Assembly (NCBI GenBank): GCA_041482475.1
Contig: JBGPDX010000003.1
Location: 1-38,703 of the forward strand
DNA from: Candidatus Limnocylindria bacterium
Lineage (GTDB): Bacteria; Chloroflexota; Limnocylindria; Limnocylindrales; CSP1-4
Direction: 5' to 3'
DNA: 38,703 bases
In this document: positions 1 through 38,703 of the stretch, one piece after another
Numbering within the stretch: position 1 is the first letter of the stretch
Layout of the letters: every line of letters starts with the position of its first letter
Translations under genes and position numbers: made by a program
The notes under the pieces: model-generated
Database searches by the model: none
The model's input: only the letters and a program-made list of their open reading frames with translations
What the model was told of the DNA's origin: nothing

Positions 1-207
1 CTCGCGAATGACCTCCGCCAGCGTCTGTGCCGGCGACCCGGGCCGGGCGAGGCGTGCCAGGAGCCGCCGGGCGAGGTGGGGCTCGGCCGCGATCATGTCG
101 GTCATGTGGTACGGCGGGCCCGATCGCGCGGACGGCATCCCGGATCCCGCCCACGGGTCGGGCGCGGCCGGCAGCGGGGCCGTCGGGTCGAATGTCGTCG
201 AGCTCAT
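1..207 (-). CDS. SIS-domain (GlmS-isomerase-like) protein, 5' part only; runs off the window edge
   Basis: Hand translation from ATG 207: MSSTTFDPTAPLPAAPDPWAGSGMPSARSGPPYHMTDMIAAEPHLARRLLARL...; YHMxxxIxxEP resembles the start of SIS domains; TAGACT lies 6 nt upstream (leaderless pattern). Confidence 0.6.
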   Translation of the reverse strand, partial: MSSTTFDPTAPLPAAPDPWAGSGMPSARSGPPYHMTDMIAAEPHLARRLLARLARPGSPAQTLAEVIRE

Positions 208-257
208 CGGTCGAGTCTAGGTCGCCACTCCGGGCGCAGGTTCTCCTGGTGTCGCAG

Positions 258-349
258 GCGCAACGAATCGACCGAATCGACCCTTTGCCAGGTGGTCGGC
301 AGGCGCGTCCTGCGCGCGCGCCACGCTCGATTCGGGTCGTTCGTTGTGT
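258..349. repeat. Long imperfect inverted repeat / stem-loop downstream of sodX
   Basis: CAACGAATCGACCGAATCGA (261-280) pairs with TCGATTCGGGTCGTTCGTTG (327-346); inner GTGG/CCAC and GCAGG/CCTGC stems. Confidence 0.55.
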
Positions 350-386
350 TGCCCGCAACATCACCGTGGCCGGGTTTCCGGGCGGC

Positions 387-836
387 CTATGAGCGCCGCC
401 CAGGCAACCGACCGAACCGGCGCAGAGGCGCGTAGCGGAACCAGGCCCGACCCACCAGCAGCTCGAGCGGAACCGGCCCGAAACGGTGCGAGTCGCGCGG
501 CTCTCCGAAGCCCAGCTCGGCCGTCGTCGTGGCGTCCGCGTCGGCGGTCAGCCAGGCCTCGTCATCGCCGAGCACGAGGTAGCCCTCCGCGAACGACACC
601 CGCTCGCCGGGACCCGCGGCGACCCGCTTGATCGCCAGCTCGTCGGTGTCGGGCTCGCGGAACACGACGATCGACCCGGCCGCAGGCCAGCGACGCACGC
701 GCGGGTCGACCAGCAGCCAGTCGCCGGGCTCGATGGCCGGACGCATGCTCGCCTCGACGACGGCGACGCGCCATGGCCCGCGGGTCCGCTGCGCCGCCCC
801 CGACGGGCCGGGCGGCGCGGGTTCGGCGTCGCTCAG
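387..836 (-). CDS. sodX: Ni-SOD maturation protease (S26 signal-peptidase-like)
   Basis: VVEASMRPAIEPGDWLLV (catalytic Ser box), IKRV (Lys), DSHRFGPV...GRAWFRY; directly downstream of sodN; start uncertain (CTG at 836 overlaps the sodN stop). Confidence 0.85.
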   Translation of the reverse strand: MSDAEPAPPGPSGAAQRTRGPWRVAVVEASMRPAIEPGDWLLVDPRVRRWPAAGSIVVFREPDTDELAIKRVAAGPGERVSFAEGYLVLGDDEAWLTADADATTTAELGFGEPRDSHRFGPVPLELLVGRAWFRYAPLRRFGRLPGRRS

Positions 837-1264
837 CCGGGCCGGCCGGCGACCCGCGTCTTCTGCTCGCCGCCGGTCGCTTTCCAGGCCCCGTCGATCT
901 CGTTGATCAGGTCGAGGAGCTTCTGCGCGTCGGCCAGGTCGGTCGACGCCTTGACCTTCGACACCTGCTTGTTGGCGTTCCAGAACAGCTCGTGCAGGTT
1001 CGGGACCTTGGCGATGTGCTCCGGCTTGAAGTAGTCGTGCCACAGGACGTCGAGATGATGCTTGACCAGCTCGGCGCGCTCTTCCTTGATACCGATGCAG
1101 CGCGTCCGGTACGTGACGTCCGAGTTGCCCTGGTATTTCTCGATGATCTTGTAGCAGGACTCCGCCTCGATCCTCGCCTGCTCCGGATCGTAGATCCCGC
1201 AGGGCAGGTCACAGTGGGCGCGGGCGACGGTGCTGGGGGCGAGCCAGCGGGTCAGTCGGGACAT
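833..1264 (-). CDS. sodN: Nickel superoxide dismutase precursor
   Basis: 16-aa leader then Ni-hook HCDLPCGIYDP; KEERAELVKHHLDVLWHDYFKP; SD AAGGAG upstream of ATG 1264. Confidence 0.97.
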   Translation of the reverse strand: MSRLTRWLAPSTVARAHCDLPCGIYDPEQARIEAESCYKIIEKYQGNSDVTYRTRCIGIKEERAELVKHHLDVLWHDYFKPEHIAKVPNLHELFWNANKQVSKVKASTDLADAQKLLDLINEIDGAWKATGGEQKTRVAGRPG

Positions 1265-1327
1265 GGGACTCCTTCGGGCATGAAAGGTGGTTTCGTGCCG
1301 CCGGGGCGGTCGCGACTCGAACTTCGA

Positions 1328-1356
1328 AGTGTCCGAGTGCCGCCGCACGCTGTCAA
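1328..1356 (-). promoter_or_regulatory. Putative sodN promoter
   Basis: TTGACA (1356-1351), 17 bp, GACACT (1333-1328). Confidence 0.55.
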
Positions 1357-1367
1357 ACGTCGTGGGG
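1352..1367. repeat. 16-bp direct repeat, copy 1 (GTCAAACGTCGTGGGG)
   Basis: Identical to 2877-2892; degenerate copy GTCAAATGTCGCGG at 1386-1399. Confidence 0.85.
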
Positions 1368-1408
1368 GTTAAGGGGTAGGCACCGGTCAAATGTCGCGGT
1401 GGGCGTCT

Positions 1409-1498
1409 CGAACGATACGGACACCCACGAACGACCGTCAACGCTCGATGGGGGTAGTAGATAGACGCCTCTGAAGTTGCCGCCGGAGCGACTTGGGG
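1409..1498 (-). repeat. Left inverted-repeat module with outward (leftward) promoter
   Basis: Core 1448-1482 is the reverse complement of 2748-2782 (34/35); on the minus strand it continues into TTGACG-18bp-TATCGT; CCCCAAG on the inner side. Confidence 0.9.
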
Positions 1499-1544
1499 TC
1501 ACCGTGTCGGAGCGGAGGTCGATCGGAGCACCTCGCTGGTTCAC
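1497..1544 (-). pseudogene. ltaE: Truncated N-terminus of a low-specificity L-threonine aldolase
   Basis: GTG overlapping the NMO stop (GTGA) gives MNQRGAPIDLRSDTVT; IDLRSDTVT is the typical LtaE/GLY1 N-terminal motif; similarity ends at the repeat. Confidence 0.75.
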
Positions 1545-2545
1545 GTCGTGATCGTCGCCGCCGCTCGATCGATGGCAACCTTCGCTTCCGCGGCGATGCG
1601 ACGGACGATGGCGGCGGCCGGCGCGACGTCGCGGACGAGACCGACGCTCTGGCCGGCCCACAACGGCAGTGCCTCGATGTCGCCCACGACCGCTGCGTGG
1701 GGCGCGGTCGTCGCGTACCGAACGATGGGGTCGCCGTCCCACGTCGCCAACGTCTCGCCTTCGCCCGGCCGATCGGTGGTGGGCCTGCCCGCCGTTTCCC
1801 AGGCCCGGATGGTGCTGTTGCGCAGGAATCGTCCGGGTGCATTGGGCCAGCCGATGTCGAAGACAGGTGAAATCACGGTCGAGGTTTCTGGCGCCTCCAG
1901 CAGCAGCTCTCGATAGCGCGGGTGTGAGGGCGTCTCCTCGGCCATGGCGAAGCGGGTACCCAGCCATCCGGCTGCAGCCCCAAGCGCGAGAACCGCGGCA
2001 AGGCCACGTCCGTCGCCGATCCCGCCGGCGGCGACGACCGGCACGGGCGCCACGGCATCGACGACCGCCGGGATCAGCGGCAGGGAAGCCACCGAGCCCC
2101 AGACGTGGCCACCGGCCTCCCAGCCCTGGGCGACCACGATGTCGACACCGGCCTCGACGGCCCGCCGTGCCTCCTCGGCACTGCCGACCGTGTGCATCAC
2201 GAGGGCTCCGCCGGCATGCGCGATCGGGACCAGGGGGGCCGGGTCGCCCCAGAACAACGAGACGATCGGGACACCCAGGTCGACGACCTGCTTCAGTCGC
2301 TCCTCCTGCGGCCACTCGAGGATCAGGTTGACTCCGAATGGGTGGTCGGAGCGCTCGCGCATCTCTGCGATGATCGACTGAACCTCGTCTGTCTCCGACC
2401 AGCTCAGGCTGATCATTCCGAGCGCGCCGGCGTTGCTGACGGCGGCGGCCAGTGGTGGCCGCGCCATGCCGCCGATGGGCGCCTGCACGATCGGGATGTC
2501 GATGCCCACGAGTCGCGTGAACGGGGTGTCGAAGACGATTGCCAT
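1541..2545 (-). CDS. Nitronate monooxygenase (2-nitropropane dioxygenase) family flavoprotein
   Basis: PIVQAPIGG, AVSNAGALG, PFGVNL, VAQGWEAGGH, AAGGIGDGRG, LGTRF, WAGQSVGL; SD GAGGAG 6 nt before ATG 2545. Confidence 0.93.
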   Translation of the reverse strand: MAIVFDTPFTRLVGIDIPIVQAPIGGMARPPLAAAVSNAGALGMISLSWSETDEVQSIIAEMRERSDHPFGVNLILEWPQEERLKQVVDLGVPIVSLFWGDPAPLVPIAHAGGALVMHTVGSAEEARRAVEAGVDIVVAQGWEAGGHVWGSVASLPLIPAVVDAVAPVPVVAAGGIGDGRGLAAVLALGAAAGWLGTRFAMAEETPSHPRYRELLLEAPETSTVISPVFDIGWPNAPGRFLRNSTIRAWETAGRPTTDRPGEGETLATWDGDPIVRYATTAPHAAVVGDIEALPLWAGQSVGLVRDVAPAAAIVRRIAAEAKVAIDRAAATITT

Positions 2546-2604
2546 GGCCATCTCCTCTTCATCGTCACGATACGCGACGGGCCCGCTGGCGTAGGCTCTT
2601 CGAG

Positions 2605-2747
2605 ATGCCCGCCGCCCATCCGATCTTCGGCAGAGATGTTCCGGACGCCGTCTGGCGAGCGGGCCCGGACCTGCTGGCCGACGCTCGACTGGCGGGATTC
2701 CTCCGCTCGATCGGCGAACATGACCTCGAGCGCCTCCCCAAGGAGAC
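2605..2747 (+). pseudogene. Probable truncated 5' end of an unidentified gene, divergent from NMO
   Basis: TAGGCT 7 nt before ATG 2605; MPAAHPIFGRDVPDAVWRAGPDLLADARLAGFLRSIGEHDLERLP has coding-like codons and then runs into the repeat. Confidence 0.45.
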
Positions 2748-2821
2748 CGGCAACTTCAGAGGCGTGTATCTACTACCCCCATGGTGCGTTGACACTCCGC
2801 GCGAGCGCTCCGTATGGTTCG
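2736..2821 (+). repeat. Right inverted-repeat module with outward (rightward) promoter
   Basis: CCCCAAG..CGGCAACTTCAGAGGCGTGTATCTACTACCCCCAT (2748-2782), then TTGACA (2789-2794), 18 bp, TATGGT (2813-2818). Confidence 0.9.
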
Positions 2822-2876
2822 CTCCACCTCGCCCGCGTCCGGCTCAGCGTCCGCCTTGTCGCGTTCCCTATAACCC

Positions 2877-2892
2877 GTCAAACGTCGTGGGG
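2877..2892. repeat. 16-bp direct repeat, copy 2
   Basis: Identical to 1352-1367. Confidence 0.85.
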
Positions 2893-3036
2893 TCAGGTCA
2901 GAGCCGCGAGACGAGCAACCGCGGCGCGAGCCGTTGACACGCGGCGCGATCGTAGTCCAACCTAGCGGACGCCGACCCGACTGGAGCTTGACGGGGGAGG
3001 ACCGATGCTCCCAGGGTCGCCTGGAGGAGGTCCGTC

Positions 3037-4224
3037 ATGCGCGCCCCTCATCGTCTCGGCATCGTCGTGGGCGCCCTGCTCATCGGCGCGGTCTGGAGTC
3101 CGCTCCCCGCCTCTGCAGTGACGTCGCCCTTCCTCGTGACCGCGGACCGGCCGGCGGCCGTTCCGGCCGGCCACAACTGGAGCTTCAACGACTTCTTTCC
3201 GCGGACGTTCAGCGTCCATGCGAACCGCGTCGTGCAGTTCAGGATCCTGGGCTTCCACACGGCGACACTGCTGCCCACGGGCATGACGGTCGCCCAGGAC
3301 CGCAACCTCCACCGCCTCGTGAGGCTCGACGCCGACGACACGACCCGCAACGCCAACGGAACGCGAAAGTCGACCTTCGAGTTCGGGGCCTTGATGCCGA
3401 CATCGACATCCTGCGGGGCAGCGTCGAATCCGTGCGTCTTCAACGGCCACTCGATTCTGTCGAGCGGAATCTCGTTTGGGCCCCCCGGGCCCTTCTACGT
3501 CAAGGTCAGCGCGGCCGTCGGCACGTATCAGTTTCTGTGCCGCATCCACCCGGGCATGAGTGGCTCCCTGACCGTGGTCCCGGCAGGCACGCACGCCACC
3601 AGCGACACCGAGCGGAGCGCGCGGGTCAGTGCCCAGATCCGCGCGGATCGTCACGACGGTTTCGTCGCCGAAGCGGCGGCGAACGCCGCCGGCGTGCATC
3701 GCAACGTCGATGGCACGACGACGTGGCTCCTTTCGGCCGGGACCGGGACCGTCCACACCGCCGTCCTCGAGATGCTTCCGCGCAACGTGAGCATCCACAA
3801 GGGCGACACCGTCGCCTGGCGCAGTCCCGAGGTGAATGAACCACACACGGTGACCTTCCCGGAGGAGCAGTTCACTGATCTCCAGCCGAAGTGCGAAGGG
3901 ACCGCTGGGCTGGACAGCGACGCCGTGCCCGTCGTCTTCCCGCCCGCGTCCCCGCTTGACTTCGGCTGCGGCGGACCCCCGGCGCCGCCGCCCGACGAGA
4001 TCGAGTTCGGCGGTGGCAATGGCGTGCGCTACATCGCCACCACGAGCACGATCTCCGATTCGGGAATCCTGGCGAGCCACGCGTGGGACACGGCGCTCCA
4101 CCTGCCGTTCGACGCGGCGCGCGCCCAGTGGAGCGTGCACTTCGCCAACGCAGCTCCGGGTACCTATCGCTACATGTGCCAGATCCACGGGGACGCGATG
4201 CAGGGCTTCATCGTCGTTCACTGA
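3037..4224 (+). CDS. Secreted protein with two cupredoxin (plastocyanin/azurin-like) domains
   Basis: Signal peptide ending PASA; site 1 GFHTAT...YQFLCRIHPGM; site 2 EPHTVTF...YRYMCQIHGDAM; SD GGAGG. Confidence 0.85.
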   Translation: MRAPHRLGIVVGALLIGAVWSPLPASAVTSPFLVTADRPAAVPAGHNWSFNDFFPRTFSVHANRVVQFRILGFHTATLLPTGMTVAQDRNLHRLVRLDADDTTRNANGTRKSTFEFGALMPTSTSCGAASNPCVFNGHSILSSGISFGPPGPFYVKVSAAVGTYQFLCRIHPGMSGSLTVVPAGTHATSDTERSARVSAQIRADRHDGFVAEAAANAAGVHRNVDGTTTWLLSAGTGTVHTAVLEMLPRNVSIHKGDTVAWRSPEVNEPHTVTFPEEQFTDLQPKCEGTAGLDSDAVPVVFPPASPLDFGCGGPPAPPPDEIEFGGGNGVRYIATTSTISDSGILASHAWDTALHLPFDAARAQWSVHFANAAPGTYRYMCQIHGDAMQGFIVVH

Positions 4225-4245
4225 AGTCCCTCGCGGCGCCCGCCC

Positions 4246-4272
4246 TTCGACAACACGTATTTCGACAACACG
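4246..4272. promoter_or_regulatory. Tandem 12-bp direct repeat TTCGACAACACG (15-bp period), probable regulator site
   Basis: Copies at 4246-4257 and 4261-4272, about 100 bp upstream of the next gene. Confidence 0.5.
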
Positions 4273-4369
4273 GATGACGCCTTGCGCAGCCGCGCATGAT
4301 GCGTCGGACGGACGCGGCGTCGAGCGACTGGCGAACCCGCTCCGTCCTCCAGTCGGGAGGTGCCCAGCC

Positions 4370-4864
4370 ATGCGTCGGCTAGCGCTGATCTTGTGCTCCA
4401 TTGCGTGCCTGCTCTCGGTTGGGATCGCGCCGGTTGCCGCTGCGCCTCCCACGCGGGAGCCTTTCCCGGCGCCATGTCCAGCCTCGGGTGCGCCGACCTG
4501 CGAGGGCCCGGGGCTGGTCGTGTTGGTCACTGACACCTGCGGCTTCGAAGTGGACGTCACCTGGCCGGTCCAGCGCGAGCAGATCACCACGTTCTATGAC
4601 AAGGCGGGCGACCCCGCTCGGATGATCATCACCGGCCACCTCGTCGTGACCTTCACGAACCCCATCACCGGGAAGTCCATCACCGCCAACATCTCCGGGC
4701 CGGCGCACATCGATCTGATCAATGGCACGAATACCCAGGAAGGAAGGACGGGTGGGCCCATCTCCTTCCTGCCATTCTTCTACCTGTTCTCGGGCCGGAT
4801 CGACAACGTCAGCCAGGAGCTGCACGGACACCTCATCGACCTCTGTCCGCTCCTTGCTCCCTGA
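4370..4864 (+). CDS. Secreted hypothetical protein (beta-rich, Cys-containing)
   Basis: SD GGGAGG; signal peptide MRRLALILCSIACLLSVGIAPVAAA; high GC3. Confidence 0.75.
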   Translation: MRRLALILCSIACLLSVGIAPVAAAPPTREPFPAPCPASGAPTCEGPGLVVLVTDTCGFEVDVTWPVQREQITTFYDKAGDPARMIITGHLVVTFTNPITGKSITANISGPAHIDLINGTNTQEGRTGGPISFLPFFYLFSGRIDNVSQELHGHLIDLCPLLAP

Positions 4865-4985
4865 CGAGGATCCGGGCTCGCAACCCTGCGTGATCGGGTA
4901 GGGGGCAGGTGACCTCCGGGGGCTCGCACACGGGCCGGCACGGAGCCTGCAGAGACCTATCGGCGCACGGGTATCATCGGGCTCG

Positions 4986-6221
4986 ATGACCGACCGCGGC
5001 CTACCCAGCGTCGACGGTGCGCCCGCCTGCCCCTTCGTCGCGTTCGAGCACGATCGGGACGAACGGGCCACGAGCCCAGACCATCGCCACCGCTGCTACG
5101 CGGAGCCGCGGCCGGCGCCGCGGGCGCTCGCCCACCAGGAGGCGTACTGCCTGTCGAGCGCGTTTCCCGTCTGTCCCACGTTCCAGGACTGGGCCAGGCG
5201 CGAGGCGGCGCGGGCCCGGGGGGCGGGGGTGGGCGCCGCGGCATCGGCGGCCTCGACCGTCATCCCGTCCGGCCACGATCCCAGCCAGCGCAATCCGCCG
5301 CGCGACTGGTCACAGCCGCCGCCATGGGCGGCTGACGATGGTGGGCGCGGCGCGCTCGGCGCAGACGAGGAGGACGGTGAGGAGGCCGGCGCGGCGGGCT
5401 TCGTGGGTGGACGGCCGCAGCCGGGCAGCGGTCTCGCCGGCAGCGCCGCGGACCGCCTCGCCATGGGCGGCGGCGCTGGGGACCCGCCCGAGGCGCGACC
5501 GGCGTGGCCGGCCTCTGACGACCGGGGCCTGGCACGAGGCGCGACGCCGGATCCTGCGGCCGGAGCGGGGCTGGCTGGCGCGGCGGGCGGGCTCGCCGCC
5601 GGCCGCTTCGGGGCCGCGGCCGCGAGCGGAGGGCCACGAGACGACGGTGCCGACGATGCGTACTACGACGACGTCCGCCACCGCCTCGACTACAGCCGCG
5701 CCGAGGATCGCGGCGGCCATGGCGACGGCGAGCGGCGGTCGATCTTCGGCCGACGCGACAAGCGGCCGAAGGTGGGCGACTCGCGCCGTGGGCGCGACGA
5801 CGACGAGGCACCGTCCTGGGAGCGGCCACGCCGCTCCGAGGCCTATCCCACGCTCAAGACGAGGATGGGACTGCCGGGCATGTCGCGGGTGGCCCTCGCG
5901 GCAGTGGCCCTCTTCGCGGCGGCCATCGCGGTCTTCCTGCTGCCGGGGCTGGTGGGTGTCGGCGGGCCGTCGAGCCCGGCCGGCGGTGGCGCCTCACCCA
6001 CGCCGACGGCGGTTGCCTCGGCATCGGTCGCCCCGACGCCCGTCCCGTCGCCGACGCCGTTCGTCTACACGGTCGCGCCCAAGGACACGCTGACCCGCAT
6101 CGCGAAGAAGTTCGGCGTCACGATCGAACAGATCCTCGCCGCGAATCCCGCCATCAAGGATCCGAACAAGCTGGGCATCGGCGACAAGATCGTCATCCCG
6201 ACGCCGGCGCCGTCCCGCTGA
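4986..6221 (+). CDS. Single-pass membrane protein with C-terminal LysM domain and N-terminal Cys/His motif
   Basis: C-term YTVAPKDTLTRIAKKFGVTIEQILAANPAIKDPNKLGIGDKIVIP (LysM); TM helix; P/T/S linker; N-term CPF...HRC...YC...CP. Confidence 0.85.
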   Translation: MTDRGLPSVDGAPACPFVAFEHDRDERATSPDHRHRCYAEPRPAPRALAHQEAYCLSSAFPVCPTFQDWARREAARARGAGVGAAASAASTVIPSGHDPSQRNPPRDWSQPPPWAADDGGRGALGADEEDGEEAGAAGFVGGRPQPGSGLAGSAADRLAMGGGAGDPPEARPAWPASDDRGLARGATPDPAAGAGLAGAAGGLAAGRFGAAAASGGPRDDGADDAYYDDVRHRLDYSRAEDRGGHGDGERRSIFGRRDKRPKVGDSRRGRDDDEAPSWERPRRSEAYPTLKTRMGLPGMSRVALAAVALFAAAIAVFLLPGLVGVGGPSSPAGGGASPTPTAVASASVAPTPVPSPTPFVYTVAPKDTLTRIAKKFGVTIEQILAANPAIKDPNKLGIGDKIVIPTPAPSR

Positions 6222-6269
6222 CCCTCCGCCGCTCCCTGGCAGCGGGGCGCGCGACTCGGCGGACGGCGA

Positions 6270-6599
6270 TCAGCGCGGCGCGAAGTTGATCGAGGTGATC
6301 TTCCCGGACTCGACGCGGAACGTGGCGTCGAGGTGCTGCGACGGGGCGCCGGGGCGAACGACGAGCACGTCCGCCTCGTAGGTGTTGCCGGTGTCCCGGA
6401 CGTCTCCGGGGATCATCCGCAGGCCCTTCTCGCCGCGCAGGAACCAGCCGCCCACCCGCTCGACGCCGCGGTACGTCTGGACGCTGTCGCCGACGTGGAC
6501 CCGCATCTCGGTGGCATCCGCCATGAGGCCGACCGCGCCCTCGCGGTCACCGGCGTTCAGCAGCTCGAAGAAGGCTTCCATCGTCTCGACCGCACCCAT
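6270..6599 (-). CDS. NTF2/SnoaL-like protein
   Basis: FFELLNAGDREGAVGLM...YRGVE...FRVESGKITSI pattern; TACACT 6 nt upstream. Confidence 0.75.
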   Translation of the reverse strand: MGAVETMEAFFELLNAGDREGAVGLMADATEMRVHVGDSVQTYRGVERVGGWFLRGEKGLRMIPGDVRDTGNTYEADVLVVRPGAPSQHLDATFRVESGKITSINFAPR

Positions 6600-6645
6600 G
6601 GGCGGAGTGTACGGCGGCCGCCGTCCGGGTCACAGGCGGTGCACA

Positions 6646-8412
6646 TCAGAACCCGCCGCTGGCCCCGCCTCCGAAGCCGCCACCGCCACCGAATCCACCA
6701 CCACCGCTCGAGCTCGGCGAGTTGCCGACGGTTCCGAGGACGTTGAACATGCCGCCGAAGTCCGGGATGGCGGAACCCGAGAACACTGACCCGCCGGGAC
6801 CGCCGCCGGTCGCCGACCCTGGCGCGCCGAACCAGACAGGGAACCACGCAGCCGTCGCCGGGACGCGCTGCGATTGGACGTCCGAAAGGGTCCTCGCCAG
6901 GACAGCCACGATCGCCGCGTTGAGGCCCAGGGCGGTGCCCCACACGACGGCCTGATCCGGCGTCTCCAGCCAGTTGAGTCTGGCCTCGTCGACGACCTGC
7001 TGCATCGAGCGGGCCTGGGCCATCGTCTTCTCGAGCGTCCGGCGATAGGCGGCCAGCATCGCGCGGACCACGGCGCCCGGCATCGTGACCGTCGGCATGA
7101 AGCCGGCCAGGACGAACGTCGCGATCCCGGCCGCGACGACCGCCAGGCCCAGGACGAGGGCGCCGGAGGACGGGACCTGCACGCCGATGAAAGCGACGAT
7201 GCCGCCGGCGACGAGCTCGATGATCGCCCGTCCACGCGTCCGCCACATGACCTGGGATGGCGGCGACGTGTACCAGCCGCCGGCCACGACCTGCTGCTCG
7301 AGCGCCTTGTCGAAGGTGCTCACGGAGCTCCCGAACTTGAGCACTTCGTCCGGCTCGATGTAATCGTCGGACGCCAGATCGCGCAGCTTGTCGAAGGCGA
7401 CGTTCTCCGCCGACCCGATCGGCCGTCGGTCGTTCAGCGCCCGGTGGGCTTCGGTGGTCGCGTCGCCTTTTGGTGGGTTCGTCAGGATCCCGACCTGGTG
7501 CTTCGAGCCGAGCAGGCCGGATCGACGATCCTCGAAGGACAGGCGGCCGCGACTGGCGAGGTCGAGCAGGGCGGTCGTCAGCGCCCGCCGGCTCGTTCGG
7601 CCCTCGACGATCACGGCCGCATCGGCGGCGGTCAGCTGGGCCGGCGGGGCCGGCATCAGGATCGACGGATCGTCGAGGTAGACCGGATCCTTGCCGTAGC
7701 GGATCCAGCGCAGGACGGCTGCGCCGACGAGCAGCGCAAACAGGACGGGGGCGGCAACGAGGGCGAGGATGGCGTTGATGGTCCGCGCCGTCGACAGGGC
7801 CTTGACCTGATCCGGCGAGACGGCCGCATCGAGCTGGGCCAGCGCGTCGTGCAGGGCGAGGTCGAACTGCGGCGGCGACTCCTTGAGCCGCGGGACGATC
7901 TGCTGGTCGACGATCCGCTGGGCATCGCGGTCCGGCAGGTAGGCGCTCCGGAAGCCGTCGCCGCTGACGATGGCGACCTGACCGTGGATGCCGCTGGGGT
8001 CGATGTCGAAGAGGACGACGACACCATCGTTGAAGCCATTCCGCCCGACGCCCCACTGGTTGCCCAGGGCGGCTGCCTGCGCCCGCGCCTCGTCGCCGGT
8101 CGTGCCGGCCGAGACCGACTGGCTGTAGACGACGACCTGGGCGCCGCTGCGATCCTCGATCGAATGGCTCACTCGTTCCGCATCGGCCAGCGCGGCAGGT
8201 GAGAAGATCCGCCGGTTGTCGTAGACGCGTTGCCCCTCGACCGGTGGCGGAAATGGCGGACCGGTCGGGACGAACGACGACAAGGGACCGGCCGCCGTCG
8301 TGGTCTGGGCCCACGCCAGGAGAACGGCGCTGACGATCGCTGCACTGGCAAGGCCGCGGACCGCCCGGTCACGCACTCGCGCGCGTGTGATCCGCGCCCC
8401 GTCGATCGTCAC
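6646..8412 (-). CDS. TPM-domain / DUF2207-like membrane protein
   Basis: TPM motifs (RVYD..IFS, WGVGRNGFNDGVVVL, GDG), several TM segments, Gly/Ser-rich GGGFGGGASGGF tail. Confidence 0.8.
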   Translation of the reverse strand: MTIDGARITRARVRDRAVRGLASAAIVSAVLLAWAQTTTAAGPLSSFVPTGPPFPPPVEGQRVYDNRRIFSPAALADAERVSHSIEDRSGAQVVVYSQSVSAGTTGDEARAQAAALGNQWGVGRNGFNDGVVVLFDIDPSGIHGQVAIVSGDGFRSAYLPDRDAQRIVDQQIVPRLKESPPQFDLALHDALAQLDAAVSPDQVKALSTARTINAILALVAAPVLFALLVGAAVLRWIRYGKDPVYLDDPSILMPAPPAQLTAADAAVIVEGRTSRRALTTALLDLASRGRLSFEDRRSGLLGSKHQVGILTNPPKGDATTEAHRALNDRRPIGSAENVAFDKLRDLASDDYIEPDEVLKFGSSVSTFDKALEQQVVAGGWYTSPPSQVMWRTRGRAIIELVAGGIVAFIGVQVPSSGALVLGLAVVAAGIATFVLAGFMPTVTMPGAVVRAMLAAYRRTLEKTMAQARSMQQVVDEARLNWLETPDQAVVWGTALGLNAAIVAVLARTLSDVQSQRVPATAAWFPVWFGAPGSATGGGPGGSVFSGSAIPDFGGMFNVLGTVGNSPSSSGGGGFGGGGGFGGGASGGF

Positions 8413-8475
8413 TGATCCCTCTCTGCCGCCCGGTCCTGACGTGGACCGCGGCGGAATGCTGTGTCCGGGGCCAGA

Positions 8476-10431
8476 CTAGCGGGCGGCGGCCGCCGTTGTG
8501 TCGTGCCGGGCGCGGATCCGGCGGGTGAGCTCGGCGGCCTGCTCGTATCGCCCGAAGCTCGGCATGACGTAGGTCCCGGCGACGAGCGACTCGACCTGGG
8601 CGAGGAACGCGAGGCTCATCTCGAGCCCCACCTCCGCGCCGCGCTCGCCGGCGGCGGCCATGGCCGCCCGCGCCGCGTCCGGGATCGTGATCCCCGGCAC
8701 CTCGTTGTGGAGGAACTCGGCGTGGCGTGCGCTCTGCAGGGGCAGGATCCCGAGCAGGACCGGGACGGGAATGCCACGACCGCCGAAGCGGCGGCGCGCC
8801 TCGCGGTCCATCGCTTCGACCTGGGCGAGGTCGTACAGCGGCTGGGTCATGACGAGGTGCGCACCGGCGTCGAGCTTGCGCTCGAGGCGCATCCATTCGG
8901 TGGCCTGGTCGGCGGCGGTCGGATCGAGGGCGCAGGCGATCGTGAAGCCGGCCCGCTGCCCGATCGGTGAGCCGGCCTGGTCCTCGCCGCGGTTGAGCCG
9001 GCTCAGGATCTCGACGAGCCCGATCGAGTCGACGTCCCACACACCGGTGCCCGTGGGGTAGTCGCCGACCCGCGGCGGATCGCCGGTCAGGGCGAGGATG
9101 TTGCGGACGCCCAGGGCGTGGGCGCCGAGCAGCTCGGACTCGATCGCCATGAGGTTGCGGTCGCGGGACGTGAAGTGGACGAGGCACTCGAGGTCGAGGT
9201 CGTGCTGGATGCCGAAGGCGACGGCCATCGCGCCCATCCGCACGCGGGCCATGGCCGAATCGCTGACGTTGATCAGGTCGACGCCGGCGTCGTGGAGCAG
9301 CCGTGCGGCCTCGATCGTCCGGTCGATCCGGATCGACCGCGGGGGGTCGATCTCGACCGAGATGACGAACCGTCCCTCGGCCAGCATGGCGGCGAGCCGC
9401 GTCGGGGGCGGCGCGTCGCCGGCCGGCCGTCGGCCGGCTTCGGGGGCCGCCGGGCGCTGTCGCGTGCCCTGGCCGGCCTGGGCCGGTCTGGCGACGGTTC
9501 CGGCCGCCCGCGCCCGTGCTCGCTGCGAATCGGCTCCGGCGAGGGCGTCGAGGCCCAGGCGCATCGCCGCGATGTGCTCGGGCGTCGTCCCGCAGCAGCC
9601 GCCGACGATCCGTGCCCCGGCGCGGACGAACCGGGCGACCATGCCGCCGAAGTAGTCCGGGCCGGCCGCGTAGACGAATTGTCCCTCGATGCGCTGGGGC
9701 AGTCCGGCGTTCGGCATGATCGAGCGGGGGAGCGGCGGCTCGTCGCCGCGGCCCATCGCCTCGATCGCGTCGAGGCAGGCCTGTGGTCCGACGCCGCAGT
9801 TGACGCCGACGGCGTCGACGCCCGCCGCGACGAGCGCCCGGGCCGCGGCTTCGGGGGTCGTCCCGTCCGGCAGGGTGAGGTCCTCCCCGAACGTCAGCTC
9901 GGCAACGATCGGCAGGTCGGCCGCCCGGCGAGCCTCGTCCACCGCCAGCAGGAGCTGGCGGAGGTCGACGTGGGTCTCGATGACGAAGGCGTCGATCCCA
10001 CCCTCGAGCAGGCCGTCGATCTGCTCGCGGTAGGCCGCTCGGACGCGCCCGTCGTCGAGATGGACCAGCTCCCGGGTGGGCGCGCCAAGCGGGCCGATGG
10101 AACCGCCCACCAGCGCCTCGCGACCGCTCACGTCGCGGGCTTCGCGGGCCACCTGAGCGGAGCGCCGACTGAACCGGTGGGCCTCGTCGGCCAGGCCGAA
10201 GGCGGCCAGGCGGAGGCGGTTCGCCCCGAAGCTGGCCGTCTCGATGAGATCCGCGCCGGCCTCGAGATACTCCCGGTGGATCGCCCCGATCAGGTCCGGG
10301 CGCGTCGCCGCCAGCTCGTCGAGGCAGGCGCGCTGGGGCAGGCCGCGGCTGAACAGCAGCGTCCCCATCCCGCCGTCGGCGAGGAGTGGGGCCCGGGCGA
10401 GGCGGTCCGCGAATCGCTCGCGCTCGTTCAC
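8476..10431 (-). CDS. yitJ: Bifunctional homocysteine S-methyltransferase / methylenetetrahydrofolate reductase
   Basis: DGGMGT, GVNCG, PNAGLP, GGCCGTTPEHI; C-half VEIDPP, RDRNL, TGDPP, TQPLYD, HNEVPGI. Confidence 0.93.
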   Translation of the reverse strand: MNERERFADRLARAPLLADGGMGTLLFSRGLPQRACLDELAATRPDLIGAIHREYLEAGADLIETASFGANRLRLAAFGLADEAHRFSRRSAQVAREARDVSGREALVGGSIGPLGAPTRELVHLDDGRVRAAYREQIDGLLEGGIDAFVIETHVDLRQLLLAVDEARRAADLPIVAELTFGEDLTLPDGTTPEAAARALVAAGVDAVGVNCGVGPQACLDAIEAMGRGDEPPLPRSIMPNAGLPQRIEGQFVYAAGPDYFGGMVARFVRAGARIVGGCCGTTPEHIAAMRLGLDALAGADSQRARARAAGTVARPAQAGQGTRQRPAAPEAGRRPAGDAPPPTRLAAMLAEGRFVISVEIDPPRSIRIDRTIEAARLLHDAGVDLINVSDSAMARVRMGAMAVAFGIQHDLDLECLVHFTSRDRNLMAIESELLGAHALGVRNILALTGDPPRVGDYPTGTGVWDVDSIGLVEILSRLNRGEDQAGSPIGQRAGFTIACALDPTAADQATEWMRLERKLDAGAHLVMTQPLYDLAQVEAMDREARRRFGGRGIPVPVLLGILPLQSARHAEFLHNEVPGITIPDAARAAMAAAGERGAEVGLEMSLAFLAQVESLVAGTYVMPSFGRYEQAAELTRRIRARHDTTAAAAR

Positions 10432-10440
10432 CGGGACAGC

Positions 10441-11742
10441 CTACCCGAGGGTCGAGACCGCTCCCCGCCGGCGCGCCAGGACGAGCCGGCCGTCCGGCTC
10501 CAGCAGGACCTGCGGCGGCCGCGGCCGGCCGTTGTAGGTCGACGACTGCGAGGCGGCATACGCCCCGCTGTCGCGGATCGCGACGAGGTCGCCGCGGCCG
10601 AGCGGCGGCAGGTCGTGGACGCCGAGCTCGTCGGTCGACTCGCAGATCGGCCCGGCCACGCGGGTCGCGACGAGGCCGATCCGTCCGGCCGCCGCGTCCC
10701 GCGTCCGGCCGCGCGAGGTCAGCGCGACCGTGTCGTGGCGCGCGCCGTAGAGCGCCGGTCGGATCAACTCGGTCATGCCGGCGTCGAGGACGACCTGCGG
10801 CCCGCCGCGGTCGCGGACGTGCAGGACGCGGGCGACCAGCCAGCCGCCGCGTGCGACAAGAAACCGGCCGGGCTCGATGGCGAGCCGCCGCGGTCGCCGG
10901 TTCGCGGGGATCGCGTCGAGGAGGGCCGGCACTTCGCGGGCGAATCGCTCCGGGGTCGGCGACGGTTCAGCCAGGCGGGTGACGGGGAACCCGCCGCCGA
11001 CGTCGAGGGTGTCGAAGTCCGGCAGGGTGCCGCGGAGCAGGGCCAGGAGCGCCAGGCCCCGCCGCACGGCATCGCGCCACGCGTCGATCGCGCCAAGCTG
11101 CGAGCCGACGTGGAGATGGATCCCACGCGGGCGGATCGGGCCGCTCCCGCCACCGACCGCGTCGATCGCTTCGGACAGCTCGGCCTCGGTCATGCCGAAC
11201 TTCGACGTGCCGCTCCCGACCGCCAGCCCACGGTGCGTTTCGGGCGTCACGTCCGGGTTCAGGCGGAAGAGCACGTCGAGCGGCGCGGCCAGGCCTCGCC
11301 GGCGGGCGCTGCGCGCCAGGGCGGCCGCTTCGGCCGGCGACTCGATGGCGAGCCAGCGGATGGGAACGCCCGCTCGCGTCGTTCGGACGACCGCGCCGAG
11401 GTCCGCGTCGGTCTTGCCGACGCCCTCGAAGGTGATGTGCTCGTTGGGCACGCCGGCGCGCGTGGCGATCGCCCATTCGCCGCGCGACACGACGTTGGCC
11501 CCGAATCCGCGCTCGGCGAGGAGCCGCACGATCGCGCCTACGTCGTTGGCCTTGATCGAGTACTGCCGCAGCCAGGGATCCGGAAAGGCCGCCGTCATCG
11601 TGCGAGCCGCCGCGTCGATCGCGGCGACGTCGGTCACGTAGAGCGGTGTCCCGAATCGTGCCGCGGCATCGAGAAGCCCGGCCGCGATCGCCCGCAGCCG
11701 GTCCGCATCCGGCGCCGCCGCGTCCCGCGGCGGGCGAGCCAT
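10441..11742 (-). CDS. lysA: Diaminopimelate decarboxylase (fold-type III PLP enzyme)
   Basis: YSIKAN (PLP Lys), SKFG, HLHVGSQ, DVGGG, IEPGR, IRPALY, GPICESTD, GAY..SSTYNGRPRP. Confidence 0.88.
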   Translation of the reverse strand: MARPPRDAAAPDADRLRAIAAGLLDAAARFGTPLYVTDVAAIDAAARTMTAAFPDPWLRQYSIKANDVGAIVRLLAERGFGANVVSRGEWAIATRAGVPNEHITFEGVGKTDADLGAVVRTTRAGVPIRWLAIESPAEAAALARSARRRGLAAPLDVLFRLNPDVTPETHRGLAVGSGTSKFGMTEAELSEAIDAVGGGSGPIRPRGIHLHVGSQLGAIDAWRDAVRRGLALLALLRGTLPDFDTLDVGGGFPVTRLAEPSPTPERFAREVPALLDAIPANRRPRRLAIEPGRFLVARGGWLVARVLHVRDRGGPQVVLDAGMTELIRPALYGARHDTVALTSRGRTRDAAAGRIGLVATRVAGPICESTDELGVHDLPPLGRGDLVAIRDSGAYAASQSSTYNGRPRPPQVLLEPDGRLVLARRRGAVSTLG

Positions 11743-11745
11743 GGC

Positions 11746-12147
11746 CTACAGGAGTCTGCGGGGCGCGAGCGCCATGTTCACGAGGGTCGACACGACGCTG
11801 ATGACGATCGCGCCGAGGAGGGCGCCGACGATGGCGTCGGCGTTGAGGTTCGGCGGGAAGGCGCCGACCTTGAAGCCGAGCTTGAACTGGTCCGACAGGA
11901 ACGCTGTCAGCAGGAGCATCGCGGCGTTGATGACGAACCCGATCAGGCCGAGGGTCAGGATGCCGATCGGGAACGACAGCGCCTTGACGATCGGCTTGAG
12001 GTAGCTGTTGACGAGGGCGAAGATCAGGGCGACGACGAGGAGCTTCCACCAGTCGGCGCCGTAGCTGAAGACGATCTGCGGGATGAGCTGGACGGCGGCC
12101 CACAGGGCGGCGGCGTTGACCAGCACCTTGACGATCAGCTCGGCCAC
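11746..12147 (-). CDS. 4-TM holin-family membrane protein (YvlD/DUF360-like)
   Basis: LVNSYLKPIVKALSFPIGILTLGLIGFVINA motif; SD GGAGG. Confidence 0.85.
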   Translation of the reverse strand: MAELIVKVLVNAAALWAAVQLIPQIVFSYGADWWKLLVVALIFALVNSYLKPIVKALSFPIGILTLGLIGFVINAAMLLLTAFLSDQFKLGFKVGAFPPNLNADAIVGALLGAIVISVVSTLVNMALAPRRLL

Positions 12148-12221
12148 GAGGTCCTCCCTCTACTCAACTCCGGCCGCGCGGCGGGTTGCCGGATGGTCAC
12201 CCGAATCATCGCAGATGCCCG

Positions 12222-12848
12222 CTACCCGGCGGGCCGGCCGGCGCGGGCAACAGCCGCATCCACGGACGCCGCCAGGCGCGACTTCACGGCGGGCCACTCG
12301 TCGTCGATGACGCTGTAGTACGCGGAGTGCCGCAGCCGGCCGCCCGGCATGACCATGTGATTCCGGAACACCCCCTCGAACGTCGTGCCGATCGCCAGCA
12401 GCGCCGCTCGCGCCGGTTCGTTGAGCGAGTCGGTCTTGAACTCCACCCGGTGGCAGCCGAGCGCCTCGAAGGCGTGGCCGAGCATGAGCAGCTTCGCCTC
12501 GCGATTGGCGCCGCTGCGCTGCCACGCACGGGCCACCCAGCTCCAGCCGATCTCGAGGCGGAGGTGCTCGGCGACGATGCTCATGTAGCGGCTGCTGCCG
12601 ATCGGACGGCCGGAGGCCCGCTCGACGGTGACGAAGGGGAGCTCCGAACCCGCGGCCGCGTTCGCCATGGCCGTCGCCATCCACGCCTCGAGAGTGGCTC
12701 GATCCGTTGGGCGGGCGACCGTCCACTGCCACAGCAACGGATCGAGGCCGATCCGCTCGAGACCGTCGAGGTGGCGCGTCGACATCGGTTCGAGACGGAC
12801 GAGCCGTCCCTCGAGGGTCACCGGGTCGAGCGGCGTCGGCAGCGACAT
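12222..12848 (-). CDS. GNAT N-acetyltransferase (RimJ/RimL-like)
   Basis: LEGRLVRLEP, LEIGWSW, NREAKLLML..AFE, RVEFKTD..N, FEGVFRNH; TACGAT 7 nt before ATG 12848. Confidence 0.9.
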   Translation of the reverse strand: MSLPTPLDPVTLEGRLVRLEPMSTRHLDGLERIGLDPLLWQWTVARPTDRATLEAWMATAMANAAAGSELPFVTVERASGRPIGSSRYMSIVAEHLRLEIGWSWVARAWQRSGANREAKLLMLGHAFEALGCHRVEFKTDSLNEPARAALLAIGTTFEGVFRNHMVMPGGRLRHSAYYSVIDDEWPAVKSRLAASVDAAVARAGRPAG

Positions 12849-12924
12849 CCCGGCGATCGTAGGCCGACGGCCCGTCACGCCGCTAGACTCGTCCCATTCC
12901 CATCGATCGTCGCAGGAGCCGTCC

Positions 12925-14685
12925 GTGTCCGTGTTCGCCGAACGCCTCGAGACGTTCCTCGGCGAGTTCTTCGCCCTGAACCCCGTCCACGCCACGGCCG
13001 CCGGGATGCACGACCACGATGGGCGCTGGCCCGACCTCACGGAAGCCGGCCGGTTGGAGCGACTCGCCTTCGTCGACCGCTGGGAGCGGGACTTCGCCGC
13101 CATCGACGCGGCCGACCTGACGTGGGATGACAAGATCGATCGCGATCTCATCCTCCTCGAGCTCGCCGCCGCCCGCTTCGCCGAGGGAGAGCTCCGCGAG
13201 GAGGGGTGGAACCCGCTCGAGTGGGTCTACATCGTCGGCGGCGGACTGTTTCCGCTGCTCGCCCGCGACTTCGCGCCACTGGCCGACCGGCTGGCCTCGA
13301 CGGCGTCGCGGCTCGAGGGGATTCCGGGCGTCTTCGCCGCCGCTCGCGAGGTCCTCGCCGGCGGTGCGGGTCGTCCCGTCGCCCGCTTCCAGACGGAGAA
13401 CGCGATCCGCCAGGTGGCGGGACTCGCCGAGCTCGCCGACGACGCCGTCCGCGCCGCAGACGAGAGCTCGACCGATCCCGCCGTCGCCGCGATCGACCCG
13501 CGGGTCCGTTCGGCGGCCGCCGTCGCCAAGGACGCCTTCACGGCGTTCGAGGTGCATCTCCGCGACGTCGTCCTGCCGCTGAGCGAGGGCGAGGGCCGGC
13601 TGGGCGCGGAGCTGTTCGCGGCGAAGATGCGCCACACCCTGCGCAGCGACACGCCGACGCCGGAACGCATCCTCGACCACGCTCAGCGCGAGTTCGCCGC
13701 GGTCCGCGCGGAGATGGTCCGCCTCGCTCGCCACCTGTGGCCGGCGTGGTGCCCGGGACGGCCGGTGCCGGCAGACGACGGGACGCTCGTGCGGTCCGTT
13801 CTGGACGCCATCGCCGCGGACCACCCGGCGGCCGACCGCCTGCTCGACTTCTGCCGCGACGAGCTGGCCGGGATCGAGGCCTTCTGTCGCGAACGCGAGC
13901 TGATCGGGCTGCCAGACGATCCACTCGACATCCGCTGGACGCCGGCATTCCTGCGCACGTTCGGCGGCGCGATGCTCGACTCGCCCGGTCCGCTCGACAA
14001 GGGCCAGAAGGCGTTCTTCGCGATCACCCCGATCCCGGACGACTGGACCGACGAGCAGCGCGAGTCGTACCTCCGTGAGGACAACGCGCGACAGTTGCGC
14101 CTGCTGACCATCCACGAGGCCGTTCCGGGCCACTACCTTCAGGGCGCATACGCCAATCGCTGCCCGTCGATCGCCCGGGCCGTGTTCTGGAGTGGCGTCT
14201 TCGCCGAGGGCTGGGCCGTCTACGTGACCCAGGTGATGATGGATCTGGGCTACGGCGCGGACGATCCGGCGCTCCTGCTTGTCCACTGGAAGTTCTACCT
14301 GCGATCTGCGACGAATGCGATCATCGACATCCGGATCCACACCGCCGGGATGACCGAGGACGAAGCCGTCTCGCTGATGGTCGACGGCGGTTTCCAGGAG
14401 GAGGCGGAAGCGCGCAACAAGTACAACCGCGCGCGCCTGTCATCGACCCAGCTGTCGACGTACTTCGTGGGCTCGCTCGAGTTCTGGGACATCGAGCATC
14501 AGGCCCGGCGACGCGCTGCGGCCGCGTCCGGCGACCCGCGCGGGAAAGCAGCGGTCCCGGAGCCGCGCGTCGTCGGTGGGTTCGGCGACACGCCCGGCTT
14601 CGACTACCGTCGTCACCTCGAGGCCTGCATCTCCAGCGGATCGCCGCCGATGCCGCTCCTGCGCCGGGTGTTGCTGCCGGGCTGA
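12925..14685 (+). CDS. DUF885 family protein (metallopeptidase-like motifs)
   Basis: HEAVPGHYLQ, FAEGWAVY, IDIRIH, QLSTYFVG; SD AGGAG before GTG 12925. Confidence 0.88.
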   Translation: MSVFAERLETFLGEFFALNPVHATAAGMHDHDGRWPDLTEAGRLERLAFVDRWERDFAAIDAADLTWDDKIDRDLILLELAAARFAEGELREEGWNPLEWVYIVGGGLFPLLARDFAPLADRLASTASRLEGIPGVFAAAREVLAGGAGRPVARFQTENAIRQVAGLAELADDAVRAADESSTDPAVAAIDPRVRSAAAVAKDAFTAFEVHLRDVVLPLSEGEGRLGAELFAAKMRHTLRSDTPTPERILDHAQREFAAVRAEMVRLARHLWPAWCPGRPVPADDGTLVRSVLDAIAADHPAADRLLDFCRDELAGIEAFCRERELIGLPDDPLDIRWTPAFLRTFGGAMLDSPGPLDKGQKAFFAITPIPDDWTDEQRESYLREDNARQLRLLTIHEAVPGHYLQGAYANRCPSIARAVFWSGVFAEGWAVYVTQVMMDLGYGADDPALLLVHWKFYLRSATNAIIDIRIHTAGMTEDEAVSLMVDGGFQEEAEARNKYNRARLSSTQLSTYFVGSLEFWDIEHQARRRAAAASGDPRGKAAVPEPRVVGGFGDTPGFDYRRHLEACISSGSPPMPLLRRVLLPG

Positions 14686-14686
14686 G

Positions 14687-17600
14687 CTAGGGGCGCGCCA
14701 CGCGGGGCCGGTTCGGTCGCGGGCGAGCAGGCGGACCGACCAACGCCCGCAGCGTGTCGACCCGGTAGCCGGACTGCTCGCCGCTCGCGGCGAGTCGCAG
14801 GATGAGGGCCGCCTCGGCGGCGAGAGCCTTGTCGTCGACCGTGGCATCGATGGCGTCGAGGAGCAGGGCCCAGTCGAGCAGGTCGCGCCACTCGTCGCGC
14901 CCGAACCACTCGACGCCCTCCCAGCGGTTGACGCGAAGGAAGGCCCGAACGTCCGGCTGGTCGAGCCACGCGCTCACCAGGCGTCTGGCCCGCTCGGGCG
15001 TCGTTCGACCGCCGACGTTCGACGGTCGCGGCAGGGCGAGCAGCAGCCCCACCCGTTCCGTCGCTCCCCAGGCCGCCGCCTCGTCGAGCCCGGCCGCGCG
15101 GAATGCGCCGGCCAGGACGCTCGCCAGCCGCAGCTCGTCGAACCAGGCTCGGCTGGTGGGCCCGACCATCGCTCTCGGCGCGAGGCCGCCCAGTGGCTCG
15201 AGGATCGACCAGCCGGCGAGGACCGCGCGGTGCCACGGATCGGCGAACGCGGCACGGACCGGGTGGAGGGGATCCCGCGCCGCCGCTCGCGCCGCCCGCG
15301 ACGCTCGCGACGCCGCCCCCGTCGATCCTGCCGCAGGCACGTCGCCGGCGGATCGCCGGCCGATCGCCAACAGCCGCCCGACCGCCACGCCGGCGACGCG
15401 ACCCGGATCGCCCGTCGTTCCGGTGGCTTCGGCGACGCTCCGTGCGAGCGCGGCCTGCGAGCCCTCGATCGCGTCGGCGTCGACAGGCCGGCCATCGCGG
15501 ACGAGCTCGACCATGCCGCTCGTCGCCGCCAGCGCGCGGATGGCCGCGTGAACGGGCTCGAGCTCGAGCTCGCGGAGCGCGTCCTCGAGGCTTGGCACGC
15601 CGGCGCCCTGCAGGTGGCCCGCCAGCCGTCGCCAGACGCCGACGCGATCGACGATGTCGCGGAACTCCCAGAACACGTGGCAGCGGTACGCGTCGAGCTG
15701 GAGCCACAGCCCGCCGTCGCGCAATTCGGCCGCGGAACGCAGGTACTCCAGTCCACCCCGCGCGTCGCGGAAGGCGACGAACGCGTCGCCGCCTCCGGTC
15801 AGGCGCAGGCCTTCGGCCAGGCTGCGCTGTTCGACGTGCTTCGACCCATCCGCGCCCTTGACGGCGTAGCCGACGGAGCGCCGGATGCGGCCGGACGTCG
15901 AGGCGAAGCGGTTGTGGTAGACGACCAGTGAGCGAGCCGGGCCGCGCCCATTCGAATAGGCGAAGACGTTCTCGTCGACGCCGCCCTGGTCGTGCTCGAA
16001 GTCGTAGAGCAGGAAGTCGTCGGCGCCGGCGAACTGCGCGCGCCGGTGGAGGAGCGGGAAGATCTCGCGCTCGTGGCGCTCGACGAGCCACGGATCGGGC
16101 CGCTCGTCGAGCGTCGCCCTGCGGAACTCCATCCCGTACTTCTCGCCGAATCCCTCCACCTGGCCGTGACCCAGCAACGGCAGTCCGGGGAGTGTCGCGA
16201 GCAGCGTCGCAACGCCGAAGTACTTGTCGCCCTTGCCGAACTGCTCGACCGCGGTCGCCTCGTCCGGGTTGCTCATGAAGTTCACATACCGCTTGAGGAT
16301 CTCCGGATCGAACTCGAGGGTCTCCTTCATCACGCGCCGATAGCCACCGTTGGTCTCGTCTCGCAGCATGTGCATGAAGGCGCTGTTGTAGACGCGGTGC
16401 ATCCCGAGCGTCCGGACGAAGTAGCCCTCGAGCAGCCAGAACGCCTCGGCCAGGAGGAGCGTGTCGGGGACCTGTGTCGCGACCCGGTCGACGACGTCGC
16501 GCCAGAACTCCGTCGGCATCGCGGCGTCGAAGGCGGCCTTCGGCAGCGCATGCTCGGCGCGCGACGGGATCGCGCCGCCGGCGCCCGGCTCCGGGTACCA
16601 CAGGCGCTCGACGTGCTTCCTGGCGAGGACCATCGCGGCGTCGAAGCGGATGATCGGGAAGCGTCGGGCGACGTCGAGGATCGTCTCGATGACGGCCTCG
16701 CGGACCTCCGCCTTGAGGTAGTCGAGCTGCGCCGTGTCGTTCCACGGAAAGCTCGTCCCGTCGTTGCCGTGGTAGACGAATCGATTCTCGCCGGACCATC
16801 GGTCGAGGCGGCGGAACACGACCGCCGCATCCGACGAGTCGTAGTAATGGTCCTCGAGGAAGATCCCGACCCGCTCGTCGGACGACAGGTCCGGGCCGCC
16901 GAACGAATACGACGGGTAGGGCGGCTCCGGCAGCGAGATGAACCGCTCTGGGTGCTCGACCATCCAGCGCGAATCGATCCCCATGTGGTTCGGCACCATG
17001 TCCGACGCGAGGCGGATGCCGCGCGACCAGGCCCGGCCGCGCAGGTTGGCGAACGCGGACTCGCCGCCCAGGTCGTCGGCGATGCGGTAGTCGTCGAGTG
17101 AGTAGGCCGACGCGACGGCGTCGACGTTGCCGCGCAGTTGCTTGATCCGCCGCGACGCGCGCGACCGTTCCCACAGCCCGATCAGCCACAGCCCGCTGAC
17201 GCCCCAGCGGGCCAGCGTGTCGAGCTCCTCGTCGGGGATCGCGTCGAGGCTGTGGATGTCGCGGCCGTAGCGGCGGGACAGCTGGTCGAGCCAGACATAC
17301 GTGCTGCGGGCGAGGAGGACGACCCGCGGCATCCACTCCGAGTCGGAGCTGAACCGCTCCGGCTCCGCGTCGAGGCCGCCGAACGACGGCGTCTCGACCA
17401 GGCCACCGAAACCACCCTGGCCGCCGCCGAACCGGAGATGGAGGGCGCGCTCCTCCTCGGCCAGGACGTCGAGGCCGATGAGGATCCTGTCGAGGAGAGC
17501 GCCGAGCTCGCCCAGCAGCGGCGCCCAGCGGTCACGGACGTAGCGGAGCTGGCCGGCGAGCGACGTCGGCGAGGCGCCAACCGGCGCGCGGAGCATCGCC

Positions 17601-18217
17601 ACGAGCGGCAGGCCGCCCGGCTCCGCCGGCGGGCCAGCGTCGAGCAGCGCCTCGAGGCGGGCCAGGACGATGGCGTAGTCGCTGGCCCTGGCCAGCGACG
17701 CGTCGTCGAACAGCTCGCGGAACGGCTCGGCGGCGGGGTTGCCGTTGGTCAGCCCCAGCAGCAGCAGCTCCTCGAGGGCGGCCTCCTGTACCTGCGCGGT
17801 GCCCGGCGCCGGCGGTCGCGCCGCTTCGGCGACATCGTGGCCCCGTGGGCCCGCTGCGCCGTCCGGGAACTCCCGCCCGAACGTGCCGACCACGTCCTCG
17901 ATGCGCCCTCGCCCGAGCTCGGCCTCGAGAACCTCCGCGGCCCGGGCGAGCGCGCCCGGCGAGATGCGCCTGTCGTAGCGCTCGACCAGGTAGTGGAAGA
18001 CCTCGTGCAGGATCCCCAGCGCGTAGAGCTCCGCCCCGGTCAGCGACGGTGCGCCTCCCCGCGCGGCCGGTGCCACCGCCCGAACCTGGTTGATCCTCGC
18101 CGCCAGCCGTCGTGCGCCGGCGACGTCGGCGACGAGGACGCCGCCGTGCAGCCCGAACAGGGCCCCCGCGAGGTCGTAGCGCTGTCGGGCCTGTCGGGAG
18201 ACGTGGAACTCCCTCAT
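14687..18217 (-). CDS. Large alpha-amylase family (GH13) glycoside hydrolase
   Basis: ASAYSLDDY, DMVPNH, WNDTAQLDY, RFDAAM, AEAFW, FMSNPDE, TLPGLPL. Confidence 0.88.
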   Translation of the reverse strand: MREFHVSRQARQRYDLAGALFGLHGGVLVADVAGARRLAARINQVRAVAPAARGGAPSLTGAELYALGILHEVFHYLVERYDRRISPGALARAAEVLEAELGRGRIEDVVGTFGREFPDGAAGPRGHDVAEAARPPAPGTAQVQEAALEELLLLGLTNGNPAAEPFRELFDDASLARASDYAIVLARLEALLDAGPPAEPGGLPLVAMLRAPVGASPTSLAGQLRYVRDRWAPLLGELGALLDRILIGLDVLAEEERALHLRFGGGQGGFGGLVETPSFGGLDAEPERFSSDSEWMPRVVLLARSTYVWLDQLSRRYGRDIHSLDAIPDEELDTLARWGVSGLWLIGLWERSRASRRIKQLRGNVDAVASAYSLDDYRIADDLGGESAFANLRGRAWSRGIRLASDMVPNHMGIDSRWMVEHPERFISLPEPPYPSYSFGGPDLSSDERVGIFLEDHYYDSSDAAVVFRRLDRWSGENRFVYHGNDGTSFPWNDTAQLDYLKAEVREAVIETILDVARRFPIIRFDAAMVLARKHVERLWYPEPGAGGAIPSRAEHALPKAAFDAAMPTEFWRDVVDRVATQVPDTLLLAEAFWLLEGYFVRTLGMHRVYNSAFMHMLRDETNGGYRRVMKETLEFDPEILKRYVNFMSNPDEATAVEQFGKGDKYFGVATLLATLPGLPLLGHGQVEGFGEKYGMEFRRATLDERPDPWLVERHEREIFPLLHRRAQFAGADDFLLYDFEHDQGGVDENVFAYSNGRGPARSLVVYHNRFASTSGRIRRSVGYAVKGADGSKHVEQRSLAEGLRLTGGGDAFVAFRDARGGLEYLRSAAELRDGGLWLQLDAYRCHVFWEFRDIVDRVGVWRRLAGHLQGAGVPSLEDALRELELEPVHAAIRALAATSGMVELVRDGRPVDADAIEGSQAALARSVAEATGTTGDPGRVAGVAVGRLLAIGRRSAGDVPAAGSTGAASRASRAARAAARDPLHPVRAAFADPWHRAVLAGWSILEPLGGLAPRAMVGPTSRAWFDELRLASVLAGAFRAAGLDEAAAWGATERVGLLLALPRPSNVGGRTTPERARRLVSAWLDQPDVRAFLRVNRWEGVEWFGRDEWRDLLDWALLLDAIDATVDDKALAAEAALILRLAASGEQSGYRVDTLRALVGPPARPRPNRPRVARP

Positions 18218-18230
18218 GGCCCGAAGGATG

Positions 18231-19256
18231 TCACGCGGGCAGCCGCACCGTCGCCTTGCTCCTTGCAGCATGGACGTGGTCGATCGCGCGTCGCAACAGC
18301 TCGAGCCCCGCCGGATCGAACTCGTACGTCCACGGCCGGATCCGCTCCCGTCGCGAGAAGCGGGATTCGAGGCCCGCCGCGAGCGCCTCGCGCGACATCA
18401 GGATGACGTCCGCGGTCCGGTCGACGAGAGCGAGGTCGTCGTCCGCCTCGATCGTCGCCGAAACGATCTCGACGCCCTTCGTCCCGGACAGCGCCAGCGT
18501 CTCGGCGATGTTGTCCGTGCCGCGCTCCGAGGCGCAGACGAGGCCGACACGCGATCCGGCGGGCAGCCCGGCGATCTCGTGGACGAGCTCCACGTAGCCG
18601 GGACCGATCAGCATCGCCACGACGGGCACCCGACCGTGCACCAGCGCCTGCGTCTCGTCGGCGTGGAACGTCGTCGTGGCCACCAGGTCGTAGTGGAATC
18701 GCTGGAGCCGATCCGGGACGTCGTCGAGCAGCGCCCCCTCGGCCTCGATGTCGCCGCGGAACGCGTCGTTCAGCCGCTGAGCGTCATAGCCGGCGTCGGC
18801 GTTGGTGCATTCGGCGAAGAGGACCCGGACCAGGGGGCCGGGACGCTTGCGTTCGGTCGCCGCAGCGAACGTGGCGGCAGCGACCTCGTCGGCGGTGAAT
18901 CCGGCCGCTGAACCGCGACGGAGCAGCTCGGCGACGATCCCGGCTAGCGCCTCTGCGCCGCGACGACTGGGCGGGCGATCGGCGACGACCGTCCCCGCAC
19001 CGTGTCGACTGGTGACGTAGCCGGCATCGGCCAGGCGGCGATACACCGCCCGGATCGTGTTGGGGTTCACCCGGAGTGCGGCGCCCAGCTCCCGGACGGG
19101 CGGCAGGCGGGAGCCGGGCAGGAGGCGGCCGGAATCGATCTGGTACGTGAGCTGCCAGTAGATCTGGGTCGAGATCGGGACGTCCGAATCACGCTCGACG
19201 TCGAGGTCGCTGCCCGACGGGATGACGATCGGCTGGTCCGCGTCAGTACTTGACAT
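18231..19256 (-). CDS. GntR family transcriptional regulator with long C-terminal effector region
   Basis: PISTQI...GSRLPPVRELGAALRVNPNTIRAVYRRL...GAGT winged HTH. Confidence 0.9.
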   Translation of the reverse strand: MSSTDADQPIVIPSGSDLDVERDSDVPISTQIYWQLTYQIDSGRLLPGSRLPPVRELGAALRVNPNTIRAVYRRLADAGYVTSRHGAGTVVADRPPSRRGAEALAGIVAELLRRGSAAGFTADEVAAATFAAATERKRPGPLVRVLFAECTNADAGYDAQRLNDAFRGDIEAEGALLDDVPDRLQRFHYDLVATTTFHADETQALVHGRVPVVAMLIGPGYVELVHEIAGLPAGSRVGLVCASERGTDNIAETLALSGTKGVEIVSATIEADDDLALVDRTADVILMSREALAAGLESRFSRRERIRPWTYEFDPAGLELLRRAIDHVHAARSKATVRLPA

Positions 19257-19296
19257 AGTCCATTAGTCCAAGTAGCCTCCAGTTTGGCCTAGTCAA
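19250..19296 (+). promoter_or_regulatory. Promoter of the small-peptide gene with TAGTC(C/A)A repeats (candidate GntR operator)
   Basis: TTGACA 19250-19255, 17 bp, TAGCCT 19273-19278; TAGTCCA twice inside the spacer and TAGTCAA at 19290-19296. Confidence 0.65.
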
Positions 19297-19320
19297 CTGT
19301 ATCAAACAAGGTGGTCCCGC

Positions 19321-19443
19321 ATGGAAGGGCTCCTCTTCCTGGCGATCTTCATCTCGGTGCTCGTCGTGCTGGATCTCGCCGCCGCCAAATTCGGCGTGGA
19401 CTCGCGCGACGCGTTCGAGCCTCGCCTGGGGATCCTGGACTGA
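19321..19443 (+). CDS. 40-aa single-TM small protein (not in the ORF track)
   Basis: MEGLLFLAIFISVLVVLDLAAAKFGVDSRDAFEPRLGILD*; high GC3, SD-like AAGGTGG, own promoter, GC hairpin at 19449-19465. Confidence 0.75.
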   Translation: MEGLLFLAIFISVLVVLDLAAAKFGVDSRDAFEPRLGILD

Positions 19444-19563
19444 CGGCCGGCGGGCGCCGCCCGCCACAGTCGACCGAAGACTCCTGGTGCCGCCGCCCCC
19501 CGCGGTTGCGCCTCCCTCGTCAGCCCGTGGTTGCGCAGGCCACGGGCTGACGGATTCCCGGGC

Positions 19564-21012
19564 TCAGATGAGCGGGCCGGGTTGGCCCGCCTCGCTCAAC
19601 GCCGCCCGGTAGATGGCCGCCCCGTCCAGCCCCTGGCCGGGCGAGACGAAGAGGGCGAGATCGGCGACGAAGCCACGTTCGAGGCGCGTGCCGCAGGTCG
19701 CATCGACCAACCGGACGGCGCGCGCCGCACAGCGGAGGTTCTGCCTCGTCTCGGGCCGGATCGGGTCGTCCCAGAACCAGCCATCGCTGGCGAACATCGC
19801 CAGCCGCCACCGTTGCGCCTCGAGCAGGTCCAGGAACCGCCGCCGGCCGGCCGCACGAACGCGCCTGCCGAGCTGCCGCGTGACGAAGGTCGCCGCCGAT
19901 TCGGTGCCCAGCACGACGTCGACAAAGGCATCCCGGGCGGCGATGCGGTCGGGCGCGCCGGGGAGGGCCGCGAACGTCGAATCCGTCGCGGCGTCGATGG
20001 CCCCGGCGAGGCGTTCCAGCGCCGCCCGCAGCGGACCCTTCCAGCGACCGTCCACCGCGTCCGGGCATTCCCAGCCCCAGCGAGCCACGCCATGGTGGCA
20101 GCTCCACGACGTGCGTTCGGCGATCCTGGTCGTGCGCATCGCCCGCTCCTCCGCCCCGCGCAGGACCGTGGCGAGGTCGGCCACATCGAAGCCGCGGTCG
20201 GGCACGGCGGGACCCGGGGCCACGAGCCGCTGCAGGAACAGGTCGCGGAATTGCTGGTGATGGCCGTATAGCTCGCCGTCCGTCGCGATCACGACGAGGC
20301 CGGGTTCGCCGTCGGTGAATGGCGTCCCGGCCAGGCGCGTCGCCACGCGCTCGCGGGCGAATCGGTCCGCGTCGGCGGTCGCCGCGGGCTCGAACGAGAC
20401 GGCGCTGGACAGGCCCGCGTCGTAGAAGGCCACGACCATGCTCCGCCCGCCTCCCAGCTCGACGCGATGGGGCCGGCGTGTCTCGAGGTTGGCGTCCACC
20501 GACTGCCATGGGGCGAGGATCGTGTAGCGAACGCCCTCCTCGGAAAGCGACCGAAGGGTGGGCAGGTCGACCGCCGTCTCGGGCAGCCACAGGCCTTCGG
20601 CGGAGCGGCCGAAACGGACGACGAAGTCGCGCAGACCCCACCGAATCTCGGTCCGCCGATCCGCCGCCGAGGCCAGCGGCAGGATCGTGTGATGAAACGG
20701 TTGGGCCATCGCGTTGCCGTGCGACGTGGGCTCGCTCGCGACCTCGGCGGGATCGTCGCCGGCGATGAACCCGCGGTACGACAGCGGCGCCTCCGTCGCC
20801 AGCCACGCCGCGAGGGTAGGTCCGACGTCGTAGGAGATGCGATTAAGTGTTCCCCGCTCCGCGATGGGGCGGTAGCACTCCGCGTCGATGCGGGCATTCC
20901 AGTCGTGGAACGGCGCCGCGGCGGGATCGGCCGGGACGCGGCCGCTGAACGGGTCGACCCGCAGCGGCTGGTAGAAATGACCGTGGACGACGAGCCGGCC
21001 GCGAGCCGTCAT
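19564..21012 (-). CDS. GH57 family / DUF3536-type glycoside hydrolase
   Basis: HGHFYQP, HDWNARIDAECY, HTILPLA, WLPETAVD, ATDGELYGHH, SWSCHHGVARW, MFASDGWFWDD; ATGA overlap with the upstream gene. Confidence 0.87.
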   Translation of the reverse strand: MTARGRLVVHGHFYQPLRVDPFSGRVPADPAAAPFHDWNARIDAECYRPIAERGTLNRISYDVGPTLAAWLATEAPLSYRGFIAGDDPAEVASEPTSHGNAMAQPFHHTILPLASAADRRTEIRWGLRDFVVRFGRSAEGLWLPETAVDLPTLRSLSEEGVRYTILAPWQSVDANLETRRPHRVELGGGRSMVVAFYDAGLSSAVSFEPAATADADRFARERVATRLAGTPFTDGEPGLVVIATDGELYGHHQQFRDLFLQRLVAPGPAVPDRGFDVADLATVLRGAEERAMRTTRIAERTSWSCHHGVARWGWECPDAVDGRWKGPLRAALERLAGAIDAATDSTFAALPGAPDRIAARDAFVDVVLGTESAATFVTRQLGRRVRAAGRRRFLDLLEAQRWRLAMFASDGWFWDDPIRPETRQNLRCAARAVRLVDATCGTRLERGFVADLALFVSPGQGLDGAAIYRAALSEAGQPGPLI

Positions 21013-23198
21013 GCGGGCGTCGCGGTGGCTGCGGCCTCCTCGGCGGCACGGTCGCGAGTTGCGGTCACGACGTGATCGACGCGGACGACGCAACGGTCTC
21101 CCGCCGCCAGCCGAATGGGCCACGACAGCAGCAGCGTGCTGCCCTGGTAGACGCGCTCGAAACCCGACTCCGAATTCGAGATCGTCTCGATCGGCGACCA
21201 CCATGCGTCGGCCGCCGGGCCGGCCGTGGTCACGACCTCGATGCCCAGGTCGTCGTTGCCCTGCCCGATCCGCGACGACCCGGACGCGGTCCCGGCAGCG
21301 TCGTGCCGGACGCGCCCCTGGCCCGCGTCGTACCACGCCGCCGGGTTGCCGCCGCCGCCCAGCATCGTCGTCGCCCACTCGACGCCGAGCCGTGCCTCGA
21401 CGACACCACGCGACCGGTTCTCGACGACGACCTCGAGGCCAAGGCTCGGCGTCATGCGGTCGCCGCCCAGCATCAGCCGCTTCTCGACACGGACGGCCTG
21501 TCGAGCGCGGCCGGACTTCACGAATCCGTCGCGTGCCGTGACGAGCAGGCCGCGGTCGAGCGACACGACCTCGAACGGTCCGTCGACGAAATCGCCCAGC
21601 TCGGTGGCTTCGGCGGCCCCGAATGATTCGGGCGTCGCGTCGAGGGTCAGGAAGCGGACCAGCCCGGACCGACGCTCGTACGGGTCGTAGTGCAGCAGCG
21701 ACGAAAGGTTCGACTCCTTGGTCAGCAGCAGGTCGTGGATCGATACCGTACCGCCGTCGCGCGCCCCGGCGGCCGCGACCGCCGTCGCTGCGGCGGCCTC
21801 CGCGTCATGCGCGCGAAGCTTTTCGTGGTACGCCTCCGGACGCCGCCGAAGCACCGCCGTGACCGCATGCCGCGACGCGCGCAGGTCCCACGACCCGATT
21901 CCCGCGCCTTCGTCGAGCTTCACGGTCACGATCTGTCCGGGGTGCGTCAGGAGGACCTCGGCGTGACCATCGAGGTCCACGTCGGTCACCTCCGCCAGCT
22001 CGCCGACACCGCCCAGCGAATCGGCCAGGTCCTCGGCGGCGATCAGGTGCTCGAACGTCGCCAGCCGCATGTGGCTGATGTAGATGCCGCCGAACAGCCC
22101 GTGCCAGTAGCAGTCGTTCGACTGACCGCGATAGAGGTGGTCCGCCGCGGCCGCGTGTTGCGGCGTGCCGGCCATCGCGGCCACCTTGCCGGACGTTCGG
22201 AGCATCTGCTTGTGCAGGTCGTTGATCTCGCGGTACTTCACCTGGAAGTTGCGCCAGAAGCCGCCACGCAGCCAGCGCGCCTCTGGCCGGTGCTGTGCGA
22301 CGGCGTCGTGCAGGACCCTCGAGAAGACGGGTGCCTCGTCGGCCGGCAGCGCCCACTCGCCCATCTCGGCGTACGAGCTCGTCGGGACGTAGACGCGGCC
22401 GATCGGCGCGTGGCGGTCGAGCCAGCGTGACGGCGTGACGGTCGTCAGCCACGACGCATTCGCCTCGATGGCGGCGAAGAAGCGATCGACCCACCGGCCA
22501 GTGCCCCAGCAGTGTTCGTACGTCGTGGGCCACGCGCCGAACTTCTCGCCGTCGTCACCCATCGTGCCGACGCGCGTGCCGTCCTCCGTGGCGTGGTCGC
22601 GCAGGTAGGCGATGACGTCGTCGACGTCGCCGAACGGGATGCGGTAGCGAAGTCCCTGCTCCGTGCCGAAGACGGTCAGCAGCCGGCCCTGGTCTTCGGT
22701 GGTGTAGGCGCCCCACAGGTTTGCCTCGGGAATCGCGGCGGCGCGGAAATGTGCGTCGTCGAGAATCGTCCACTCGTAACCCGCGCCGGCGAGCGACGTC
22801 GGCAGGTCCGGCTCCCAGACACGCTCGGCGAGCCACGCGCCGCGCGGCCGGCTCCCGCTGAGCGCCTGGATCTCGTTCGCCATCCGCTCGAGCTGCCCCA
22901 GCCGGTCACGCTCGGGCAGCGACGCCAGCACCGGCTCGTAGTAGCCGCCGCCCATGAGCTCCACCTGGCCGCGCGCCACGAGCGCGCGCAACCCGTCGAG
23001 GAACGGCGGGCGCTCCGCCCGGAACCACTCGAGCAGCGCGCCGCTGTAGTGCAGCGAGAGGCGAACCCCGGGATGTCGCTCGAGCGCATCGAGCATCGGC
23101 CGGTAGGCCCGATCGTGGACGTCGGCGAAGACCCAGCCGAAGTTGCCGACGGGCTGGTGGTTGTGGATCGCCAGCGCCAGCGAGATGCGCGACGTCAC
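21009..23198 (-). CDS. GH57 4-alpha-glucanotransferase / alpha-amylase
   Basis: HNHQPVGNF, WLAERVWEP, DDGEKFGAWP, SYAEMGEW, GGFWRNF, QSNDCYWHGLFGGIY, SESGFERVYQG. Confidence 0.9.
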   Translation of the reverse strand: MTSRISLALAIHNHQPVGNFGWVFADVHDRAYRPMLDALERHPGVRLSLHYSGALLEWFRAERPPFLDGLRALVARGQVELMGGGYYEPVLASLPERDRLGQLERMANEIQALSGSRPRGAWLAERVWEPDLPTSLAGAGYEWTILDDAHFRAAAIPEANLWGAYTTEDQGRLLTVFGTEQGLRYRIPFGDVDDVIAYLRDHATEDGTRVGTMGDDGEKFGAWPTTYEHCWGTGRWVDRFFAAIEANASWLTTVTPSRWLDRHAPIGRVYVPTSSYAEMGEWALPADEAPVFSRVLHDAVAQHRPEARWLRGGFWRNFQVKYREINDLHKQMLRTSGKVAAMAGTPQHAAAADHLYRGQSNDCYWHGLFGGIYISHMRLATFEHLIAAEDLADSLGGVGELAEVTDVDLDGHAEVLLTHPGQIVTVKLDEGAGIGSWDLRASRHAVTAVLRRRPEAYHEKLRAHDAEAAAATAVAAAGARDGGTVSIHDLLLTKESNLSSLLHYDPYERRSGLVRFLTLDATPESFGAAEATELGDFVDGPFEVVSLDRGLLVTARDGFVKSGRARQAVRVEKRLMLGGDRMTPSLGLEVVVENRSRGVVEARLGVEWATTMLGGGGNPAAWYDAGQGRVRHDAAGTASGSSRIGQGNDDLGIEVVTTAGPAADAWWSPIETISNSESGFERVYQGSTLLLSWPIRLAAGDRCVVRVDHVVTATRDRAAEEAAATATPA

Positions 23199-23238
23199 GT
23201 CCGTGCCGCTCCCTGCAGCCCCGACCCGAGGAACCTGA

Positions 23239-25446
23239 TCAGCCGGCCTCCGTGACGAGCGGAACCTTGACCCGGGTGGGCTTCGTGACGGGAACGCCGG
23301 CGGCCGGCAGATAGAGCCACTCCGTGTACTCCTGGAGCATCCGCGTCGTCGAGAAGCGCCACATCGTCGTCGCCATCGAGCGGCGCATGATGTCGACCCA
23401 GCCCGGCGCGTAGCCCTTCGTGTTCCGCTCGTAGTAGCGCGGGACGATCTCGTTCTCGAGCAGGCGGTAGAGGTCCATCGCGTCGGCCCAGTCCTGGGCG
23501 CCCTCGTTGGGATTCGTGTCGCGGCCCCCGATCGCCCAGCCATTGTCCTGGGTCCAGCCCTCGTCCCACCAGCCGTCGAGGACGCTGACGTTGACGACGC
23601 CGTTGGCGGCGGCCTTCATGCCGCTCGTCCCCGATGCCTCCAGCGGTCGGCGCGGATTGTTGAGCCAGATGTCGACGCCCTGGACCAGGAACCGGGCGAT
23701 CCGCATGTCGTAGTCCTCGAGGATGAACACCCGCCCACGGAGCTTGTCCGAGCGCGACCGGGCGAAGATCTCCTGGATGACCTGCTGCCCGGGGCGGTCG
23801 GCCGGATGGGCCTTGCCGGCGAATACGATCTGGACCGGACGGGCGTCGTCGCGGACGAGCCTCGCCAGCCGATCGATGTCGCTGAAGATCATGCCCGCCC
23901 GTTTGTAGGTCGCAAAGCGGCGCGCGAAGCCGATCGTCAGGACGCCCGGGTCGAGCGCCTCGTCCAGCTTCTCGAGCACGGACGGCGCCTCGCCGTGGCG
24001 GGCGAACTGGCTGCGCAGCCGGCCGCGGGCGAAGATGGCCAGCTCGCGTTTCTGGCGCTGGTGCGCCTCCCACAGCTCGCGCGCCGGGATCCGGTCGATC
24101 CGCTCCCAGAAACGGCGGGCCCCGGTCTGATCGTCGAGGTCGTCGAGGTCCGCGTCGAGGAAGCGTTCGACGAGTTCCCGCATCGACGTCCCGATCCAGG
24201 TCGGAATGTGGACGCCGTTGGTGATCCCCAGGATCTTCCGCTCGCCGAGGAGCGGCGCCCACGTCGCGTTCGCGGTCTGCGCGTGGAGCCGGCTGACGGC
24301 GTTCGCGCCGTTTGTCAGTCGCAACGAGAAGGCCGTCATGTCGAACTCGGTCCGGTCGCCGTCGACGCCGAGCCCCAGCTCCAGGACGGTCTCGACCGGC
24401 ACCCCGCCGGTCCGGGGTCGTTTGTCGCCGTTGAGCAGCGGCCCGGCGACACGCCGAACGAGATCCGCCTCGAAGCGCTCGTTGCCGGCCGACACGGGCG
24501 TGTGGATGGTGAAGACGCTGTTCGACCGGATCGCCGCCCACGCGTCGTCCAGCGACGAGCCCGTGGCGACGAGCTCGCGGGCTCGCTCGGCGAGGAGGAA
24601 CGCCGAATGTCCTTCGTTGAGGTGCCACGCGGCGGGGGCGATGCCAAGCGCCCGGATCGCACGAACGCCGCCGACACCCAGGACGAGCTCCTGGTGGAGT
24701 CGCATCTCGCGTCCCCGGACGTAGAGGATGTGGGTGATCGGTCGATCCGCTTCGTCGTTGTCGGGCACGTCCGTGTCGAGGAGGAGGACCGGCACGCGGC
24801 CGACCTGGGCGCACCAGACGGCGACGGTGAGGTCCCGCCCGGGCAGCTCGACCGTGACCTGGAGCGGCTCGCCGTCCTCGCCCTGGACGCGGGTCAACGG
24901 CAGGCGCGACAGGTCGTAGTCGGGGTAGGCGTGCTCCTGGTGGCCGTCCGCGTCGATCGTCTGCCGGAAATAGCCCTTGCGGTAGAGCAGCCCGACGCCG
25001 ATGAGCGGCAGGGCCATGTCGCTGGCCGACTTCATGTGGTCGCCGGCGAGGACGCCCAGGCCGCCGGAGTAGATGCCGAGCGATTCGTAGAAGCCGTACT
25101 CGGCGCAGAAATAGGCGATCGATCCCTGGATGCGACCGCCGTGACGGCGCTGGAACCAGTGGTCGGAGCCGTTCTCGACGTAGCGGTCGAACTCCGCCAC
25201 GACGTCCTCGACCTCGGTCGTGAAGGTCGGGTCCTCGAGAAGGGCGGACCAGGACTGGACGTTGGCGAGGACCGGGATCGGGTTGCGGTAGCGGCTCCAG
25301 GCCGTCGCGTCGATCCGACTGAACAGGATCTTCGCCCGCGGGTGCCAGCTCCAGTAGAGGTTGTAGGCGAGCCGGCGAAGGCCCTCCAGTTGCGGCGGCA
25401 AACGGAACGTGGCGCCCGGCATCGTGGGCAGGCGAAGGGGCTTCAT
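23239..25446 (-). CDS. glgP: Alpha-glucan (glycogen) phosphorylase
   Basis: YSGGLGVLAGD, HLNEGH, HTPV.AGNE, TNGVH, ARRFATYKR, GKAHPAD, EASGTSGMK; TATGAT 8 nt upstream. Confidence 0.96.
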   Translation of the reverse strand: MKPLRLPTMPGATFRLPPQLEGLRRLAYNLYWSWHPRAKILFSRIDATAWSRYRNPIPVLANVQSWSALLEDPTFTTEVEDVVAEFDRYVENGSDHWFQRRHGGRIQGSIAYFCAEYGFYESLGIYSGGLGVLAGDHMKSASDMALPLIGVGLLYRKGYFRQTIDADGHQEHAYPDYDLSRLPLTRVQGEDGEPLQVTVELPGRDLTVAVWCAQVGRVPVLLLDTDVPDNDEADRPITHILYVRGREMRLHQELVLGVGGVRAIRALGIAPAAWHLNEGHSAFLLAERARELVATGSSLDDAWAAIRSNSVFTIHTPVSAGNERFEADLVRRVAGPLLNGDKRPRTGGVPVETVLELGLGVDGDRTEFDMTAFSLRLTNGANAVSRLHAQTANATWAPLLGERKILGITNGVHIPTWIGTSMRELVERFLDADLDDLDDQTGARRFWERIDRIPARELWEAHQRQKRELAIFARGRLRSQFARHGEAPSVLEKLDEALDPGVLTIGFARRFATYKRAGMIFSDIDRLARLVRDDARPVQIVFAGKAHPADRPGQQVIQEIFARSRSDKLRGRVFILEDYDMRIARFLVQGVDIWLNNPRRPLEASGTSGMKAAANGVVNVSVLDGWWDEGWTQDNGWAIGGRDTNPNEGAQDWADAMDLYRLLENEIVPRYYERNTKGYAPGWVDIMRRSMATTMWRFSTTRMLQEYTEWLYLPAAGVPVTKPTRVKVPLVTEAG

Positions 25447-25579
25447 GGACGCGGATCATAGCGTTTCGACCCTCTCGCGTGAACCGGTTTAGTCGTACGG
25501 ATCGGGTGCGAATCCCGGCCACATCGCTTGCCGGCGCCGGCCCCCACCCGAGCCCGGGCCGGGCCGCTACCATCGCCCG

Positions 25580-27046
25580 ATGCGCGTGACGCTCATCGCG
25601 GCCGAATGCGAGCCGTGGGCCAAGACGGGCGGCCTCGCCGACGTCGTCGACGCCCTCGCCCGCGCCCTGGGCCGCCAGCCGGGCAGGGCGATCGAGTCGC
25701 CCGTCGACGTCTTCCTGCCGCGCTACCGGAGCGTCAGCGTTCCCGCCGGCGCGACGGCCACCGTCGTCCGCGTTCCCGATCCCACTGCCCTGACCGGGGC
25801 CACCGACGTCACCGTGGTCGACGTGGCGGCCGATGGCTACCGGCTCCGGCTGATCGACCACCCGCCGGCCTTCGACCGTGACGCGTTCTACGGCGACCGA
25901 TCCGGCGACTTCCCGGACAACGCCTGGCGATTCGGCTTGTTCTGCCGCGCGGCGCTCGAGACGATCCGCGTCGAGGGCCGCCCGCCGGACGTGCTGAGCC
26001 TGCACGACTGGCATGCCGCCCCGGCGGTCGTGTTTCGCGACCGCTGGTATGCCGACGACCCGGTCCTGGGCGCGACCGCGGCGCTCATGACGATTCACAA
26101 CCTCGCCTATCACGGATGGGTGCCCCGCAACCGGCTGCGTGAGCTGGGCCTGGCGCCCGGCGACGACGGCATCGCACCCGACGCCGACGGGCTGGACCTG
26201 CTGCGGGCCGGCATCGAACGCTCCGAGTTGACGAACACCGTCAGCCCCGGATTCGCGGCGGAGGCGCTGACACGGGACTACGGCATGGGACTCCACGGAG
26301 TGCTCCGTGCGAGGGGCGACCGGTTCTTCGGCATCCTCAACGGGCTCGACACCGCGCTGTGGGATCCCGCCACGGACAGCGCCCTGGCACGGCCGTACTC
26401 CGGGAGCGATCGAACCGGCAAGACGGACTGCAGGCGGGACCTCCTGGCGACCGTCGGGCTCGACCCCGACGACACGGGACCCGTCATCGGGATGATCGGG
26501 CGGCTCGACCCACAAAAGGGCTTCGATCTCCTGGCCGCCGCCGCGCCCGGACTGCTGTCGCGCGGTGCGCGGCTGGTCGTCCTGGGGAGCGGCGACCCGA
26601 CGCTCGTCGGCGAGCTGCGCACGATCGCCGGGCGCGCGCCCAGGGCGGTCGCCCTGCTCGAGCGGTTCGATCGGACGCTGGCGCGCAAGATCTATGCCGG
26701 GATCGACCTGTTCGTCATGCCGTCGCGGTTCGAACCGTGCGGGCAGGGCCAGATGATCGCGTTGCGGTACGGCTCCCCGCCGATCGTCCGCCGGACGGGC
26801 GGACTGCGCGACACGGTCGTCGACGAGGTGCGTGCCCCGGGTCGTGGCACGGGATTCTCGTTCGACGACGCGACGCCGCGCGCATTGCTGGCCGCCTGCG
26901 ACACCGCGATCGCGGCCTGGGAGCGGGGCGGCCCCTCGTGGGACGGGCTCGTCGCGCGGGGGATGGCCGTCGACTTCGACTGGACGACGGGCTCGGCGCC
27001 GCGTTATGTCGAGGCCTTCGAACGGGCCGTCTCGATCCGGCGCTGA
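25580..27046 (+). CDS. glgA: Glycogen synthase (GT5)
   Basis: KTGGLADV, HDWH, TIHNLAY, GILNG, RLDPQKG, PSRFEPCG, TGGLRDTV. Confidence 0.95.
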   Translation: MRVTLIAAECEPWAKTGGLADVVDALARALGRQPGRAIESPVDVFLPRYRSVSVPAGATATVVRVPDPTALTGATDVTVVDVAADGYRLRLIDHPPAFDRDAFYGDRSGDFPDNAWRFGLFCRAALETIRVEGRPPDVLSLHDWHAAPAVVFRDRWYADDPVLGATAALMTIHNLAYHGWVPRNRLRELGLAPGDDGIAPDADGLDLLRAGIERSELTNTVSPGFAAEALTRDYGMGLHGVLRARGDRFFGILNGLDTALWDPATDSALARPYSGSDRTGKTDCRRDLLATVGLDPDDTGPVIGMIGRLDPQKGFDLLAAAAPGLLSRGARLVVLGSGDPTLVGELRTIAGRAPRAVALLERFDRTLARKIYAGIDLFVMPSRFEPCGQGQMIALRYGSPPIVRRTGGLRDTVVDEVRAPGRGTGFSFDDATPRALLAACDTAIAAWERGGPSWDGLVARGMAVDFDWTTGSAPRYVEAFERAVSIRR

Positions 27047-27047
27047 C

Positions 27048-27923
27048 TCAGCCCCGCAGCGCGCGAAGCAGGGCCAAGAGTGTCGCCTCCGGATGCGTCC
27101 GCTGCGGCGAGTGTGGCGCGCCCGCGATCGTCAGGATCCGCTGCGATCCAATGACCTCGCCAAACGATGGCAGGACGTCGTCGGGCATCAGGCCGCCGGT
27201 CGCCAGCTCGCCGCGGACGACCCACGTCGGCCCGAGCCGGTCGCGCGCTGCCATGAGATCCCGCAGACCGCCGTCCCACTCGCCGTTGTCGAGCAGGATC
27301 GCCTTCGCCGCACCGACATCGAACTGCGTCAACGCCTCCGCCTTGGCATGCACGTCGCCGTCGGTCCACCCTGGAAACGCGCCGCGAATGGCCGTCACCG
27401 CCTGGGCCAGATCGTCGTAGTTCCGCTCGGTCGGGTCGTCGAACATGGCCTGCTTCCAGTCGCCCGACAGGGCCGGAGGATCGAGCAGCACGACAACGCG
27501 CGGCGTGAGGCCGGCCAGCGGCATGGCCGCGGCGGTGAGCGCGCCCCAGCTGTGTCCGATGACCGCCAGGTCCGGGCGGTCGAGTCCGGCGGCTCTGACG
27601 AAGGCGACGACGTCCAGCGCGGTGTCGCGGAATCGATGGTGACCCAGCCAGTGGCCGGTGTGACCGTGTCCGGGCAGGTCGACCGCGACGGCGCGGAAGC
27701 CCGCGGCCGCCAGGGCCGGGGCCATCCGCCACCACGTGGTGGATGACGACGTGACGCCATGCAGCAGGAGGAGTGGCGCATCCGTCAGCGCGCCCCACCA
27801 CGTCGTCGCCCACGGAATCCCGGCGGCCTCGACCGTCCGCCGGTCCCCGGGATGCGGGCTCGCGAGGGCGTCGGCGACGGGGGCGGGGAGATCGTTGCCG
27901 GTCGCGCGGACCGGCGGCGGCAT
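27048..27923 (-). CDS. Alpha/beta hydrolase
   Basis: LLHG, DLPGHG, GHSWG nucleophile elbow, C-terminal His (GAPH); start approximate. Confidence 0.85.
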   Translation of the reverse strand: MPPPVRATGNDLPAPVADALASPHPGDRRTVEAAGIPWATTWWGALTDAPLLLLHGVTSSSTTWWRMAPALAAAGFRAVAVDLPGHGHTGHWLGHHRFRDTALDVVAFVRAAGLDRPDLAVIGHSWGALTAAAMPLAGLTPRVVVLLDPPALSGDWKQAMFDDPTERNYDDLAQAVTAIRGAFPGWTDGDVHAKAEALTQFDVGAAKAILLDNGEWDGGLRDLMAARDRLGPTWVVRGELATGGLMPDDVLPSFGEVIGSQRILTIAGAPHSPQRTHPEATLLALLRALRG

Positions 27924-28022
27924 CGTTCGTGCATCCGGGTGACTCACGCCGGAACGATGGCACACCTGGGCGGCCGGGTGAGCGGCTAGAATCGGCGGCC
28001 ACACCCGTCTTGGAGAGTCGCG

Positions 28023-28412
28023 ATGGCGAACCAGTTCGTCGTTCAGCTGAAGAACGAGCCCGGCGCCATGGCGACGCTCGCCGAGGCACTGGCGGCTCGC
28101 GGGGTCGATCTGCGCGCGATCGGCGGCGGTGGGATCGGCGGCTCCGGTCACGTCATCATGACGACCGCCGATGACGAGACGACACGAGCCGTGCTCGAGG
28201 CAGGCGGCTACACTTTCATCGAGGGCGAATCGATTCTCGCCGAGGTCGATGACCGGCCGGGCGGCATGGCCCGCATCGCGCGGTCACTGGCGGACGCCGG
28301 CGTGAACATCTACGGCCACCTGTTCCTGGGTCGGTGGGGTGACCGGGCGATGTTCGCCTTCGTCGTCGACGACCCGGACCGCGCTCGCCCGATCCTCGAG
28401 CGAAAGGGCTGA
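28023..28412 (+). CDS. Tandem ACT-domain protein
   Basis: Two ACT signatures, NEPGAMATLAEAL and DRPGGMARIARSLADAGVNI. Confidence 0.85.
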   Translation: MANQFVVQLKNEPGAMATLAEALAARGVDLRAIGGGGIGGSGHVIMTTADDETTRAVLEAGGYTFIEGESILAEVDDRPGGMARIARSLADAGVNIYGHLFLGRWGDRAMFAFVVDDPDRARPILERKG

Positions 28413-28450
28413 TCGCGGACGGTGGTCCGCGCTGCCCTCGCCAGCGCGGA

Positions 28451-28666
28451 TCAGGAAGCGACGGGTCGGAGCGCCGCGGCCGGCTCGGCCGGCGTGGTCG
28501 AGCGGAAGAGCTCGTCGAGATCGGCCGGCGTGCGATCGTCGAAGGCCGCCGAGTCCGGGTCGTAGTAGCCGTTCGGCAGTCGCAACGGCTGCGCCTCGGG
28601 CAGCGCGCGGCGGGCCGGGACCTTCACGGCGGCGGGACTGCGGCGGACGGATCGAGTCGGGGTCAT
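28451..28666 (-). CDS. Small hypothetical protein (71 aa)
   Basis: SD GAGGAG before ATG 28666; high GC3; contains LPNGYYDPD. Confidence 0.6.
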   Translation of the reverse strand: MTPTRSVRRSPAAVKVPARRALPEAQPLRLPNGYYDPDSAAFDDRTPADLDELFRSTTPAEPAAALRPVAS

Positions 28667-28765
28667 CGCGGGTCTCCTCGCCGGGCAGAAACGATAGCAA
28701 CGTCGGCGGCCGATGACCACCCCCTCGCCCATTGAGATCAGGCGTCGCTTCCTTGTGACGGCGCC

Positions 28766-29521
28766 GTGAGCGCGCTCGAGGCGATGGCGATTCTCGCCGC
28801 CGGCTTTGCCGCGGGGACGATCAACGCGATCGTCGGATCCGGATCGCTCATCACCTTCCCGACGCTGCTGGCGTTCGGGTATCCCCCGGTTGTGGCAAAT
28901 GTGTCCAATACTCTTGGGTTGGTACCCGGCGCGATCAGCGGCGCGGTCGGCTATCGGCGCGAGCTGACGGGCCAGGTCCGGCGGGTCGCGCTCCTGTCCG
29001 TCGTGGGAGCGGCCGGCGGGCTCACCGGCGCCCTGCTGTTGCTGGCGTTGCCGGCCGCCTCGTTCGAGCGCGTCGTGCCGTTCCTCATCCTCGTCGCGTG
29101 CCTGCTGGTTGCGCTCCAGCCGCGGCTGTCACGCGCCGTCGAGGCGCGACGGTCGGAGGCCACGCGCGAACACCCACTGCCGCTGCTCGCCGGGGTCTAC
29201 ATGACGGGGATCTACGGGGGCTACTTCGGCGCGGCGCAGGGGGTGGTCTTCATCGCCCTGCTGGGCATCTTCCTGACCGACGATATCCAGCGGCTCAACG
29301 CCCTGAAGAATGTGGTCGCGGCGGCCGTCAACGGCGCTGCCGCGGTCGTGTTCGTGCTCGTCGCCCCCGTCGCCTGGCCGCCGGCGTTGTTGCTGGCGGC
29401 GGGGTCCATCGTCGGCGGCCAGGTGGGTGCCGTGGTGGGGCGCCGCATGCCACCGACCGCGCTCCGCACCGCGATCGTCGTCGTCGGGACGATCGTCGGC
29501 GTCCGACTGCTGGTTGGTTGA
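28766..29521 (+). CDS. TauE/SafE family (sulfite exporter-like) membrane protein
   Basis: AGTINAIVGSGSLITFP, GIYGGYFGAAQG, NALKN; about 8 TM segments. Confidence 0.9.
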   Translation: MSALEAMAILAAGFAAGTINAIVGSGSLITFPTLLAFGYPPVVANVSNTLGLVPGAISGAVGYRRELTGQVRRVALLSVVGAAGGLTGALLLLALPAASFERVVPFLILVACLLVALQPRLSRAVEARRSEATREHPLPLLAGVYMTGIYGGYFGAAQGVVFIALLGIFLTDDIQRLNALKNVVAAAVNGAAAVVFVLVAPVAWPPALLLAAGSIVGGQVGAVVGRRMPPTALRTAIVVVGTIVGVRLLVG

Positions 29522-29533
29522 CGCCGGGAAGAC

Positions 29534-29607
29534 AAAAAGCCGAGGCCCGTCGGGCGGCCACGGTTGCAGCGGATGCTGCGAACCTGGACCGACCGGCGGG
29601 CCTCGGC
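29534..29607 (-). terminator. Intrinsic terminator after the histone-like gene
   Basis: GCCGAGGCCCGTCGG / CCGGCGGGCCTCGGC stem followed by T5 on the minus strand. Confidence 0.7.
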
Positions 29608-29637
29608 GTTCAGCGCGAGGTTGCGGGTCGAAGGACC

Positions 29638-30054
29638 CTACTTGCCTCGGGCGACACGCCTCGCGGCGGTGCGTCGGGCAGCGGCGCGAGGCCGTGCGAC
29701 GCGCTTGCGCGCTGCGGGCTTGCGAGCCGTCGTCTTGCGACGCGCGGCCGGCTTGCGAGCCGTCGTCTTGCGACGCGCGGCCGGCTTGCGAGCCGTCGTC
29801 TTGCGAGCCTTGGCCTTCGGGCGAGCCGTCGTCTTGCGACGCGCGGCCGGCTTCGCGGCGGCCTTCTTTGCCGGAGCGGCGGTCGCAGCCGCGGCCTTCG
29901 GCTGTGCCATGACCTTGGCGCGAGCCGTGGTCTTGCGACGAGCCGTCGTCTTGCGACGAGCCGTCTTCGGACGCGCCGTCGCCTTGCTAGCTGCCGCCGT
30001 GCCAGCGCGTTTGCGCGGGCTCGACGTGGCCTTCCTGGCCTTCGCTGTCGCCAT
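29638..30054 (-). CDS. Histone H1-like basic repetitive protein
   Basis: 138 aa dominated by K/R/A/T with KPAARRKTTAR repeats; SD GGGAGG; terminator downstream. Confidence 0.85.
   Translation of the reverse strand: MATAKARKATSSPRKRAGTAAASKATARPKTARRKTTARRKTTARAKVMAQPKAAAATAAPAKKAAAKPAARRKTTARPKAKARKTTARKPAARRKTTARKPAARRKTTARKPAARKRVARPRAAARRTAARRVARGK
29717..29965. repeat. Coding tandem repeats (33-bp and 18-bp units)
   Basis: GGCTTGCGAGCCGTCGTCTTGCGACGCGCGGCC units starting at 29717, 29750 and 29783 (third partial). Confidence 0.8.
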
Positions 30055-30278
30055 GAACAACCTCCCGATTCGATGAGCCGTGATGAGAACGGCGGTGCGT
30101 ATATACATCGGATAAAACAGATGACATATGGGACATAAGTACTAGTCGCACCCATCGGCGCAGATTCGATGGACTGCATATGCGCGTGCGAATCCGCGAT
30201 GCGCGCGACGTCACGAGGCGTTGTTGACCTTCGAATCGGCAGCGCCGAATCGGCGACCACGCGTAGACTGCGATGCGC

Positions 30279-30354
30279 GCGGGAGTAGCTCAGTTGGCAG
30301 AGCGTCAGCCTTCCAAGCTGAATGTCGCGGGTTCGATCCCCGTCTCCCGCTCCA
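30279..30354 (+). tRNA. tRNA-Gly (TCC)
   Basis: GCGGGAG acceptor stem, TAGCTCAGTTGG D-arm, CT-TCC-AA anticodon loop, GTTCGATC T-loop, encoded CCA; TAGACT upstream. Confidence 0.97.
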
Positions 30355-30526
30355 CGAATCCATGACCCTCGCGTGCGCGATGGAGCCATATGGCGGCAGC
30401 ATCGACGGGCGGTGATGCCGTCGCACAATGGCGGCGTGGAGAACTTCCCGTGATCCTCCGGCTTCTCCGTGCAACGATCGCGTCGGCGGCCGACATCGGT
30501 CGGATGCGATTGGCCTGACGCGTGGC

Positions 30527-31624
30527 ATGTCGTCGTTGACGCGCGTCGCTGACACCCTCGGCCGCCAGTCGTCGCTGCTCCTCGTCGCGGCGCTCGGCGC
30601 GACGATCGCGACCTTCGCACTGCGGACCGTGGGCGCTGGAAGCGTTGTCGTGTTCGTCGTCGCGGCCGTTGCGCTGGCCGCATTGGCGGGGCTGGTCGGC
30701 GCGGGCACTCACCAACTGGGCCATCGCCTGGGAGCCGGTGCGACCGGCGTCCTGCAATCGGCGTTCGGCAACCTGCCGGAACTGTTCATCAGCCTGTTCG
30801 CGCTCCGCGCTGGGCTCGTCGTCCTGGTCCAGACCGCACTCGTCGGCTCGATCCTCGCCAACTCGCTGCTCGTCCTGGGCCTCGCCTTCGTCGCCGGCGG
30901 TCTCCGCAACGGCGTCCAGCGGTTCGGCACCGAGCCCGTCCGGATGATCGCGACGCTGCTCGTCCTGGCGGTGGCGGCCCTGACGATCCCGACCCTGGCG
31001 ACAGCGCCCGGCGCTCCGGACGTCGGGCACGCCCGCGACCTGTCCATCGTCTGCGCTCTCGTCCTCCTCGTCGTCTTCGGCTGTTCGGTCCCGTTCTCCA
31101 TCCGCGGCGGCCCCGGGGCCAGCGCGATGGCGACGCCGGAAGGCCCGCTCTGGCCGGTGCCGATGGCGGTCGGGATGCTGGCCGGCGCGGCCATCGCGGC
31201 GGCCTTCGCCAGCGACTGGTTCGTCGAGGCGCTCAGGCCGGCGATGGCCGACCTGGGCCTGTCGGAGGCCTTCGTCGGCCTCGTCATCGTCGCCATCGCC
31301 GGCAACGCGGTCGAGAACCTCGCCGGCGTCCAGGCCGCGCGACGGAACCAGCCCGACCTCGCCATCAGCCTCATCCTCAACAGCAGCCTCCAGGTGGCCA
31401 TCGCCATGACCCCGGCCCTGGTCCTGGCCAGCCTCGTCATCGGCGGCCCGGCCCTGACCCTCGTTCTGTCGCCGCTCCTCATCGCCGCCCTCGTCCTGGC
31501 CGCGATTCTCGACACGGTCATCGTCGTCGACGGTGAGTCGACCTGGCTCGAGGGCATCGCCCTCATCGGCCTCTATGTCATCGTCGCGGCCAGCGTCTGG
31601 TGGGGCCCGCGGATCGCCGTCTGA
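30527..31624 (+). CDS. Ca2+/H+ antiporter (CaCA family)
   Basis: Alpha repeats FGNLPEL and AGNAVE; GSILANSLLVLG; SSLQVA; DGESTWLEG. Confidence 0.9.
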   Translation: MSSLTRVADTLGRQSSLLLVAALGATIATFALRTVGAGSVVVFVVAAVALAALAGLVGAGTHQLGHRLGAGATGVLQSAFGNLPELFISLFALRAGLVVLVQTALVGSILANSLLVLGLAFVAGGLRNGVQRFGTEPVRMIATLLVLAVAALTIPTLATAPGAPDVGHARDLSIVCALVLLVVFGCSVPFSIRGGPGASAMATPEGPLWPVPMAVGMLAGAAIAAAFASDWFVEALRPAMADLGLSEAFVGLVIVAIAGNAVENLAGVQAARRNQPDLAISLILNSSLQVAIAMTPALVLASLVIGGPALTLVLSPLLIAALVLAAILDTVIVVDGESTWLEGIALIGLYVIVAASVWWGPRIAV

Positions 31625-31829
31625 CACCCGGTAACGCGCCGGGGTAGGATTCCCGCAGGCAATCGCGGCACGGCCGGGGGTCGGACGTCGTGGCGGAAGA
31701 CGGCGACCGACTGCGGGGTCGGGGCGACGCGGGGTTCCGTCCGGGCGCAATCGTCCATCTGACGCACGGTCACTGGTACGGCTGGCGGATGCCCCAGCGT
31801 TCTCACCCGCGGGATGATCCGATCGGCCC

Positions 31830-34130
31830 ATGGCAGAGCAGCCCGTCACTCGCTTCCGCCGGCTCCGTCGCTCGCTGGTGGCGCGCGCCCGCCGCCGGCC
31901 GCGCCTGATGCTCGTCGCGCTCGTTGCGGTGACCCTCGCGGTCGGAGCCGGGAGCGCCTGGTTGGCCCTCGGCCGCGCCACCGCGATCCCGGCCGCCATC
32001 GCCCCGGCGACCGTCTACAGCGCCACCTGGTCGCTCGCCGACCTGACCCGCCATGCCGACGCCGGCGACCTCGCGGCGGTCACGATTCCGCGATCCGCCC
32101 CCGGCGAGGCGCCGGCGCCGGCGATCCTGGTCGCGAAGACCCGCGACGGCCAGTTGATCCGCGTCGACCTGACCGTCGATCCGGGCGCGGCCGCATCCGC
32201 CCTGGCGAGCCTGGGCCACGGGGACCTTCTGACGGCAGATGCGTGGGCCGTCGTCCGCGCAGCGGGGGCTGACTCCGCGCCGGCGGATCCGCTCCGCACG
32301 CTCCTTGGCTGGCTGGTGCCGTTCGGTCTGATCGCCATGCTCATCCTGGTGGTCAGCCGGATGGCGCGAGGTGGCGGGAGTCGCGAAAGCGGCGGGTTCC
32401 TGACGATCCTGCCCGGTCGACGTCGCCAACCCGACCAGCCCGAGTCGGAGGCACAGCCAACGGTCCGGCTGGCCGACGTCGCGGGTTGCGAGGAGGCCAA
32501 GCTCGAGCTGACCGAGACGATCGAGTTCCTCCGCTCGCCGGCCAGATTCCAGCGGCTGGGTGCTCGCATTCCGCACGGCGTCCTGTTGTACGGCCCGCCC
32601 GGGACCGGCAAGACGATGCTCGCCCGGGCCGTCGCGGCCGAGGCCGAGGTGCCGTTCCTCGCTGCGTCCGGGGCCGAGTTCATCGAGAAGTACGTCGGCG
32701 TCGGGTCCCGCCGGGTCCGCGAGCTGTTCGCCCAGGCCCGCTCGCACGGGCGCGCGGTGATCTTCATCGACGAGTTCGACGCGCTGGGCAAGGCCCGTGG
32801 CGGCGCCAACAGCCACGAGGAGCGCGAGCAGACCCTCAACCAGCTGCTCATCGAGCTCGACGGCTTCACCTCGACCGACGGGGTCGTCGTCATCGCCGCG
32901 ACGAACCGGGTCGACGTCCTGGATCCGGCCGTCCTCCGGCCCGGCCGCTTCAACCGGAAGATCCATGTTGGGCTGCCGGACGTGGTCGGCCGGCGCGAGA
33001 TCCTCGCCGTCCACTCGCGCGGTAAGCCGTTCGAGGCCGCCGTCGACCTCGACATCGTCGCCCGCAAGACGTACGGCTTCTCGGGCGCCCAGCTGGCCGA
33101 CCTGCTCAATGAAGCGGCGATCCTGGCCGCCCGGCGAAAGGCCGATCGGGTGAGCGCCGAGGACGTCCACGGCGGCTGGCTCAAGGTCGCGGTTGGCACG
33201 GGCCGGCGCCGCTCGATGGACGAGCGGGAGCGCTCGATCATCGCCGCCCACGAGGTTGGGCACGCGATCTGCGGCCGCCTCCACGGCGACCGGCGCAAGG
33301 TCGAGGAGATCAGCCTGTTCGCCCACGGCGAGGCCCTCGGGGTGACGGTCAGCTCGCAGGAGGACAACGACCTGCCGGCCGAATCCGACCTGCGGGCCCG
33401 GCTCATCGCGCTGATGGGCGGGCGCGCCGCCGAGGAGCTGCTGTTCCAGGAGGTCACCGGCGGCGCGGCCAACGACTTCGAGCAGGCCAACCGCATCGCC
33501 ACGTCGATGGTCACCCGCTGGGGGATGGGCCGGGATCCGGAGTCGAACGACCACGGGACGTCTGGCCGCGGCAGCCTGTCGTTCCACGTCGCTCGCAACG
33601 GCGGCAGCCTGCCGTCCGACGTCCAGGCGGCCGCCACCCGCGCGACGCGGGCGATCCTCGACGAGGCCTACGCCGAGGCCTGCCGGACGCTCGTCGAGCA
33701 CATCGAGCTCCTGCGCCGCCTGGCGGCCTACCTCGTCGAGCACGAGCGCGTCGACGGCGACACCTTCGACGCCCTCGTCGACGGCACGATCGACGTCCCC
33801 AACGCGCTCGATGAGTGGCGGCCGGCCAACGCGCGCCCGCGCGCGTGGGCCGACATCCCCACCTGGCACGCCGGCCGCGGCAAGCCGGCCGCCCTGCCGG
33901 TACCGGTCGCCGCCGCCGCGCCGCTCGCCGTCGAGCCACCGATCGAGCCCGCGGCCACGACCGTGCCGGAGGTTCGGACGCCCATCGGGACGGCCCGCCG
34001 TAGCCTGCCGTCGATGCGGCGCCGAACGGTGGCCGGCCAGCTGAGCCGTCGCCTCCGCCGTCTCGCCGTCGGCTATCTCGACGGCGCCCGGCATCGGCTC
34101 TGGTCTGGCGAGGGCGAGCCGGAGGCCTGA
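31830..34130 (+). CDS. ftsH: FtsH-family ATP-dependent zinc metalloprotease
   Basis: Two TM segments; DVAGCEEAK; Walker A GPPGTGKT; Walker B IFIDEFD; SRH ATNR..LDPAVLRPGRF; HEVGH; GGRAAEE; GAANDF. Confidence 0.93.
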   Translation: MAEQPVTRFRRLRRSLVARARRRPRLMLVALVAVTLAVGAGSAWLALGRATAIPAAIAPATVYSATWSLADLTRHADAGDLAAVTIPRSAPGEAPAPAILVAKTRDGQLIRVDLTVDPGAAASALASLGHGDLLTADAWAVVRAAGADSAPADPLRTLLGWLVPFGLIAMLILVVSRMARGGGSRESGGFLTILPGRRRQPDQPESEAQPTVRLADVAGCEEAKLELTETIEFLRSPARFQRLGARIPHGVLLYGPPGTGKTMLARAVAAEAEVPFLAASGAEFIEKYVGVGSRRVRELFAQARSHGRAVIFIDEFDALGKARGGANSHEEREQTLNQLLIELDGFTSTDGVVVIAATNRVDVLDPAVLRPGRFNRKIHVGLPDVVGRREILAVHSRGKPFEAAVDLDIVARKTYGFSGAQLADLLNEAAILAARRKADRVSAEDVHGGWLKVAVGTGRRRSMDERERSIIAAHEVGHAICGRLHGDRRKVEEISLFAHGEALGVTVSSQEDNDLPAESDLRARLIALMGGRAAEELLFQEVTGGAANDFEQANRIATSMVTRWGMGRDPESNDHGTSGRGSLSFHVARNGGSLPSDVQAAATRATRAILDEAYAEACRTLVEHIELLRRLAAYLVEHERVDGDTFDALVDGTIDVPNALDEWRPANARPRAWADIPTWHAGRGKPAALPVPVAAAAPLAVEPPIEPAATTVPEVRTPIGTARRSLPSMRRRTVAGQLSRRLRRLAVGYLDGARHRLWSGEGEPEA

Positions 34131-34253
34131 CCGTTCGGTCGTGGCCTTCCCCGTTCGCGCCAGGGCGTGATGGGCCGAATGACGGGAGGGTCAGGTTAGG
34201 GTGGGACCAATGGGGTCTGGCAGGCCGGTCGCGCGGCGCGGAGGCTGAGCGCC

Positions 34254-34835
34254 ATGACCATCGAGTTCATCGGCTTCACGTCCGACTCGCGGGTCGTTGG
34301 CTCGATCCCCCTCGCCGACGACCGCCTCAGCGACATGCTCAACTCCGTCGGACGGGTCGTCATCCGCGATGCCGCGATCGAGGACATCGACCTGGGGCCG
34401 CAGGAGGACGGCCCGATCGTCATCCCCTGCGGCGAGCTGCTCGCCGTGGTCGGGACCGGTCGTCGCGGTCTCGAGAGCCGCCGGCGGCGGACGATGGTCC
34501 GGCACGTCCAGATGGGCCTTGGCCGTTACGTCGTGACCGGCAACCTGCACGTCCTGCCCGAGGCACACGCCGCGTCGCTCGACGGCGAGCTCGATGCGCT
34601 GCTCGTTGGCCGCGACCTGCTCGTGCCGCTGACCGAGGCGTCGATCCGCTACGACCGTGGCGGCAAGCGCCACACGGAAGAGTTCGACACGCTCCTCGTC
34701 AACCGCGTCCGGGCGCTCTGGATCAAGGCACTCGACGACGAGGACGACGAGGACGAGGACGAGGACGAGGTCGTCGAGGAGGGTCCGGTCAAGACCCGTT
34801 ACGTCAAGGACTTCACCGGGTCGGTGGCCGAATAG
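34254..34835 (+). CDS. Hypothetical protein with two small beta domains and an acidic tail (possibly DUF6812-like)
   Basis: RLSDMLN, GRYVVTGNLH, LVPLTEA, LLVNR; high GC3; poly D/E tail. Confidence 0.7.
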   Translation: MTIEFIGFTSDSRVVGSIPLADDRLSDMLNSVGRVVIRDAAIEDIDLGPQEDGPIVIPCGELLAVVGTGRRGLESRRRRTMVRHVQMGLGRYVVTGNLHVLPEAHAASLDGELDALLVGRDLLVPLTEASIRYDRGGKRHTEEFDTLLVNRVRALWIKALDDEDDEDEDEDEVVEEGPVKTRYVKDFTGSVAE

Positions 34836-34877
34836 GCCCTACCCGCCGGCCGAAGCACGGCCGCCGTTGGCCTTCCG

Positions 34878-35663
34878 TCAGGCGCTTTCGACGGTCGGCA
34901 CACCCAGGACGTTGAAGCCGCCGTCGACGTAGAGCACCTCGCCGGTGACCGCGCTCGACAGGTGCGAGGCGAGGTAGACGGCGCTGCGTCCGACGTCCTC
35001 CGGGGTGATGTTCGAGCGCAGCGGCGCGATCTCGGCGAACGACCCGTAGAGCTTCTTGAACCCGGCGATGCCGGCCGCCGACAGCGTCCGGACCGGGCCC
35101 GCGCTGATCGCGTTGACCCGGATGCCGTCCGGTCCCAGGTCGGCGGCGAGATAGCGCACGCAGGCCTCGAGGGCCGCCTTGGCGACGCCCATGACGTTGT
35201 AGTGGCTGACGACCTTCTCGGCGCCGTAATACGTCAGCGTCAGGACGGACGAGCCGGGACCCAGCAGCGGCCGCGCCTCGCGGACGACGGCGACCAGCGA
35301 ATACGCGGACACGTCGAGCGCCAGGCTGAATCCTTCCCGCGACGTGTCGACGAACAGGCCGTCGAGGTCCTCGCGCCTGGCGAAGGCCAGGGCGTGGACG
35401 AGGACGTCGATGTGGCCCTCGGCGGCGCGCCACTTGGCCATGACCGCGTGGATCTGCTCGTCCGACTGGACGTCGCAGGCCTCGACGAAGGTCGACCCGA
35501 TCGCGGCGGCGAGCGGCCGGACGCGCCTCTCGATCAGGCTCTCGACCGACGAGAAGCCGACGGTCGCCCCTTCGTCGTGGAGGGCACGGGCGATGCCCCA
35601 GGCGATCGAATGGTCGTTGGCGACCCCGAAGATGAGCGCCTTCTTGCCGTCGAGCAGTCCCAT
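34878..35663 (-). CDS. fabI: Enoyl-ACP reductase
   Basis: GVANDHSIAWGIA, SAYSL, YNVMGVAKAALE, VNAISAGPVRTL. Confidence 0.96.
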   Translation of the reverse strand: MGLLDGKKALIFGVANDHSIAWGIARALHDEGATVGFSSVESLIERRVRPLAAAIGSTFVEACDVQSDEQIHAVMAKWRAAEGHIDVLVHALAFARREDLDGLFVDTSREGFSLALDVSAYSLVAVVREARPLLGPGSSVLTLTYYGAEKVVSHYNVMGVAKAALEACVRYLAADLGPDGIRVNAISAGPVRTLSAAGIAGFKKLYGSFAEIAPLRSNITPEDVGRSAVYLASHLSSAVTGEVLYVDGGFNVLGVPTVESA

Positions 35664-35750
35664 GTGCGCCTTTCCTCCCGCGTCTCCTCCCGCGTCGCGG
35701 CGAGCATAGCCGAGCGTCTCGGCTCGACGGCCCTCGGCTACGCTGCCGGA

Positions 35751-36713
35751 ATGGCGACGGGCACGGGTTCGACGAGTGGCCGCCGTTCGACGAGTGGCCG
35801 CGATTCGACGGAGCGCGCGCTGCGGCGCGCTCTCGAGGGCGTCGGCGGGCTGCTCCTCGATCTCGACGGCGTCATCGTCCTCGCCGAGAAGCCGGTGCCC
35901 GGCTCGCCACAGGCCCTCCGCGAGCTCACCGAACGCGGCGTCCCATTCCGGATCGTGACCAACACCTCGCTGGTCAGCCGCGCGACCCTGTCGCGCTGGA
36001 GCGAGCGGCTGGGGGCGCCGGTGCCGGCGGATCGATTCCAGTCGGCCCTGTCCGTGGCCGCCGCATGGACGGCCAGGCGGTACCCGGGCCGGCAGCTGTT
36101 CGTCCTCGCCTCGGACGACGCACTCGCCGAGTTCGCCGGCCAGCGCCTGCTGACGGCCGACCAGGCTGCAGCTCGCGGGGCGACCGCCGCGGCCGTAGTC
36201 GTCGGCGATTCGCCCGAGTCCGCGACCTGGGCCAACCTGAATCTCGCCTTCCGCCTGTTGCGCCGGGGGGCCGAGCTGATCGGCATGCACAAGAACCGCT
36301 GGTGGATCACGCCGGACGGCCCGACGCTCGATTCGGGCGCCTTCGTCGCCGGCCTCGAGTACGCCAGCGGGGTCAAGGCACGGATCGTCGGCAAGCCGGC
36401 ACGGGCGTTCTTCGCCGCTGCAGCCACGGACCTCGCCGCGGACGTCCCAGGCGCGGGCGCCCGCCTGCGCCGGGCCGACGTCGCGATGGTCGGCGACGAC
36501 ATCTGGACCGACGTCCTCGCGGCGCGCCGGGCCGGCCTGCGCGGGATCCTCGTGCTGAGCGGCAAGCACGGCCAGGCGGAGCTCGCCAGGGCCGCCGCCC
36601 AGCGACGGGGCGGCGGGACACCGGATGCCATCGCCGCCTCGCTGGCCGAGGTCGTTGCCGCGCTAGACTGGCCTCCCAACCCCGCCTCCCGCACCCGAGG
36701 GCCCAATCCGTGA
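35751..36713 (+). CDS. HAD-IIA phosphatase (NagD/LHPP-like)
   Basis: DLDGV, VTNTS, GKP, MVGDDIWTD, SGK; TACGCT 6 nt upstream. Confidence 0.9.
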   Translation: MATGTGSTSGRRSTSGRDSTERALRRALEGVGGLLLDLDGVIVLAEKPVPGSPQALRELTERGVPFRIVTNTSLVSRATLSRWSERLGAPVPADRFQSALSVAAAWTARRYPGRQLFVLASDDALAEFAGQRLLTADQAAARGATAAAVVVGDSPESATWANLNLAFRLLRRGAELIGMHKNRWWITPDGPTLDSGAFVAGLEYASGVKARIVGKPARAFFAAAATDLAADVPGAGARLRRADVAMVGDDIWTDVLAARRAGLRGILVLSGKHGQAELARAAAQRRGGGTPDAIAASLAEVVAALDWPPNPASRTRGPNP

Positions 36714-38287
36714 CGACCCAAGCCAGGCCCCGCCTGAAGATCACCTACGCGACGCTCCGGAACGACAACGAGGAGCTCCACGCCCAGTTCGACGCGGGCG
36801 TGGCGAAGGTCCGGTCGACGCTGGGCCAGCGGCACCAGAACTACATCGGCGGCTCGTGGCGGGATGGCGACGGCGTGTTCGAGAAGCGGACACCGATCGA
36901 CGGCTCGGTCATGGGGACGTTCGCGAAGGGCAGCCGCCGGGACGTCCAGGACGCCATCGCGGCCGCCCGCACCGCGTTCCCGGCCTGGGGCCGCCGGCCG
37001 TGGCAGGAGCGGGTGGCGCTGCTGCGCCGCGCGGCGGACATCATCAGTGAGCGGCAGATGGAGTTCGGGGCCCTGCTCGCGATGGAGGTCGGCAAGAACC
37101 GGCTGGAGGCGCTCGGCGACGTCGAGGAGACCGCGGATCTCATCCGCTGGTCGTGCGACATGATGGATCGCAACCACGGCTTCGACGACGAGATGGGCAA
37201 CCTGGGCGACAAGGCCGTCCACACCCGCTCGGTCCTCAGGCCGTACGGTGTGTGGGGCGTCATCAGCCCCTTCAACTTCCCGTTCGCCCTGTCCGGCGGG
37301 CCGGCGGGGGGCGCCCTCGTTGCCGGCAACACCGTCGTCTACAAGCCGTCGTCCGACGCGCCGCTGTCCGGCGTCCTGCTGACCCGGACGTTCATCGACG
37401 CGGGCCTGCCGGCCGGCGTGTTCAACATGGTCGCCGGGCCAGGAGAGTCGGTCGGGGCCGAGATCCAGGAGAACGACGGCGTCGACGGCGTCATCTTCAC
37501 CGGCTCGTTCGCGGTGGGGTTCCACCTCTACAAGAACTTCGCCAGGCGGTTTCCGAAGCCGGTCATCGTCGAGATGGGCGGCAAGAACCCGGCCATCGTG
37601 TCGCGCAAGGCCGACCTCGACGAGGCCGCCGAGGGGATCATGCGCAGCGCCTTCGGCTTCACCGGCCAGAAGTGCTCGGCCAACAGCCGGGTCTACGTCG
37701 AGCGACCGGTCCACGACGAGCTCGTCCGTCGGCTGGTCGAGAAGACCGAGGCCATCGCCATCGGCGACCCCGTCAAGCGGGAGAACTGGCTTGGCCCGCT
37801 GATCAACGAGAAGGCGGTCGCCCGCTACGAGCGGGCCGCAAGCGAGGCGCGCCGCGACGGGCGGCTGGTCATCGGCGGCGAGCGGGTCACGGAGAACGGC
37901 CTCGAGGCCGGGTTCTTCGTCGCTCCAACGATCGCTACCCAGTTGCCGACCAGCCATCGGTTGTTCAAGGACGAGTTGTTCCTGCCGTTCACCGTCGTCG
38001 CCCCGGTCGATTCGATCGACGAGGCGCTGCGCCTGTCGAACGACACGGTCCTGGGCCTGACGGCGGGCTTCTATTCCGAGGACCGGGCCGAGATCGACCG
38101 CTTCCTCGACGAGATCGAGGCCGGCGTCGTGTACGTCAACCGGCGGGCCGGCGCCACGACCGGGGCATGGCCCGGGATCCAGCCGTTCGGCGGCTGGAAA
38201 GGCTCGACGGCCACCGGCAAGGCCGGCGGTGGCTTCTACTACGTCCAGCAGTTCATGCGCGAGCAGAGCCAGACGATCGTCGACTAG
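36710..38287 (+). CDS. Aldehyde dehydrogenase, 1-pyrroline-5-carboxylate dehydrogenase-like
   Basis: ISPFNFP, FTGS, EMGGKNP, GQKCSA, ELFLP, YVNR..TTGA...QPFGGWKGS; GTGA overlap with the HAD gene. Confidence 0.9.
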   Translation: MTTQARPRLKITYATLRNDNEELHAQFDAGVAKVRSTLGQRHQNYIGGSWRDGDGVFEKRTPIDGSVMGTFAKGSRRDVQDAIAAARTAFPAWGRRPWQERVALLRRAADIISERQMEFGALLAMEVGKNRLEALGDVEETADLIRWSCDMMDRNHGFDDEMGNLGDKAVHTRSVLRPYGVWGVISPFNFPFALSGGPAGGALVAGNTVVYKPSSDAPLSGVLLTRTFIDAGLPAGVFNMVAGPGESVGAEIQENDGVDGVIFTGSFAVGFHLYKNFARRFPKPVIVEMGGKNPAIVSRKADLDEAAEGIMRSAFGFTGQKCSANSRVYVERPVHDELVRRLVEKTEAIAIGDPVKRENWLGPLINEKAVARYERAASEARRDGRLVIGGERVTENGLEAGFFVAPTIATQLPTSHRLFKDELFLPFTVVAPVDSIDEALRLSNDTVLGLTAGFYSEDRAEIDRFLDEIEAGVVYVNRRAGATTGAWPGIQPFGGWKGSTATGKAGGGFYYVQQFMREQSQTIVD

Positions 38288-38379
38288 GGACCTTCGGGCG
38301 GGCCGTCCCGGGGTAGCCGTCCGATATACTCCGGAGGCGTATCCACGCTGCATCATTCCCATGCCCTCGAGGTGCGTCC

Positions 38380-38703
38380 TTGCCCGCGTCCCCGTCACGG
38401 CTCGCCGGCTCACGGCCCGTGCCCCACATCGTCACCGAGCTCCCCGGGCCGAAGGCCAGGGCGCACATCGCGTTCGACGAGACGTGGACCTCGCGCAGCC
38501 TGCCGCGGGCGTACCCGATCGTCCCGGTCCGGGGCGAGGGGCTGACGGTCGAGGACATCGATGGCAACCTGTTCCTCGACTTCGCCGCGGGGATCGCGGT
38601 CACCTCGACCGGCCACGCCCACCCGGCGGTCGTCGGGGCGATCAAGGAGCAGGCGGCCGACCTCATCCACTTCAGTGCCTCGGACTTCTATCTGCCGATC
38701 TAC
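38380..38703 (+). CDS. Class-III PLP aminotransferase (GabT/ArgD-like), 5' part only
   Basis: Hand translation: PHIVTELPGPKA...GEGLTVEDIDGNLFLDFAAGIAVTSTGHAHP; TTG start after GAGGTG. Confidence 0.88.
   Translation, partial: MPASPSRLAGSRPVPHIVTELPGPKARAHIAFDETWTSRSLPRAYPIVPVRGEGLTVEDIDGNLFLDFAAGIAVTSTGHAHPAVVGAIKEQAADLIHFSASDFYLPIY

What the first reader, a model, noticed from the sequence alone, without database searches (positions are those of the whole stretch)
1409..2821. Candidate gene-capture cassette: NMO between 35-bp inverted repeats, with a gene cut off at each junction
Seen: 1448-1482 and 2748-2782 are inverted copies of CGGCAACTTCAGAGGCGT(C/G)TATCTACTACCCCCAT (34/35), each with CCCCAAG 9 or 5 nt to the inside. 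Between them are an intact NMO gene, the first 16 codons of a coupled gene (MNQRGAPIDLRSDTVT) that stops at the left CCCCAAG, and a divergent leaderless ORF (ATG 2605) that runs into the right one. Known: IDLRSDTVT is the N-terminal motif of low-specificity threonine aldolases, which are normally over 300 aa. Inference: a 1.25-kb piece of another locus was cut without regard to gene borders and placed between these sites. No recombinase or transposase is in the window, so any enzyme would act in trans. I do not recognise the repeat as a known IS end, attC or dif site.
Basis: partly seen in the sequence, partly recalled or inferred. Interest (0 to 1): 0.88.

Follow-up and report, generated by a model that had tools for sequence, protein, structure and literature searches.

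The report
Miniature casposon carrying a captured gene
The inverted repeats are the ends of a casposon, a transposon moved by a Cas1 enzyme related to CRISPR, here reduced to a small shell that carries a piece of a foreign metabolic locus and no enzyme of its own.

Summary
The inverted repeat is 34/35, extends to 46 nt, and independent metagenome contigs bridge both junctions. Its 32-nt core (1451-1482, 2748-2779) is the terminal inverted repeat of a transposon family found in 41 of 401 genomes of this class (reversed-pattern control 0). Full-length members (G252, G610) carry a Cas1 integrase and a PolB-like polymerase between the repeats. They have 14-15-bp target duplications and no CRISPR array, so they are casposons. 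Ten other repeat pairs show 13-15-bp duplications that contain a promoter -35 (TTGAC). Most pairs lack cas1: 35 of 41 repeat-positive genomes have none, and 0 of 11 genomes of this genus do. The window copy has no cas1 or polB. It holds an intact nitronate monooxygenase gene with stubs of its native neighbours (threonine aldolase, acyl-CoA synthetase). The same gene, 99% identical, lies in other contexts elsewhere. Relatives lack the insert. One anomaly stands out. The 14 nt next to the window's repeats are inverted, not direct. An exact 14-nt direct repeat lies further out, on the sodN promoter -35. Best reading: a non-autonomous, compound casposon derivative. Whether it moved as a small unit is not shown.

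The parts
1352..1365 (.). Outer direct repeat, copy 1: GTCAAACGTCGTGG (identity with copy 2 runs on to 1367). Lies on the -35 of the conserved sodN promoter. Candidate target-site duplication of the whole insert.
   Evidence: Exact 16-nt direct repeat 1352-1367 / 2877-2892. Homology of the sodN upstream region with G004, G005, G007 and G009 ends at 1359-1366. Size and GTCAA content fit the family's duplications.
1366..1450 (-). Left outer arm. Starts GGGTTA (inverted match to TAACCC at 2871-2876). Holds an outward promoter-like site (TTGACG 1441-1436, 18 nt, TATCGT 1417-1412). Ends with the 14 nt GTCAACGCTCGATG (1437-1450) next to the repeat.
   Evidence: The promoter scan found this site (2 sites in 1200-3100 against 0.3 expected). 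It is homologous over 72 nt, with gaps, to a promoter region of G002:C23. There is no homologue upstream of sodN in relatives.
1451..1482 (+). Left terminal inverted repeat of casposon type: GGGGTAGTAGATAGACGCCTCTGAAGTTGCCG.
   Evidence: 0 mismatches to the family pattern. Aligned with 31 other ends.
1483..1496 (.).
   Evidence: Sequence. Identity with the 99% relatives L029 and run X15 stops at 1496.
1497..1544 (-). First 16 codons of a threonine-aldolase-type gene (ltaE'). Its GTG start overlaps the NMO stop (GTGA).
   Evidence: Translation. The native downstream gene in L031 is a Beta_elim_lyase, 2e-79.
1541..2551 (-). Intact nitronate monooxygenase gene (336 aa), the cargo.
   Evidence: Pfam NMO 8.1e-55. 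About 98.5-99% identical DNA in G009:C346, L029 and L030 with other flanks.
2605..2745 (+). First 47 codons of an acyl/acetoacetyl-CoA-synthetase-type gene (ACS'), divergent from NMO and cut off 2 nt before the right repeat.
   Evidence: Matches only the N-termini of about 660-730-aa open frames in relatives and in G000:C21. The G006 relative carries ACAS_N + AMP-binding.
2748..2779 (-). Right terminal inverted repeat of casposon type (31/32 to the left one).
   Evidence: 0 mismatches to the family pattern. In runs X12, X13 and X15 one contig each joins 2587 to 2737, and the part laid past the joint is at most 43 letters (to about 2779 in X12); what follows in those contigs was not seen.
2780..2876 (+). 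Right outer arm. Holds the 14 nt CATGGTGCGTTGAC (2780-2793, an inverted copy of 1437-1450, 11/14) and an outward promoter-like site (TTGACA 2789-2794, 18 nt, TATGGT 2813-2818). Ends in TAACCC.
   Evidence: Promoter scan. 37/42 identical to the G002:C23 promoter region.
2877..2890 (.). Outer direct repeat, copy 2 (identity runs on to 2892).
   Evidence: The native cupredoxin promoter homology with G009 starts only at about 2930.

Best explanation
The repeats are the terminal inverted repeats (TIRs) of a casposon family of this bacterial class. The window holds a non-autonomous derivative: two TIRs (1451-1482, 2748-2779) around 1.27 kb of captured foreign DNA (NMO plus stubs of its two native neighbours), with no cas1 and no polB. 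The whole 1,511-bp unit (1366-2876) is an insertion at the -35 of the sodN promoter, bounded by an exact 14-nt direct repeat of the size and type the family makes. How it works (inferred from the family and from published casposase work): a Cas1-type integrase binds the TIR ends and joins them to a target made of a promoter -35 segment (GTCAA + about 8 nt) plus adjacent 'leader' sequence. Repair then duplicates about 14 nt. Elements without the enzyme can only move when a casposase is supplied by another element. None is seen in this genome or genus, so this copy is probably stranded now. Shown: family membership of the TIRs, linkage of the TIRs to Cas1 and a PolB-like gene, duplications and empty sites in relatives, foreign origin of the cargo, and absence of the insert in relatives. 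Inferred: mobilisation in trans, how the cargo got in (illegitimate recombination or deletion inside a larger casposon), and the history of the inverted inner flanks.
For: TIR family: the pattern GGGGTAGTAGNTANNNNNNTCNGAAGTTGCCG (up to 2 mismatches) hits 41 of 401 class genomes, with 0 hits for the reversed control. By family: f1 20/137, f4 20/153, f2 0/16, f3 0/92, f5 0/2. In the genus it hits 3 of 11 genomes. Insertion signature: G009:C15 has an about 0.8-kb TIR pair with the 13/14-nt direct repeat GTCCGCACGATGA, and G000:C20 has the uninterrupted site. G008:C14 has a 2,625-bp pair with GGTCGTGCTTGAC. Eight further pairs in 7 genomes have 13-15-nt direct repeats, and tandem elements share one repeat. 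Casposon identity: Cas1 lies inside the G252 and G610 elements (TIGR00287 2e-31; PDB Cas1 chains 4n06 and 6opm are the best hits). A 993-aa PolB-like gene lies beside it (PHROG 'DNA polymerase' 1.5e-5 and 7.7e-4; Pfam DNA_pol_B_2 E 0.014, below cut-off; Atlas neighbours 0.99 named DNA polymerase) and is shared by G610 at 48% over 990 aa. No tandem array was found in the G252 locus, and no tyrosine or serine recombinase lies inside the elements. Of the 10 lower-scoring (casposase-like, 119-152 bits) Cas1 genes, 6 lie on a contig with a TIR within about 16 kb. Published casposon features agree: TIRs 25-602 nt, duplications with median 15, bacterial family 3, tandem arrays sharing a duplication, and TIR-flanked artificial mini-casposons integrated with 13-15-bp duplications (passages of PMC4046053, PMC4779613, PMC5137440). 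Non-autonomy: Cas1 was not found in G000, nor by tblastn with the G252 Cas1 and PolB, nor in 0 of 11 genus genomes. 35 of 41 TIR-positive class genomes have no Cas1. Foreign cargo and strain-specific insert.
Against: Next to the window's canonical TIRs there is no direct duplication. The flanking 14 nt are inverted copies (11/14), unlike all 10 other pairs examined. The outer ends (GGGTTA...) are not significantly like the canonical TIR in a shuffle test (p 0.23-0.44), and no second copy of them exists in the assembly or the fetched loci. No casposase is known in this genus (genomes 62-91% complete), so mobilisation in trans is unsupported here. No second copy of the same small element at another site was seen as sequence. 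The only hint is a variant junction in contigs of three runs: one contig each in X12, X13 and X15 joins 2587 to 2737, with at most 43 letters laid past the joint. The PolB assignment rests on weak profile hits, language-model neighbours and motifs read by eye. There was no PDB or NCBIfam hit. Two other small elements keep fragments of polB or the casposase C-terminus, so small elements can arise by decay in place. The TIR was not compared with published casposon TIRs, because those are in supplementary files that were closed.
Confidence: 0.78

Rival explanations
1. Decay relic: a full-length casposon once sat here (or in the donor) and lost cas1, polB and everything else by internal deletions and illegitimate recombination. 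The small unit never transposed as such, and the TIRs are fossils.
For: The G136 element keeps only residues 378-988 of PolB, and G174_E1 keeps a 54-aa match to the casposase C-terminus. No Cas1 in 0 of 11 genus genomes. Many different deletion-like junctions surround the same NMO gene in other genomes (1545, 1547, 2588, 2617, 2688).
Against: No trace of cas1 or polB in G000. The TIRs differ by 1 of 32. The cargo is 99% identical to copies in other species, so the events are recent. Three runs each have one contig with the right TIR region joined directly to the NMO core (2587 to 2737); what lies beyond the TIR in those contigs was not seen. Tandem cassettes without cas1 share one duplication, which suggests repeated integration.
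Confidence: 0.35
2. Capture into a host palindrome: the arms are a native palindromic pair of divergent promoters, and a stray DNA fragment was joined in by end-joining. No transposase was involved at this site.
For: The flanks of the canonical TIRs are inverted, promoter-like and homologous to a promoter of G002:C23 that has no TIR. A 4-nt filler (TGGG/TAGG) marks a variant junction.
Against: The 32-nt core comes with inserts, not with hosts: G000:C20 is empty where G009:C15 is filled. It bounds Cas1/PolB elements. The arms themselves lie inside DNA that relatives lack upstream of sodN.
Confidence: 0.06
3. Invertible switch: recombination between the two 46-nt arms flips the NMO segment to change expression of neighbours.
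For: Near-identical inverted arms. A published note says that mini-casposons switch orientation by recombination between TIRs in E. coli (passage of PMC5137440).
Against: No strand-changing joint in contigs of 4 runs, though contigs drop rare forms. The outward promoter-like sites lie outside the arms' cores and would not move. No invertase in the assembly: Resolvase 0 hits, and only 2 Phage_integrase hits on other contigs.
Confidence: 0.04
4. Assembly chimera at a gene shared between organisms.
For: The NMO core is 99% identical in several organisms and contexts, which can mislead assemblers.
Against: Independent contigs bridge both junctions without a difference: X12 1280-1498, X6 1352-2327 and 2303-3400. 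The longest exact stretch shared by the arms is 18 nt. Both outer flanks are syntenic with relatives (sodN, cupredoxin, LysM gene).
Confidence: 0.01

Closest known systems
Casposons (Cas1-solo + PolB self-synthesizing transposons; bacterial 'family 3' includes an actinobacterial example)
   Same: TIRs, about 14-15-bp target duplication, site preference with a leader-like flank, tandem arrays sharing one duplication, variable cargo such as restriction-modification genes, Cas1 with a C-terminal extension, and a PolB-like gene (passages of PMC4046053 and PMC4779613).
   Different: The window copy encodes neither Cas1 nor PolB and is only 1.3-1.5 kb. Its inner flanks are inverted. The family's target here is the -35 of promoters (Rrf2/suf genes, sodN, a trpE-like gene), not a tRNA or EF-2 gene end. 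Family number was not tested (no tree), and published TIR sequences could not be compared because supplements were closed.
Artificial mini-casposons (marker gene between casposon TIRs, used in vitro and in vivo)
   Same: Cargo flanked only by TIRs. The casposase integrates such units with 13-15-bp duplications, and occasional aberrant events place the two ends at distant positions (passages of PMC5137440; listing).
   Different: Those are laboratory constructs. This one is natural, carries gene fragments and sits in a genome without a detectable casposase.
Mobile insertion cassettes / MITE-like non-autonomous elements of IS families (recalled, e.g. MIC231 of Bacillus cereus; no paper read)
   Same: The ends of an autonomous element enclose passenger DNA without a transposase, so movement depends on an enzyme in trans.
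   Different: The enzyme class is different (Cas1 integrase rather than a DDE transposase). The duplication is longer and promoter -35 sites are targeted. Multi-copy spread of one small unit is not shown.
Integron gene cassettes
   Same: It works like an array of promoter-adjacent cassettes with diverse single-function cargo separated by imperfect palindromes. Back-to-back TIRs plus a 14-nt spacer make a 78-nt palindrome.
   Different: There is no IntI-type integrase in or beside the elements. The ends do not fit the attC core sites (by eye). Insertion duplicates the target.

Membership tests
Casposon | Cas1-family integrase (casposase) encoded inside the element | tested here: not met
   Window element and whole assembly: no Cas_Cas1 hit, and no tblastn hit with the G252 Cas1. 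Genus: 0 of 11 genomes. Met in full-length family members G252 and G610.
Casposon | Family B DNA polymerase encoded inside the element | tested here: not met
   No tblastn hit in G000 with the G252 PolB-like protein. In G252 and G610 the gene is present, but its PolB assignment is weak: PHROG 1.5e-5, Pfam E 0.014 below cut-off, Atlas 0.99 neighbours, no PDB or NCBIfam hit.
Casposon | Terminal inverted repeats shared with Cas1/PolB-bearing elements | tested here: met
   1451-1482 and 2748-2779 match the family pattern with 0 mismatches. The same TIR bounds the G252 and G610 elements.
Casposon | Direct target-site duplication of about 14-15 bp abutting the TIRs | tested here: inconclusive
   Not met at the canonical TIRs, where the flanking 14 nt are inverted. 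An exact 14-nt (16 with GG) direct repeat bounds the larger unit 1366-2876. It is met in 10 other pairs.
Casposon | Cas1 not part of a CRISPR-Cas locus | tested here: met
   No tandem array in the 20-kb G252 locus. The neighbours are PolB-like, type I R-M and Mrr genes. cas2 was not searched.
Non-autonomous TIR element (MITE / mobile insertion cassette kind) | Ends of an autonomous element, with no transposase inside | tested here: met
Non-autonomous TIR element (MITE / mobile insertion cassette kind) | The same small unit present at several sites (evidence of movement as a small unit) | tested here: inconclusive
   Only one copy in the assembly. One contig each in X12, X13 and X15 joins the NMO core (2587) to 2737, with at most 43 letters laid past the joint; the sequence beyond could not be read.
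Integron cassette / attC | IntI-type tyrosine recombinase with attI beside the array | tested here: not met
   Only 2 Phage_integrase hits in G000, on C25 and C2. None inside or beside 5 elements of other genomes.
Tn3-family derived element (TIME) | Tn3-type DDE transposase in the genome and a 5-bp duplication | tested here: not met
   DDE_Tnp_Tn3: 0 hits in G000. The family's duplications are 13-15 bp.
tRNA-targeting integrative island | Flanking direct repeats of a tRNA 3' end | tested here: not met
   Not in the window: the only tRNA is at 30279-30354. This does describe other homes of the same NMO gene (G009:C346, L029).

The most novel reading that the evidence does not exclude
In this class casposases drive a natural cassette system. 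TIR-bounded units without cas1 or polB, carrying defence, regulatory or metabolic genes, are integrated one after another at a promoter 'leader', each separated by the same 14-nt duplicated segment. That is a living analogue of the leader-repeat-insert arrangement proposed as the step from casposon to CRISPR array. The window's NMO unit would be one such cassette, moved in trans and between species.
Probability: 0.3. Interest if true: 0.85.

Novelty: new variant of a known kind. Interest (0 to 1): 0.68.

Why it matters
The papers read here describe casposons as rare, large and autonomous. Here one conserved TIR marks a family present in about a tenth of sampled genomes of a bacterial class, mostly as small enzyme-less units with diverse cargo. 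The units are inserted at promoter -35 boxes, and each duplication rebuilds the -35. If these units move in trans, casposases act as general gene-cassette vectors. The tandem 'leader - 14-nt repeat - insert - 14-nt repeat' arrays would then give a natural system in which to test ideas on how CRISPR arrays arose from casposon target sites. For this genome, it explains a strain-specific insert that puts two outward promoter-like sites between sodN and a cupredoxin gene.

Tried and rejected
Known RNA: Rfam at E up to 10 on 1200-3100 gave only two chance snoRNA-like hits outside the repeats. It found no family at the casposon target flanks of 6 loci.

Plasmid records: no match to the arms. Only distant NMO genes matched the cassette. 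tblastn of the PolB-like protein found none.

Other enzymes in G000: Resolvase 0, Tn3 transposase 0, IS256-type 0, and two tyrosine recombinases on other contigs.

tRNA or att reading of the repeat: rejected.

Whole-collection scans: searches used a pattern that, by my error, mismatched the window's own copies at one position, so their zero results test only the C54-type sequence. One search had the same flaw, softened by 3 mismatches. (corrected) required CCCCCAT at the outer end, which later proved to include flank, so its zero is also too strict.

Partner end for the solo TIR on C54: none found. Synteny with relatives ends before it.

Outer ends against the canonical TIR: not significant. 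No other copy of the outer end exists.

No ortholog in G000 of the LuxR-type gene behind the G002 promoter.

No cover or no joint in laid contigs is no evidence: no contig joined 1365 to 2877 (empty site) and none changed strand.

Supplementary tables of the casposon papers (TIR and duplication lists) could not be opened and may bear on whether this TIR is already listed.

Literature searches for natural non-autonomous casposons were 'casposon'+'MITE' (7 papers, none on the point by title), a six-term search, and 'mini-casposon' (5 papers on artificial constructs). I saw listings and abstract starts only, except passages of PMC4046053, PMC4779613, PMC5137440 and PMC9939771. My recollection that the 2016 paper reports a casposon MITE was wrong: the word does not occur in it.
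Full report
**What is in the sequence.** The stated repeat is real. The 35-nt motif lies at 1448-1482 (-) and 2748-2782 (+), with no match in 100 shuffles, and the arms extend to 46 nt at 93%. A further 13-nt block (12/13) lies 15 nt beyond each arm and is unique to these two places in the 2.55-Mb, 268-contig assembly. Between the arms are three things. One is an intact NMO gene (Pfam 8.1e-55). The second is the first 16 codons of a threonine-aldolase-type gene whose GTG overlaps the NMO stop. The third is the first 47 codons of an acyl-CoA-synthetase-type gene. Contigs from other sequencing runs cover 1280-1498, 1352-2327 and 2303-3400 without a difference, so the junctions are not assembly artefacts.

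**The surroundings.** To the left are sodX and sodN (Peptidase_S26, Sod_Ni). To the right are a cupredoxin gene and a LysM gene. In relatives of the same genus the conserved sodN upstream region ends at window 1359-1366. What follows there differs: small membrane-protein genes in G005 and G007, another gene in G004, and the cupredoxin gene in the opposite orientation in G009. None has the NMO segment there. An exact direct repeat, GTCAAACGTCGTGG (16 nt with GG), stands at 1352 and 2877. Its first copy is the -35 region of the conserved sodN promoter. Native homology of the cupredoxin promoter with G009 begins only near 2930. So about 1.5 kb (1366-2876) is a strain-specific insertion bounded by a 14-nt duplication.

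**The cargo is foreign and recently spread.** A metagenome contig (L031, 74% identical) shows the native order: synthetase, divergent NMO, then a full Beta_elim_lyase gene beginning ...PIDLRSDTVTRPTPAM. A contig of run X15 (99% identical over 1496-2629) continues past 1496 with letters that read RPTPA, which suggests an intact aldolase gene. The same NMO gene at about 98.5-99% identity also sits in other homes. In G009:C346 and in metagenome locus L029 it lies between two direct copies of the 3' end of tRNA-Gln. In L030 it has yet other flanks. The break points differ: 1545, 1547 and 1496 on one side, and 2588, 2617 and 2688 on the other. Only 9 of 401 family genomes have any NMO match at E up to 1e-30. 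L029 shares the window's aldolase cut point (1496) but has no repeat. I cannot explain that.

**The repeat is a transposon end.** The assembly has a third, solo copy on C54. G009:C15 has an about 0.8-kb segment bounded by GGGGTAGTAG... and ...CTACTACCCC, with the direct repeat GTCCGCACGATGA on both sides. G000:C20 has the same two convergent genes only about 30 nt apart, which is the empty site. G008:C14 has a 2,625-bp pair with the duplication GGTCGTGCTTGAC. A pattern built from these ends hits 41 of 401 genomes sampled from the class (reversed control 0), in families f1 (20/137) and f4 (20/153) but not f2, f3 or f5. In seven fetched loci, eight pairs 2.3-17.9 kb apart are each flanked by a 13-15-nt direct repeat. 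Neighbouring elements stand back to back, separated by one shared repeat.

**The family is a casposon family.** The 17.9-kb G252 element and the 15.4-kb G610 element both carry a Cas1 gene. For G252: Pfam 3.7e-39, TIGR00287 2e-31, 542 aa with a cysteine-rich C-terminal extension, and best PDB matches to Cas1 chains 4n06 and 6opm. Both also carry a 993-aa protein shared at 48% identity. I read that protein as a family B polymerase from three lines of evidence. These are PHROG 'DNA polymerase' hits (1.5e-5, 7.7e-4), a sub-threshold DNA_pol_B_2 hit, and Atlas neighbours at 0.99 named DNA polymerase, with exonuclease and polymerase motifs seen by eye. This is weaker than I would like, since there was no PDB or NCBIfam hit. 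There is no tandem array in the G252 locus. No tyrosine or serine recombinase lies inside the elements. The rest of the G252 cargo is type I restriction-modification and an Mrr-type nuclease. Across the class sample 16 of 401 genomes have Cas1. Ten of these genes score in the lower range (119-152 bits), and six of those lie on a contig with a TIR within about 16 kb. The by-family make-up of the two samples is identical. Passages I read say the following. Casposons have TIRs of 25-602 nt and duplications with a median of 15 nt. They occur in bacteria as 'family 3', including an actinobacterium. They form tandem arrays sharing a duplication. A casposase integrates marker genes flanked only by TIRs with 13-15-bp duplications, guided by the duplicated segment plus an adjacent leader-like stretch (PMC4046053, PMC4779613, PMC5137440).

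**Target.** In six loci of five genomes the duplicated 14 nt contain the -35 (TTGAC) of a sigma-70-like promoter that reads away from the element and is followed by a conserved hairpin. The genes behind these promoters are an Rrf2-family regulator with suf genes, and a NifU/SufU-like gene. The G008 case and the window's outer repeat also lie on a -35. Each insertion therefore rebuilds the promoter it hits.

**Most members are enzyme-less.** The two 3.8-kb tandem elements of G174 carry an ECF sigma factor, an HsdS-like gene and an NlpC/P60 gene. They are unrelated to each other and have no cas1. G613 (2.3 kb) and G466 (6.2 kb; genome 91% complete in 4 contigs) have none either. 35 of 41 TIR-positive genomes show no Cas1, and 0 of 11 genomes of this genus do (62-91% complete). 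Two small elements keep a PolB fragment or a casposase C-terminal fragment, so some are deletion derivatives. Neither G000 nor the window has any such trace.

**The window's oddity.** At the canonical TIRs (1451-1482, 2748-2779) the adjoining 14 nt are GTCAACGCTCGATG and CATGGTGCGTTGAC. These are inverted, not direct, unlike the 10 other pairs. Each is followed outward by a promoter-like site. These are the only two such sites the scan finds in 1200-3100, against 0.3 expected. Both arms are homologous to one promoter region of G002:C23 that has no TIR. So both ends look like the leader-side junction of a normal insertion. The outer 14-nt direct repeat, abutted by GGGTTA.../...TAACCC, then bounds the whole. 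I see three possible histories. First, two insertions at a divergent promoter pair, fused by recombination between TIRs, with the compound unit later moved to the sodN promoter. Second, one element with about 115-130-nt composite ends. Third, a template switch between TIRs that copied one flank in reverse. None was tested. The outer ends are not significantly TIR-like.

**Mechanism, with what is shown and what is inferred.** Shown: the TIRs belong to a Cas1/PolB-linked family, that family makes about 14-bp duplications at promoter -35 segments, this copy lacks both enzymes, the cargo is a fragment of a foreign operon, and relatives lack the insert. Inferred: a casposase supplied by another element (now absent, unassembled, or in a former host) joined the unit to the sodN promoter. 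Also inferred: the cargo entered by illegitimate recombination or by deletions inside a larger casposon, and the unit is currently stranded. One contig each in X12, X13 and X15 joins the NMO core (2587) to 2737 just inside the right TIR, with at most 43 letters laid past the joint. This shows a variant junction, but the sequence beyond could not be read, so it is at most a hint that relatives of this unit lie elsewhere.

**Comparison and novelty.** It works like a mobile insertion cassette or MITE, and in arrays like integron cassettes, but its ends and its relatives' enzymes are those of casposons. It fails the two gene-content criteria for a casposon proper, so I file it as a casposon-derived non-autonomous element. 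My searches of the held library found no description of natural enzyme-less casposon derivatives. Subscription papers and closed supplements could hold one.

Noticed in passing
L002/L023 (G009:C346, unpublished) 1305-1352 and 2544-2591 of L002; L029 2999-3048 and 5731-5780: The same NMO gene (about 99%) lies between two direct copies of the last 47-61 nt of tRNA-Gln(CTG), and no complete tRNA is called there. The full tRNA is at G000:C12 28937-29012. It looks like a decayed tRNA-targeting island. L029 also carries an internally deleted synthetase gene.
   Followed up: partly
L025 (G009:C24, unpublished) 1501-2726, compared with window 3007-4229: The cupredoxin gene between sodN and the LysM gene is inverted in G009 relative to the window. 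G005 and G007 have small membrane-protein genes there instead. The sodN-LysM gap is a rearrangement hot spot.
   Followed up: partly
L144 (G252:C43) 3703-3789, 19090-19175 and 2557-2656: Two c-di-GMP-II-GAG riboswitch matches (71 and 67 bits) and a SAM riboswitch (48.7 bits). Two of the three lie inside the 17.9-kb casposon.
   Followed up: no
L142 about 18818-18850 and L143 about 16518-16550: A second, diverged end type (...GCAACTCGGT...ACTACCCC) stands back to back with canonical ends. This suggests a sister TIR subfamily using the same target.
   Followed up: no
L142 16382-18293; L138 9460-9621: The G136 element keeps only residues 378-988 of the PolB-like gene. G174 element 1 keeps a 54-aa match to the casposase C-terminus. 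These are deletion derivatives of full casposons.
   Followed up: partly
G000:C54 3946-3977: A solo copy of the TIR lies 150 nt after a ROK-family kinase-like gene (name by eye, no family search), at the start of DNA with no homologue in 10 genus relatives. No partner end was found.
   Followed up: partly
window 4246-4275: A 15-nt tandem repeat (TTCGACAACACGTAT, 2 copies, 93%) lies just after the cupredoxin gene.
   Followed up: no
L004 (G002:C23) 953-996: A promoter-like stretch before a LuxR/MalT-type regulator gene (name by eye) is 37/42 identical to the window's right arm and has no TIR. It may be an unoccupied casposon target or the source of the arms.
   Followed up: partly
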